The translations under genes and the position numbers were made by a program. The notes beneath the pieces are model-generated. The model did not search any database. It was not told where the DNA came from and was given only the letters and a program-made list of their open reading frames with translations. 64,000 bases of DNA from Methylotenera sp. (GTDB lineage Bacteria; Pseudomonadota; Gammaproteobacteria; Burkholderiales; Methylophilaceae). The DNA is taken from positions 7,205-71,204 of the forward strand of contig DATHXI010000051.1 in the NCBI GenBank assembly GCA_035459705.1. Reading direction: 5' to 3'. Positions 1 to 64,000 of this stretch are shown piece after piece; positions within the stretch are counted from its first letter, which is position 1, and each line of letters begins with the position of its first letter.

Positions 1-173
1 CGCGTTTGTTGAACTTCTTGCACAAGTGAATTGATGCGATTGGATTCTTGACTGGATTTCTCCCACAGATGAATACCGATGGCGCCGGCGGTTGCCGCCA
101 AGATGATAAGCACAATAAAAGCGAGCTCATGAATGAGCAATAAGTCTTTTAAGGATTTATTTTTTTTGATCAC
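1..173 (-). CDS. Partial CDS (N-terminus only): membrane-anchored protein, possibly a sensor kinase or signalling protein
   Basis: Translated by hand from GTG at 173: MIKKNKSLKDLLLIHELAFIVLIILAATAGAIGIHLWEKSSQESNRINSLVQEVQQT. Basic N-terminus, one TM helix, then a helical segment. Runs off the window edge. Confidence 0.55.
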   Translation of the reverse strand, partial: MIKKNKSLKDLLLIHELAFIVLIILAATAGAIGIHLWEKSSQESNRINSLVQEVQQT

Positions 174-197
174 GGTTATCTGATCATGTGTGCGTGA

Positions 198-917
198 TTA
201 CTGTTCTTCAAGCCTGAACGGAATCGGCACTTTAATTGTGAAGCTGCTGCCACGCAAGGCTTCAGGTGGCGCTGGGAATGGCATGGCTTTATCAACCATT
301 TCGAGTGCTTGTTGATCCAGGCTATCGTAACCGCTATGTTGGATGATTCTTTTTGATTTCAGATTTCCATTGCCATCCAGCGATAACTCTACAATCACCT
401 CGCCTTGCCAGCCGCGCGTTTGGGCAATTCTAGGGTACTTTTTATGTTTACTAATGGTACTCCATAACGTATCGCCATAGCCTTTATGTGCGGTATCAAC
501 CTCTACCTGAGTTGGTACTATTAGTTTAGGCACTACAGGCGCTGGTGATGGCGGCGCTTCTGGTTTCGGTGTGACTGCAATCACTTCAGTTTGTTGTGGC
601 GGTGGTGTTACAGGTGATGGTTCTTCTTTAATCACACTAGTTGCTGGCGTAGGCTTAACGATAGGTTTGGGTTCAGTTTTGGGTTTGACTGGTTCAGGCT
701 GAGGTTGTTCAGGCTGCGGCAGAGGTTCAGGTTCTGAGATTGTAGGAGGTTCCGGCTTACTGACCAATGCTACTTCCAGTACCTCGGGTTTTTTTGGCGG
801 ATCTATCTTGATGCTTGGTATCCCAACCGCTAGCAAGACGTGTAGGAGTATTGAGCAAATAATTGCCCAAATAAGCCTATTTTCATTGGTGGAGGATTGA
901 GTGATAGCGGTAGTCAA
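198..917 (-). CDS. tonB: Energy transducer TonB
   Basis: N-terminal TM with S-x3-H (SILLH), Pro/Glu/Lys-rich linker, TonB_C motifs YPRIAQTRGWQGEV and SGYDSLDQQAL. Confidence 0.9.
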   Translation of the reverse strand: MTTAITQSSTNENRLIWAIICSILLHVLLAVGIPSIKIDPPKKPEVLEVALVSKPEPPTISEPEPLPQPEQPQPEPVKPKTEPKPIVKPTPATSVIKEEPSPVTPPPQQTEVIAVTPKPEAPPSPAPVVPKLIVPTQVEVDTAHKGYGDTLWSTISKHKKYPRIAQTRGWQGEVIVELSLDGNGNLKSKRIIQHSGYDSLDQQALEMVDKAMPFPAPPEALRGSSFTIKVPIPFRLEEQ

Positions 918-1040
918 AGAAACAAAAAGTATTTAGATTTATAGTGAATATTTAGATTTAACAAAAAATTATACAACAAGCCTGATAAGTTGTTGAATGA
1001 CAATTGCTATTGGTTACATACAGCCAATGTGGTGGTTAAT

Positions 1041-2327
1041 TTAAACAATTCCATCAAGCACCTGCACTTGCACCATCGCCCCAGCATCAAGATTACCGAC
1101 ATCATCATTGAGTACGATGAAACAATTGGCCAGCGACATCGAACTTAATATCGCAGAGCCTTGAGCGCCAGTCGGTTTTACCTTCCAGTTACCATCGTTA
1201 TCAGCAAATAGAATGCCACGTTGAAATTCAGTGCGGCCCGTAAGCTTTTTAATAGGCTCGGTGCATACTACATTGAACATTGGTAAGGGTGCAGGCTGAG
1301 GCTGGCCCATGAGCACCAGCATGGCTTCACGTACAAACTGGTAAAAGGTCACCATCACCGCTACAGGGTTGCCAGGCAGACCAAAGTAGTGGGCATTGCT
1401 TACCTTGCCATAGGCCAATGGGCGGCCTGGTTTCATGGCGACTTTCCAGAACACGACCTGACCATGCTTGGCCAGCAACAGCTTCATATAGTCGGCTTCA
1501 CCTACTGAAACACCGCCACTGGTAATGATCACGTCAGCAGAGCTCGCAGCTTTTAACAAGGTTTTTTCAAGTAAATCCGGGTCGTCTGGAATTGCGCCCA
1601 TATCCATGATTTCAACACCTAAGCGGCTTAGCATGCCAAATAAACTGTAGCGATTGCTGTCATAGACTTGGCCGGTTTGTAGTGGCTGACCAACGCTGGC
1701 TAACTCATCTCCCGTTGAAAAGAATGCGACTTTGAGCTTACGATAGACACTGACTTCAGCGATACCTAAGGAAGCAATCAAACCCAAGTCAGCAGCGCGC
1801 ATCATATGGCCTGCAGCCAACACGGTTTGGCTTTGCTTCAGATCTTCGCCTGCATAACGCACGTTCATTGCGCGTTTAAATTTCGCTTCGCTGAAAGTAA
1901 TGGTATCGCCTTCGAGCTTTACTCTTTCCTGTACAACAACCGTATCCGCGCCTGCGGGCATTGCACCACCCGTCATAATGCGTACACATTCGCCGCGCTT
2001 TACTTCATCGGTAAATGCCTTACCGGCAAACGCAGTACCAATCACTTTCAGCTTCGTTGGCGCATAGCTCGTTATGTCGTCAGCATTAAACGCATAACCA
2101 TCCATGGCTGAGTTATCATAGTTGGGTACATTCGCAGGTGACAGAATTTCGCTGGCTAGGATACGGCCTAAACTGTCGCGTAGCGCGGCCTTTTCAGTTT
2201 CTACGACAGGGCTTAAAAACTGTTTGATAAATTCTCGTGCTTTTACTACTGGCATGGAGTTTGGGTCGTAATCATCCATGCAGCTAGGTTTGGCGACTAC
2301 TTGCGATAGTGAGGTGGGTTTGGTCAT
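1041..2327 (-). CDS. moeA: Molybdopterin molybdotransferase MoeA
   Basis: Motifs SAMDGYA, RIMTGG, STGDEL, TSGGVSVG, KPGRP, GLPGNP. Confidence 0.97.
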   Translation of the reverse strand: MTKPTSLSQVVAKPSCMDDYDPNSMPVVKAREFIKQFLSPVVETEKAALRDSLGRILASEILSPANVPNYDNSAMDGYAFNADDITSYAPTKLKVIGTAFAGKAFTDEVKRGECVRIMTGGAMPAGADTVVVQERVKLEGDTITFSEAKFKRAMNVRYAGEDLKQSQTVLAAGHMMRAADLGLIASLGIAEVSVYRKLKVAFFSTGDELASVGQPLQTGQVYDSNRYSLFGMLSRLGVEIMDMGAIPDDPDLLEKTLLKAASSADVIITSGGVSVGEADYMKLLLAKHGQVVFWKVAMKPGRPLAYGKVSNAHYFGLPGNPVAVMVTFYQFVREAMLVLMGQPQPAPLPMFNVVCTEPIKKLTGRTEFQRGILFADNDGNWKVKPTGAQGSAILSSMSLANCFIVLNDDVGNLDAGAMVQVQVLDGIV

Positions 2328-2860
2328 AAATGTGTAGTGTTAGATTTGAGTATTTTTGACATTATAAAGTCAGCAATTGCAGAAATATTATTCAAATCCA
2401 AAGTTGGTATTGTTAAATCAAGTGATGTGTCCGCAGCGACAGCAATAATGTTTTGGTCTGTAGGTGCCAGCAATGGCTTGTTCAAGTCAACTCTATAGAC
2501 CTCAATTTTCGGAATCTCAGCATACTTAAAGCCTTCTACCAGAATCAGGTCTGCAAAGTCTGGGTTGAATTGTTTAAGTAGCGTATTCAAATCTGCTTCA
2601 TCTGTATGGTTGGGTGTGCGTGTCATTTCTGTCATCAACGCCCAGCGGTTTCCAGAGGCTATCAGAGTTTGTACGGCACCTGACTCACGAATCTGGAAAC
2701 TATCTTTGCCAGGGTGGTCGATGTCAAATTGATGATGAGCATGTTTAATGACTGAAACTCTGATGTTGCGTTCAGCCAGTTCTGGAACGAGTTGTGTGAT
2801 TAAGGTAGTCTTGCCGGCGTTAGAGCCGCTTGCCACGATGCCTAGTATGGGTTTATGCAT
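2324..2860 (-). CDS. mobB: Molybdopterin-guanine dinucleotide biosynthesis protein B
   Basis: Walker A GSNAGKTT, IKHAHHQFDIDHPGKDS, LVEGFK. Confidence 0.95.
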   Translation of the reverse strand: MHKPILGIVASGSNAGKTTLITQLVPELAERNIRVSVIKHAHHQFDIDHPGKDSFQIRESGAVQTLIASGNRWALMTEMTRTPNHTDEADLNTLLKQFNPDFADLILVEGFKYAEIPKIEVYRVDLNKPLLAPTDQNIIAVAADTSLDLTIPTLDLNNISAIADFIMSKILKSNTTHL

Positions 2861-3455
2861 GGGTAAATTTTAATTCAAGTGCAGCTAAATCTTCAAAGGT
2901 GTTCAAGTTAATAAAAGCATCTGAGTTGTCACTAAAATCAACTTCAATATAATTCAGGCTCTTTTGCCAATCGCTTACTTTGCGGCCGCCTTGCTGTAGG
3001 TAACTTATTAAGCTAGGCAAGACACTTTTTTTGCATAAACAAAACACTGGATGGGCATCACCATCACTGGTAGCGACAGCAACATCGGCGTTTTGATTGA
3101 GCAGGTTTGAGAGTAAACGTTGCACTAAATCCAGCGGTAGCAATGGTGAATCGCAGGGCACTGTTAGCAGGTATTCATGTTTTGCATGCTGTAAACCTAG
3201 GTTAAAACCCGCCAGCGGTCCTATAAAGTCAGGGGTCTCGTCTTGCAGCACAGGGTAACCTAAGCTTTGATATTGTTTGATTTCACGGTTGGCGTTGATG
3301 ATGATTTCATCGACTTGTAGTGTTAAGTGTTCAATCACATGCTGAACCAACGGTTTTTGTTGAAAGGTTATCAAGCCCTTATCAACGCCACCCATGCGCG
3401 TGGCACGACCACCGGATAGAATGATGGCGGTAATGGGCATAGAATTCCTTATCAT
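2853..3455 (-). CDS. mobA: Molybdenum cofactor guanylyltransferase
   Basis: LSGGRATRMGGVDKGL, GPLAG, PCDSP, NLNT motifs. True start may be the second Met (MPITA). Confidence 0.95.
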   Translation of the reverse strand: MIRNSMPITAIILSGGRATRMGGVDKGLITFQQKPLVQHVIEHLTLQVDEIIINANREIKQYQSLGYPVLQDETPDFIGPLAGFNLGLQHAKHEYLLTVPCDSPLLPLDLVQRLLSNLLNQNADVAVATSDGDAHPVFCLCKKSVLPSLISYLQQGGRKVSDWQKSLNYIEVDFSDNSDAFINLNTFEDLAALELKFTHA

Positions 3456-3545
3456 CGATTAAAAATAACGTGGCGTCATGACGAAGACAGTACGAATTGT
3501 ACGGCAAGGAATGGCAACAAAGTTAGTTTTAGTCGAGGGAAGGAA

Positions 3546-4607
3546 TCATCCGCCAGTATGTGACATAAACCGAATCACTGCCGGTTCTGCACGGCGTAAA
3601 TCAAAGTCATGGCCTTTGGGTTTGATTACCATGCTGCCCAAAATTGCATCAATCAACGGTTGGTCGTCATCTGGGTGATTTCTTAACAGCGGCATTAACT
3701 CTACTTTGTCTTCTTGTCCTAAACATAGATACAACTCACCTTTGCAGGTAATGCGTACACGGTTGCAAGATTCACAAAAATTGTGCGAATGCGGTGAGAT
3801 GAAGCCTATTTTGGTGGCGGTGTTGGCAACGCGCCAATAACGGGCGGGTCCGCCTGTAGTCTCGGTGCTGGCGACAAGTGGGTACTCACTTTGTAGTCGT
3901 TTTAAAGTATCCGCATTGCTGACAAAGGTAGATTCTCTGGTGTGGTCAACCTCACCTAGCGGCATCTCTTCAATGAATGAAATATCGATGGCTTGCTTGA
4001 TAGCAAAGTCGACTAATGAAATTGCCTCGTCATCATTAAAGCCGCGCATCAGCACGGTGTTCAATTTGATATTGTCAAACCCCGCTTGCTTGGCTGCCTG
4101 TATGCCGCGCAACACTTTATCCAGCTCGCCGGTACGGGTAATCTTTTTGAAACGTTCTGCATTCAAGCTGTCGACTGAGATATTGATGCGTTTAACACCG
4201 GCGTTGCGTAAATCCTGCGCTTGCTTTTCTAATTGGCTGCCGTTGGTAGTGAGTACTAACTCATTGAGACCCTCAAGCTTACCAACCTCTTCAAATAACC
4301 ATAATGCGTTTTTGCGCACTAAGGGCTCGCCGCCTGTGATGCGCACCTTGCTTACGCCTAGCGCCACAAACACTTTAACAAGCCGAGCACATTCCTCAAG
4401 ACTTAGTACTTCTTCACGCGGTAAAAAGGTCATGTCTTCACCCATGCAATACACGCAGCGGAAATCGCATCTATCGGTAATCGATAAACGGATGTAGTCT
4501 ACGGTACGACCAAACTGGTCTATCAGTTTGCCTGGAAGTTTGGTAGTGAGTTTCACAGGTGGTTTCTGCATAAGCATTTGCGAGGTTTCCGGCACTTTCA
4601 ACATCAT
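3546..4607 (-). CDS. moaA: GTP 3',8-cyclase MoaA (radical SAM)
   Basis: CDFRCVYC, TGGEP, C-terminal CESCNR...C cluster and terminal GG. Start codon uncertain. Confidence 0.97.
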   Translation of the reverse strand: MMLKVPETSQMLMQKPPVKLTTKLPGKLIDQFGRTVDYIRLSITDRCDFRCVYCMGEDMTFLPREEVLSLEECARLVKVFVALGVSKVRITGGEPLVRKNALWLFEEVGKLEGLNELVLTTNGSQLEKQAQDLRNAGVKRINISVDSLNAERFKKITRTGELDKVLRGIQAAKQAGFDNIKLNTVLMRGFNDDEAISLVDFAIKQAIDISFIEEMPLGEVDHTRESTFVSNADTLKRLQSEYPLVASTETTGGPARYWRVANTATKIGFISPHSHNFCESCNRVRITCKGELYLCLGQEDKVELMPLLRNHPDDDQPLIDAILGSMVIKPKGHDFDLRRAEPAVIRFMSHTGG

Positions 4608-4639
4608 GACTTGTCGTATTTAATAATGCATTTAATCAG

Positions 4640-4663
4640 TGTAATATACCATTTTGTATAGCA
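4640..4663. promoter_or_regulatory. ModE-like operator between the divergent moaA and fdsG genes
   Basis: TGTAATATA-CCATTT-TGTATAGCA resembles the ModE consensus CGNTATATA-N6-TATATANCG. Both flanking operons are Mo-related. Confidence 0.5.
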
Positions 4664-4694
4664 CTATAGTGTTAGTCGTTTTGGAGAGATTAAG

Positions 4695-5171
4695 TTGCAA
4701 GATCTACAAACAAAAATAGACGGGCTAATCGCTCAGCATCAGGCTATGCCGGGTGCGCTTTTACCGTTATTGCATGCTATTCAAGATAATGTGGGTTACA
4801 TACCAGAGTCTTCTTATCCTTCAATCTCCAAAGCTCTAAACCTGTCAGTAGCCGAAGTACATGGGGTGGTGACGTTCTATCATCATTTTCGTACCCATAA
4901 GCCAGGACGCCACATTCTGCAAATTTGCCGAGCGGAATCCTGTCAATCTATGGGTTCAGCAACACTAGAAGCACATGCCAAAAAATGCCTGAATATCGAT
5001 TATCACCAAACCACCCCAGACCAATCAATCACTTTAGAACCCGTTTACTGCTTAGGTAACTGTGCACTCTCACCGGCAGTGATGTTGGATGAGGAGGTGT
5101 ATGGTCGTATGACACCTGCAGATTTGGATACCTTGATTTCGGATGTTAGCGTAGCTGAGGTGACTGCATAA
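4695..5171 (+). CDS. fdsG: NAD-dependent formate dehydrogenase gamma subunit (NuoE-like, 2Fe-2S)
   Basis: [16 protein letters not shown] and CLGNC motifs. TTG start with GGAG SD. Confidence 0.95.
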
Positions 5172-6727
5172 TGACTACCAAAATTTATATCCCGCGCGAT
5201 TCCAGTGCCTTATCCATGGGCGCAGAGAAAGTTGCTGCCGCAGTCACGCAAGAGGCAAAACAACGTGGTTTAAACATTGAAATTATTCGCAATGGCTCAC
5301 GTGGCCTGTATTGGCTTGAAACCATGGTGGAAGTGGCGACTGATAAAGGTCGTGTTGCTTATGGGCCAGTGAAAGCAAAAGATGTAGCTGGGCTTTTTGA
5401 TGCAGATTTCTTAAATGGCAAGTCTCACGCTTTATCACTTGGTTTAACCGAAGAAATCGACTGGCTAAAAAAACAACAGCGTTTAACTTTTGCACGTGTT
5501 GGTATTACAGACCCTGTTTCATTAGATGATTACCTCGCACATGACGGCTATAAAGGCCTCGATAACGCACTCAAAATGTCAGGCGCAGATATTGTACAAG
5601 CGGTGACTGACTCTGGTTTACGCGGTCGAGGCGGTGCAGCATTCCCGACAGGCATTAAATGGAAAACAGTACTGGGTTGCGAGTCAGAGGTTAAATATAT
5701 CGTATGTAATGCCGACGAAGGTGATTCCGGTACTTACTCCGATCGCATGATTATGGAAGGTGATCCATTCGTACTGATAGAAGGCATGACCATTGCCGGC
5801 ATCGCAGTTGGCGCAACACAAGGTTATATCTATCTGCGCAGCGAATATCCACATGCGCTAGTGACTTTAAATGCTGCGATTGAAGCCGCTAATAAGGCCG
5901 GTTATTTGGGCAAAAATGTATTAGGTAGCGGTAGAACATTCCATTTAGAAGTGCGTCGCGCTGCGGGTGCTTACGTCTGTGGTGAAGAAACTTCCATGCT
6001 GGAGAGTCTGGAAGGTAAGCGTGGTCTGGTACGCTTTAAACCACCACTGCCAGCGATTGAAGGTTTGTTTGGTAAGCCAACCGTGGTGAACAATGTGATT
6101 TCACTGGCGAGTGTGCCGATTATTCTAGATAAGGGCGGTAAATACTACGCTGACTACGGCATGGGACGTTCACGCGGGACATTGCCGATTCAGTTGGCGG
6201 GCAATATCAAACATGGTGGTTTGGTCGAATTGGCGTTCGGCGCAACCTTGCGCGAATTACTTTATGATTATGGTGGCGGATCCTACTCTGGCAAGCCAAT
6301 CCGCGCCGTGCAGGTAGGTGGTCCACTAGGTGCTTTCTTGCCGGAATCGCAATTTGATACGCCACTGGATTATGAAGAGTTCAGCAAAATATGGGCAGTG
6401 CTTGGTCATGGCGGCATCGTGGCATTTGACGATACGGTCGATATGGCAAAAATGGCACGTTATGCCTTTGAGTTCTGTGCAATCGAATCATGTGGAAAAT
6501 GTACGCCATGCCGCATAGGATCTACCCGTGGCGCAGAAGTGATCGATAAGATTATCGCTGGCAAAGATACTGTGAAGAATATACAACTGGTGCGCGACCT
6601 AAGCGACACCATGCTGAATGGTTCGCTGTGCGCATTGGGTGGCATGACGCCTTACCCGGTATTAAGTGCAATGAATCATTTTCCTGAAGATTTCAATAGT
6701 CAAAAGATAGCGAAAGCCGCAGCTTAG
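5171..6727 (+). CDS. fdsB: NAD-dependent formate dehydrogenase beta subunit (NuoF-like, FMN)
   Basis: GLRGRGGAAFPTGIKW, NADEGD, YVCGEETS, SCGKCTPCRIG. Confidence 0.97.
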   Translation: MTTKIYIPRDSSALSMGAEKVAAAVTQEAKQRGLNIEIIRNGSRGLYWLETMVEVATDKGRVAYGPVKAKDVAGLFDADFLNGKSHALSLGLTEEIDWLKKQQRLTFARVGITDPVSLDDYLAHDGYKGLDNALKMSGADIVQAVTDSGLRGRGGAAFPTGIKWKTVLGCESEVKYIVCNADEGDSGTYSDRMIMEGDPFVLIEGMTIAGIAVGATQGYIYLRSEYPHALVTLNAAIEAANKAGYLGKNVLGSGRTFHLEVRRAAGAYVCGEETSMLESLEGKRGLVRFKPPLPAIEGLFGKPTVVNNVISLASVPIILDKGGKYYADYGMGRSRGTLPIQLAGNIKHGGLVELAFGATLRELLYDYGGGSYSGKPIRAVQVGGPLGAFLPESQFDTPLDYEEFSKIWAVLGHGGIVAFDDTVDMAKMARYAFEFCAIESCGKCTPCRIGSTRGAEVIDKIIAGKDTVKNIQLVRDLSDTMLNGSLCALGGMTPYPVLSAMNHFPEDFNSQKIAKAAA

Positions 6728-6745
6728 GTTGCGGAGAGGCCGACA

Positions 6746-9688
6746 ATGGACGACATTAAATACAGCAACACGCATCACCAGCATGAGCACAGTCGTACCA
6801 ACTACGATGATCAGTTGGATTATGGTACGCCTGCAAGCACATCAGACACTCAAGTGACGCTGATGATTGATGATAGAGAAATCACCGTGCCGGAAGGCAC
6901 TTCTATCATGCGCGCCTCTATCATGGCAGGTATCAATGTGCCGAAACTGTGTGCGACAGATAGTCTGGAACCATTCGGCTCATGTCGTTTATGCGTGGTG
7001 GAGATTGAAGGCCGTCGTGGTTACCCAGCTTCTTGCACCACTCCTGTTGCTGAAGGTTTAAAAGTTCGTACACAAACTGATAAATTGGCAGATATCCGTC
7101 GCGGCACTATGGAACTGTATATTTCAGACCATCCATTGGATTGCCTGACCTGTGCGGCCAATGGTGACTGTGAGCTGCAAGACATGGCAGGCGCGGTGGG
7201 CTTGCGCGAGGTGCGTTATGGCTATGATGGTGAAAATCACCTTAAAGCTGAAAAAGACGAATCAAATCCTTATTTCACTTTTGACCCGAGCAAATGTATT
7301 GTTTGCTCACGTTGCGTGCGCGCTTGTGAAGAAACGCAAGGTACGTTTGCGCTCACTATCTCCGGTCGTGGTTTTGAATCTAAAGTAGCATCAGGTCTAG
7401 GTAGTTTTATGGATTCAGAATGTGTATCCTGCGGTGCTTGTGTGCAAGCTTGCCCGACTGCCACTTTGATAGAAAAAACGGTGATTGAAGCTGGTACACC
7501 AGAGCACAAAGTTACAACTACTTGCGCTTACTGTGGCGTAGGCTGCTCGTTCGATGCCGAGATGAAGGGCGAAGAAGTGATTCGCATGGTGCCAAATAAA
7601 AATGGCGGCGCCAACCACGGTCACTCATGTGTGAAGGGTCGTTTTGCATGGGGTTACGCAACACATAAAGACCGCATCACCACACCGATGATACGTAAAA
7701 GTATTCATGATGAATGGCAGCAAGTGAGCTGGGATGAGGCGATTAATTACGCCGCGAGCGAAATCAAACGTATCCAAGCCAAATACGGTGTTGATGCAGT
7801 CGGCGGTATCACCTCGTCACGCTGCACCAATGAAGAAGTTTACGTGACACAAAAACTAGTGCGTGCAGTATTCGGCAGCAATAACGTAGATACCTGCGCC
7901 CGTGTTTGTCACTCGCCAACCGGCTACGGTTTAAAACAGACCATAGGTGAATCAGCCGGTACGCAGACATTTGACTCTGTGATGAAATCTGACGTCATTT
8001 TGGTGATTGGTGCAAATCCCACCGATGGTCATCCAGTATTCGCATCGCAAATGAAACGTCGTTTACGTGAAGGTGCAAAACTAATTATCGCCGACCCGCG
8101 CAAGATTGACTTGGTAGACTCACCGCACGTTAAAGCTGACTACCATTTGAAACTCCGCCCTGGTACTAATGTGGCGCTTGTCTCTGCATTAGGTCATGTG
8201 ATTGTGACCGAAGGTTTGGTGAATGAGCCATTTGTTAAAGAACGCTGCGAGTGGGGTTCATTTGTCGCATGGCGTGATTTTGTAGCGCTACCTGAAAACT
8301 CACCTGAAGCTTTAAGTTCAGCGATTGGCGTGCCTGCAGAAGATATACGTGCCGCTGCAAGAATGTATGCCACTGGTGGCAATGCAGCGATTTACTATGG
8401 CTTAGGTGTTACCGAGCATAGTCAAGGTTCTACCATGGTGATGGGTATTGCTAACTTGGCCATGGCTACCGGCAATATTGGCCGCGAAGGTGTGGGTGTA
8501 AACCCATTGCGTGGTCAAAACAACGTGCAAGGTTCATGCGATATGGGTTCTATGCCGCATGAATTCCCAGGCTATCGTCATGTGTCCGATGACGCGACAC
8601 GTGCATTGTTTGAAGCGGCTTGGGGTAGGCCATTGAGCAGTGACCCAGGTTTGCGTATTCCGAATATGCTGGATTATGCGATTGAAGGCAGCTTTAAGGC
8701 CCTGTATTGCGTGGGTGAAGACATCGTACAGTCTGACCCGAATACACAGCATGTCACCCATGCGCTGGAATCAATGGAATGCGTGATTGTGCAAGACTTG
8801 TTCTTGAATGAAACCGCGATGTTTGCCCATGTGTTCTTCCCGGGTGCATCATTCCTAGAAAAAAGTGGCACGTTCACCAATGCTGAGCGCCGTATTTCAC
8901 CGGTGCGCCGCGTGATGACGCCAAAAAATGGTCAAATGGACCATGGTAAACAAGAGGCAGGGATGGAAGATTGGGAAATAACCGCGGCGCTATCTAATGC
9001 ACTGGGTTACCCTATGCATTACAAACATGCGTCTGACATCATGGATGAAGTGGCCGCACTGACACCAACATTTAAAGGTGTAAGCTTCAAAAAACTAGAC
9101 GAGTTAGGTAGCATTCAGTGGCCATGTAACGATGAAACGCCGACTGGAACCCCAACCATGCACATTGATGAGTTTGTGCGCGGTAAAGGTAAGTTCTTTG
9201 TCACCGAATATGTGCCGACTACCGAAAAAGTCACTCCGATGTACCCGTTAATATTAACTACTGGTCGCATACTTTCACAATACAACGTCGGTGCGCAAAC
9301 ACGCAGAACCAAAAACGTGGAATGGCATGCCGAGGATATGGTGGAGATTCATCCGCATGATGCAGAAGAGCGCGGCATTAAAGAAAATGACTGGGTTGGC
9401 ATCAAGAGCCGTGCTGGTGAAACCGTATTGCGAGCAAAAATCACCGAACGTGTGCAACCGGGTGTCATTTATACTACGTTCCACCATCCGGAATCCGGCG
9501 CGAATGTGATTACTACTGATAACTCAGATTGGGCGACCAATTGTCCAGAGTTCAAGGTGACAGCGGTGCAAGTACACCGAGTATCGCAACTTTCTGAATG
9601 GCAAAAAAATTATAAAGAATTCAGTGAAGAACAGATTGCCTTTACGGGGCGAGATGTAGAAACAGACAAACTGAAAACGGAAGCGTAA
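6746..9688 (+). CDS. fdsA: NAD-dependent formate dehydrogenase alpha subunit (Mo-bisPGD, Cys-type)
   Basis: NuoG-like Fe-S N-terminus, CAYCGVGC, active site DTCARVCHS, LRGQNNVQG. Confidence 0.97.
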   Translation: MDDIKYSNTHHQHEHSRTNYDDQLDYGTPASTSDTQVTLMIDDREITVPEGTSIMRASIMAGINVPKLCATDSLEPFGSCRLCVVEIEGRRGYPASCTTPVAEGLKVRTQTDKLADIRRGTMELYISDHPLDCLTCAANGDCELQDMAGAVGLREVRYGYDGENHLKAEKDESNPYFTFDPSKCIVCSRCVRACEETQGTFALTISGRGFESKVASGLGSFMDSECVSCGACVQACPTATLIEKTVIEAGTPEHKVTTTCAYCGVGCSFDAEMKGEEVIRMVPNKNGGANHGHSCVKGRFAWGYATHKDRITTPMIRKSIHDEWQQVSWDEAINYAASEIKRIQAKYGVDAVGGITSSRCTNEEVYVTQKLVRAVFGSNNVDTCARVCHSPTGYGLKQTIGESAGTQTFDSVMKSDVILVIGANPTDGHPVFASQMKRRLREGAKLIIADPRKIDLVDSPHVKADYHLKLRPGTNVALVSALGHVIVTEGLVNEPFVKERCEWGSFVAWRDFVALPENSPEALSSAIGVPAEDIRAAARMYATGGNAAIYYGLGVTEHSQGSTMVMGIANLAMATGNIGREGVGVNPLRGQNNVQGSCDMGSMPHEFPGYRHVSDDATRALFEAAWGRPLSSDPGLRIPNMLDYAIEGSFKALYCVGEDIVQSDPNTQHVTHALESMECVIVQDLFLNETAMFAHVFFPGASFLEKSGTFTNAERRISPVRRVMTPKNGQMDHGKQEAGMEDWEITAALSNALGYPMHYKHASDIMDEVAALTPTFKGVSFKKLDELGSIQWPCNDETPTGTPTMHIDEFVRGKGKFFVTEYVPTTEKVTPMYPLILTTGRILSQYNVGAQTRRTKNVEWHAEDMVEIHPHDAEERGIKENDWVGIKSRAGETVLRAKITERVQPGVIYTTFHHPESGANVITTDNSDWATNCPEFKVTAVQVHRVSQLSEWQKNYKEFSEEQIAFTGRDVETDKLKTEA

Positions 9689-9721
9689 GTAGGCTGATTA
9701 TTATTCTAGCTAGGTTAAACG

Positions 9722-10549
9722 ATGCCTTCTGAAGCATCCATCGTATTTGGCACTGAGGCTGCAAATGAATATGCAGTTACTCGGCATAGCAAAGACGGTG
9801 TAGATGCCAAGACAGATGTGATTGCCGAGGAAGTGCCTATCGCGATGGTGTACAACGGTATTTCCCATGTGGTGATGCTGGCAACGCCTCAGGATCTAGA
9901 AGATTTTGCGCTAGGTTTTTCACTTACAGAAGGCATTTTGGATGGGCCTAGTGATTTGTACGGTGTGGAAATCGTTCCGCAAGTACAAGGTATAGAGCTA
10001 CATTTAGAAGTGGCTTCTAGTTGTTTTCAACGACTAAAAGAAGCGCGTAGAAATATGACTGGCCGCACCGGTTGTGGGCTTTGCGGTAGTGAGAGCTTAG
10101 AACAGGCCTTGAGAATTCCTACGCTTAAAGTTGCACAAGCAAATGTCAATATAGTGAATGGTGATGTGATTAACCTTGCTTTTGCCAATATACGCAAGCA
10201 ACAGAAACTGCAGGCAATAACTGGCGCTACACATGCCAGTGCCTGGATTAACCTGCGAGGCGAGGTAGAGTTGGTGCGTGAAGATGTGGGGCGTCATAAC
10301 GCATTAGATAAATTACTAGGCGCAATGGCAAAAGCGAAACAGCAGCGAGCAGGCTTTGTACTCACAACCAGCCGGGCCAGCTATGAAATGGTACAGAAAA
10401 CAGCAAGTGCTGGAATTAATATGCTGGCTGCCATCTCGGCACCGACTGGGCTTGCTATTCGCATCGCAGAGCAGTGTAATTTAACATTGGTGGGCTTTGC
10501 GCGTGAAGATAGTTATGTGGTGTATAGCCACCCGGAAAATATAAGCTGA
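9722..10549 (+). CDS. fdhD: Formate dehydrogenase accessory sulfurtransferase FdhD (FdsC)
   Basis: GRTGCGLCG, REDVGRHNALDK, SRASYEMVQK. Confidence 0.95.
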   Translation: MPSEASIVFGTEAANEYAVTRHSKDGVDAKTDVIAEEVPIAMVYNGISHVVMLATPQDLEDFALGFSLTEGILDGPSDLYGVEIVPQVQGIELHLEVASSCFQRLKEARRNMTGRTGCGLCGSESLEQALRIPTLKVAQANVNIVNGDVINLAFANIRKQQKLQAITGATHASAWINLRGEVELVREDVGRHNALDKLLGAMAKAKQQRAGFVLTTSRASYEMVQKTASAGINMLAAISAPTGLAIRIAEQCNLTLVGFAREDSYVVYSHPENIS

Positions 10550-10569
10550 AACAGAAGAGTGATGCACAT

Positions 10570-10839
10570 ATGCAAATAGAACATTTAGTGACGATGGCCA
10601 ACCAGATTGGGGATTTCTTTAAGTTCTTTCCAGATCAAGCACAGGCCAAAAAAGATATTGCCCAGCATTTATCACGCTTTTGGGCCAAAAATATGCGTAA
10701 GCAGATTTTGGCGCATACGCTTGATAAAAATGGTGATGGACTTGAAGCGATTGTAAGCGATGCGATTAAAGAGCACCTCAATAACAAAGACGCTAAGTTG
10801 CAATTAACAGAAACGGCTACTCAATATTTAGGGCAATAG
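10570..10839 (+). CDS. fdsD: Formate dehydrogenase delta subunit
   Basis: LVTMANQIGDFF and HLSRFWAKNMR signatures; last gene of the fds operon. Confidence 0.92.
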   Translation: MQIEHLVTMANQIGDFFKFFPDQAQAKKDIAQHLSRFWAKNMRKQILAHTLDKNGDGLEAIVSDAIKEHLNNKDAKLQLTETATQYLGQ

Positions 10840-10854
10840 ATTTAGAAACATCTT

Positions 10855-12507
10855 CTATTTTTGAAGCTGAAATAACCTAAAACTCTCTCTTCTGTCAGCA
10901 GCACGCTTACCACTCCAAATCAATTTCCATTCTGCTGCAGGCTGCATTTTTGCACTGCTTCTCTCATCCTGAATTAAGTATAAATCACAGCTCAATTGCT
11001 GCGTGGTTTCAAGTGGCTGTAGCTTAATGTTGGTGTAGTAATGCAGCAACATGAGCTGTGCTTTCCCCACTTGCAAGCTGTTGACGCAGGTATAGTGCGC
11101 GGGCAGTGCTTTGTTTAGGCTAGTGAAAACATTGTGATAACTTTTAGCTGAGTCAATCATTGGCAGCCATAGCGTCATCAATAAGCCCCAGCCGAATGTC
11201 ATACCTACAGCCCAATGCGTCACCGTGGATTTGTTGGTCTGTTTGGCGCGGATGCAAACAACCAGCCAAATCATAGAAATCAACACCGCAATAATGAAGG
11301 TTAACCAGTTGAAATAGGCCTCATCCATAGCGGATAAAAACTGCATACGCTCTTTGATTTTGGCAGGGTAACCCGTCATCATCGCAAACCAGCCCAGCCA
11401 AATTAAGAAGCCAATGAGCGCAAATAGCATCACACCAAACCAGTTCAAAGCTGCAGCAGCGCCACGTTTGAGGTGCTCTACGCTACCTGCACCAAGAGCA
11501 ACTAACGGTAATAATAGAGGTAAGGCATTCGTATCTTTAGGCGTAGCGCCGAAACCTAACAATAATAGGCTGGACGTAAAGAAAACCAGCATGAGTTGAA
11601 ATTTTGGTTTGCCCGCGAGTTGACTGCGATAACGCCATAAGCCCCACAATGCGAGCGGTAATGCTGGCCATGCATACCAAATCATGATTCGCAAGAAATA
11701 TAGATGATTTGATTGGCTAAAGTTAGCCTGATTCATCTGCAACCAATTAGTAAATAAACTCGGCGACTCATAATGAAACATTACTAACCAGCCAGCAATG
11801 AGTGGGCTGGCAATCAATAGCGCCACACTAAGTACAGTTGCGTAACTTTGCGTACGCCAGGCCTTAAACAAAACAGGCAAGATAATCGCTGTGCTCATTA
11901 AGATCAGAACAGGCATAATGCCGTCGGATAAGAAGCCAACTCCTAAAGCGAGTCCTAGTAGGCCGCTGGCACGCCAAGGGCGTCGTTTAGATAGCGCTAG
12001 TGCATAAAAACCAGTGGCTGTGCAGGCAAGTCCAGCGACTTCAGAAGTCAGGCTATGTGCAGTGATAACTAAACCTATCGTCCCCATCATAATAAACGCG
12101 GCATGACGGCCTACACCACGTGCCCAGAGTTCCCGCCCTGACATTCCAACCATGAGTAATACAATTGTCATCCAAGCTGCATTCACCAGCCTAGCGCCAT
12201 CATGTATGTTCAAAATTGGGGATAATAGTTTTGCACTGATTGCAGCGCTTAGGTAATACAAAGGGGGTGTTTTAAGTGAGGTTTCACCTACGGCGAGGGG
12301 AGCAATCCAACTGCCACCTTCCAATATGTTTTTAACGATACTGATGCCGGTAGATTCTAGGGGTTTCCATGGGCCATGACCGATTAAGCCTAGTAATATC
12401 CAGATAGCACACAACAGAAGCAGTAGTTGGGTTTTAGCGCTTTCGCCAACGCGCGCGCGCGGAGTGGCCATGTTGCCTTGCCAATCGTGATCTAGTTGAA
12501 AGCGCAT
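10855..12507 (-). CDS. ArnT-like GT-C family inner-membrane glycosyltransferase
   Basis: Many TM helices, KTPPLYY motif. Position downstream of rho-rpmE matches the arrangement common in betaproteobacteria. Confidence 0.8.
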   Translation of the reverse strand: MRFQLDHDWQGNMATPRARVGESAKTQLLLLLCAIWILLGLIGHGPWKPLESTGISIVKNILEGGSWIAPLAVGETSLKTPPLYYLSAAISAKLLSPILNIHDGARLVNAAWMTIVLLMVGMSGRELWARGVGRHAAFIMMGTIGLVITAHSLTSEVAGLACTATGFYALALSKRRPWRASGLLGLALGVGFLSDGIMPVLILMSTAIILPVLFKAWRTQSYATVLSVALLIASPLIAGWLVMFHYESPSLFTNWLQMNQANFSQSNHLYFLRIMIWYAWPALPLALWGLWRYRSQLAGKPKFQLMLVFFTSSLLLLGFGATPKDTNALPLLLPLVALGAGSVEHLKRGAAAALNWFGVMLFALIGFLIWLGWFAMMTGYPAKIKERMQFLSAMDEAYFNWLTFIIAVLISMIWLVVCIRAKQTNKSTVTHWAVGMTFGWGLLMTLWLPMIDSAKSYHNVFTSLNKALPAHYTCVNSLQVGKAQLMLLHYYTNIKLQPLETTQQLSCDLYLIQDERSSAKMQPAAEWKLIWSGKRAADRRESFRLFQLQK

Positions 12508-12578
12508 AATATTTACAAACTCGGCTGTCGTTTTTATTCTAAGTAATTATTCTAACTGATTGCAGCTAGCAGCAAAAT

Positions 12579-12604
12579 AAAAAGGCAGCCTAAGCTGCCT
12601 TTTT
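12579..12604. terminator. Intrinsic terminator after rpmE
   Basis: AAAAAGGCAGC-CTAA-GCTGCCTTTTT hairpin with A and T tracts. Confidence 0.85.
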
Positions 12605-12639
12605 GATTCAGTACTGATAAATCAGTGCATGAATATAGA

Positions 12640-12882
12640 TTACATGCCGTATTTTTTACGGAATTTATCAACACGGCCAGCCGTATCAAGAATCATTTGT
12701 TTACCTGTGTAGAACGGGTGAGATTTTGAAGAAACCTCAATTTTCACAAGTGGGTATTCTTTGCCGTCTGTCCATTTAATGGTGTCACGTGCAGAGATTG
12801 TAGAACGTGTAAGAAAACTAAAGTCAGCGCCGATGTCTTGGAACACTACTTCACGGTATGCTGGATGGATTCCATCTTTCAT
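12640..12882 (-). CDS. rpmE2: 50S ribosomal protein L31 type B (Zn-independent)
   Basis: [34 protein letters not shown]; no Cys residues. Confidence 0.97.
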
Positions 12883-12952
12883 GATATTAACCTCAATGTT
12901 TGCCGAAAGATACGGCAGTAATTAGTTTGCGCAAAATTCGCGATAGCCGCGC

Positions 12953-12981
12953 ATTATATTTACTTTCGCGCCTGTTTGCAA
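12953..12981 (-). promoter_or_regulatory. Sigma70 promoter of rpmE2 with GC-rich discriminator
   Basis: Minus strand TTGCAA (12981-12976), 17-bp spacer, TATAAT (12958-12953), then GCGCGGC. Confidence 0.75.
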
Positions 12982-13021
12982 GATTATATAGTCGCAAGGT
13001 GAGAATGCTGCTGATTATGTC

Positions 13022-14281
13022 TTAGCCACGACGCATGCTGTCGAAGAAATCAGCATTGTTTTTCGTAGCTTTGATCTTATCTAACAAGAATTCCATCGCC
13101 TCGAGGTCATCCATTGGGTAGAGTAATTTACGTAAAACCCAGATTTTCTGTAAACAGTCTTTGTCGATGAGCAACTCTTCACGACGGGTACCGGATTTGT
13201 TCACGTTAATTGCAGGATATTGGCGTTTCTCGGCCATGCGACGGTCAAGATGGATTTCCATATTGCCGGTACCTTTGAATTCCTCGTAGATCACATCATC
13301 CATACGCGAGCCAGTATCAACGAGGGCTGTAGCGATAATAGTAAGTGAACCACCTTCTTCAATATTACGTGCCGCACCGAAGAAGCGTTTCGGGCGTTGG
13401 AGCGCATTGGCATCCACACCACCGGTTAATACCTTGCCTGATGAAGGAATCACGGTATTGTAAGCACGCGCTAAGCGGGTGATTGAGTCTAGTAAAATCA
13501 CCACATCTTTTTTATGTTCTACCAGGCGTTTAGCTTTTTCTAACACCATTTCAGCCACTTGTACGTGGCGTGTGGCAGGCTCATCAAAAGTTGAAGCAAC
13601 CACTTCACCTTTTACAGAGCGAGTCATTTCCGTTACTTCTTCAGGACGTTCATCAATCAATAACACGATTAAAATCACGTCCGGATGATTGGCGGTGATG
13701 GCATGTGCGATGTTTTGCATCATGACTGTTTTACCACTCTTAGGACTTGCAACTAGTAAGCCACGTTGACCTTTACCAATAGGCGCAATCATATCGATTA
13801 CACGGCTGGTGATGTTTTCTACACCTTTGATATCGCGTTCTAATGTGAGTGGAATGGTAGGGAAGAGTGGAGTTAAGTTTTCGAAGAGGATTTTATGTTT
13901 GGTGTTTTCTGGCGCTTCGCCATTCACCATGTCAACTTTAACTAAGGCAAAGTAACGTTCACCGTCTTTTGGGGTGCGAATCTCGCCTTGAATGGTGTCG
14001 CCTGTATGTAGATTAAATCGGCGAATCTGCGAGGGTGAAACATAAATATCATCAGGCCCGGCTAGATAAGATGTGTCTGGCGAGCGTAAAAACCCGAATC
14101 CATCCTGTAATACCTCCAGCGTACCATCCCCAAAAATACTATCGCCCTTTTTAGCTTTGTTCTTCAAGATGGCAAAAATCAAATCTTGCTTGCGCATGCG
14201 GCTAGCATTTTCGATTTCATTGGTAATTGCCATGTCGACTAGCTCGGTAACAGGTAAGTGCTTAAGGTCTGATAAGTGCAT
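13022..14281 (-). CDS. rho: Transcription termination factor Rho
   Basis: 419 aa; [36 protein letters not shown]. Confidence 0.99.
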
Positions 14282-14477
14282 GAAGGCTCACTAAAACAAG
14301 ATGTGTGGAGGTTGTGAAGCTGAAAACCAGGGATTTGTTAAATTGGGATTTAATTTGCTGCAAATTTACTGCATTAGAATTTCACTGTAACAGTGAAAAA
14401 TGCTTGGTTTCGAGTGATTGCTTTATGCTAAATCAACTACGCAGCCAAGCATTGATTATATGTGTAGCGTAATGCGT

Positions 14478-14804
14478 TTAGATGTTGCTGTCAATAAATG
14501 CTGTTAATTGTGATTTTGACAATGCACCTACTTTGGTAGCTTCTACATTACCATTTTTAAACAACATAAGTGTTGGAATGCCACGGATGCCATATTTTGG
14601 CGGCGTAAGTTGATTGTCATCAATGTTAAGCTTGGCAACTTTGAGGCGACCCGCATACTCTTTAGAGATTTCATCTAAAATCGGGGCAATCATTTTACAT
14701 GGGCCACACCACTCCGCCCAATAGTCAACCAGTACAGGAAGCTGCGATTGTAAGACGTCTTGCTCAAAACCGGCGTCGTTAAGGTGTGTAATATGCTCGC
14801 TCAT
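14478..14804 (-). CDS. trxA: Thioredoxin
   Basis: WCGPC active site; conserved trxA-rho synteny. Confidence 0.99.
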
Positions 14805-14946
14805 GAAAACCTCTATTGATTAGTGCTTTAAAATAAATACGTATCGTAACGAAAAAAATCGTTTTAGTGAAGTATCAAATATTGAAGTGTATACCTAAAA
14901 GGTAAATTCTTGACTATCTATCCAGCATAAATAATAGGAAATGATA

Positions 14947-16527
14947 TTAATTGAGTACACTAAATTGTATGCGTTCAAAGTAGTGTGACCGTTCAATTAA
15001 CTTTGTCAGCATAATGTGCTGGCGTTGATTTTTATAGCTGAGCACTAATGGGCGTGCTGGCTCAAATGTACCTCTGGGGACAATGATTGATGCAGCTTGT
15101 TTGACTGCTGTGATTTCAGGAAGCAGCAACACCATTTCTTCGTCTTCCTCGCCTTCAATATTTGCAAAAGCACTTTGCGCGTGCGGTGCAATGAGCTGTA
15201 CACCCATATCTAGACTGTCTTTGGAGCCGCAGCTTGCCCAGCGCACTAGACCTATCGACCATTGATGTTCATCTTTTGTTTTAATGCCGAGAAGACTGCC
15301 AATTCTGATATTTTTTTCGGCAGTTGGATGGCGACGGGCAGACAGTCCAATTGCGCTGATATTGAGTATCTGCCAACGCGAGGGTCTGACATCCTGCGGG
15401 TGGCTTAGGTTGAGCTCGTCAGCGTGCCTAGCTAAGTTTGAAGCAATAGGTTTGTTATCTGATACATGGTGTATCGCAGCAATACCAGTCACCAGCTCAA
15501 GTTCACCATTTTTTTGTGAGCGATTGAAAACACGTTTGGGGATAACACCCCAGTGTTTGATGAGGTAAGTCAGCAGGTCAATATAATCGTTGCGATTAGC
15601 ATTGTCTGGGATGCTGCCATCTTTTGGTAGCTCCTTGTTTAATAGGCTGCTCAGATGCTGATGGATAATGCGTACCAGACCCATGGTTTGCAGCAAGATA
15701 TCAGTATTTGGATCAGGTGCTACCTTTTGTTTGCTGTAAGGTATTGGTGGGTCATTAGATTTTAAGCTAATAATAAAAGCACCAGCTAACGTATCTAGTG
15801 GGGTGACTGCAGTAATCTGTGCGTCCTTAACGTGATATGCCAAGAAGTTAGCAATCAGTCTGATATCCCTTTGTGTGAGATGCTGAGGGTCAGCCAGTGA
15901 CATCAATAAGGCATGTTTGTAGGTGCTCTCAATCGAGGTCTCAATATCATCATCAAATTCAAGGTAAGCTTTATCTGTATCTAGTGCTAGATTTTGTATG
16001 TCCAATTGAACTGCGCAAAAATATAATTGGTGTAAGTCGCCCCAAATATGGTCAGGCGGTGTTAAGTAGGTTTGGTAATGAACCAATGCATGTTCGCCTA
16101 TGGCATGCATCGCCCGTTGAATGGCATGTGCCGAGCTTTTGTCTGTGCCCAGCTTGATCAGTTGGTTTTGTAAGTCAATTAATGCCAGTTTGTAGCCATA
16201 GCCTAGTTCAAGCCAGAGTGACTCAGCCGCACCGGAGGCTAACTTGGCTTTGTCGTGTAAAGGCAATGCTGCGTTGCAGTAATCTTCAGCAAGTGCTTGT
16301 GTTATCGTTATGAGCATTGGCCGGTAGGCATCGAGCGCTTGAATTCTATGATTCGGAGAAACTTTTTGACGATTCAGTATTTCCAGCTCGATATGCAAGT
16401 GAGAGGCGATATCAAGCGGGTGTTGCGTTTGCAGTTTGGCTAACGACTGGCTGATTTTCTGCGGTTGTGTATCCGCAATAATAATCGGATTCTCTTTAAG
16501 CGTAGGGATGTGTAGTTTTAGCGCCAT
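14947..16527 (-). CDS. Conserved hypothetical protein with a C-terminal PilZ-like c-di-GMP-binding region
   Basis: Helical N-terminal part; RVFNR (RxxxR) and NISAIG (NxSxxG) motifs followed by a beta-rich domain. Confidence 0.65.
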   Translation of the reverse strand: MALKLHIPTLKENPIIIADTQPQKISQSLAKLQTQHPLDIASHLHIELEILNRQKVSPNHRIQALDAYRPMLITITQALAEDYCNAALPLHDKAKLASGAAESLWLELGYGYKLALIDLQNQLIKLGTDKSSAHAIQRAMHAIGEHALVHYQTYLTPPDHIWGDLHQLYFCAVQLDIQNLALDTDKAYLEFDDDIETSIESTYKHALLMSLADPQHLTQRDIRLIANFLAYHVKDAQITAVTPLDTLAGAFIISLKSNDPPIPYSKQKVAPDPNTDILLQTMGLVRIIHQHLSSLLNKELPKDGSIPDNANRNDYIDLLTYLIKHWGVIPKRVFNRSQKNGELELVTGIAAIHHVSDNKPIASNLARHADELNLSHPQDVRPSRWQILNISAIGLSARRHPTAEKNIRIGSLLGIKTKDEHQWSIGLVRWASCGSKDSLDMGVQLIAPHAQSAFANIEGEEDEEMVLLLPEITAVKQAASIIVPRGTFEPARPLVLSYKNQRQHIMLTKLIERSHYFERIQFSVLN

Positions 16528-16746
16528 TTTTTATTTTTAGTTGATTGAAGGCTGTTTAATGATTGTATGATAATGCTGGGCTACACACTAGTAAAATGAC
16601 AAGTATTCAATTGTTAACCAAACCACCTACCCATAAGGCTGGGTGTGTTCAGAAGGATACTTAAAAGTGTCTTCGCTTTGAGCGTTAATGCGTTTATATC
16701 TCTTATCTATATAACTTAAATCTATACACCTTTAAATTCTGTTGAA

Positions 16747-17253
16747 ATGACCATGCCAAGATTTTTATCACAATCATTCATATTTGCTGTGTTGACGGCA
16801 GGATCTTTACTGATTAGCCAATCTGTAATGGCAGACACCAAGAATAAAGCGGGTTTTTTGTTAAAAGACACAGCAGGCGTTAAACACCAGCTATCTAATT
16901 ACAAAGGTAAGTGGGTGCTGGTTAATTATTGGGCTACCTGGTGTCCGCCATGCCTAGAAGAGGTGCCGGATTTAGTGAACTTGTATGATAACCGCAGAAA
17001 AAAAGATTTAATGGTGCTAGGCGTGGTGTTTGACTACAAAGACACAACAGAGGTGGCAGACTACGTAGATGATATGTTGATGTCTTATCCGATTGTGTTG
17101 GGGGATGAAGCAGTGACTGAGCAAATAGGTTCAGCAGACGTGTTGCCCACGACTTTTATTTACAATCCCCAAGGCAAGCTGGTTAAAATTAAGCGCGGCT
17201 TAATTACCAAGGACTATATCGAGCAAATCATTGGGCTAGGTAAAGCTAGCTAG
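16747..17253 (+). CDS. TlpA/ResA-family thiol:disulfide oxidoreductase
   Basis: Signal peptide; NYWATWCPPC; cis-Pro loop VLPTTF. Confidence 0.92.
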   Translation: MTMPRFLSQSFIFAVLTAGSLLISQSVMADTKNKAGFLLKDTAGVKHQLSNYKGKWVLVNYWATWCPPCLEEVPDLVNLYDNRRKKDLMVLGVVFDYKDTTEVADYVDDMLMSYPIVLGDEAVTEQIGSADVLPTTFIYNPQGKLVKIKRGLITKDYIEQIIGLGKAS

Positions 17254-17292
17254 ACTATTAAATTAGTTAGCTAGCCCGGTGATTCAGTTTTT

Positions 17293-17610
17293 TTAATGTG
17301 GCACGGCAATGCTGTTGCCAGCATTATCAAGTACATTCAACTGGTTTTCATCAGCAAAATGCATCAATTGTGCATAGCCTTCAGGATTCACTACTTTAAG
17401 TTTTAAATCTACAGCCAAGCAACGCACCCCATTGACCACTCTTGGTTTTAGGTAAGGTGAGTATTTCAGTTTGCGGTCTTCGCCGAATGTGGCGTAAGTG
17501 CTGCACATGCGATCCACCCAGTCACTTGGGCGGAAAGGCTTGCCTGCCCTTGTGTTGCCTTCAATGATAATTTCATCATGTGCTTTAGTTACAGTTGGTT
17601 CTTTAGTCAT
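17293..17610 (-). CDS. DUF3579-family protein
   Basis: IIEGNTRAGKPFRPSDWVDRM and FADENQL signatures. Confidence 0.8.
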   Translation of the reverse strand: MTKEPTVTKAHDEIIIEGNTRAGKPFRPSDWVDRMCSTYATFGEDRKLKYSPYLKPRVVNGVRCLAVDLKLKVVNPEGYAQLMHFADENQLNVLDNAGNSIAVPH

Positions 17611-17678
17611 TTACGTGTGTGCCGATAATTTGAAAATCAATAGTGCATTATAACATCGCTGCTTTTAAGGCTGATGTT

Positions 17679-18284
17679 TTAGGGTAAGTACTCAAAGACT
17701 TTAACGACCTTATCAACACCAGTGGTATTGCGCGCAATCTCTGCTGCGGCATCACCCTCAGCTTGTGTCACATAACCCATCAGATACACCACGCTATTCT
17801 CGGTGACAACTTTGACATAATTAGCTGGGAAGCGGTTTTCTGACACAAATTGAGCTTTTACTTTAGAAGTTATATAACTGTCATTAGTACGTGAGCTAAG
17901 CGAAGACTCTGGCCCAATCGCCAATTCGTTAGTGACGTTTCGCACACTCTCAACGGCTTTGACTGCATCCCCTACCTTTGTTTTAGTGATTTCGTCAGGT
18001 ACTTCACCAGTCACTAATACATTACCTTTATAACTAGTAACATTTACGTGAGATAAATCAGTTACAACATCGTCAATGCTATGAGACGCTTTTAGTTTAA
18101 TATTCTGGTCTTCTACAAACACACCAGAAGTGCGTCTATCCGCCGCCATGGTCCCGCCAGCCGCCGCGCCACCGACCACGACTGGTACGCATGCCGTAAT
18201 TTGCGAGGCCAGCGCTAGCGCTGCCAATAATTGAGTGGTCAGTTTCATGTTCAAATGTGTGCTTAATTTCATTGTGTACCCCAT
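17679..18284 (-). CDS. dolP: Dual-BON domain lipoprotein (DolP/YraP)
   Basis: Lipobox ITAC, DRRTSG, two BON repeats, VVKVFEY end. Start probably at a later Met. Confidence 0.9.
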   Translation of the reverse strand: MGYTMKLSTHLNMKLTTQLLAALALASQITACVPVVVGGAAAGGTMAADRRTSGVFVEDQNIKLKASHSIDDVVTDLSHVNVTSYKGNVLVTGEVPDEITKTKVGDAVKAVESVRNVTNELAIGPESSLSSRTNDSYITSKVKAQFVSENRFPANYVKVVTENSVVYLMGYVTQAEGDAAAEIARNTTGVDKVVKVFEYLP

Positions 18285-18297
18285 ATAAAAAATATTT

Positions 18298-18657
18298 CTA
18301 GAACGCGTTTTTTATCCATTCTACAGCGTTAATATCTATCGATTGCATTAAAACCGCATCAAACCGGCAGGCAGAATTGCCATGAATCTGTAAATAATAT
18401 TCTGCCGTGCGTGTTAATTTCCCCTGCTTGGATTGATCGATACTCATCGCTGCACTGCCAAAATTCTGATTTGTACGTAGCCTGACTTCAACAAATACCA
18501 AGGTTTTTCCATCGCGCATAATCAAATCTATTTCGCCATGTTTGCAACGAAAATTCTTTTCTAACAGTGTGAGGCCGCTTTGTTGCAAAAAAGTTGCAGC
18601 GAGTGATTCGGCAGCATTGCCTTGGTTTAGATGATTTGGCTGAGTCTTTATGAGCAT
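18298..18657 (-). CDS. yraN: YraN family putative endonuclease
   Basis: GEIDLIM, LVFVEVR, CRFDAV. Confidence 0.95.
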   Translation of the reverse strand: MLIKTQPNHLNQGNAAESLAATFLQQSGLTLLEKNFRCKHGEIDLIMRDGKTLVFVEVRLRTNQNFGSAAMSIDQSKQGKLTRTAEYYLQIHGNSACRFDAVLMQSIDINAVEWIKNAF

Positions 18658-18678
18658 TGCTGATTGAATTACTTTGAT

Positions 18679-20322
18679 TTATTTCTCAGCCACGACGCCA
18701 TCATAGGTGAATCGTGCTATCGATAATTGGCGTTTGAGTTGATTTGTCTTGTCGAGTGTGAGTTTGCCCGTTAAGCCGTTAATGACTAACTCGGTTTCTG
18801 GTGTGCGTGTGTTCGCAATGAGCAGTTGCAGGGAATCGACCCCTAGTGCAAACCAACGCAATAACTCGTTGGAGTTGAGCGTGGTACTTGCGCTGCGGTA
18901 AGCAGAAAATTCTGGGTTATCTGAGTCTGTTAAAAATGGAATATCCACAAAACGTACAGCATTTAATGTACCGGAATCTACATCATTTCCTAGGTTATTC
19001 ACACTGGAAAAAGCTAAGGTAGGTGTGCTGATATTCAGGTACGGTTTCACAAGCAAGGCTTCACTGGCAGAAAGTGCCAGTAGTACCATTTCGTGCGGAT
19101 ACGTAGCAATGCTGGTTTTGAGGTCAAGTAGATTGCCGTTTCCAGATTTTGTATCAAGTGGCAATAGGATGATTTTTGCTTCATAGCCTAATGCTGCGTG
19201 CCAAATTGCCTCAAAGCTCGCGACCTGTTGCTTCGCAACTTCGCTGTCGCTTGCGATGATTAAGATATGCTGTATGGCATTACTGACGGCGAATTGGGTA
19301 ATTGCTTGCGCTTCGTCCTGAAGTGAAAATCCTGCATGTATAAAGCTCTTACTGGCTGGGGTCGCTGAATCTAGCAAGCTGAAGGCTTTTACATTCGGGC
19401 GAGCTTCAACCAGCTCTTCATTTAGCATGGGTCCAATAAAGTAGGCTGCACCTTCATCTTTAGCAAATGCATTCAAATCGGCAAAGCTTTCTTTATCACC
19501 CAAAGATGCATAGCTTTTAACCTCGTTTGAGAGAGTGTTCTTTGTCAATGCTGCTTGTAAGCCAAGTTTGAATGCTTCGGCCTTAGCGCTGTAGACTGAG
19601 TTATCAAACGGTAGAATCAAGGCAATGCCGCCAGCAGGCAAGCTTACTGGGGTTTGATTTTTGTTTTCAGATACAAATGATTTTGCCGCAAGTGCTTTGG
19701 CGAGCTCTGAAGCTGTGTGGTCTGGATAGCTGCTCAGCCAAGTATTGATGCCAGATGCTACATCCTGATTCTTTGCGACCAAGCCTAAGTCTATCCAGCC
19801 TTGTGTCGTGGTGTCGGCGCTTTCACCGCGTATTTCGACCAGATTTTCCAGCGATAATCCAGACAGTAAATGCCAGATATTTTCGTGATTGTTGTTAATG
19901 GCGGACGCATCTTCCAAGTAAGCTTCTCTGCGGATAAGTTGGTCTAGCACGTTATAATAAGCACCTTGTTTTTCGTAGGCGCTGCTTAAGCTTGCATGTA
20001 AACTAGCTGCCGCAGGTTTGCTTAATGTGTTGCTAGATTGCAAGGGTAGCAGTAGTAAAAAAGCTTTATCCATATCCTCGTTTTTTGCGGCGATATTACC
20101 TGCTAGCAGTTTGGCGTAGGGTGAAGTCGTTGGAATACGTGCCAAGCTTACTTCTGCTAATGCTGTGTTTGCTTGCTCTAGATGTTTCTGACCTTGCAAA
20201 AACACAGTTTCAGCACTTATTGTGTTGCCAGCCCAGCTGGTGGTGTTGATGCACAACGTACTGATTAATATTAGTAAAAATCGAATAAGTGCGTGTTGCA
20301 GTAAGTTGAATTGTCGATACAT
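18679..20322 (-). CDS. lpoA: Penicillin-binding protein activator LpoA/LppC-like protein
   Basis: TPR-like N-terminus, QGWIDL, W...YPDH, IALILP, IGPM, FALGVDS, GLTGKL; divergent from rsmI. Confidence 0.8.
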   Translation of the reverse strand: MYRQFNLLQHALIRFLLILISTLCINTTSWAGNTISAETVFLQGQKHLEQANTALAEVSLARIPTTSPYAKLLAGNIAAKNEDMDKAFLLLLPLQSSNTLSKPAAASLHASLSSAYEKQGAYYNVLDQLIRREAYLEDASAINNNHENIWHLLSGLSLENLVEIRGESADTTTQGWIDLGLVAKNQDVASGINTWLSSYPDHTASELAKALAAKSFVSENKNQTPVSLPAGGIALILPFDNSVYSAKAEAFKLGLQAALTKNTLSNEVKSYASLGDKESFADLNAFAKDEGAAYFIGPMLNEELVEARPNVKAFSLLDSATPASKSFIHAGFSLQDEAQAITQFAVSNAIQHILIIASDSEVAKQQVASFEAIWHAALGYEAKIILLPLDTKSGNGNLLDLKTSIATYPHEMVLLALSASEALLVKPYLNISTPTLAFSSVNNLGNDVDSGTLNAVRFVDIPFLTDSDNPEFSAYRSASTTLNSNELLRWFALGVDSLQLLIANTRTPETELVINGLTGKLTLDKTNQLKRQLSIARFTYDGVVAEK

Positions 20323-20360
20323 AGACTCAGATAAACTCTTAAATTAGATTGTGAAGCCGG

Positions 20361-21209
20361 TTGATGAACGATGGCCTATTATATGTGGTAGCTACGCCGA
20401 TTGGGAACCTCGGTGATATTACTTTGCGCGCGCTTGAAATACTTAAAAGCGTAGATGCGATTGCTGCTGAAGATACGCGCCATACTTCTGGATTATTGTC
20501 ACATTTCGGTATCAGTAAAAAACTGATCGCCGTGCATGAGCATAACGAGCATCAATCTGCTGAAAAACTCTTACTTCAATTAAAGGCAGGCGAAAGTATT
20601 GCCTTGGTAACGGATGCAGGCACGCCAGGCGTTAGCGACCCGGGCGCAGTGGTGGTAAATCTGGTGCGTAAAGCGGGCATCAAGGTGGTGCCGATTCCAG
20701 GTGTGAGCGCAGTGGTTGCGGCTTTGTCTGCTTCTGGCATTATACAAAATGGTTTCTTGTTTCATGGATTTTTGCCTGCCAGTGGTGCCGCAAGGCGTAA
20801 AAACTTAGAGCTTCTCAAAGCCCAAACTGTGACATTGGTGTTTTATGAGGCACCGCATCGTATTGTAGAGAGCGTTGAGGATATGGCTACGGTGCTGGGG
20901 TCTGAGCGTCGCGTTACTTTTGCACGTGAACTGACCAAAACTTTTGAAACGATTTACAGTTGTGATTTGGGTGCCGCCGCCGCATGGTTGCAAGCCGATA
21001 CTAATCAGCAGCGTGGTGAATTTGTATTGTTGGTTGAAGCTGCAGCCGTAAAAGAAGCAGAAGAAATTTCGGAAGAAACCGTTCGCGTATTAAAATTACT
21101 ATTAGCAGAACTGCCGCTTAAACAAGCGGTAAAATTGGCGACTGAAGTCACCAATGAAAAGAAAAATATTTTGTATGAATTTGCATTAAAGTTGAAACAT
21201 GATGAATAA
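20361..21209 (+). CDS. rsmI: 16S rRNA C1402 2'-O-methyltransferase
   Basis: [39 protein letters not shown]. Confidence 0.98.
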
Positions 21210-22242
21210 AATTAGCTTAACTCGCCCGGACGACTGGCATTTACATTTAAGAGACGATGCTGCCTTAAAAGCGGTGTTGCCGGATACGGCGCGACAATTT
21301 GCACGTGCGATTGTGATGCCGAACTTGCGTCCGCCCGTTACAACAACGGAGTTGGCTGCTGCCTACCGTCAGCGCATCGTAGAGGCTTTGCCCGCGGGCA
21401 TGAGTTTTGAACCGTTAATGACCTTGTACCTGACTGACAACACGTCAGCCGATGAGATTGCCAAAGCTAAAGCCAGCGGTTTTATTCATGGTGTAAAACT
21501 TTACCCTGCCGGTGCGACGACTAACTCAGACTCTGGCGTCACAAATCTTGGGCATTGCGTTAAAGCGTTAGAAGCTATGGAAAAACTGGGTGTGCCCTTG
21601 CTAACACACGCCGAAGTGACCGACAGTGATGTGGATGTGTTTGACCGTGAGCGCGTATTTATTGAGCGCAACATGATTCCGTTACTTAGAAAATTCCCGG
21701 CGCTCAAAATTGTGTTCGAGCACATCACCACTAAAGATGCCGCTGATTTTGTGACGGAAGCGCCAAGCAATGTAGGTGCAACGATTACTGCACATCACTT
21801 ACTCATGAACCGTAATGATATGTTCAAAGGTGGTATTCAGCCACATCATTATTGTTTGCCGATTTTAAAACGTGAAGAGCACCGTTTGGCGCTAGTGAAG
21901 GCGGCAGTTTCTGGTAATCCTAAATTCTTCTTAGGCACCGACAGTGCGCCTCATGCTAAACATACTAAAGAAGCAGCTTGTGGCTGCGCAGGCATGTACA
22001 CCGCGCATACGGCCATGGAGCTTTATGCAGAAGCGTTTGAGAAAGAAAATGCATTAGATAAGTTAGAAGGTTTTGCTAGCCTCTACGGTGCCGATTTTTA
22101 TGGCTTGCCGCGTAACAAAGAACAAATCACGCTAGTGAAAGAAAACTGGCAAGTGCCAGATAGCTTACCGTATATAGAGGGTGATGTTTTGGTGCCATTG
22201 CGTGCGGGACAAACACTTACTTGGAAATTTCAAAAAAATTAA
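21199..22242 (+). CDS. pyrC: Dihydroorotase (type II)
   Basis: [30 protein letters not shown]. Confidence 0.98.
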
Positions 22243-22268
22243 TCTTCTCAACATGTTAAAATAGCGTT

Positions 22269-22604
22269 GAAGCTGGCTAGACAGTCGCCGCCTAGCAATA
22301 GGGGGAGGAAAGTCCGGGCTGCGAAGAGCGAGATGACGGCTAACGGCCGTACGTTGAAAGCTGGCAACAGTATAAGACGCGGAATAGGGCCACAGAGACG
22401 AGCGTATTAAGTTACGGTGAAACGCGGTAACCTCCATCTGCAGCAATATCAAATAGGCTGGCATTTTTATGTAAGTAAATAAGGCGTGGCTCGCGCTGCC
22501 AGCGGGTAGATAGCTTGAGCGTACAAGTAATTGTGCGCCTAGATGAATGACTGTCAGCCTTAGCAATAAGGCCTACAGAACCCGGCTTATCGGCCAGCTT
22601 CACA
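22269..22604 (+). ncRNA. rnpB: RNase P RNA, type A
   Basis: P1 ends GAAGCTGGC/GCCAGCTTC; GAGGAAAGTCCGGGC, GCCACAGAGAC, GGTGAAACGCGGTAACCTCCA, AGAACCCGGCTTA; usual position upstream of mraZ. Confidence 0.97.
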
Positions 22605-22826
22605 TTGTTTATCTTTTTGTAATAAGGAAGTGCCTTGCATCTTAAGTAATTCATAGTCGTTTTTTCGTCGTTTTATCCCCTGCCAATACAATTCAAATGC
22701 TTTCATCGGCATTCTAATAATCTACATTCACTTGATTTTGTATGTGCTTAATTTATAACGATTTTATATTTATCACAAAAATACGCTAAGTCATTGACCT
22801 ATAAAGAAAAAATAACAAAAAAGGGC

Positions 22827-22855
22827 TTGCATTGCTCTTTTTTTTTATCTATAGT
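22827..22855 (+). promoter_or_regulatory. dcw (mra) sigma70 promoter
   Basis: TTGCAT (22827-22832), 17-bp spacer, TATAGT (22850-22855), A-rich UP-like region upstream. Confidence 0.75.
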
Positions 22856-22863
22856 GCAGATTA

Positions 22864-22888
22864 GTGGGGAAAAGTGGGTTTTTGTGGG
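22864..22888 (+). promoter_or_regulatory. MraZ-binding direct repeats
   Basis: Three GTGGG repeats with 10-bp period (22864, 22874, 22884) just downstream of the -10 element. Confidence 0.85.
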
Positions 22889-23062
22889 GAATTGTTCATT
22901 GACTGTGCGGCATAAAGAACTAATGTTCGGCCGCGGTTTTTTGATACTACTAAGGGTTGGGCAGCTAAAAATTGAATCGCTAAAGATTAAATTTAGGTGC
23001 TTTAACAATTCTCCACTTTTTGTTTTCAGTTTGATTTTGGCGGCAAGGAAAATAACGGGCAT

Positions 23063-23509
23063 ATGTTTCGCGGTGCGACATCATTACATTTGGATGCAAA
23101 AGGCAGATTGGCTGTGCCGACTAAGCATAGGGAAGCCATGCAGCTTGAGTGCGCGGGTAACCTTGTGTTGACTGCGCATCCGCATCGTTGCCTGCTTTTG
23201 TATCCGCAGCCTGCCTGGGAGCCGATTCAAGCAAAGATGATGGCCTTGTCTTCATTTGATAAGCAATCTAGTGCGCTTCAACGTTTGCTAGTGGGTTTTG
23301 CTGAAGACGTGGTGTTGGATAGTGCGGGTCGTTTACTGGTGTCACCTGTGTTACGAGATTTTGCGGGCTTGGATAAAGAGGTGATGTTAGTGGGTCAAGG
23401 TAGTCATTTTGAGTTGTGGAATATGGAAGCCTGGCGTGCTCAGCTAGCGCAAGTCATGCAGGGTGATGGCTTTGAGATGCCGACAGAACTCGAGGGCTTC
23501 TCGCTGTGA
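23063..23509 (+). CDS. mraZ: Transcriptional repressor MraZ
   Basis: MFRG, LDAKGRL and LDSAGRL duplicated AbrB-like motifs. Confidence 0.98.
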
Positions 23510-24606
23510 TTAAGGGCGTGAAAAGCACGCCCACCAAAGCATCATTGTCTTTAAAAAAAGCGTCTTCAAAAGGCGCGTTAAAGTTAGATCAACAATCGTT
23601 ACAAGAAGATAAATCTACAGAAGTGCCTGCATCCGAAATGTCCTCATCAGATTCCAATTTAGAACACGCTGCGCCAGCAAATGACCACATCACGGTCTTG
23701 CTGGATGAGGCTGTGCACGCGTTGGCCATTAAGCCTGGCGGCACATACGTGGATGGTACATTTGGTCGCGGTGGCCACTCCAGGAAGATTTTAGGGCAGC
23801 TTGATAGCACTGGTCGCTTGATTGCATTCGACCGTGATTTGAGTGCGGTTGCAGCGGGAAACGCCATCGACGATGCGCGATTTAGCATGGTGCATAGCCA
23901 TTTTGCGGGCATGCAGGCCAAGTTGGCGGAGATGGATGTTTTGAAGGTGGATGGCATCTTACTGGATTTGGGCATTTCATCGCCGCAGATTGATGAGGGT
24001 GACAGGGGTTTCAGTTTTAGATTCGATGCGCCGTTGGATATGCGCATGGATCAAAGTAGTGGGCAGACAGCGGCGGAGTACCTCGCCATGACAACAGAGC
24101 AGCATTTAGCGGAGGTTATAAAAAATTATGGTGAAGAACGGTTTGCTAAGCAGATTGCAAGGACGATTATTGCGGAGCGCAATGACGGGCGCCCCATCAC
24201 CACTACTGGACAACTTGCCAAGGTCGTGGCAAGTGCCATCACGCGGTATGAGCCAGGGCAGAATCCAGCAACGCGCACATTTCAGGCTTTACGGATTTTC
24301 GTCAATCAGGAGCTTGAAGAGCTTTCGCTAACAATGCCGCAGTGCTTGGCATTATTGGCACCGCAAGGGCGTTTGGCAGTGATCAGTTTCCATTCACTGG
24401 AAGATCGTATTGTGAAGCGCTTCATTCAAGGTGAGAAAAATCGCGATGACTTGCCCGCTAACTTTCCAGTGCGGGCGGCAGATTTGCCACAACCGCGATT
24501 GGTAAGCGTTGGTAAAGCGATCAAGCCTAGTGCAGCTGAAATTAAGCGTAATCCGCGCTCACGCAGTGCGGTGTTGCGCGTGGCTGAAAGGACGCAGGTT
24601 CAATGA
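23506..24606 (+). CDS. rsmH: 16S rRNA C1402 N4-methyltransferase
   Basis: [45 protein letters not shown]. Start uncertain (GTG 23506 or ATG 23638). Confidence 0.97.
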
Positions 24607-24950
24607 CGCGTCTGAATTTAATTTTGTATTTTGCACTGATGCTCTCCGCTTTGGGCTTAGTGAACGCGCAGCATAAGTCGCGCAAACTGTATATCGAACT
24701 GGAACAAATGAGTCAGGCAGCAAAACAATATGAGCAGGAGTTTGGCCAGTTGCAGCTTGAGCAAAGTACATGGGCCATGCACTCGCGTGTGGAGTTGATT
24801 GCAGCACACACGTTGCAGATGCAAGTGCCGGACGCAAAAAGGATACAAGTGGTGTCGCCTAATAGTTTGACTGTGCAGCCAGCACAGATGCCGCAGACAA
24901 ATGTCCAACCGACAGGACAAGTTGTACCGCAATCAGGAGCTAGCCAATAA
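24603..24950 (+). CDS. ftsL: Cell division protein FtsL
   Basis: TM plus coiled coil, [15 protein letters not shown]; lies between rsmH and ftsI. Confidence 0.93.
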
Positions 24951-26689
24951 TGGCGATGCAGCAATTTAATAAAGCTACTAACCACGTGGTAGTCAAGCTA
25001 CCTGCGTGGCGCCGTCGTGTTTTGTTGGTGATGGTATTGCTGGGCTTTGCAGTATTGATAGGGCGCGGTGTTTACTTGCAAAGTCTTAATAAACGCTTCT
25101 TGCAAGAAAAAGGCGATGCACGTTATAGCCGCGCACTCACTTTATCTGCACATCGCGGCAAGATTACAGACCGCTATGGCGAGTTGTTGGCGATTAGTTC
25201 GCCGGTTGAGTCTGTGTGGGCGTCCCCGCCTGATGTAGAAATCAATGCACAGCAAACTAAAAAAATTGCTGAATTGTTAAATATTAAAACTGACGTCATC
25301 AAGAAAAAGCTCGCCAACAGCGAGCGTGAGTTTGTATATCTCAAGCGCCGTATCTCCCCTGAGTTGGCAGGAGAGGTGATGAAGCTTGGCGTTCCCGGTA
25401 TTTATCTGCAACGCGAATATAAGCGTTACTACCCCGCTGGTGAAGTTACGGCTCATTTAGTTGGTTTTACTGGCATTGATGATAAGGGCCAAGAAGGCTT
25501 TGAGCTCACTATGAACGATACGCTCTCTGGTAAAACGGGTAGTCGTCGTGTCATCAAGGACCGGGCTGGTCATATTGTTGAAGATTTGGAAGCGGTTAAA
25601 GTCCCGCAAGATGGTCATGATGTGGTGCTGTCGATTGATCGCCGTATTCAATATTTGGCGCATCGTGAGTTGGTAAAAGCAGTTGAGTTACATAAGGCCA
25701 AAGCAGGGGCGGCGATTGTGCTGGATGCCAGAACTGGTGAAGTGCTCGCTATGGCTAATGTGCCAACCTACAACCCGAATAACCCGGTAAATATTCAAGG
25801 TAAAGCACGAAATCGCTCAATTACAGACGTGTTCGAACCAGGTTCTACATTAAAACCGGTGACCGCTGCCGCTGCTATAGAGTCTGGAAAGTATCTACCA
25901 GATACCAAAATTCAAACCGCGCCTGGTTATATGTCGATAGGTCCCGCTACGATTCATGATGCTCACCCGCATGGCGTATTAACGGTATCAGAAGTGATAC
26001 AGAAATCTTCCAACGTCGGTTCCGCCAAGATGGCGTTATCGCTTGAACGGCCATATCTATGGGGTGTATTCAATCAAATGGGCTTTGGTGCCAAAACGCG
26101 CATCGGCTTCCCGGGCGAAGCTTCTGGTCGTTTGAGAGATTACAAAACATGGCGACCCATTGAGCAGGCGACTATGTCATATGGGCATGGTATTAGCCTG
26201 ACCTTGTTGCAATTGGCAAGGGCGTACACCGTGTTTGCTAATGACGGTGAACTAAAGCCTGTTTCCTTGCTTAAATTGAAAGATGCGCCAGTCGGCACGC
26301 AAGTGTTCAGTGCGCAAACGGCACATCAGATTAAAGATATGCTGGAGCTGGTTGTCTTACCTGGTGGTACCGCGCTGAGAGCGCAAGTGTTGGGTTATCG
26401 TGTGGCTGGTAAAACTGGTACGACCCATAAATTGGGCCCGGCTGGTTACGAAAAAGACAAATACGTCGGTTCATTTGTGGGTATGGCGCCAGCTTCTAAC
26501 CCGCGCTTGATTATGGCGGTGATGATCGATGAGCCTACCAGCGGTGAATATTATGGCGGCACAGTTGCCGCGCCAGTATTCAGCGCGGTAATGGCAGATG
26601 CGCTGCGTATGCTCGCTGTGCCGCAAGACGCGCCGAATAATAACGTGGTGATTCCAGATGACGTTGAAGATGTGAAGGAGGTCGTATGA
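24950..26689 (+). CDS. ftsI: Peptidoglycan transpeptidase FtsI (PBP3)
   Basis: EPGSTLK (SxxK), SSN, KTGT. Confidence 0.98.
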   Translation: MAMQQFNKATNHVVVKLPAWRRRVLLVMVLLGFAVLIGRGVYLQSLNKRFLQEKGDARYSRALTLSAHRGKITDRYGELLAISSPVESVWASPPDVEINAQQTKKIAELLNIKTDVIKKKLANSEREFVYLKRRISPELAGEVMKLGVPGIYLQREYKRYYPAGEVTAHLVGFTGIDDKGQEGFELTMNDTLSGKTGSRRVIKDRAGHIVEDLEAVKVPQDGHDVVLSIDRRIQYLAHRELVKAVELHKAKAGAAIVLDARTGEVLAMANVPTYNPNNPVNIQGKARNRSITDVFEPGSTLKPVTAAAAIESGKYLPDTKIQTAPGYMSIGPATIHDAHPHGVLTVSEVIQKSSNVGSAKMALSLERPYLWGVFNQMGFGAKTRIGFPGEASGRLRDYKTWRPIEQATMSYGHGISLTLLQLARAYTVFANDGELKPVSLLKLKDAPVGTQVFSAQTAHQIKDMLELVVLPGGTALRAQVLGYRVAGKTGTTHKLGPAGYEKDKYVGSFVGMAPASNPRLIMAVMIDEPTSGEYYGGTVAAPVFSAVMADALRMLAVPQDAPNNNVVIPDDVEDVKEVV

Positions 26690-28161
26690 CCATATTCGCG
26701 GACTTAAGAAAAATTGCTGGTAATCAACAGTTCGCTTCAATCACCTCGGATAGCCGTCGCGTTAAGCCTGGCGCGCTATTTTTGGCCTATCCAGGTACGC
26801 ACAGCGATGGCCGTAGCTATATTCCACAGGCGATTCAAGCCGGTGCGACGGGTGTAGTTTGGGAAAGCCAAGGCTTCACATGGAATGCAGATTGGCAAGT
26901 CAGCAATATTGGTGTGAATGGTCTGCGACCTCAGGTCAGCCAGATTGCGGCTGAATACTATCAATATCCATCCAGTCAGTTGACCATGATAGGCGTGACT
27001 GGCACCAATGGTAAAACCTCGGTCAGCCAATGGCTTGCACAGTGCTTAACATTGTTGGGTCAAAAGGCTGCGGTCATGGGCACCATAGGCAATGGCTTCT
27101 TTGATGCTGAGTCTGGTGGTTTAGCTGAGGCAGCTAACACCACTCCGGACGCGATTTTGCTGCAAGGCATGCTGGCTGACTTTGTGCAGCAGCAAGCTAG
27201 GGCGGCGGTGATGGAGGTGTCATCACATGGCCTTGAGCAGGGCCGCGTTAATGGCGTAGATTTTAAAGTGGCGGTGTTCACCAACCTCACACGAGATCAT
27301 TTGGACTATCACCAAACGATGGAGGCTTATGCCGCCGCTAAGCAAAAGCTGTTCGATTGGCCAAGTTTAAACATTGCGGTGCTGAATGCAGATGATGGGT
27401 TTGGGCAAACAATTGCCAACTCGCTGAAACAGCAAGCTAAGTCATTCGTGACTTATGGCTTAGAACATGGTGATGTACGCGGCAGTGATTTGCAATTGCA
27501 TCAGCAGGGTTTAACCATGCAGGTAACTACCCCACAAGGTAGTGCAACGCTGAATGCGCCTGTGCTTGGTCGCTTCAACGCGTACAACGTACTTGCTGTA
27601 TTGGCGAGTTTGTTGGCGTTAGATGTCAGTTTAACTGATGCGGTGGCTGTGATTGGTCAAATCAAACCTGTGCAAGGACGTATGCAGCAGTTTGGTGGTA
27701 ATGAATTACCGCTAGTGGTGATTGATTATGCACACACACCAGATGCTTTGGAAAATGTGTTGCTGACGCTGAAAGAACAAAAACCAGCCAAGCTGATTTG
27801 TGTGTTTGGTTGCGGTGGTAATCGCGATGCAGGCAAGCGACCGTTGATGGGCACTGTTGCAAGCAAGTTGGCAGATACGGTGATTGTGACTTCCGATAAC
27901 CCACGTAATGAAGATCCTGCATTGATTATTAAAGAGGTGATTGGCGGCATCACAACAGCACATTTGGTTGAGCCGGATCGTGCGCTTGCAATCAAGCAAG
28001 CGATTCAAACTGCACAAAAAGGCGACATCGTACTAGTGGCAGGTAAGGGTCATGAGGATTACCAAGAAATCGCAGGCGTGAAATATCCGTTTAGTGATGC
28101 AATGGTTGCACAAGCGGCATTGGCCAGCTATGCAACGCAGAGATTGGGGGCTTCGTTATGA
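26686..28161 (+). CDS. murE: UDP-MurNAc-dipeptide:meso-DAP ligase
   Basis: GTNGKTS, MEVSSH, DYAHTPD, DNPR (mDAP-specific). Confidence 0.98.
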   Translation: MTIFADLRKIAGNQQFASITSDSRRVKPGALFLAYPGTHSDGRSYIPQAIQAGATGVVWESQGFTWNADWQVSNIGVNGLRPQVSQIAAEYYQYPSSQLTMIGVTGTNGKTSVSQWLAQCLTLLGQKAAVMGTIGNGFFDAESGGLAEAANTTPDAILLQGMLADFVQQQARAAVMEVSSHGLEQGRVNGVDFKVAVFTNLTRDHLDYHQTMEAYAAAKQKLFDWPSLNIAVLNADDGFGQTIANSLKQQAKSFVTYGLEHGDVRGSDLQLHQQGLTMQVTTPQGSATLNAPVLGRFNAYNVLAVLASLLALDVSLTDAVAVIGQIKPVQGRMQQFGGNELPLVVIDYAHTPDALENVLLTLKEQKPAKLICVFGCGGNRDAGKRPLMGTVASKLADTVIVTSDNPRNEDPALIIKEVIGGITTAHLVEPDRALAIKQAIQTAQKGDIVLVAGKGHEDYQEIAGVKYPFSDAMVAQAALASYATQRLGASL

Positions 28162-29531
28162 TGCTTTTGTCAGAAGCTTCGACAGCACTTAAAGCCCAAT
28201 TGGTCGGCACGGACGCAATGTTTACTAGCGTAGGTGCAGATAGTCGCAAGATTGCATCAGGTCAATTATTTGTTGCGCTCAAAGGTGAGCATTTTGATGG
28301 CCATGATTTCGTTGAACAGGCTATTAAGCAAGGCGCGGCGGCGGTGTTGGTATCTAAACAATCTTCTGCAGAGCCTGCGATTGTTGTCCAAGACACCTAT
28401 CAAGCCTTGGGTGAATTAGCCGCCTATTGGCGCAGCAAGTTTAACCTGCCATTGGCGGCAATTACCGGCAGTAACGGCAAAACTACCGTGAAAGAAATGT
28501 TGGCTTCCATATTAAGAGCTGCGAGCAAAACACCAGAGGCGGTGTTGGCGACACAAGGCAACCTTAATAATCATATTGGTTTGCCGCTGACGATGCTCAA
28601 CCTGAATGCACAACATCGCTATGCGGTGATTGAGATGGGCATGAACCATACCGGCGAAATCAGCTATTTGACCAAACTCGCCAAACCGACGGTTGCACTT
28701 GTTAATAACGCTGGCATCGCACACATCGGCGAGCTGGGATCAGTGGAAGCAATTGCTAAAGCCAAAGGCGAGATATTTGAAGGCTTGGCAGCAGATGGCA
28801 TTGCCGTGATTAACGCCGATGATGATTTTGCTCCGCACTGGAGAGCGTTGATTGGTCAGCGTAAAACCATCAGTTTCGGTCTGAAAAATACCGCAGATGT
28901 ATCTGCAAGCTATGAATTGCAGGCCGATGCAAGCGTAATGAACATCAAAACGCCAAACGGTCAGTTCGGCACAGTGTTGCCAACCCCTGGCTTACACAAT
29001 GTGATGAATGCACTCGCTGCTACCAGTGCTGCTTTGGCCATGGGTATTGCTTTGCCAGTCATTGCTGAAGGCTTGCAGAATTATGTGGGTGCGAAGGGTC
29101 GGCTACAGCATCTAAAAGGCGTCAACGGTGCATTGGTGATTGATGATACTTACAACGCAAATCCACTATCGATGAAAGCTGCGATTGATGTGCTCATGGC
29201 TAAGCCTGGTGAAAAACTGCTGGTATTGGGTGATATGGGTGAGCTGGGTGATGACGCCGCGGCGTTACACGCCGAGATTGGAAGCTATGCCAAAGCGGCG
29301 GGTGTGAATGCACTGCTAACTTTGGGCACGCTGAGTCAAGAAATGACAACGGCTTTTGGTGCAGGTGCAAAGCATTATGCATCAGCAGAAGCGCTAGCTA
29401 GCGAATTAGCCGCAAGGTTGAAACCAACTAGCGTGGTGTTGGTGAAGGGTTCGCGGTTTATGGCGATGGAGCGGATTGTGAAAGAAATTATCACTGAGAA
29501 ACAAACGGATAAGAAAGAGGAGGCACATTAA
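28158..29531 (+). CDS. murF: UDP-MurNAc-tripeptide:D-Ala-D-Ala ligase
   Basis: GSNGKTTVKE, NNHIG, DTYNANP, VKGSR. Confidence 0.98.
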   Translation: MMLLSEASTALKAQLVGTDAMFTSVGADSRKIASGQLFVALKGEHFDGHDFVEQAIKQGAAAVLVSKQSSAEPAIVVQDTYQALGELAAYWRSKFNLPLAAITGSNGKTTVKEMLASILRAASKTPEAVLATQGNLNNHIGLPLTMLNLNAQHRYAVIEMGMNHTGEISYLTKLAKPTVALVNNAGIAHIGELGSVEAIAKAKGEIFEGLAADGIAVINADDDFAPHWRALIGQRKTISFGLKNTADVSASYELQADASVMNIKTPNGQFGTVLPTPGLHNVMNALAATSAALAMGIALPVIAEGLQNYVGAKGRLQHLKGVNGALVIDDTYNANPLSMKAAIDVLMAKPGEKLLVLGDMGELGDDAAALHAEIGSYAKAAGVNALLTLGTLSQEMTTAFGAGAKHYASAEALASELAARLKPTSVVLVKGSRFMAMERIVKEIITEKQTDKKEEAH

Positions 29532-30635
29532 ATGTTACTAGAACTAGCACAATGGCTGGCAAGGGATATTCGTGGTTTTCATGTGTTTGATTACATCACC
29601 TTACGAGCGGTACTCGCTACGCTTACCGCGCTGACGATTTCATTCGTAGTTGGCCCAACCTTGATTCGTAAACTCACGTATTACAAAGTAGGTCAATCGG
29701 TACGTGATGATGGCCCGCAAACGCATCTAATAAAAGCGGGTACGCCGACCATGGGCGGTGCGTTGATATTGGTCGCCATCGCAATCTCGACATTACTATG
29801 GGCAGATCTAAGTAACAGGTTCGTGTGGGTTGTACTATTCACAACATTAGGTTTTGGCATCATCGGCTGGGTAGATGATTGGCGCAAAGTTGTGCATCGC
29901 AATCCTAAAGGCCTGTCAGCGAAAGAGAAGTATTTCTGGCAATCAGTCGTAGGTTTTAGTGTCGCCATATTTTTACAGCAGACTGCAACAGTGCCTGCTG
30001 AAACTACGCTGTATTTGCCTTTCATCAAGACATTAGTCATTCCGCTTAGCGCAGTTGGATTCATTATTTTGACTTACTTGGTCGTCGTAGGCAGTAGTAA
30101 TGCTGTCAACCTAACTGACGGTTTAGATGGTTTGGCAATTATGCCTACGGTGATGGTGGGTAGCGCTTTGGCATTGTTTGCCTACGTCACAGGCCACTTC
30201 TATTTCTCTAAATACTTAGGTATTCCTTACGTGCCAGGCGCGGGCGAGTTAGCGGTGTTTTGTGCAGCCATGGCGGGCGCTGGCTTAGGGTTCTTGTGGT
30301 TCAACGCTTATCCGGCAGAAGTGTTCATGGGTGATGTTGGCGCACTGGCATTAGGTGCTGCGTTAGGCATTGTGGCTGTCATTGTGCGTCAAGAGATCGT
30401 GTTGTTCATCATGGGTGGCGTGTTCGTCATGGAAACCTTGTCGGTCGCCGCGCAGGTCACCTATTTCAAATATACAAAGTTCAGAACTGGCACTGGTAAG
30501 CGCATCTTTTTGATGGCGCCGCTGCATCATCACTATGAACAAAAAGGCTGGAAAGAAACGCAAGTCGTGGTGCGCTTCTGGATTATCACCATGATGCTGG
30601 TGTTGGTTGGCATTTCCACATTGAAGCTCAGATAA
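29532..30635 (+). CDS. mraY: Phospho-MurNAc-pentapeptide transferase
   Basis: [33 protein letters not shown]. Confidence 0.99.
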
Positions 30636-30664
30636 CAGACATTAAAGAATCAAAGATAAAAACA

Positions 30665-32023
30665 GTGAAAATTGAATTAAAAGATAAACGTGTATTAGTG
30701 CTAGGCCTTGGTGAAACAGGGCTTTCGGCATTGCGCTGGCTGAATCGCCAGAGTGCGCGTTTGTCTGTGGCCGATACCCGCGAAAATCCGCCGGGAATGG
30801 ACACAGTTAAAGCTGAGTTTCCTGAAGTGAAATTGTATGCAGGTGCTTTTACTGCGGCGATATTTAGCAATGTTGATTTGATTGTGGCCAGTCCAGGTGT
30901 GCCACTCAATGAGCCTGAAATTCAAGCGGCAATTAAGCGTGGCATCACAGTTGTTGGCGATGTTGAATTGTTCGCACAGTATCGTCCAGCTAGCGCTAAG
31001 GTGATTGCCATTACCGGCGCAAATGGTAAAACCACGGTGACAACCTTGGTCGGCGAAATGTGCAAAGCGGCGGGTTTAAAAACCTTAGTCGCAGGTAATA
31101 TTGGTTTGCCTGTGCTTGATACGCTGGGTATGGAAACACCTGATGTTTATGTGTTGGAGCTGTCTAGTTTTCAGCTTGAAACTACAAGTAATCTGCATGT
31201 TGACGCTGCAACCATGCTGAATCTATCTGAAGACCATATGGATAGATACGACAGCATGCAGGATTATGCGATTGCGAAAGCGCGTATCTTCTACAACGCA
31301 GTGTTGCAAGTGCTGAACCGTGATGATGCCTGGAGCATGATGATGGCGCGCGCAAAGTTAGCGCAAGCCACATTCGGCTTGTCAGCACCTGCGGAAAATG
31401 ATGCTTATGGCTTGCAGAAAGTAGATGGCGAAACTTGGCTGGTGGACGGTGATAAAGAACTCATCAATCTGCAAGACTTGAAAATAGTTGGTCTGCATAA
31501 CGCCGCCAATGCACTGGCAGCGGTTGCCCTTTGTCGCGGCATTGGTATCGATTACGCCCCTATCATTCAAACGCTTTATAACTTTAAAGGTTTGCCACAC
31601 CGTGTGGAATGGGTCGCTGAAATCGACGACGTCGATTACTACGATGATTCCAAAGGCACGAATGTAGGCGCAACTTGCGCGGCGATTGCTGGCTTGCCAC
31701 AAAAAATAGTCTTGATTGCCGGCGGTGATGGTAAAGGGCAGGACTTTTCACCGTTGAAGGATGCGGTTGCAGAAAATGCACGCGCCGTAGTGTTGATTGG
31801 TCGCGATGCGCCAGCGATTGAAGCTGTGCTGCTCGATACGGAAGTGCCTTTATACCAAGCGGCAGACTTACCGGAAGCGGTGAATATCGCTAAAAAACTG
31901 GCTCAAACTGGTGATGCGGTGCTGCTATCCCCTGCTTGCGCCAGTTTCGATATGTTCAAAAATTACGTGCATCGTGCCGAAGTCTTTGTCAGCGCCGTCA
32001 AGCGCTTGAAGGAGGCGGCATGA
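30665..32023 (+). CDS. murD: UDP-MurNAc-L-Ala:D-Glu ligase
   Basis: [28 protein letters not shown]. Confidence 0.98.
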
Positions 32024-33183
32024 TTGCTACCATGCTCAATCGTGAGCGTATCAACTCCCCTAATTATGACCAGGGTTTACTCTGGGTCATCCTGGTTCTA
32101 TTGGGCTTAGGTCTGGTGATGGTGTATTCGGCTTCTATCGCTATTGCTGAGGCGGATAAAGTGGTAGGTCATAACAGTAGTTATTACCTCGTGCGCCAAG
32201 CTATCTTTTTGGTCATTAGTTTGAGCGCGGCTTTCGTGGCATTCAATATCCCGGTAGCTTGGTGGCAGAAAATGGCACCTTATCTATTCTTGCTCGGCTT
32301 GGCTTTGCTGGTGCTAGTGCTGATACCAGGTATCGGTCGTGTGGTAGGCGGTAGTCGCCGCTGGTTGTCCCTGTTCGTCATTAACTTACAGCCTTCGGAG
32401 TTCATGAAACTGTTCGCCGCCATGTACGTGGCCGATTACACAGTGCGCAAGGGTGCGCTGATGGATAGTTTCACGCGTGGCTTCTTACCGATGTTAGTGG
32501 TGATGCTGCTTGTTGGCGGCTTGTTATTGCGCGAGCCTGACTTTGGCGCATTCGCGGTGATTGCGGCCATTTCCATTTCTATTCTCTGGCTGGGTGGCAT
32601 TAACGGTCGTATTTTTGGCGGGTTGATTGTGTTGCTGGTGATTGGTTTTGTGCTGCTGATTTGGAGCTCACCTTACCGCCTTGAGCGCGTGATTGGCTTT
32701 ATGGATCCATGGGCTGACCCATATGGCAAAGGCTACCAGCTTTCACATGCGCTGATTGCATTTGGTCGCGGTGAATGGTTGGGTGTGGGGCTAGGTGCCA
32801 GCGTAGAAAAACTGCTCTATTTGCCAGAAGCACATACTGACTTTTTGCTGGCAGTGATTGCGGAAGAGCTCGGTTTTGTCGGTGTGCTAGCGGTGTTGGG
32901 CTTATTTTCCTGGATTGTGCTTCGCTCATTTGGTATCGCAAAAGAAGCGATTGCTAATGAACGTTATTTTGCCGCTTTGTTATCACAAGGGTTGGGTGTG
33001 TGGATAGGGGTGCAAGCCATTATCAATATTGGTGTGAACATGGGCATATTGCCGACCAAAGGTTTGACCCTGCCGTTATTGTCATTTGGCGGTAGCGGCA
33101 TTTTGGCGAATTGCATCGCGATGGCGATTTTGCTCAGAATAGACTTTGAGAACAGACGTTTGCAAAAGGGCTTGCCAGCATGA
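32020..33183 (+). CDS. ftsW: SEDS peptidoglycan glycosyltransferase FtsW
   Basis: QPSEFMK, EPDFG, PEAHTDF, KGLTLP. Start set to ATG 32020, which has a GGAGG SD and overlaps the murD stop. Confidence 0.97.
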
Positions 33184-34253
33184 CGACTCAGCCTAAAACA
33201 CTAATGGTAATGGCTGGCGGTACCGGTGGTCATGTGTATCCAGCGATGGCAGTAGCAGACCATTTGAAAGCACTCGGTTGGAACATCGTGTGGCTGTGCA
33301 CAGAAGGCGGCATGGAAAACCGTTTGATTGCGAATAAAGGTTATCAAAAAGCCATGATTACCATGCGCGGTGTGCGTGGTAAGGGCTTACTAGGTTGGCT
33401 GTTGTTGCCAGTCAAGCTGAGTATTGCATTGGCGCAGTCATATCAAGCAATTACTCAAACTCAGCCGAATCTGGTACTAGGTATGGGGGGCTTTGCTGCC
33501 TTCCCAGGTGGCCTGATGGCTTGGTTATTACGTAAACCGTTGGTGATACATGAGCAGAATTCAGTGGCAGGTTTAACCAATAAAACCTTGGCTCGTTTTG
33601 CGAAAAAAGTATTAGCGGCATTCCCCGCTGCCTTTGGCAACAAGGCAGTTTTAGTGGGTAATCCAGTACGTGCGGAGATTACGCAAGTTGCCTCAGTAGA
33701 AGAGAGATTTACAGGCCGCACGGGTGCATTACATGTATTGGTGGTCGGCGGTAGTTTAGGCGCACAAGCGCTGAATGAGGTGCTGCCTAAAGCGCTCGCT
33801 GAGATTTCACCAGAGCAACGTCCGCAGGTCGTGCATCAAGCGGGTGAAAAACATATTGCGACCTTGCAAGGTAATTATCAAGCCGCAGGCGTAAGTGCAG
33901 ATGCGGTGGCATTTATTGAGGATATGGCGGCAATGTACGCATGGGCTGATGTGGTAATTTGCCGCGCCGGTGCGTTAACGGTCGCAGAAGTTTCGGCCGC
34001 AGGTGTAGCCAGCGTACTAGTGCCATTCCCGCATGCAGTGGATGATCACCAAACCAGCAATGCACGTTATTTATCAGATGCGGGCGCAGCAATATTGGTA
34101 CCGCAAACCGAATTTAGCGTGCCTAAAGTCGTGGCGCTGTTAACAGATTTAAGCCGTGAAAAATGCCTGGAGATGGCAAGCAAAGCACGTGCATTGGGCA
34201 AGCCTGAAGCAACCAAAGTCGTTGCTGAAATATGTATGGAGCTAGCGCTATGA
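33180..34253 (+). CDS. murG: Lipid II N-acetylglucosaminyltransferase
   Basis: GGTGGH, HEQN, GGSLGA, RAGALT, DDHQ. Confidence 0.98.
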
Positions 34254-35683
34254 AACATAAAGTCAAAAATATACATTTCATCGGCATCGGCGGCTCAGGC
34301 ATGAGCGGTATCGCCGAGGTGCTCATCAATCTGGACTTTACCGTCAGTGGTTCTGACTTAGCTTCAAATGCCATCACCAAGCGCCTTAAAGACTTTGGCG
34401 CAATAGTGTATCAAGGTCATGCCACCGAGAATCTTGGTAATGCTGATGTGGTAGTGGTATCAAGCGCGGTGAATGAAGAGAACCCGGAAGTTAAAGCAGC
34501 TAGAGCTAAGAATATTCCAGTGGTGCCACGTGCATTGATGTTGGCTGAGTTGATGCGCTTTAGACAAGGTATTGCGGTGGCGGGTACGCATGGCAAAACG
34601 ACAACAACGAGTCTGATTGCGAGCATTTTGGCTGAAGCGGGTATGGACCCAACCTTTGTCATCGGCGGCAAGTTAGAAGCAGCCAATGCCAACGCTAAGC
34701 TAGGTACTGGTGAGTACATTGTGGCGGAGGCGGATGAGTCCGATGCTTCATTCCTGCATCTGACACCAGTGATGGCAGTGGTCACCAATATTGACCAAGA
34801 CCACATGGATACCTATGAACACAGCTTCGACAAACTCAAAAGCGCATTCGTAGAGTTTTTACAGCAATTGCCGTTCTGGGGCATGGCGGTGGTGTGTATC
34901 GACGATGCAAATATCCGCGAGATTCTGCCACGCGTGACTAAGCCAGTAACGACTTACGGCTTCAGTGAAGATGCACTAATCCGTGCGAAAAATGTACGTG
35001 CCGATGATGGCAAGATGCACTTTACGGTACAGCGCATCAATGGCGTGACCACTGAGTTCGACGTGACCTTGAATCTGCCGGGCAATCACTATGTATTGAA
35101 TGCGCTTGCTGCAATTGCGATTGCCAGCGAGTTGAATGTGCCGGATGTTGCCATTATCAAAGCACTCAAAGAATTCAAAGGTGTCGGCCGCAGGTTTGAA
35201 CGTTACGGCGAGGTGAATGTAACTGCCAACAACGATAACAATGATAAAAGAGTGGGTACTTTCACATTAATTGATGACTACGGACACCATCCGGTAGAGA
35301 TGCAGGCAGTGATCGCTGCCGCACGTGCCGCTTTTCCTAACCGTCGATTAGTCATGGCGTTTCAGCCGCATCGCTACACGCGTACACGTGATTGTTTCGA
35401 GGATTTTGTGCGTGTGCTATCCAGCGCAGATGTTGTGCTGCTGACTGAGGTCTATTCAGCAGGTGAGGCACCAATAGTAGCGGCAGATACGCGCTCATTG
35501 ATTCGTGCGATTCGCATCGCCGATAAAGTAGAGCCATTGTTTGTGGAAAGTACCGACGTGCTACCACAAGCCATTTTGGATGTGGCAAAAGCAGGTGATG
35601 TGGTGATTGTTATGGGCGCAGGCTCTATAGGACAAGTCGCGGCAAAAACTAAACTTTTGGCAGAAGGAGCGCACATCAATTGA
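34250..35683 (+). CDS. murC: UDP-MurNAc:L-Ala ligase
   Basis: [30 protein letters not shown]. Start set to ATG 34250. Confidence 0.98.
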
Positions 35684-36573
35684 TGGTGAAGCACACACAA
35701 GCTGCAAGCGGTAAGTTATTGCTAGATGAGCCAATGGCGCGCTACACCAGTTGGCGTGTGGGCGGCAAAGCTGATCGACTTTACATTCCTGCCGGTTTGG
35801 AAGATTTGTGCACATTCTTACAAAGCTTGGATGCGACAGAGCCCGTGCACTTTATTGGCTTGGGTTCCAATCTGCTGGTACGTGACGGCGGTGTGCGCGG
35901 CACGGTGGTATTGATGCATAACGTACTGAACGATTTACGTATGGATGGCGATCTAGTCTATGCCGATGTAGGCGTGACTTGCGCCAAATTGGCAAAGTTC
36001 TCTGCTAAGCAAGCCAAACAAGGTGCAGAGTTCTTTGCTGGTATTCCGGGCACTGTGGGCGGTGCGCTAGCCATGAATGCGGGTTGTTATGGCTCTGAAA
36101 CTTGGAATGTGGTGAGTCGCGTAACCACGATTAATAAGCAGGGTCAGCTTAATACGCGGGATGCTGCCGAGTTCATTGCAAGCTATCGCCATGTAGATAT
36201 GCCGGTGAGCGATGAATGGTTCATCTCGGCCTGGTTTGGCTTGGTGGCTGGTGATGCGCATGAATCAGCACAAAAGATTAAAGCCTTGCTGGCACAGCGT
36301 TTGAGCTCACAACCGCTCAATCTGCCGAGTGCGGGCTCTACGTTTAGGAACCCGGCTGGTGATTTTGCGGCAAGGTTGATTGAAGCAAGCGGTTTGAAAG
36401 GTTACATCATTGGCGGCGCACAAGTGTCTGAGAAGCACGCCAATTTTATTGTGAATATCGGTGGCGCGAATGCCTTGGATATTGAGTTGTTGATTAAACA
36501 CATGCGTGAAACCGTGTTGGAAAAACATGGAGTAGCGTTGCAGCAAGAAGTAAAAGTTATCGGTGAATATTAA
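35680..36573 (+). CDS. murB: UDP-N-acetylenolpyruvoylglucosamine reductase
   Basis: [32 protein letters not shown]. Confidence 0.98.
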
Positions 36574-36593
36574 GCGGAATGTAAATAGTGAGC

Positions 36594-37523
36594 ATGAGTA
36601 AAAAAAGTAAATTTGGAAAAGTCGCGGTGTTGATGGGCGGCCGTTCTGGCGAGCGTGAAGTGTCACTTAAAAGTGGCGGTGCGGTATTGAGCGCGTTGCA
36701 AGCGCAGGGCGTTGACGCAGTAGCGTTTGATCCACGTGAAAAGCCTTTGCATGATTTGGAAAGTTTTGACCGTGTATTCATCAACTTGCATGGCCGTTAC
36801 GGTGAGGATGGTTGCATTCAAGGCGCACTTGAAATGTTACAGATTCCCTATACCGGCAGCGGTGTGATGGCGTCAGCGATTGGCATGGATAAATGGCGTA
36901 CTAAATTATTGTGGCGCGCAACTAATGTAGTGACGCCGGATTTTGAACTGGTGACAGCGGACAGTGATTTTGACGCAATAGAGAAAAAACTTGGCTTACC
37001 GTTGTTTGTGAAGCCGGCGAATGAAGGCTCTAGCCTAGGCATCAGCAAAGTAAAACAAGCGGGTGGCTTGCAAGCAGCGTACGAGCTGGCTGCCAAGGCA
37101 GACCCATTGGTGATTGCGGAGAAATTCGTAGGCGGTGGCGAATATACCGTAGGCGTTATTGACGATGGCGCGGGTGGCTTTAAAGCGCTGCCGATTATTC
37201 GCATTGTGCCAAAAAATGAGTTTTATGACTTTGAAGCGAAGTACCTGCGCGATGACACCGAGTATTTATGCCCTTGTGGTTTGAGTGCGGAAAAAGAAGC
37301 GCAAATCCAGCAGGAAGCATTGTTGGCGTTCCGTGCCGTGGGTTGCAAAGGCTGGGGACGCGTGGATTTCTTGATGGACGAAGCCGGTAATCATTACTTT
37401 TTAGAAGTGAATACCAGCCCAGGCATGACAGATCACAGTCTGGTGCCGATGGCAGCGAAAGCAGCGGGTATCAGTTTTGAAGAGTTAGTGGTACGTATTC
37501 TGGAGTCAGCAGATGTGGGATAG
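36594..37523 (+). CDS. ddl: D-alanine--D-alanine ligase
   Basis: [35 protein letters not shown]. Confidence 0.98.
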
Positions 37524-38208
37524 ACCTACATTACTGAACTGGACAGCCAACCTGCTCTTCGCTTTGAGCGTGGTGGTGATGCTGTATGCAGTTTTGTATG
37601 TAGTGGTGCATTTGCCGATTTTTCCTTTACGTGAAGTGAAGGTGGATGGGCAGTTAAGTCATGTAAGCCGCGAGCAGGTGAAGTTGATCGTTGCCAAACA
37701 TTTGAAAGGTAACTTTTTCACATTGGATTTAGTAAAAGCGCGTGATGCATTTGAAAAGCTGCCATGGGCACGCAATGTGAGTGTGCGTAGGCGCTGGCCA
37801 GATAAGCTGGAAGTGGTGATTGAAGAACATCATGCATTGGCGCGCTGGGGCAGCATCGCTTTGGTAAATACACACGGCGAACTATTTCACGCTGCATCTG
37901 GCAGCGATTTACCAGTTTTTTATGGGCCAGGTGATGGTGTTATCGAAGTGGCTTCGCAATATGGTGAATTTAGCAAAGCACTCAAGGTGGCAAATTTAGA
38001 TATTGCCAACTTAGCGTTAACGCCAAGACGTGCATGGAAGATTACGACAACGAACGGGATGGTCGTGGAGCTTGGGCGAATTGAAATGCAAGCCAGATTA
38101 GAGAAATTTGCCAAAGTGTATAGCAGCACGATTGCAGGCTTGAATAAAAAAATTGCTTATGCAGATTTGCGCTATCCGAATGGATTTGCGGTACGTAAGC
38201 CTAGTTAG
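37513..38208 (+). CDS. ftsQ: Cell division protein FtsQ
   Basis: TM, POTRA ([14 protein letters not shown]), [10 protein letters not shown]. Confidence 0.96.
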
Positions 38209-38260
38209 AGATGAATAGAAAACAGACGTTAGCCGTGCGTAATCACGGAGGGAGCAGGGA

Positions 38261-39499
38261 ATGAGTAGAGTAAAAGACGATAAAAATTTAATTGTAGGGT
38301 TGGACATCGGCACATCAAAAATTGTCGCGATTGTTGCCGAGCTGCAGCCGGAGGGCACGCTAAAAGTCATCGGACTTGGACAGCACATTTCACGCGGCTT
38401 GAAAAAAGGTGTGGTGATTAACATTGAATCGACCATGCAGTCCATACAGCGCGCTCTGGAAGAAGCGGAGTTAATGGCAGATTGCAAGATCAACAATGTA
38501 TATACCGGCATCGCTGGCAGCCACATTAAGAGCCTGAATTCACATGGCATGGTGAAAATTAAAGATGCAGAAGTCTCGCAAATGGATGTAGACCGTGTGA
38601 TTGAAACTGCGCGTGCGATTGCACTACCAGCGGACCAGCAGATTCTGCATATTCTCACCCAAGAATTCATCATCGATGGTCAAGAGGATGTACGCGAACC
38701 ACTCGGCATGAGCGGCATGAAACTAGAAGTGAAAGTGCATATCGTGACTGGGGCGGTAGCAGCTGCCCAGAACATTGTGAAGTGCATCAAACGTTGCGGT
38801 ATTGAAGTCAGCGATTTGATCTTGCAACCATTAGCTTCTAGCTTGGCTGTGTTAACAGAAGATGAAAAAGAACTGGGTGTGTGTCTGGTGGATATCGGCG
38901 GTGGCACTACGGATATCGCGGTGTTCAAGCAAGGTGCGATTCGTCATACCGCCGTGGTGCCGATTGCTGGCGACCAAATGACCAATGACGTTGCGGTGGC
39001 GTTCCGCACGCCAACACAGTCCGCGGAAGACATCAAGATTAAACACGGTTGTGCACTTAGGCAATTGGCAGATCCTCGTGAAGTGGTTGAAGTGCCCGGT
39101 GTCGATGGCCGTGAGCCACGTCAATTATCAGTACAGACCTTGGCTGAAGTGTTAGAGCCACGTGTGGTTGAGTTATATGAGTTGGTGTTGAACGAATTAC
39201 GTCGTAGCGGCATGGAAGAAATGATTGCATCAGGCATCGTCATCACGGGCGGTTCAGCCATGATGCGCGGCATGGTCGAGCTGGGTGAAGAGATATTCCA
39301 CATGCCAGTACGTTTAGGCATGCCACGTTACGTAGGCGGTTTGTCCGAAGTGGTGAGCAATCCACGCTACGCAACAGGCGTGGGCTTGGTGTTGATGGGT
39401 AAACAGCAGTTAGAAAGACACTTGAGTGGACAAATGGAATCTAGCTCGTTCGGACGGGTGCTAGAGAAGATGAAGAGCTGGTTCCAAGGTAATTTTTAG
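38261..39499 (+). CDS. ftsA: Cell division protein FtsA
   Basis: GLDIGTSK, DIGGGTTD, C-terminal amphipathic KSWFQGNF. Confidence 0.99.
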   Translation: MSRVKDDKNLIVGLDIGTSKIVAIVAELQPEGTLKVIGLGQHISRGLKKGVVINIESTMQSIQRALEEAELMADCKINNVYTGIAGSHIKSLNSHGMVKIKDAEVSQMDVDRVIETARAIALPADQQILHILTQEFIIDGQEDVREPLGMSGMKLEVKVHIVTGAVAAAQNIVKCIKRCGIEVSDLILQPLASSLAVLTEDEKELGVCLVDIGGGTTDIAVFKQGAIRHTAVVPIAGDQMTNDVAVAFRTPTQSAEDIKIKHGCALRQLADPREVVEVPGVDGREPRQLSVQTLAEVLEPRVVELYELVLNELRRSGMEEMIASGIVITGGSAMMRGMVELGEEIFHMPVRLGMPRYVGGLSEVVSNPRYATGVGLVLMGKQQLERHLSGQMESSSFGRVLEKMKSWFQGNF

Positions 39500-39614
39500 C
39501 AGTAGATTTAAAGGCAGTGGTAGTAGTAAGCAAGGGTTAGAAGTTCTGGCAGAAGTACTTGGTTAAACAGAAGTAAATTTGCAATGAGGCAAGTTAAAAA
39601 AGAGGAGACACAAA

Positions 39615-40787
39615 ATGTTTGAAATTATGGAAAAGAATTCCCAAGAGGCCGTGATTAAGGTCATTGGCGTGGGCGGTTGCGGCGGCAACGCAGTTGCACA
39701 CATGATAGAGAAAAGCGTTGGTGGCGTTGAATTCATTTGCGCCAATACGGATATGCAAGCGCTGAAAAAGAGCCAAGCAAAAACTGTATTGCAAATGGGT
39801 ACTGCCATCACTAAAGGTTTGGGTGCAGGCGCTAAACCTGAAATCGGCCGTGAAGCAGCATTAGAAGACCGCGATGCGATTGCGGACCTGATTGATGGCG
39901 CTGATATGTTATTTATCACAGCAGGTATGGGCGGTGGTACAGGTACAGGCGCTGCGCCGGTGATTGCTCAAGTCGCAAAAGAGATGGGTATCTTAACCGT
40001 CGCTGTGGTGACTAAGCCTTTCGCGTTTGAAGGAAAACGCACTAAAGTCGCCAGCGATGGTCTAGAAGAGTTATCGAAGTATGTGGATTCATTGATCGTG
40101 ATTCCTAATGAGAAATTGATGGAAGTACTGGGCGAAGATGTGCCGTTCTTAGAGGCTTTCAGGGCGGCTAACGATGTGTTGCACAATGCGGTGTCAGGCA
40201 TTGCCGAAATCATCAATTGCCCAGGTTTGGTTAACGTCGACTTTGCTGACGTGCGCACAGTAATGAGCGAGATGGGCATGGCGATGATGGGTTCAGCGAT
40301 TGCAACAGGTCCGGACCGTGCACGTATTGCGGCGGAACAAGCAGTAGCAAGCCCATTGTTGGAAGATGTCAACTTGGCTAATGCACGCGGCGTTTTAGTG
40401 AATATCACCACTTCAGCTTCTTTCAAAATGAAAGAATATTATGACGTGATGAATACGATTAAAGCGTTCACTGCGGAAGACGCTACCGTGATTGTTGGTA
40501 ACGTGTTCGACGAAGCAATGGGTGATGGCTTACGTGTCACCATGGTAGCTACAGGTTTGACTGGCGCACAACGCCGTCAACAAAAACCAGAGCTACGCGT
40601 GATGACGCAAGAAGTGGTGCGTAACGGTACTACTAACCAACCAATGTTCGTGGGTGGTAGTGTGGATGATGATGAAGCACCTGCAGTATTTGCTTCAAAC
40701 AACCGTCGTGCGCAAGTGGAAGCGATGAAGATGTCAGGTGTTGAGGAATATGATATCCCTGCATTCTTACGCAAACAAGCTGACTAA
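39615..40787 (+). CDS. ftsZ: Cell division protein FtsZ
   Basis: [25 protein letters not shown]. Confidence 0.99.
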
Positions 40788-40926
40788 TGAGCACATGAAG
40801 TTTGCTTTTTAGTTAAGCCCAAGCCGAACAACTCAGTCGCTGAGTTGAGGCTGGTATGGTATTATATGCTTGATTAGTAAGGCGAATATTAAGTTCGCGA
40901 AGCAAACAAAAGGGTTTTATACATAG

Positions 40927-41856
40927 ATGTTAAAGCAACGTACATTAAAAAAAGCGATTAGCGCCACTGGCGTTGGGTTGCACAACGGCGAAAAGGTTAC
41001 TCTTACCCTGCGCCCTGCTGCACCTGATACTGGTATTGTTTTCAAACGGGTTGATCTGCCTCAACCTAATGAAATCGTAGCGACTCCACAAGCGGTGCAT
41101 GACACCCGCATGTGTTCTGCGCTAGAGGCCAATGGTGCGCGTGTTGCTACTGTTGAGCATTTGATGTCTGCACTTGCAGGCTTAGGTGTGGATAACGTAT
41201 ATGTAGATGTTGATGCTTCTGAAATACCGATTATGGATGGTAGCTCAGGCCCTTTTGTATTCTTGCTGCAAGAAGCGGGTATTGTGGAACAAGCTGCGGC
41301 GAAGAAATTCATCCGCGTCAAAAAAACGGTAGAAGTCAAAGAGGGCGATAAATGGGTACGTTTTGAACCTTATCATGGCTTCAAGATTGATTTCACTATC
41401 GAGTTCAATCATCCTGTTTTTGAGCATTCAGGCAATAATGTCAAAATCGATTTTGCCGCTGATTCGTATATCAAAGAAATCAGTCGTGCGCGTACTTTTG
41501 GCTTTATGCACGAGGTTGAATATCTACGTTCAAATGGTTTGGCGCGCGGTGGTAGTTTAGATAACGCGATTGTTTTAGACGAGTACCGTGTACTTAATTC
41601 TGATGGCTTGCGTTATGACGATGAGTTCGCCAAACACAAAGTATTAGATGCGATTGGTGATCTGTACATGTTAGGCCATCCAATTTTAGGCGCTTTTTAT
41701 GCCTTCAAGTCTGGCCATGCACTTAACAACCAGTTACTGCGTGCTTTGCTGCAAGACGAAACCGCTTGGGAGTACGTGACTTTCGAAAAAACAGAAGACG
41801 CACCTGATGCATTCGTGTCACAAAGCAAACAGTTCAAGCCAGAGCCTATTTATTAG
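40927..41856 (+). CDS. lpxC: UDP-3-O-acyl-GlcNAc deacetylase
   Basis: TVEHL, ARTFGF, HKVLD, KSGH. Confidence 0.99.
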
Positions 41857-41935
41857 TACTAGTTGAACAGTAGGTTACATGAATGATGTAGCATTAAAAT
41901 AAGACGAGCAATATAACCAAGAAAAGGGGCGTGCC

Positions 41936-42118
41936 ATGCTAATAATTCGCCTGATATTTATTCTGCTAGTCATCACAGCCTTGGTTCTGCTAGGTTTGTA
42001 CTTATTTCTAGATGACAAAAAATACCTGGATTACTTCAAAAAAACAGTTAAATACGCGCTGTATTTAGTTGTCATAGTGGCTATGATGTTTGTGTTACGT
42101 CGCGTACTCTATTTTTAG
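41936..42118 (+). CDS. Small two-TM hypothetical membrane protein
   Basis: 60 aa, two hydrophobic helices, AAGGGG SD, ends 9 nt before slt. Confidence 0.65.
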   Translation: MLIIRLIFILLVITALVLLGLYLFLDDKKYLDYFKKTVKYALYLVVIVAMMFVLRRVLYF

Positions 42119-42127
42119 GCCACGCAT

Positions 42128-44152
42128 ATGTTTACCTCACACACAACGCTGATGCAATTCCTCTCAATAAGAAGTTTGAGCACTACTATGCTCAAATTAG
42201 CGTTATTGACGTCAATCGCATATGCGCTATTGCAGTCTAGTCATGCGTCTGCGTTTTCAGATGAGGCTTTGTTCCAACACGCCCGTGAATCCTATGCAGC
42301 TAGAAATGAGATTGCACTGGCTGAGGATGTGAGTCAGCTTAAAGCACAGGAGTATCTACTAGCACCCTATACAGACTACTGGCTAATGCTGTTGCGATTA
42401 GATCAGGCTGAAAGTGCTGAAGTAGTAGAATTTTTAGCCCAGTATGAAGATATGCCGTTCACAGACCGTTTGCGTGGAGAGTGGCTGAAGAAACTGGCTA
42501 AACAGCAAAACTGGACGTTGTTCTTTGAGCAATATCCACATTTTCAACGTGAAGATACTGCAGTTCAATGTTATGCCTTGTTGGGACAAGCGCAATTAGG
42601 ACATACCGAGCTCAATGACAGAAGTGTTGCAGCACAAGCCAAGGCCATATGGTTAACAACAGCCGACCTGCCAAGTAACTGCAACCAGTTATTCGATACA
42701 TTGCAAAAATCAGGCGTGCTCACCACTGATGATATATGGGCAAGAATCAGGTTGGCGCTGCAGGATGGTAAATTGGGCTTGGCAAAAACTATCACCACCC
42801 GATTACCTAATTTTGATGCAGCCAATCTTAAATTGTTAGACCGTGCTAATCAAACGCCACAATTGTTACTCGATAAGAAAACAGTGTCATTCCAAACGCG
42901 TTATGGGGCAGAGGTGAATCTGTATGCGCTTGATCGTTTAGCACGTACCAAGCTAGATGTTGCCATCAGTACTTACGGCAAGTTACAAGGTTTATTTGAT
43001 GTCGATGATCGTGCGTTTGGTTGGGGACGTATCGCGCTGCATGCGGCACGTACCCATCATCCTAAAACGCTTAGTTTTTATGCGCTGGCAGGCAGTACTC
43101 ATTTAGATAAAGAGCAACTAGCATGGAAGGTACGTGCGGCATTACGCGCTCAAAATTGGGAAGCAGTGCAAAGCGTCATCGCTGCCATGCCAGCCAAACA
43201 GCAGGAGGAAAATGCCTGGCGCTATTGGCAAGCACGCGCATTGAAAGAGCAAGATCAGCAAGTGGAGGCCAATGCAATATTTAGTCAGCTTGCTACTGAG
43301 CGCCACTATTACGGTTGGCTTGCAGCAGAAGAGCTAGAAAGCTCTATGAGTAGTCCAGAAGAACAATACACTACTACGGATATCGAAGTCACAGCAATTG
43401 CCAGCCAACCAGCAATCAAACGCTCACTAGAACTGCACCGCCTTAATATGCGCTGGGAAGCAAGGTCAGAGTGGGTTTGGGCAACGCGTGAGATGGATGA
43501 TAAGCAGTTACTAGCCGCGGCAGAATACGCAGCAAGACAAAAATGGTACGACGTTGCCATCATTACTGCCGATAACACCAGGCAACTACATGATTTCAAT
43601 TTACGTTATCCAACACCGTATCGTGATCTCATCCGTCACGCTGCAAAAGATGAGAACTTGGATGAAGCTTGGATCTATGGTTTAACGCGCCAGGAAAGCC
43701 GCTTTATGCACTATGCCAAATCAGGCGTAGGCGCTTCCGGGCTTATGCAATTGATGCCGGCTACCGCAAAATGGGCGGCCAAACGCATGGGTTTGGATGA
43801 TTATAGTCACGATAAGCTTCATGACTTAAACACCAATATTGAGCTTGGTACCTACTATATGCGCCACACTTTAGATCTGATGAACGGACAGGCTGTGATG
43901 GCAACCGCTGCTTATAACGCAGGGCCCAGCCGTGCAAAACGCTGGATGGCAAGTGAGCCACTAGAGGCTGCCATTTATATTGAAACCATTCCGTTTAGCG
44001 AAACCAGAAATTATGTGCAAAAAGTGATGGCAAATGCACATCTCTATGCACCACGTTTAGGGACTAAAATACAGTCTTTGAAGTCACGCTTAGGTGTGGT
44101 ACCGGGCAGTGGTAAGCCAGAGATCATAGAAACTGAAGATGAAGAACAATAA
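42128..44152 (+). CDS. slt: Soluble lytic murein transglycosylase (Slt70-like)
   Basis: RQES, GLMQLMP, AYNAG, ETRNYV. Start may be a later Met. Confidence 0.96.
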   Translation: MFTSHTTLMQFLSIRSLSTTMLKLALLTSIAYALLQSSHASAFSDEALFQHARESYAARNEIALAEDVSQLKAQEYLLAPYTDYWLMLLRLDQAESAEVVEFLAQYEDMPFTDRLRGEWLKKLAKQQNWTLFFEQYPHFQREDTAVQCYALLGQAQLGHTELNDRSVAAQAKAIWLTTADLPSNCNQLFDTLQKSGVLTTDDIWARIRLALQDGKLGLAKTITTRLPNFDAANLKLLDRANQTPQLLLDKKTVSFQTRYGAEVNLYALDRLARTKLDVAISTYGKLQGLFDVDDRAFGWGRIALHAARTHHPKTLSFYALAGSTHLDKEQLAWKVRAALRAQNWEAVQSVIAAMPAKQQEENAWRYWQARALKEQDQQVEANAIFSQLATERHYYGWLAAEELESSMSSPEEQYTTTDIEVTAIASQPAIKRSLELHRLNMRWEARSEWVWATREMDDKQLLAAAEYAARQKWYDVAIITADNTRQLHDFNLRYPTPYRDLIRHAAKDENLDEAWIYGLTRQESRFMHYAKSGVGASGLMQLMPATAKWAAKRMGLDDYSHDKLHDLNTNIELGTYYMRHTLDLMNGQAVMATAAYNAGPSRAKRWMASEPLEAAIYIETIPFSETRNYVQKVMANAHLYAPRLGTKIQSLKSRLGVVPGSGKPEIIETEDEEQ

Positions 44153-44167
44153 AGAAGAGCACAGGGT

Positions 44168-45139
44168 TTGCAGATGCAATTAAAAGAAATAAGTGTATTG
44201 GGTGGTTCAGGCTTTGTAGGTAGTGCAATTGTCGCTAAGTTAGATGCTGCCGGTTATTCAGTGAAGGTATTCACACGTCGTCGTGAAAGAGCTAAGCACC
44301 TGATTTTGTTGCCTAACGTGCAAGTGGTGGAATGCGACGTGCTGGATTATCAGGCGTTGAACTCAGCGCTGAGGGGCTCAGATGCTGTGATTAACCTGAT
44401 TGGTATTCTGCATCAAAGTCGTCGTGTCAGCTTTAATACCATGCATCATCAATTGCCAGCACAGCTGGCAAAGATCTGTGCCGACTTAGGCATTAAGCGC
44501 TTGCTACACATGAGTAGCCTGGGTACAGGTGGACTAAGTGCAAATAAAGATGCGCCCAGCCAATACTTGCGCTCAAAAGCGGCTGGTGAGGCGGCATTGT
44601 TGGCATTACAAGAAAAACTGAATATCACTATCTTCAAACCATCTATCATTTTTGGTCGCGGTGACAGTTTTATCAATCTGTTCGCTAAGTTAATCAGGCT
44701 ATTGCCCGTTGTAATGCTGGCAAAACCGAAGGCTAAATTTCAACCGGTTTGGGTTGAGGATGTGGCTACCTGTTTTGTGAGCAGCCTGAATAATATTGAT
44801 ACCTACGGCAAAACTTACGAACTTGCAGGGCCAAAGGTTTACACTTTCCGTGAACTGGTTCAAGCAGTGATGGATACCTTGCGTATCCAACGTCCGATAA
44901 TTGGCCTCAATGACAGACTGTCTTATGCACAAGCTTTCATGATGGAGTTACTGCCAGTCAAGTTGATGTCTCGCGACAATGTACGCTCGATGGAAGTCGA
45001 CAGCGTCAGTGTGCAGCCGTTTCCAGCCATCTTTGATGTAACGCCTACCGCGCTAGAAGTCATCATCCCTGAATACTTGGTCAATCAAACGCCACGCGGC
45101 GCTTATGACCGCTTCCGTAGTTCTGCAGCCAGAAAATAA
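44168..45139 (+). CDS. NDUFA9-like NAD(P)-binding SDR/epimerase
   Basis: GGSGFVG, INLIG, YLRSK, FQPVWVEDVA. Confidence 0.9.
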   Translation: MQMQLKEISVLGGSGFVGSAIVAKLDAAGYSVKVFTRRRERAKHLILLPNVQVVECDVLDYQALNSALRGSDAVINLIGILHQSRRVSFNTMHHQLPAQLAKICADLGIKRLLHMSSLGTGGLSANKDAPSQYLRSKAAGEAALLALQEKLNITIFKPSIIFGRGDSFINLFAKLIRLLPVVMLAKPKAKFQPVWVEDVATCFVSSLNNIDTYGKTYELAGPKVYTFRELVQAVMDTLRIQRPIIGLNDRLSYAQAFMMELLPVKLMSRDNVRSMEVDSVSVQPFPAIFDVTPTALEVIIPEYLVNQTPRGAYDRFRSSAARK

Positions 45140-45161
45140 GGGGCTTGTAATTAAAATCACC

Positions 45162-46376
45162 ATGCAAACTTATGTGGTAGGTGGCGCAGTACGCGACGAG
45201 TTGCTTGGCTTACAAGTTAAGGATAGAGATTACGTCGTTGTCGGCAGCACGCCCGAAGCGATGGAGGCCACTGGTTTTAAACCAGTTGGCAAAGATTTCC
45301 CGGTTTTTCTACATCCCAAAACGCATGAAGAATATGCTCTGGCGCGCACCGAGCGCAAAACCGCCAAAGGTTACAAGGGTTTTGCCGTGCATGCCTCGCC
45401 TGAAGTTACGCTGGAAGAAGATTTAGCCCGCCGTGATTTAACCATCAATGCTATTGCAAAAAATGCCGATGGTAAGTTGATAGACCCCTTCAATGGCTTG
45501 GCTGATATTCAATCCAAAATCCTGCGTCATGTCAGTGATGCCTTTGCTGAAGATCCGGTGCGTATTCTGCGTGCGGCTCGCTTTGCTGCAAGGTTTACCG
45601 AATTTACGGTAGCACCGGAAACCATGAAACTGATGCGGAACATGGTCGATGCAGGTGAGGTTGATGCGCTGGTGTCAGAGCGCGTTTGGCAAGAGCTGGC
45701 AAAAGGCCTGATGGAACAGAAACCTTCGCGGATGTTTGAAGTGCTGCGAGCATGTGGTGCGCTGCGGAAGATATTCCCAGAACTGGATAGGCTGTGGGGC
45801 GTGCCACAAAGTGCCGAATATCACCCGGAAATCGATACTGGCATACATGTGATGATGGTGATTGATTTCGCTGCCAGTCATAAATTCTCTTTACCTGTAC
45901 GTTTCGCCGCACTGACGCATGACCTTGGCAAAGGCACGACGCCCAAAGAAATGCTGCCGCGCCATATTGGGCATGAAGAACGTAGTGTGGGTTTGTTAAA
46001 AGAGGTTTGCAAACGTTTACGAGTACCAAACGATTGCAAGGAGCTTGCGCATATCGTCGCTAAGTTTCATGGCAAAGCTGGACGTGTGGAAGAAATGCGT
46101 CCGAGTACGCTAGTGCAGTTTTTGCAGGATACGGATGCTATCCGCCAGCCGGAAAGGTTCAAGGAGTTTCTTCGTGCATGCGAGAGCGATTCACGTGGCC
46201 GTACTGATTATGAAGACAAGCCTTACACGCGAGCTGCGTTTTGGCTAAAGGTGCTGGATGCCGCCATGGAGGTGGATGCTGGTGCAGTGGCTAATCAATA
46301 TAACGAGCCTGAAAAAATAAAAGCGGCGGTGTTTGAGGCAAGGGTAGATGCGGTTAAGAGCTTGGTTTCAAGCTAA
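45162..46376 (+). CDS. cca: Multifunctional CCA-adding enzyme with HD domain
   Basis: VGGAVRD, DRD, RRDLTINA, EDPVRILR, LTHDLGK. Start set to ATG 45162. Confidence 0.97.
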   Translation: MQTYVVGGAVRDELLGLQVKDRDYVVVGSTPEAMEATGFKPVGKDFPVFLHPKTHEEYALARTERKTAKGYKGFAVHASPEVTLEEDLARRDLTINAIAKNADGKLIDPFNGLADIQSKILRHVSDAFAEDPVRILRAARFAARFTEFTVAPETMKLMRNMVDAGEVDALVSERVWQELAKGLMEQKPSRMFEVLRACGALRKIFPELDRLWGVPQSAEYHPEIDTGIHVMMVIDFAASHKFSLPVRFAALTHDLGKGTTPKEMLPRHIGHEERSVGLLKEVCKRLRVPNDCKELAHIVAKFHGKAGRVEEMRPSTLVQFLQDTDAIRQPERFKEFLRACESDSRGRTDYEDKPYTRAAFWLKVLDAAMEVDAGAVANQYNEPEKIKAAVFEARVDAVKSLVSS

Positions 46377-46423
46377 ATGGGAATTGGCTCTGCCCTATAT
46401 TTCGTAACAAAGGAGTATTCATC

Positions 46424-46861
46424 ATGAAGATCAATCTTCATCTGCTTTTGGGTTTTATCTTCTTATATTTTCCGTTAAATGCATCGGCTTTGGATGCAAG
46501 TGCAACCATCAAAGTCACTCCGCTGATTCAATCCACGCAAAGCTGGAACGGGGCGACAATTGCTTATCCTGCGGGGCAGGCACAGATTACAGGGCTCATG
46601 ATTGAGATTGCACCGGGTGCAGATACCGGTTGGCACCAGCATCCTGCCCCTTCATTTGGCGTGATAACGCAAGGCACACTGGAAGTGACACTTAGAGATG
46701 GCAAGGTAAAGCGCCTGCAGGCAGGTGACGCTTTAATCGAAGTGGTGAATACAGATCATATTGGTCGTAATGTTGGCGATGTACCAGTCAAGCTTATTGT
46801 GTTTTATGCAGGCACTGTCGGGCAGGTGCTTACGGTTAAAACAGATGAGGTGAAGTATTAA
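46424..46861 (+). CDS. Exported cupin-domain protein
   Basis: Signal peptide; TGWHQHP...G and GDALIE...H.GRN cupin motifs. Confidence 0.88.
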   Translation: MKINLHLLLGFIFLYFPLNASALDASATIKVTPLIQSTQSWNGATIAYPAGQAQITGLMIEIAPGADTGWHQHPAPSFGVITQGTLEVTLRDGKVKRLQAGDALIEVVNTDHIGRNVGDVPVKLIVFYAGTVGQVLTVKTDEVKY

Positions 46862-46864
46862 CTG

Positions 46865-46882
46865 TGTCAGATAACTCCGACA
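46865..46882. promoter_or_regulatory. Imperfect palindrome, GacA/NarL-like box
   Basis: TGTCAG-N6-CCGACA about 100 bp upstream of the 46981 ORF. Confidence 0.45.
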
Positions 46883-46980
46883 CGTATTTCAGTGAGAATC
46901 TTATAGGTGTTTTGTATATCCAATTCATACAATGACGTTAATCATGTACTTAGTGTAACGTTTGAATAGAGAGGTATATT

Positions 46981-47433
46981 GTGAAAAAATACTTATTGGC
47001 GTTAACTGTTTTGTTGGTCGCAACTACAGCACAAGCAGAAGTAGGTGTCTCAGTTAGAATAGGTCAGCCGGGGTTTTATGGCCAGATAGATGTAGGTGAT
47101 TACTATCCACAACCACGTGTGATATATGCTGAACCAAGAGTAGTTCATGTTGTGCCATATGATGTGCGCCCAGCACCGCTATATCTGCGTGTCCCACCTG
47201 GTCATGCTAAGCGCTGGCCACACTACTGCGATAGATACAATGCATGCGGACGCCCAGTCTATTTTGTGCAAGATAGTTGGTATCAAGAAGTGTATGTGCC
47301 TAGATACCGCCACTATCATGAGCATGGAGATGATGGCAGACGCTATGACCGTGATTATTGGGATAAACATGGCAATGGTGGCGGAAATGGTCACCCAGGT
47401 AAGGGTCATGGTAAGGACCGTGGCAATCACTAA
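46981..47433 (+). CDS. Exported hypothetical protein, Pro/Tyr-rich with a Gly/His-rich tail
   Basis: Signal peptide AQA, VGVSVRIGQPGFYG, VPPGHAKRWPHYC..Y.ACGRPVYFV; GAGG SD and downstream terminator. Confidence 0.85.
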   Translation: MKKYLLALTVLLVATTAQAEVGVSVRIGQPGFYGQIDVGDYYPQPRVIYAEPRVVHVVPYDVRPAPLYLRVPPGHAKRWPHYCDRYNACGRPVYFVQDSWYQEVYVPRYRHYHEHGDDGRRYDRDYWDKHGNGGGNGHPGKGHGKDRGNH

Positions 47434-47454
47434 AATATAAGGATTGAGTGAAGT

Positions 47455-47482
47455 AAAAAGCCAGCTTAAAGCTGGCTTTTTT
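47455..47482. terminator. Bidirectional intrinsic terminator
   Basis: AAAAAGCCAGCT-TAA-AGCTGGCTTTTTT between convergent genes. Confidence 0.88.
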
Positions 47483-47512
47483 ACTGTGAGGACGAAGATT
47501 TTAATTAGGGAC

Positions 47513-48070
47513 TTAATTGATGAAAGTCAATTGCTGCTGTACAAACTCCATCGGTTTACGCTTAAAACCACTCTTAGCAAATTGGTGCCAGCGACCAATC
47601 ACAAAACAAATCATCAAATTAGCTTGCGCCTCTACATCACCTTTGTTGCCAGTCTGTGTTTCTGAGATGCGCAGGCTTTGCTTAAGCGTCACTTCAATAC
47701 GGTCATACAATTGATTGATACGTAGTTGCAGGCTGTCATCTTCATTAACTAATGCATCGCCAATCAGTACGCGCGTCATGCCTGGATTCTTCTCAGCAAA
47801 GGCGAGTAGCATGGTGACAGTGCGTTGTACTTGTTTTAAACCATCCGTTTCCTCAGTGCTGATTTTGTTGATTAAGCCAAAAATCGTTTCTTCAATGAAC
47901 TCGATCAGGCCTTCAAACATTTGTGCTTTGTTGGCGAAGTGACGGTAAAGCGCAGCTTCAGATACATCCAATTTTGCAGCGAGTGAAGCAGTGGTGATTT
48001 TCTCGCGCTTGGGGGATTCCAGCATCTTGGCTAGAGTTTCTAAGATTTGTTGTTTGCGTTCGCCTGCCAT
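47513..48070 (-). CDS. slmA: Nucleoid occlusion factor SlmA (TetR family)
   Basis: ITTASLAAKLDVSEAALYRHF, MFEGLIEFIE, NPGMTRVL; argB-HAD-slmA synteny. Confidence 0.96.
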   Translation of the reverse strand: MAGERKQQILETLAKMLESPKREKITTASLAAKLDVSEAALYRHFANKAQMFEGLIEFIEETIFGLINKISTEETDGLKQVQRTVTMLLAFAEKNPGMTRVLIGDALVNEDDSLQLRINQLYDRIEVTLKQSLRISETQTGNKGDVEAQANLMICFVIGRWHQFAKSGFKRKPMEFVQQQLTFIN

Positions 48071-48123
48071 TTTTTATTTTCCCTGAATTATTTTTAGCAA
48101 ATGATGGTTTTTATTTTTGGGAA

Positions 48124-48756
48124 TTATAGCTTAAGGTGAGTAAGTGCTAACACTCCGTTGATTCTGTAGTCTACAAAATTGGGTTTATGTAACTGTTTGG
48201 TGACCCATATCGTGCGCATACCAAGCCGCTTGGCCGTCATCAATGCGGATAGTGTGTCTTCCAGCATGATGCAATCACTGGGTTTGGCGTTAATAGATTT
48301 AAGCAACCTTTGAAAGCCTCGCGCAGAGGGTTTGGCATGGAATGCAGCCGATTCCACACTGAATACCAGCTCAAAAATGTCGCCGATACCGAGTAAGTCC
48401 AGCACTCTTAACGCATAGCTACGCGGTGCATTAGTGAATATTACTTTGCGTCCTGAGAGGCTTTGTAGCATGTGCCTTAATCGTTTGGTTTGTAGCACCA
48501 TTTCTGGCAGGGTGATGAGTTGGTGCGTTTCTTCGAGAAAGTGATAGGGGTCAGTACCGTGATGGCGCATCAAGCCCTTGAGCGTTGCGCCGTAGATACG
48601 CCAATAATGTTGACGCAGTGATTCAGCTGCGGCTTCATCTAAAACCAGGGTGTCCATGATGTACTGCACCATGCCACGATTCATCACCGGAAATATGTGC
48701 GCAGAGGCGTTGTGGAGCGTGTCGTCGAGATCGAATATCCAAATTCGTTTAGACAT
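48124..48756 (-). CDS. Pyrimidine 5'-nucleotidase (HAD)
   Basis: FDLDDTL, YGATL, FTNA, KP, LEDT. Start set to ATG 48756. Confidence 0.9.
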   Translation of the reverse strand: MSKRIWIFDLDDTLHNASAHIFPVMNRGMVQYIMDTLVLDEAAAESLRQHYWRIYGATLKGLMRHHGTDPYHFLEETHQLITLPEMVLQTKRLRHMLQSLSGRKVIFTNAPRSYALRVLDLLGIGDIFELVFSVESAAFHAKPSARGFQRLLKSINAKPSDCIMLEDTLSALMTAKRLGMRTIWVTKQLHKPNFVDYRINGVLALTHLKL

Positions 48757-48881
48757 CTTGCAGCTCCAGTTCGAAGCTAAAACAAGGCAACAAGAAGCGA
48801 GCAGCGCAGACAGTGCATTTGGCACGGCAAGCTGTAAGCGACGGGGTTAACACAGTTTTAGCGATGAAATGGAGAGTGCAA

Positions 48882-49796
<915 letters not shown>

Positions 49797-49848
49797 TTAG
49801 ATGATTCGAATTGTATATAAAAATCGCGCTCAGTGTTTCGCAATTCAC

Positions 49849-51462
49849 TTATAGAGTTTTGCTAAACACTTTAGATTTACGCTGAAAATTATAGAGCTGC
49901 TGTTTCTCTATCGGCAATCTTTCCACATTCTGTTCAGTAAACCCACGCTCTAAAAACCAGTGTTCCGTATGCGTAGTAAGGCAGAACAGGCTTTTAAAAC
50001 CCTGCTCTTTAGCTTGTACTTGGCAGTGGTTGAAGAGTTTGTCGCCACGTCCACCACCTCTGTAGGCCGGATCTATCGCCAGGCAGGCAAACTCAGCGGT
50101 TTTTTCTGCTGCAAACGGATAAAGTGCCGCACAGCCGATAATGCGATTGTCATGTTCCATCACATGGAAATGGTCAATTTCCATCTCGATGCGTTCGCGT
50201 CCGCGCCTGACCAAAACACCTTCGGCCTCTAATGGTTCTATCAGTTTCAGTATGCTGCCTACATCATCAATATTGGCTTGCCGCATAAGCTCTAAGCTTA
50301 ATTCTGTCACCATGGTGCCAATACCATCATGCGTAAATAGCTCTTGAATAATAGCGCCATCAATATGCCGACTAATTAAATGCGTACGTGCTACACCATG
50401 CTCACACGCACGTACCGCCGCTGGCAGGTAGTAGTTGATGTCTTCAGAAATATTGATCGCTTGTTCATTTTGAGAAACATTCCGCAGCAAGTTTTTGGCC
50501 TTTTCGGCGGTCATCTCCCGCAATAGTTCGCCACGTAGGTTATGCACACCTTCAGAGTCCATCAAGAAAATAAGCTTGTCCGCATCCAGTGCAATTGCCG
50601 TGCTCACGGCTACATCTTCTAAACTCAGGTTAAATGCTTCGCCCGTAGGTGAATAGCCTAGCGGTGACAGCATCACTAACTCGCCATCATCCAGACGTTT
50701 TTGAATGCCAATGGCATCTATTCTGCGTACTTCTCCGGTATGTTGCAGGTCTACCCCATCGCGCACACCCATCGGTTTGGCAGTGACAAAGTTACCACTT
50801 GCGACCCGGATATCGCTGCCTGCCATTGGTGAGTTCACCAGTCCCATCGAAAGTAATGCTTCAATTTCTACGCGAATCGCGCCATTGGCTTCTTTCACGG
50901 CTTCCATTGCTTCGTCATCAGTCACACGTAATCCATTGACGAATTTTGGCGTCAGTTTATCGCGACGTAAGCGCTTTTCAATTTGTGGGCGCGAGCCATG
51001 CACTAATACCAACCGTACTTCTAAGCTCGCCAGCAGATTTAGGTCATGCGACAGCGCAACAAATTGCTTTTCATTAACAACCTCGCCACCGAACGCAATC
51101 ACAAAGGTGCGGCCGCCAAAGGCGTGAATGTAAGGCGTGGCAGACCTAAACCAATGTACAAACTCTTTTGCCGATACGCCACCTTTTTTGGAGGTAACAG
51201 ATTTTGAGTTGGTCTGTAAATTGACGATATAAGGCTGCAGATTCTCTTGCACGCTAAATGCACTGTCGTTTTGAGAATAAAGATAAGCGGGTGTGCAGTT
51301 TAATGCCTCGGAGATTTTGCGTAACATGGTCTCAGAAACGCCAAGTTCGCCACGTTCTATGCGTGATAAATTCCCCGCATCAGCACCGATAGTATTAGCG
51401 AGTGCTTGTAAGGTTATACTCAGCGACTTGCGCCGTTTGCGTATGGAAGTACCTAGAGACAT
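49849..51462 (-). CDS. argA: N-acetylglutamate synthase ArgA fused to an N-terminal XRE-family HTH domain
   Basis: aa 1-62 are an XRE HTH (IRKRRKSLSITLQALA...LSRIERG...KISEALNC). From about aa 100 an AAK domain (WFRSATPYI, LVHG, ELFTHDGIGT), then a GNAT domain (EFACLAI, YRGGGRG, HWFLERGF). Confidence 0.95.
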   Translation of the reverse strand: MSLGTSIRKRRKSLSITLQALANTIGADAGNLSRIERGELGVSETMLRKISEALNCTPAYLYSQNDSAFSVQENLQPYIVNLQTNSKSVTSKKGGVSAKEFVHWFRSATPYIHAFGGRTFVIAFGGEVVNEKQFVALSHDLNLLASLEVRLVLVHGSRPQIEKRLRRDKLTPKFVNGLRVTDDEAMEAVKEANGAIRVEIEALLSMGLVNSPMAGSDIRVASGNFVTAKPMGVRDGVDLQHTGEVRRIDAIGIQKRLDDGELVMLSPLGYSPTGEAFNLSLEDVAVSTAIALDADKLIFLMDSEGVHNLRGELLREMTAEKAKNLLRNVSQNEQAINISEDINYYLPAAVRACEHGVARTHLISRHIDGAIIQELFTHDGIGTMVTELSLELMRQANIDDVGSILKLIEPLEAEGVLVRRGRERIEMEIDHFHVMEHDNRIIGCAALYPFAAEKTAEFACLAIDPAYRGGGRGDKLFNHCQVQAKEQGFKSLFCLTTHTEHWFLERGFTEQNVERLPIEKQQLYNFQRKSKVFSKTL

Positions 51463-51481
51463 AAGTGAAGTTATATAAAAA

Positions 51482-51524
51482 TGTAATAATTACAAAATAT
51501 TATAACAATTATGTAATTAATGCA
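51482..51524 (-). promoter_or_regulatory. argA promoter with two palindromic operator candidates
   Basis: Perfect TGTAAT-A-ATTACA (51482-51494) and imperfect TGTAAT-T-AATGCA (51512-51524) flank an extended -10 TGTTATAAT (minus strand, 51507-51499). Confidence 0.7.
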
Positions 51525-51548
51525 AATTTACATTGATAATTGAAGTTT

Positions 51549-52295
51549 TTAATTGAAATCGCCCCATAAGGTTTGCATGGCGGCTATGGCAGCTAATGAG
51601 GCGGTTTCTGTGCGTAATACTCTCGCGCCTAGCTGGATAGCCTGAAACCCATGTAGCTTGGATGTTGCGATCTCCTCATTAGTAAGACCGCCTTCGGCAC
51701 CGATCAATAAGTAGATGTTGCCTATGGGCTTAGTTAAGCTGCTTAAGTGTTGAGTCGCATCTGGTGCCAATGTGATTTTGCAAGCATCTGGTTCTGCAAT
51801 TTTGGCAAGTTGAGCAAATAAGTTGCTAAAGTTAAGCGGTGCGCTAACTGCCGGTACTATCGCCCTGCCTGATTGTTCGCAGGCTGAGATTGCGACATTC
51901 TGCCAATGCTCGGTACGTTTTTCTGCACGTTCGGCTGATAGTTTCACCACGCTCCGTTGGCTGGCAAACGGTTGAATGTGAGTTACACCAAGTTCCACCG
52001 CTTTTTGAATCGTGTAATCCATGCGATCGCCGGCTGAAATTGCCTGCAGCAAGGTGATGCGCAAAGGCGACTCATTGTTGACTTGTTCTACAGCAGTAAT
52101 TTTTGCAAAGACTGAGTTTTTATTGATAGCGGTCAGTTCGCATTCGTAGTCTTTTCCATCGCCATTGAACACGATTGCGCTATCACCCACGCTCAAACGC
52201 AAGGCGCGCGTGGCATGTGCAGCCGCACTTTCGGAAAGTTGGACTGATTCGCCCAGGACTAATGGGTTGTTGGTATAGAAGCGCAAATTGGCCAT
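51549..52295 (-). CDS. rsmE: 16S rRNA U1498 N3-methyltransferase
   Basis: QKAVELGV, ACEQSGR, IGAEGG, LGARVLRTETA. Confidence 0.97.
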   Translation of the reverse strand: MANLRFYTNNPLVLGESVQLSESAAAHATRALRLSVGDSAIVFNGDGKDYECELTAINKNSVFAKITAVEQVNNESPLRITLLQAISAGDRMDYTIQKAVELGVTHIQPFASQRSVVKLSAERAEKRTEHWQNVAISACEQSGRAIVPAVSAPLNFSNLFAQLAKIAEPDACKITLAPDATQHLSSLTKPIGNIYLLIGAEGGLTNEEIATSKLHGFQAIQLGARVLRTETASLAAIAAMQTLWGDFN

Positions 52296-52399
52296 TGGTC
52301 TAGCGCCTTAAACTGAGAACTACAAGTGAAAATAAAAGTGATAATATAAACATTAAAATTGTCATACAAATAATTATAACGAATTTAAGGAGTGAAAAA

Positions 52400-52966
52400 A
52401 TGGCTAGCGTAAATCCCCCTGTGTGTGATTTCGGATGGCGCGCCCCAGACTTCAACTTATTAGGTGTTGATGGTAAGCGTTATTCTTTAGCGAACAGCGT
52501 GGGCAAAAACGGTTTATTGGTGATGTTCATCTGTAACCACTGCCCTTATGTGAAAGCCATTAAAACACGCCTAGTCGCAGATTGCCGTGAGTTGCTGCAA
52601 TATGGCATCAAGACCATTGCTATTCAAAGTAACGATGCGGAAAATTATCCTGAAGATTCTTATGAGCGCATGATGGAAGAAGCTGCGCTATTTGACTTCT
52701 CATTCCCATATGTGCTGGACGACACGCAAGAAGTGGCAAAGACCTATGGTGCTGTCTGTACGCCGGATTTCTTTGGCTTTAATGCGAATCTGGAGTTGCA
52801 GTATCGAGGCCGTTTTGATGCGGCTGGACGAGGTGAACCGCCAGTGGATAACCCAAGAGATTTGTTGATTGCGATGAAGTTGATTGCAGAAACTCAGCGT
52901 GGTCCAGAACATCAAATTGCCAGTATTGGCTGTAGTATCAAATGGTTTGCTGAAGAGTCTATCTAA
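52400..52966 (+). CDS. Thioredoxin-fold protein (AhpC/TSA, PRX-like)
   Basis: FICNHCPYV, YGAVCTPDFF, SIGCSIKW. Confidence 0.92.
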   Translation: MASVNPPVCDFGWRAPDFNLLGVDGKRYSLANSVGKNGLLVMFICNHCPYVKAIKTRLVADCRELLQYGIKTIAIQSNDAENYPEDSYERMMEEAALFDFSFPYVLDDTQEVAKTYGAVCTPDFFGFNANLELQYRGRFDAAGRGEPPVDNPRDLLIAMKLIAETQRGPEHQIASIGCSIKWFAEESI

Positions 52967-52993
52967 GACTTTAAGAAGAAAAATAAGGAATAT

Positions 52994-54028
52994 ATGAGCA
53001 CAGATAAAAAACTGCGTTGGGGTATCTTGGGGGCTGCGCGTGTGAATGAGCGCTTACTCCCGGCTATTATCGAAGCGCCAAATTCAGAGTTGGTAGCGAT
53101 TGCCAGTCGTCGCGCAGGTGCAGCTAAAGCAACTTTGGAGAAGTATGCGCCTTGCCATAGCAAGGTAGCTTGCTATGACGATATGGATGCGTTGATTAAT
53201 GATATTAATGTTGACGCTATCTATTGCCCAATGGCGAATGAAGAACATGCAGCATGGGCGCTTAAAGCCATTAACGCTGGCAAGCATGTGCTTATTGAAA
53301 AGCCGATGGCACTCACAGTAAAAGATATCGAGGCAATTGAAGCTGCCGCAGCCAAAAATAAAGTCAAAGTAATGGAAGGTTTTATGTATCGCTTTCATCC
53401 ACAACATGCACGTGTGAAAGAGATTGTAGAGTCTGGTTTAATCGGCGATGTACTTTCTGCGCGAGCAAGCTATTCATTTCTTATGCGCCCAGCGCGTATG
53501 TACCGCATTAACCGTAGCATGGCAGATGGTGGCGGCGCCATGTGGGATATTGGTCCTTACGCGATTCACTCGTTGCGTTGGGCTATGGGTTTAAGCAATG
53601 GTGCAAAAGATGGCAAGCCGGCAGAACCGGTTTCAGTAGTTGCTCATGCTAAATTCAACGAGGCGGGTGCGGATATCGTAAACAGTGGCGTGCTAGATTT
53701 TGGACCGGATGTTGAAGGTCGTGCGCGCTTTGGCCATTTTGATATCAGCTTTGAACGTTCACGCAAATCAGAATACGAGATCATCGGTACCAAAGGTTGG
53801 GTCAAATGCCACGCTGCGTGGGTATTCCAAAACGATGTGCCTGTAATTTCTTGGGCGCTGGAAGACGGTAAATATGCAGAAGAACGCTTTGCGCCGAGCA
53901 ACCACTTTAACCTAGAGATTGAGCATTTCAGTGATTGTGTGTTGAATGATAAAGCGCCTTATTTGACGTTTGAAGACGCAAAGGCGAATTGCAGGGCGAT
54001 TGAGATGGCTTTGCAGGCAACCGCATAA
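52994..54028 (+). CDS. Gfo/Idh/MocA family oxidoreductase
   Basis: WGILGAA, GKHVLIEKP, MEGFMYRFHP, GGAMWDIG. Confidence 0.93.
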   Translation: MSTDKKLRWGILGAARVNERLLPAIIEAPNSELVAIASRRAGAAKATLEKYAPCHSKVACYDDMDALINDINVDAIYCPMANEEHAAWALKAINAGKHVLIEKPMALTVKDIEAIEAAAAKNKVKVMEGFMYRFHPQHARVKEIVESGLIGDVLSARASYSFLMRPARMYRINRSMADGGGAMWDIGPYAIHSLRWAMGLSNGAKDGKPAEPVSVVAHAKFNEAGADIVNSGVLDFGPDVEGRARFGHFDISFERSRKSEYEIIGTKGWVKCHAAWVFQNDVPVISWALEDGKYAEERFAPSNHFNLEIEHFSDCVLNDKAPYLTFEDAKANCRAIEMALQATA

Positions 54029-54050
54029 AGATAATGTAATTAAAAATGCA

Positions 54051-54083
54051 AATAAAAACGGGGCATTAAGCCCCGTTTTTATT
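54051..54083. terminator. Bidirectional intrinsic terminator
   Basis: AATAAAAACGGGGC-ATTAA-GCCCCGTTTTTATT between convergent genes. Confidence 0.9.
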
Positions 54084-54134
54084 ACATCTTAGTAAAACTT
54101 AGAGATTAAACTAGGAGATTAGTTAATCCCACAG

Positions 54135-54440
54135 TTATTGAACGACAATGTCGCTTTTAACATCAGTTACGCCTTTAACACTCTTGGCGATTTTCACAGC
54201 TTGATCAGCTTCAGCTTGTGTTTTTGCAGTGCCTGAAAGTTGAACCAAGCCTTTGCTGTCAGTATCAACTTTAATGTCAGAGGCACTAACCGTTTTATCT
54301 TTCGCGAACTCCGCTTTCACTTTAGTAGTGATCACAGCATCACCTAATTTAGTTGATACAGGGTCGCCTTCAGCAGCAAATGTTGATAACGGCATGACTA
54401 AAGCACCAATTACTAAAAGTGTCTTAAGATTTGTTTTCAT
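54135..54440 (-). CDS. Single-BON domain periplasmic protein (OsmY-like)
   Basis: Signal peptide from ATG 54440 (AAGGA SD); DAVITTKVKA, IKVDT..G.VQLSG, VKGVTDV. Confidence 0.9.
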   Translation of the reverse strand: MKTNLKTLLVIGALVMPLSTFAAEGDPVSTKLGDAVITTKVKAEFAKDKTVSASDIKVDTDSKGLVQLSGTAKTQAEADQAVKIAKSVKGVTDVKSDIVVQ

Positions 54441-54542
54441 GGTATTTCCTTTTTTGCGAGTTAAAAAATAGAGTTGTGTAAAACACAGACCCAATTCTAG
54501 GCGCCTGAAAAAATTATCGAATAAGACATTTTCTGATATTAC

Positions 54543-54560
54543 TGTAGGAATTTTCTGACT
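54543..54560. promoter_or_regulatory. Imperfect palindrome, GacA/NarL/RcsB-like box
   Basis: TGTAGG-N6-CTGACT about 100 bp upstream of the BON gene. Confidence 0.45.
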
Positions 54561-54761
54561 TAAAAAATTTAAATTACACTTGGCTTATACTTCGTTGGCA
54601 GATGTTCTACTTGCCGAAAAAGGCTATCTAAGCAATAATTTAACCTTTGTCGAAAAGCAGTTATTAAAACTGGCTTTTTGGAGAATTCAATCAAGGTTTT
54701 ATAAGATTTACTGCAAGAGTTAATCGGTAAAGCCTCAAGTTCAATCATGAGGGAGAATACA

Positions 54762-56744
54762 ATGGCAACACGTAAAGACCTAGCTAACGCTATCCGTGCG
54801 CTGGCAATGGACGCTGTACAAAAAGCTAACTCTGGCCACCCAGGTGCGCCTATGGGTATGGCAGAAATCGCGGAAGAGTTGTGGAATAATCACTTAAGCC
54901 ACAATCCGACTAACCCAAGCTGGGCAAATCGCGACCGTTTCGTTCTCTCTAATGGTCACGGTTCAATGTTGATCTATTCATTGCTACACCTCACAGGTTA
55001 TGCATTGCCAATGGACGAACTCAAAACATTCCGTCAATTACATTCAAAATGTGCTGGTCACCCAGAGTACGGCTACGCACCAGGCATTGAAACAACCACT
55101 GGTCCATTAGGCCAAGGTATTGCAAACGGTGTTGGTTTCGCAATGGCTGAAAAATTATTGGCTAACCAATTCAACAAACCTGGCCACGACATCGTTGACC
55201 ACAGCACATATGTGTTCTTGGGTGACGGCTGTATGATGGAAGGCGTTTCTCACGAAGCTTGTGCTTTAGCTGGTACTTGGGGCTTGGGAAAATTGACAGC
55301 ATTCTGGGATGACAACGGTATTTCTATCGATGGTCATATCGAAGGTTGGTACACAGACGATACAGCTAAACGTTTTGAGTCATATGGCTGGCACGTTCAG
55401 TCAGTAGACGGTCATGACGTTGCAGCTATCGGTGCTGCAATTGCTGCAGCTAAGAAAGTTACAGACAAACCATCATTGATCTGCTGTAAAACAGTGATCG
55501 GTATGGGTTCACCAAACAAATCAGGTTCACATGATTGCCACGGTTCTGCATTAGGTGACGATGAAGTTGCTGCTACACGTGCAAACATCGGTTGGAATCA
55601 CGAGCCATTCGTAATTCCAGCAGACGTTTACGCTGGTTGGGATGCAAAAGCTAAAGGCGCTGCTGCTGAAGCTGCTTGGGATGCTAAATTTGATGCATAC
55701 GCTAAGGCTTTCCCAGCTGAGGCTGCAGAGTTCAAACGCCGCATGGCAGGTGACTTGCCAGCTAACTGGACAGAAGCAACGAATGCAATCATCGCTGCAA
55801 CAAACGAAAAAGCTGAAGGCGTTGCAACACGTAAAGCATCACAAAACGTTATCGGTGCATTAGCTCCATTGTTGCCTGAATTCTTAGGCGGTTCTGCTGA
55901 CTTAACAGGTTCTAACTTAACTTCAACTGGCAGCTTTGTTCACGTTGATGCGAAAAAACCAGGTAACTACATTTCATACGGCGTACGTGAATTCGGTATG
56001 TTCGCAATCATGAACGGTATGGCATTACACGGTGGTTTGATTCCATTCGGCGGTACATTCCACATGTTCTCTGACTATGCGAAGAGTGCATTGCGTATGG
56101 CTGCATTGATGAAACAACGCACTATTGCTGTTTTGACACATGACTCTATCGGTCAAGGTGAAGATGGTCCAACCCACCAACCAGTCGAAAATACAGCTGG
56201 TCTACGTTACATTCCAAATATGGATGTATGGCGTCCAGGTTCTTCAACTGAAACTGCTGTAGCTTGGATTGCTGCAGTTGAGCGCAAAAATGGTCCTTCA
56301 AGCTTAGTATTAAGCCGTCAAAACGTGCCAGGCATCAAACACGATGCAGCGCAGTTTGCTGGTATGCGTAAAGGTGCTTATGTGTTGTCTGATGTTGCTG
56401 GTGCACAAGTCATCATTATCGCTAACGGTTCTGAGCTTGACTTAGCTGTTAAAGCAGCAGCTGAGTTGAACGCTGCTGGTACTAAAGTACGTGTAGTTTC
56501 AATGCCATCAACCAACGTATTTGACCGTCAAGACAAAGCTTACAAAGACAGCGTATTAACTCCAGGTGTAAAACGCGTGGCTGTTGAAGCTGGTGTAACT
56601 GACTTCTGGCGTAAATATGTAGGTTTAGAAGGTGCTGTAGTTGGTATCGACACATTCGGTGAATCTGCACCTGGTGGCGCATTGATGAAACACTTTGGCT
56701 TTACTGTAGAGAATGTTGTAGCGACTGTTAAATCGGTGCTTTAA
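54762..56744 (+). CDS. tkt: Transketolase
   Basis: [36 protein letters not shown]; GGGAG SD before ATG 54762. Confidence 0.99.
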
Positions 56745-56770
56745 TTTTCTAGCAGTTAAATTAGCTAGTT

Positions 56771-56806
56771 AAATAGGGCACCTCTTTTGAGGTGCCCTAT
56801 TTTTTT
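56771..56806 (+). terminator. Intrinsic terminator after tkt
   Basis: AAATAGGGCACCTC-TTTT-GAGGTGCCCTATTTTTTT. Confidence 0.9.
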
Positions 56807-56860
56807 CACGAAGCTGACTCTTAATCAGCCTCAAATTATTAGAAACGTTTAGGAATTATC

Positions 56861-57880
56861 ATGGCAATTCGAGTGGCAATTAATGGGTATGGTCGTATTG
56901 GGCGCATGGTGTTGCGCGCTTTGTATGAATCAGGTCGCAAGGATATCGAAATTATCGCAATCAATAGTAGCGGTGGCGATGCGGAATCTAATGCACATTT
57001 AACCCGCTATGATAGTGCACACGGTCGATTCCCATTCGAGATTGGTGTAGATGGCGATGACATGATCATCAATAGCCATAAGATCAGAACCTTCTCGACG
57101 CGTAATCCTGCTGAGTTGCCTTGGAAAGAATTAGCGATTGATGTCGTTATGGAATGTACAGGCGCATTTAATAGCAAAGCCAAATCACAAGCACATATTA
57201 ATGCAGGTGCAAAAAAAGTACTGTTATCAGCGCCTGGTGATAAAGATGTGGACGCGACGGTTGTTTATGGCGTGAATCATAAAGTGATTAAAGCTAGCCA
57301 TACGGTAATTTCTAATGCCTCATGCACCACTAATGGCTTAGCGCCTATGGTGCAACCATTGCATGAAAAGATTGGTATTGTGAATGGTTTGATGAATACG
57401 ATTCACTCTTACACCAATGACCAGGTACTGACAGATGCGCATCACACTGATATGCGTCGCGCACGTTCTGCGACGACTTCATTGATTCCAACCAAGACTG
57501 GTGCTGCTGCTGCAGTAGGTTTGGTGTTGCCAGAGCTTAACGGTAAGCTGGATGGCTTTGCGATTCGTGTGCCGACTATCAACGTATCGTTGGTTGATTT
57601 GACCTTTACGCCATCTCGTCCAACTACTAAAGAAGAAGTGAATCACATCATGCACGAGGCTGCTACTAAAGGCCCGCTTAAAGGTATCTTGTCTTATAAC
57701 GAGGCACCGCTGGTATCTGTGGATTATAACCATACTGATTTCTCATCAAACTTTGATGCAACGCTGACTAAAGTTACTAAAGATGGCTTATTGGTAAAAG
57801 TGTGTGCTTGGTATGACAATGAGTGGGGCTTTAGTTGCAGGATGCTAGATAATGCTGCTGCAATGATGGCCGCTAAATAA
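56861..57880 (+). CDS. gap: Type I glyceraldehyde-3-phosphate dehydrogenase
   Basis: [27 protein letters not shown]. Confidence 0.96.
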
Positions 57881-57898
57881 CTTAATTTAGGAAAAATA

Positions 57899-58135
57899 AT
57901 GATTACTCTTAAAGAAAAAAATACTAATAAATGGTTGGGTTCAATCACAGAGGATCAGTTGCAATTCCTAATTGATCAGTTAGAAGAAGAGCATAAAGAC
58001 GACCAAGATTATTGGTTAAATAGAATTACTTTAGATGTATTAAAAGAAAATGGTGCCGATACAGCTTTGACATCCATGATTGAAGAAGCAATGGGTGATA
58101 AAGACGAAATTGAGTTTTATTGGACCAAATCCTAA
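57899..58135 (+). CDS. Small acidic hypothetical protein
   Basis: 78 aa, AGGA SD, tightly packed between gap and pgk. Confidence 0.8.
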   Translation: MITLKEKNTNKWLGSITEDQLQFLIDQLEEEHKDDQDYWLNRITLDVLKENGADTALTSMIEEAMGDKDEIEFYWTKS

Positions 58136-58151
58136 TCATAAAGGTTAAGTA

Positions 58152-59333
58152 ATGAACGTTATTAAAATGACCGATTTGGATCTAAGCGGCAAACGCGTAT
58201 TGATCCGTGCCGACTTGAATGTGCCGGTAGCCGAAGGCAAGGTCACTTCAGATGCGCGTATCACAGCATCAATGGCGACTATTGAGTACGCACTGAATAA
58301 GGGCGCCAAAGTCATGGTGACGTCGCATTTGGGCCGACCTGAAGAAGGTGTGTATTCAGAAGAAAACTCACTTAAACCTGTCGTTGATGTGATTTCTAAA
58401 AAGTTAGCTAAACCTGTACGTTTGATTAAAGACTGGGTGGATGGCGGCTTTGATGTAGCTGCTGGTGAACTAGTCGTTCTTGAAAACTGTCGATTTAACA
58501 AAGGTGAAAAGAAAAGCGTTGATGAGTTGTCACAAAAGTATGCCAAGCTATGCGACATCTTTGTGATGGACGCTTTTGGCACAGCGCACCGTGCAGAAGC
58601 TTCTACCCACGGTGTTGCAAAGTTTGCACCTGTGGCTGCTGCGGGTATATTGTTAGTAAACGAACTGGAAGCACTTACTAAAGCTTTATTGAGCCCGGCG
58701 CGTCCGATGGTAGCGATTGTCGGTGGTAGCAAAGTATCTACTAAGTTGACAGTGTTGGAGAGTTTGTCAGAAAAAGTAGACCAGATGGTGGTTGGTGGCG
58801 GTATTGCCAATACTTTCTTGAAAGCGGCAGGTTATGAAGTGGGTAAGTCATTATGTGAAGATGATTTAGTGCCTACAGCGCGTGCATTGATGGAAAAAAT
58901 GTCACAAAGAGGCGCGGCAGTGCCAATTGCAGTAGACGTAGTGTGCGGTAAGAAGTTTGATGCTAATGAGCCAGCAGCTAAGAAAGACGTGGCTTCTGTG
59001 GCAGCCGATGATATGATTTTTGATATTGGCTCGAAATCTGCTAATGAATTAGCAGAGATCATTAAAAATGCTGGGACTGTAGTCTGGAACGGCCCAGTAG
59101 GTGTGTTTGAGTTTGATCAATTTGGTGAAGGTACCAAGACGATTGCACATGCGATTGCTAACACCAAGGCATTTACACTTGCAGGTGGCGGCGACACGAT
59201 TGCGGCGATCCAGAAATATGACATCTATGACAAAGTGTCTTATATTTCGACTGCAGGCGGTGCATTTTTAGAGTTTTTAGAAGGTAAGAAATTGCCAGCG
59301 GTAGAGATTTTAGAGCTACGTGCAAGCAGTTAA
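58152..59333 (+). CDS. pgk: Phosphoglycerate kinase
   Basis: [35 protein letters not shown]. Confidence 0.99.
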
Positions 59334-59356
59334 TGCCCTAAGGTTTTAACAATACG

Positions 59357-59380
59357 AAAGGGGCTATGAGCCCCTTTTTT
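59357..59380 (+). terminator. Intrinsic terminator after pgk
   Basis: AAAGGGGCT-ATG-AGCCCCTTTTTT. Confidence 0.85.
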
Positions 59381-59432
59381 ATTTGAAATTACTGCATAAT
59401 AATTCAGTGGTTTTGTAGAAAATGGTAAAAGT

Positions 59433-60869
59433 TTGACACTACGAAAAACAAAAATTGTCGCAACACTTGGTCCATCCTCAAGCAGTGAGGAGATGTTGGC
59501 TCGCATGATCACGGCTGGGGTCAATGTTGTGCGTCTGAATTTTTCGCATGGCTTAGCTGAAGACCATATTCATCGTGCTGAAATTGTACGTAATATTGCC
59601 ATGAAGCTTGGTCGCCCTGTCGGTGTGCTGTGTGATTTGCAAGGCCCCAAAATCCGTATCGGAAAATTTGAACTTGGTAAGGTGACACTAAAAACGGGTG
59701 ATTTGTTTGTATTAGACGCAGATTGTGTGTTGGGTGATCAGTACCATGTGGGATTAGACTACAAAACGCTGCCGCAAGAAGTGACGCCAGATGCGATTTT
59801 ATTGCTGGATGACGGTCGTATCACCATGCAAGTGGATAGGATAAAAGGCAATCAGATTCATTGTGTGGTGCTGACTGGCGGCGTGCTGAGTAATAACAAG
59901 GGTATCAACCGTCAGGGCGGTGGCTTGTCTGCAGATGCGTTGACCAAGAAGGATCAGGAGGATATTAAAACGGCTGTAGCGCTAGAGGCTGACTATATCG
60001 CCGTTTCCTTTCCAAAGTCAGCTGCAGATGTTGAATATGCGCGTAGCTTAATTAAGAAAGCAGGCGGCACAGCGAGCATAGTCGCTAAGATTGAGCGCGC
60101 AGAAGCCATTGATAACTTAGAGGCAATTATCGATGCGTCTGATGCCATCATGGTGGCGCGTGGCGATTTGGGTGTTGAGGTGGGTGATGCTGCGGTGCCG
60201 GGTTTACAAAAACGTATGATACGCATGGCACGTGCGCAAAATAAGCTGGTGATTACGGCCACGCAAATGATGGAGTCGATGATTACTAGTCCGATTCCGA
60301 CACGTGCAGAAGTCTCGGATGTGGCTAATGCGGTACTTGATGGCACAGATGCCGTGATGTTGTCAGCAGAAACGGCGGCAGGCCAATACCCACTGGAAAC
60401 CGTGCAAGCGGTGCACCGTGTAGCATTGGAGGCTGAAAAGGAATATTTCGGTCAATATAGGGCGCATAAACCTGACCAAGTATTCGTCAAAACAGACGAA
60501 GCGGTTGCGGCGGCGGCCATCTATACCGCGCAACACATGAAAGTCAAAGCGATTGCTGCACTCACGCAGTCTGGCAATGCAGCACAATGGTTATCGCGCG
60601 CGGATGCTGAAGTACCGATTTATGCCTTATCTCCAGACAAATATGCGCGCAGGAAACTGACCCTACATCGCGGCGTTTACCCATACCCAATTGACCAAGA
60701 GGGTAAAGATAGAGACGAGATTCTGAAAGAGATGGAACAAGTATTATTGCAACAGAAAGTCGTCAGTACGGGAGATTTGGTATTGCTGACATTTGGCGAA
60801 CCAATCGGTAGCCCTGGCGGCACGAACACGCTTAAAATCGTGACGATTGGCGAAAATAGACAGTCCTGA
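59433..60869 (+). CDS. pyk: Pyruvate kinase
   Basis: TKIVATLGP, RLNFSHG, DLQGPKIR, MVARGDLG, PTRAE; TTG start. Confidence 0.98.
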   Translation: MTLRKTKIVATLGPSSSSEEMLARMITAGVNVVRLNFSHGLAEDHIHRAEIVRNIAMKLGRPVGVLCDLQGPKIRIGKFELGKVTLKTGDLFVLDADCVLGDQYHVGLDYKTLPQEVTPDAILLLDDGRITMQVDRIKGNQIHCVVLTGGVLSNNKGINRQGGGLSADALTKKDQEDIKTAVALEADYIAVSFPKSAADVEYARSLIKKAGGTASIVAKIERAEAIDNLEAIIDASDAIMVARGDLGVEVGDAAVPGLQKRMIRMARAQNKLVITATQMMESMITSPIPTRAEVSDVANAVLDGTDAVMLSAETAAGQYPLETVQAVHRVALEAEKEYFGQYRAHKPDQVFVKTDEAVAAAAIYTAQHMKVKAIAALTQSGNAAQWLSRADAEVPIYALSPDKYARRKLTLHRGVYPYPIDQEGKDRDEILKEMEQVLLQQKVVSTGDLVLLTFGEPIGSPGGTNTLKIVTIGENRQS

Positions 60870-60943
60870 GTTTGTAATTATTACTGCGTTAAACGCCATT
60901 GCAAATCTGGTAAAATGGCAAGTCAACTTAACTGAACCGCATC

Positions 60944-61843
60944 ATGAGCCAGCCTTTACTAGAAACCAGCATTCACAGTCTTAAACGCATCCATCAGGGT
61001 AAAGTCCGCGATATTTATGATATTGATGCCAATACCATGTTGCTGGTTAGTACAGATAGGCTGTCAGCGTTTGATGTGATTTTGCCTACCGGTATTGCCA
61101 ATAAAGGCGCGATGCTGACGCAGATGGCCAACTTCTGGTTTGAGAAGTTAAAAGACGTAGTGCCTAATCATTTAACAGGTATTGACCCAGTTAGCGTAGT
61201 GACAGATAGCGCTGAAAAAGCCCAGTTAGCGAATCGTTCAGTGGTGGTGAAAAAGCTCAAAGCCTTGCCAATTGAAGCGATTGTGCGTGGCTATTTGGTC
61301 GGCAGCGGTTGGAAAGAATATAAAGCCAAAGGTACGGTGTGCGGTATTCCATTGCCTGCTGGCCTGCAAGAAGCGTCAAAATTACCCGCACCAATCTTTA
61401 CACCTTCAAGTAAAGCGGCTGTGGGTGAGCATGATGAAAACATCAGCTTGCAGCAATGCGCAGATTTGATTGGTCAGGACATGGCAGATCAAGTCGCCAA
61501 GGTTGCCATTGCCCTGTATAGCCAAGCAGCGGAGTATGCACTCACTCGCGGTATTATCATTGCTGATACTAAATTCGAATTCGGTTTGGATGCAAATGGT
61601 GTGTTGCATGTAATGGATGAAGTGTTAACCCCAGACTCATCACGTTTTTGGCCTGCAGAAAGTTATGCGGTCGGCAAAAATCCACCAAGTTACGATAAGC
61701 AATACGTACGTGATTGGCTGGAATCTTGTGGCTGGAACAAAACACCACCTGCACCTACGTTGCCCGATGATGTGGCTAGACGCACCTCAGAGAAGTATAT
61801 GGAAGCGTTTGTTAAACTGACTGATACTGCACTGGTGGTTTAA
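60944..61843 (+). CDS. purC: SAICAR synthetase
   Basis: GKVRDIY, TDRLSAFD, ADTKFEFG, DEVLTPDSSR. Confidence 0.98.
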   Translation: MSQPLLETSIHSLKRIHQGKVRDIYDIDANTMLLVSTDRLSAFDVILPTGIANKGAMLTQMANFWFEKLKDVVPNHLTGIDPVSVVTDSAEKAQLANRSVVVKKLKALPIEAIVRGYLVGSGWKEYKAKGTVCGIPLPAGLQEASKLPAPIFTPSSKAAVGEHDENISLQQCADLIGQDMADQVAKVAIALYSQAAEYALTRGIIIADTKFEFGLDANGVLHVMDEVLTPDSSRFWPAESYAVGKNPPSYDKQYVRDWLESCGWNKTPPAPTLPDDVARRTSEKYMEAFVKLTDTALVV

Positions 61844-62122
61844 ATGTTTGAACGGCTGAAAGCGATTGCTGCGAAGCTTAAAGCTGAATTCGTTTTCTAC
61901 AAACGCTTACAGCAACACCCGCAAACGCCCGCGTTAGCTAAATTTTTTTTATGGCTGGCGATTGGTTACATTCTGCTACCTTTTGACTTGATCCCAGACT
62001 TTATCCCCGTGCTCGGCCAATTAGATGAAGTCATCATCATTCCTTTGCTGCTTTATTGTGCTTTGAAATGTACGCCTCAGCATGTCATTGATAGCTGCCG
62101 CATTCAAATTGCAAGCGACTAG
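61844..62122 (+). CDS. DUF1232 (YkvA-family) membrane protein
   Basis: YILLPFDLIPDFIPVLGQLDE. Confidence 0.9.
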   Translation: MFERLKAIAAKLKAEFVFYKRLQQHPQTPALAKFFLWLAIGYILLPFDLIPDFIPVLGQLDEVIIIPLLLYCALKCTPQHVIDSCRIQIASD

Positions 62123-62192
62123 AGTAAAAAGGCCGCCTGCTTTGCGTTATAATTGCGCCTCAAAATTATTGTTTTCAGCTAGGAATTAAGTA

Positions 62193-62741
62193 ATGTCGTT
62201 AAATCAAGTGCCAACCGGTAAAGATGTACCCAATGACTTCAATGTCATTATCGAAATCCCAATGCAGGGTGACCCAGTTAAGTATGAAGTGGATAAAGAA
62301 AGCGGCGCGATTTTTGTAGACCGTTTTATGGGTACTTCTATGCAATACCCAACCAATTATGGTTATGTGCCACATACTCTGGCTGATGATGGTGACCCGG
62401 TGGATGTGCTGGTGATGACGCCAGTGCCATTGATTCCAGGTGTGGTGGTGCGCTGCCGTCCATTAGGCGTATTGTTGATGGAAGATGAAGCTGGCCTTGA
62501 TGCTAAAGTATTAGCGGTGCCAGTAGAAAAAGTATGCCGTTTATACGGTCATCTAAAGAGCTACACAGATTTATCTGCATGGCGTCTGGAAATGATTTCA
62601 CATTTCTTCGAGCACTATAAAGACCTTGATGTAGGTAAATGGGTCAAGATCAACGGCTGGGGTGATATTGATGCTGCAAGAAAAGAAATTCTTGATGGCG
62701 TTGATAACTTCAATAAAGCGAAGGTAAAGCCAGCGTTCTAG
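62193..62741 (+). CDS. ppa: Soluble inorganic pyrophosphatase (family I)
   Basis: KYE, VDR, YPTNYG, DGDPVD, HFFEHYK. Confidence 0.98.
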
Positions 62742-62767
62742 TTTTCAAAATACGCTTTTATCATTAT

Positions 62768-62793
62768 AAAAAGGCAGCCTCGGCTGCCTTTTT
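62768..62793. terminator. Bidirectional intrinsic terminator
   Basis: AAAAAGGCAGCC-TC-GGCTGCCTTTTT between convergent ppa and VIT genes. Confidence 0.88.
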
Positions 62794-62803
62794 ATTTGCT
62801 GCT

Positions 62804-63496
62804 TTATGCGGCAACAACGCCAAATAGGTGACCAACGCAAGCCGTGGCTGCCATGGCTAATACGCCCCAAAAAGCTACACGAGCCGCGCCCATCCAAAGA
62901 TTGGCGCCTCCAGCTTTAGCGGCCAACCCGCCTAATGCCGCCAAAAATGCAAGTGAAGCAGTCGCCACATAAATCAAAGTACTCGTTTCAGATGCGAAGA
63001 AAGTAACCAGCAGCGGTAAGGCGGCACCCATTGCAAATGTACTCGCAGAAGCCACTGCTGCTTGAATAGGGCGTGCATTTGTCGTATCTATGATACCCAG
63101 CTCATCTCTCGCATGTGCGCCTAGTGCATCATGTGCTGTGAGTTGCACCGCTACTTGGTGTGCTAAATCAGGTGTTAAGCCTCGCCCAACATAAATGCCC
63201 GTGAGTTCTTTTAGCTCGCTCTCATGATCGTTGCTTAGCTCTAATCGTTCACGCGTTAAATCAGCCGCTTCAGTATCCGATTGGGAGCTCACTGAAACAT
63301 ATTCACCCGCTGCCATCGACATGGCTCCAGAGACCAAGCCAGCGAGACCGGTGATGAGAACGGTTTCGTGCGTTGCACCTGCCGAGGCAACCCCGATGAT
63401 TAAACTTGCAGTAGATACGATGCCGTCATTGGCACCTAATACTGCTGCACGCAGCCAGCCAATGCGGTGTGAGCGATGATATTCTGAATGTCTCAA
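62804..63496 (-). CDS. VIT1/CCC1 family Fe/Mn transporter
   Basis: WLRAAVLGANDGIVS, SMAAGEYVSVSSQ.D.E, HARDELG. Confidence 0.95.
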   Translation of the reverse strand: MRHSEYHRSHRIGWLRAAVLGANDGIVSTASLIIGVASAGATHETVLITGLAGLVSGAMSMAAGEYVSVSSQSDTEAADLTRERLELSNDHESELKELTGIYVGRGLTPDLAHQVAVQLTAHDALGAHARDELGIIDTTNARPIQAAVASASTFAMGAALPLLVTFFASETSTLIYVATASLAFLAALGGLAAKAGGANLWMGAARVAFWGVLAMAATACVGHLFGVVAA

Positions 63497-63593
63497 TATA
63501 GCTCCGTTCTTATTATGTTATTTCTTATTATAGCCTTCTCAAGGCTTGGTTTTATGAGTGCTTCTGTATTTACAAGTCATTTAATATCCCAAT

Positions 63594-63620
63594 AAAAAAG
63601 GCGACCTAGGCCGCCTTTTT
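63594..63620 (-). terminator. Intrinsic terminator after hppA
   Basis: AAAAAAGGCG-ACCTAGGC-CGCCTTTTT hairpin. Confidence 0.8.
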
Positions 63621-63637
63621 ACTCTACAAAAGCACTA

Positions 63638-64000
63638 CTACAACAAAGGCACAATCAGTAAGGCCACGATATTGATGATCTTTATCAGTGGGTTTACCGC
63701 AGGGCCTGCTGTATCTTTGTATGGATCGCCTACAGTGTCGCCGGTCACAGCCGCTTTGTGTGCATCTGAACCTTTTCCGCCGTGGTTGCCATCTTCAATA
63801 TACTTTTTGGCATTGTCCCAAGCGCCGCCGCCTGTACACATGGATATCGCAACAAATAGACCTGTAACAATCGTGCCCATGAGTAGGCCACCTAGCGCCA
63901 CTGGGCCTAGTATCAAGCCCACCGCCACTGGCACAGCTACTGGTAATAGTGATGGAATCATCATTTCTTTAATCGCTGCTGTGGTGAGCATGTCAACTGC
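63638..64000 (-). CDS. hppA: Membrane-bound H+/Na+-translocating pyrophosphatase, C-terminal part (partial)
   Basis: [33 protein letters not shown]; runs off the window edge. Confidence 0.96.

Follow-up and report, generated by a model that had tools for sequence, protein, structure and literature searches.

The window, meaning the whole 64,000-nucleotide stretch of Methylotenera DNA under analysis, is predicted to encode on its minus strand a protein in which an XRE/Cro-type helix-turn-helix (HTH) domain is connected by a linker to ArgA, the N-acetylglutamate synthase (NAGS). On the same strand, the gene is preceded by rsmE and followed by argB, a HAD hydrolase gene and slmA. The features of the fusion gene and its immediate neighbors are as follows.

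49849..51462, minus strand: HTH-ArgA fusion open reading frame (ORF), 537 amino acids (aa), uninterrupted
51277..51462, minus strand: XRE/Cro-type HTH domain, aa 1-62, five predicted helices, Pfam HTH_3
51352..51381, minus strand: predicted recognition helix D28-AGNLSRIE-R37, in which G30, like L40 nearby, co-varies with the candidate operator
51175..51267, minus strand: linker, aa 66-96, variable and predicted disordered
51118..51171, minus strand: predicted ArgA N-terminal helix, aa 98-115 (AF2 and comparison with the N. gonorrhoeae enzyme, ngNAGS)
50305..51168, minus strand: amino-acid-kinase (AAK) domain, with predicted arginine site K296 and E374
50314..50343, minus strand: arginine-binding motif E374-L-F-T-x-x-G-x-G-T383
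49852..50295, minus strand: GNAT acetyltransferase domain (R420, E457, C460, CoA loop 468-473, R528, S530)
48882..49766, minus strand: argB, acetylglutamate kinase, 82 bp downstream of argA
51549..52295, minus strand: rsmE, 16S rRNA methyltransferase, the usual upstream neighbor of argA

A preliminary description of this DNA had recognized one uninterrupted 537-aa ORF made up of an HTH, a linker and a complete ArgA, and Pfam and NCBIfam confirmed this composition. HTH_3 was assigned to aa 7-61 (36.1 bits, cut-off 23), AA_kinase to aa 119-364 and Acetyltransf_1 to aa 424-497, while the ArgA model PRK05279 matched aa 97-537 with 696.9 bits (cut-off 344) and TIGR01890 scored 583.2 (cut-off 202.85). 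The Pfam search detected no ArgR domain in the protein. In-frame ATG codons occur at positions 1, 46 and then 186, in agreement with the earlier statement that none lies between aa 46 and the ArgA core, and the sole alternative start inside the linker of this ORF is a GTG at codon 71. The 3' signature of rsmE was found within 300 nt of argA in 124 of 172 loci of the family.

The AF2 model places the five HTH helices at residues 3-13, 18-25, 29-36, 44-53 and 58-64, with pLDDT values of 82-92. The nearest solved sequences are the P22 c2 repressor heads (E 6.5e-6), and a weak match to the BzdR model was also obtained. Over 35 disjoint pairs, dN/dS was 0.083 for the HTH, 0.013 for aa 27-41 and 0.246 for the linker, as compared to 0.022 for the AAK and 0.051 for the GNAT domain. 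By these ratios the HTH is under purifying selection, and together with the model they make the domain look functional. The length of the linker differs by approximately 40 aa across the family, and its pLDDT is about 30 (AF2). The full-length AF2 model (mean pLDDT 59, pTM 0.42) is of low confidence outside the HTH and uninformative on docking of the HTH to the core, and a complex prediction with two copies of aa 1-68 (score 0.21, mark 0.42) counts neither way.

The best PDB sequence match of the fusion is N. gonorrhoeae NAGS (E 5e-87), and its structures 2R8V and 3D2P also ranked first by fold (Foldseek). Arginine-site and catalytic residues were mapped via the alignment with this enzyme, using the residue roles given in the accessible part of a NAGS review (PMC4490483), which names K201 and E270 for the arginine site and R316, E353, C356, S392, R425 and S427 as catalytic or substrate residues. 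The PYI, ADKL, ELFTxxGxGT and RGGGRG signatures that had been called intact beforehand were all recovered, at Y111, K296, E374-T383 and R468, respectively. Among 159 full-length family proteins, K296, E374, R420 and E457 are kept in all, as are the CoA-loop glycines and the E, F, T, G, G and T of the arginine motif, and C460 is kept in 157. T496 stands for S392 of the gonococcal enzyme, a replacement likewise present in 12 of 14 outgroups, and R528 and S530 are invariant across 76 aligned sequences. On sequence grounds, the protein is a complete N-acetylglutamate synthase with an XRE HTH; its conserved N-terminal helix and sites suggest that it would be hexameric, active as an acetyltransferase and inhibited by arginine.

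Distribution of the fusion in Methylophilaceae

The preliminary description would have abandoned the fusion had close relatives lacked it. Of 36 genus relatives, 31 gave a match that starts at residue 1-3 and continues into the core (nearly full-length in 30 and split over two contigs in one), and the remaining 5, which are 71-87% complete, gave a partial argA match or none. Within the family, argA was detected in 242 of 251 genomes, and all 150 matches listed begin at residues 1-7 of the fusion. Closed genomes across the family also carry it, and it is kept in all 216 distinct loci analyzed, i.e., 216 distinct HTH-bearing proteins after exclusion of loci cut by a contig end or with less than 120 nt of flank. 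These include streamlined genomes of 1.0-1.4 Mb (genera g47 and g51, presumably Methylopumilus and OM43), for which loss of the HTH had been suspected from low scores; this was rejected, as a diverged HTH is retained.

A search of 24 other families of the order gave 23 argA matches, which begin at residues 83-102, and the region upstream of unfused argA lacked an HTH in all 14 cases inspected from other families of the order. Among the 150 matches listed from 389 further genomes of the order, none spanned HTH and core (best outside the family, E 2e-16), in a search that overlooked one divergent family member, and a profile search of 400 genomes of the class, with at most 11 candidates scored per genome, likewise did not find the fusion. 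The architecture is a real fusion and no chimera, and it is family-wide and family-defining in Methylophilaceae.

The fusion proteins of relatives already carry Pfam tags, and an Atlas cluster of 53 members has HTH_3 in 96%. In Methylotenera versatilis 301, the gene just before argB, M301_2407, is listed as 'transcriptional regulator, XRE family' with counts of 94-223 (PMC3728764, supplement); its position suggests that it is the HTH-ArgA fusion. Arginine, XRE and argA are nowhere mentioned in the main text of that paper. Public annotation hides the fusion, naming it an acetyltransferase or, judged by position, an XRE regulator.

Candidate operators and their co-variation with the HTH

The preliminary description proposed 51463-51548, between argA and rsmE, as the stretch on which to look for binding, and both palindromes that family comparison found to be conserved fall in this interval, where they overlap the predicted promoter.

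51512..51524, unstranded: candidate operator 1, coding-strand sequence TGCATTAATTACA, overlapping the predicted -35 box
51482..51494, unstranded: candidate operator 2, TGTAATTATTACA, covering the predicted start of transcription
51520..51525, minus strand: predicted -35 hexamer TTGCAT (family comparison)
51497..51502, minus strand: predicted -10 hexamer TAATAT, 17-bp spacer (family comparison and sequence)

The shared upstream motif consists of two 13-bp palindromes, TGYA-W5-TACA in this clade, which at most loci (76 of 96) are separated by 17 bp. In the window the two are 30 bp apart, and a promoter scan reported a sigma-70-like site at 51526-51499. Operator 2 lies 19 nt before the ATG and begins just after the -10 box, which with a 17-bp spacer means that it covers the predicted start site. 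Sites placed over the -35 box and the start would represent the geometry of a repressor. In the source genome (G000), operators 2 and 1 are the best and second-best matches of the position weight matrix (PWM; 23.0 and 20.7 bits, followed by 18.1 bits for a third match before egtB), a ranking that is partly circular because the upstream region of this argA was itself among those used to train the matrix.

A double site within the last 100 nt was present in 115 of 174 loci, versus 0.015 in shuffles, and in 0 of 14 unfused outgroup loci; with a loose motif, a site was found upstream of argA in 199 of 216 loci. A strict 17-mer has exactly two copies in each of three closed g51 genomes, both of them at argA. 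The proximal site of g51 loci (L113, L226, L232, L293-L301) ends 2 nt before the ATG, and no obvious ribosome-binding site is seen there.

The motif changes with residues of the HTH. TGTA half-sites, called when at least two of three unconstrained positions carried them, were found in 101 of 105 loci encoding L40 proteins and in 1 of 64 encoding Q40 proteins, which use TGCG, TGCT or TGTT instead, and at least one intact site was present at 184 of 188 G30 loci versus 7 of 28 S30 loci, the latter having been fetched after the G30/S30 pattern had been noticed; on a FastTree tree, residue 40 changed three times and residue 30 four times, which leaves two independent pairs for each and is not significant. 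In the S30 clade of g59, a genus that groups with Methylophilus records, each of the two palindromes is broken in its right half, and the -35 and -10 boxes remain. This subclade (L202, L253, L257-L273) carries G30S and K49A, with I or V at residue 40 in most cases, and its broken palindromes leave a direct-repeat-like pair 30 bp apart. Since the HTH is otherwise conserved, it may recognize a different site or serve another purpose, and altered specificity may be a better description than loss. One S30 genome, G231, has three strict 17-mer matches, none of them at argA, and the two inspected lie at gene ends.

All 176 site-pair spacings, which include kin and are not independent, and the longest of which are sums, equal 22, 27-32, 41-42, 50-52, 60-62 or 81-82 bp. 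These spacings appear to preserve helical phase, although the number of independent events is too small to reach significance. Spacings of 41-52 bp occur in the genera with the shortest linkers; in g51, which has the shortest linkers of the family, the sites are 41-42 or 50-52 bp apart. Many Q40 genera retain the proximal site only, so binding to two sites cannot be universal.

Candidate autorepression of argA and its alternatives

On balance, these data favor a reading in which ArgA represses its own gene through the two promoter palindromes, with arginine as the probable co-repressor. That the fusion binds its own promoter is very likely, and, if it does so, gating by arginine would be fairly likely as well. 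As in the Neisseria enzyme, the protein would form a D3 hexamer with N-terminal helices interlaced across the two-fold axes, so that the HTH domains would be delivered as three pairs. Each palindrome would be read by one HTH pair, and two pairs of a single hexamer could hold both sites on one helix face. Arginine would bind beside the N-terminal helix, reshape the ring and favor the two-site complex, by which a single signal would both inhibit the enzyme and shut down its production through repression at the -35 box and start site. For ngNAGS, the accessible part of the review describes interlacing of the N-terminal helices across the two-fold axis, flanking the arginine site, and a contraction of the hexamer by about 20 A with a widening of the ring by about 10 A upon arginine binding (PMC4490483).

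A more specific version, in which reshaping of an arginine-gated hexamer sets the distance between HTH pairs relative to operators that lie whole helical turns apart, and in which operators co-evolved with recognition residues and linker across Methylophilaceae, is put forward only tentatively. The main evidence against such gating by geometry is the floppy linker together with the many single-site Q40 genera: a linker that varies by about 40 aa and is predicted to be disordered argues against tight mechanical coupling to arginine.

Autorepression could also proceed without arginine gating, as plain negative feedback on the ArgA level or gated by acetyl-CoA, CoA or glutamate, and this deserves to be kept in mind as a lesser but real possibility. 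The operator evidence fits it equally well, and the long, variable and predicted disordered linker is in its favor, as is the finding, in the accessible part of a study of an engineered XRE-shikimate kinase chimera, that turnover prevented effector control in vivo (PMC3602430). The linker of the same chimera nonetheless transmitted a ligand signal in vitro (PMC3602430, same part), and in the fusion the invariant arginine site adjoins the HTH-bearing helix, though enzyme feedback alone would explain that invariance.

It is improbable that the palindromes belong to another regulator, for example of the LysR type, with the HTH having some other DNA target or none. The LysR-type box is T-N11-A, and the 13-bp site fits this format. 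However, the motif was absent from all 14 unfused argA genes and varies with residues of the HTH, and two g51 genomes retaining both sites each encode just two LysR proteins; in one of these genomes (G086), one of the proteins belongs to the CysB family (over cut-off) and the other is OxyR-like (below cut-off). The promoter of cysB and that of its divergent operon lacked a motif match in the two g51 genomes, and no LysR gene was recognized among the ORFs of window positions 40-62 kb (by inspection, five being scanned with Pfam).

Autorepression of argA also has to be weighed against a functional ArgR replacement that controls the whole arginine pathway. ArgR exceeded its cut-off in 0 of 151 family genomes (control, 8 of 14), which answers the earlier call for a check of these genomes for argR and would suit such a replacement. 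ArgR has been reported absent outside gammaproteobacteria in the accessible part of Leyn et al. (2016; PMC5343134), so unfused betaproteobacteria would also be without it. Against the 199 of 216 argA loci with a loose site, such sites were found in relatives upstream of argD in 1 of 30, carA in 2 of 30, argH in 1 of 30 (for these three genes, the best-scoring 30 of 39-41 loci each) and argJ in 0 of 5, which is at the background of control windows (11 of 322). In G000, where the arg genes were located partly by sequence motifs, the best scores upstream of argJ, argC, argH, carA and argD were at most 3.8 bits, around the 90th percentile of genes or lower. The double-site pattern occurred in 60 of 151 genomes, in 49 of them at argA, versus none for the reversed control, and none of the non-argA double sites that were inspected lies at an arg gene. 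An ArgR replacement is therefore very improbable. From the preliminary description, the idea of a trigger enzyme stands, with a constrained HTH and promoter-overlapping palindromes in its support, and the claim that it substitutes for ArgR is dropped.

Of the double sites away from argA, those of G121, G136 and G227 lie inside the metW coding sequence, that of G131 inside another ORF, and those of G225, G176, G230, G243, G260, G194 and G185 beside unrelated genes; sites of G251, G219, G196, G178, G244 and G168 were left out of the inspection. In several genomes an apparently perfect double palindrome arises by chance from the coding sequence at the start of metW (L136:1493-1545) and can mislead motif scans. 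The 18.1-bit site before egtB was discarded, being present in 1 of 15 egtB loci, that of G000 itself. At this locus (L161:3508-5949, G000:C78) egtB is followed by an egtD-like ORF (ergothioneine synthesis), and an egtB-like gene was seen in 14 of 60 genus relatives. Four g50 genomes carry a second double palindrome (TGCA-type, 18-bp gap; L153:3049-3092, L154:3085-3128, L155:1473-1516, L156:3007-3050) upstream of a PAP2 phosphatase operon, with an operon divergent from it in the three contigs long enough; this is possibly a taxon-specific target or the site of another regulator.

Of 156 loci, 99 have argB no more than 200 nt downstream of argA, and in 47, mostly from deep-branching genera, argB was not seen in the stretch retrieved. 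As argB is not constantly downstream, argA is the only constant target, and argB is possibly co-transcribed with argA here and not family-wide. Since the acetyl group is recycled by ArgJ, whose gene is present in G000 and 5 of 5 relatives, ArgA probably serves only for topping up; control of argA alone, with read-through into argB in some genera, would then suffice. In the window, argB, the HAD hydrolase gene (annotated as pyrimidine 5'-nucleotidase in relatives) and slmA form a same-strand run (47513-49766). A terminator scan of 47300-52500 found none (shuffles, 5.5), a result too weak to show an operon; if read-through past argB occurs, the cell-division regulator gene slmA would share the argA promoter. 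Elsewhere in the family the stretch after argA (L163-L218) varies strongly between genera, looks like an insertion or rearrangement hotspot, and presumably contains small heat-shock-like, pilus-like and receptor genes. Two near-identical argC loci (G000:C1:621-1661 and G000:C12:2-793), each after an rpsI-like gene on a short contig, were also noted in the source assembly and may reflect contamination or a strain mixture.

Finally, an assembly chimera, or a vestigial or untranslated HTH, is scarcely credible: the source assembly is fragmented (124 contigs, 83% complete), but the same fusion occurs in closed genomes across the family, its HTH is under purifying selection, and an ATG is present in the linker in just 22 of 216 loci.

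Relation to known systems

The architecture is already in databases; it is read here as a probable ArgA autorepressor that does not substitute for ArgR. A description of an HTH-ArgA fusion was not found in the literature searched, most subscription papers lying outside it, and the accessible part of the NAGS review lists no DNA-binding form (PMC4490483). If correct, this reading would add such a form to the NAGS family and provide a first handle on the control of arginine entry in a betaproteobacterial family without ArgR. Retention of the control even in streamlined genomes with only two LysR regulators suggests that it is important. The system is tractable, as it comprises a single gene with two 13-bp sites, its hosts are culturable and non-pathogenic, and variants in specificity (L/Q40, G/S30) occur naturally. 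Engineering of arginine-family products in methylotrophs would require the release of argA from autorepression as well as from feedback inhibition.

Classical ArgA, exemplified by N. gonorrhoeae NAGS (PDB 2R8V/3D2P), shares with the fusion the AAK and GNAT domains, the N-terminal helix, the arginine motif and the catalytic residues; the fusion differs in its additional XRE HTH and linker and in the candidate operator on its own promoter. ArgR is an arginine-binding hexamer that represses through paired boxes. Its fold is unrelated and it has no enzyme activity. According to the accessible part of the regulon study, its core regulon includes argA, with about 20 target genes per genome (PMC5343134), in contrast to the single promoter of the fusion. 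By sequence, the closest solved relatives of the HTH are the XRE heads of P22 c2 and 434-type repressors. These repressors oligomerize via a protease-type C-terminal domain, whereas the HTH of the fusion would be oligomerized by the enzyme. BzdR of betaproteobacteria has a similar layout, consisting of an XRE HTH, a linker and a shikimate-kinase-like domain. The enzyme domain of BzdR lost its activity, as stated in the accessible part of PMC3602430, whereas the fusion keeps its catalytic residues and a GNAT dN/dS of 0.051. With a DNA-binding domain on a metabolic enzyme, the fusion resembles the trigger enzymes BirA, NadR, PutA and archaeal RbkR, as described in the accessible part of PMC5397151: its HTH is carried by an intact-looking and presumably active enzyme, and a candidate operator lies at a gene of its own pathway, argA. 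It differs from these four in the enzyme and pathway concerned, in a target that appears to be its own gene only, and in its presumed hexameric scaffold.
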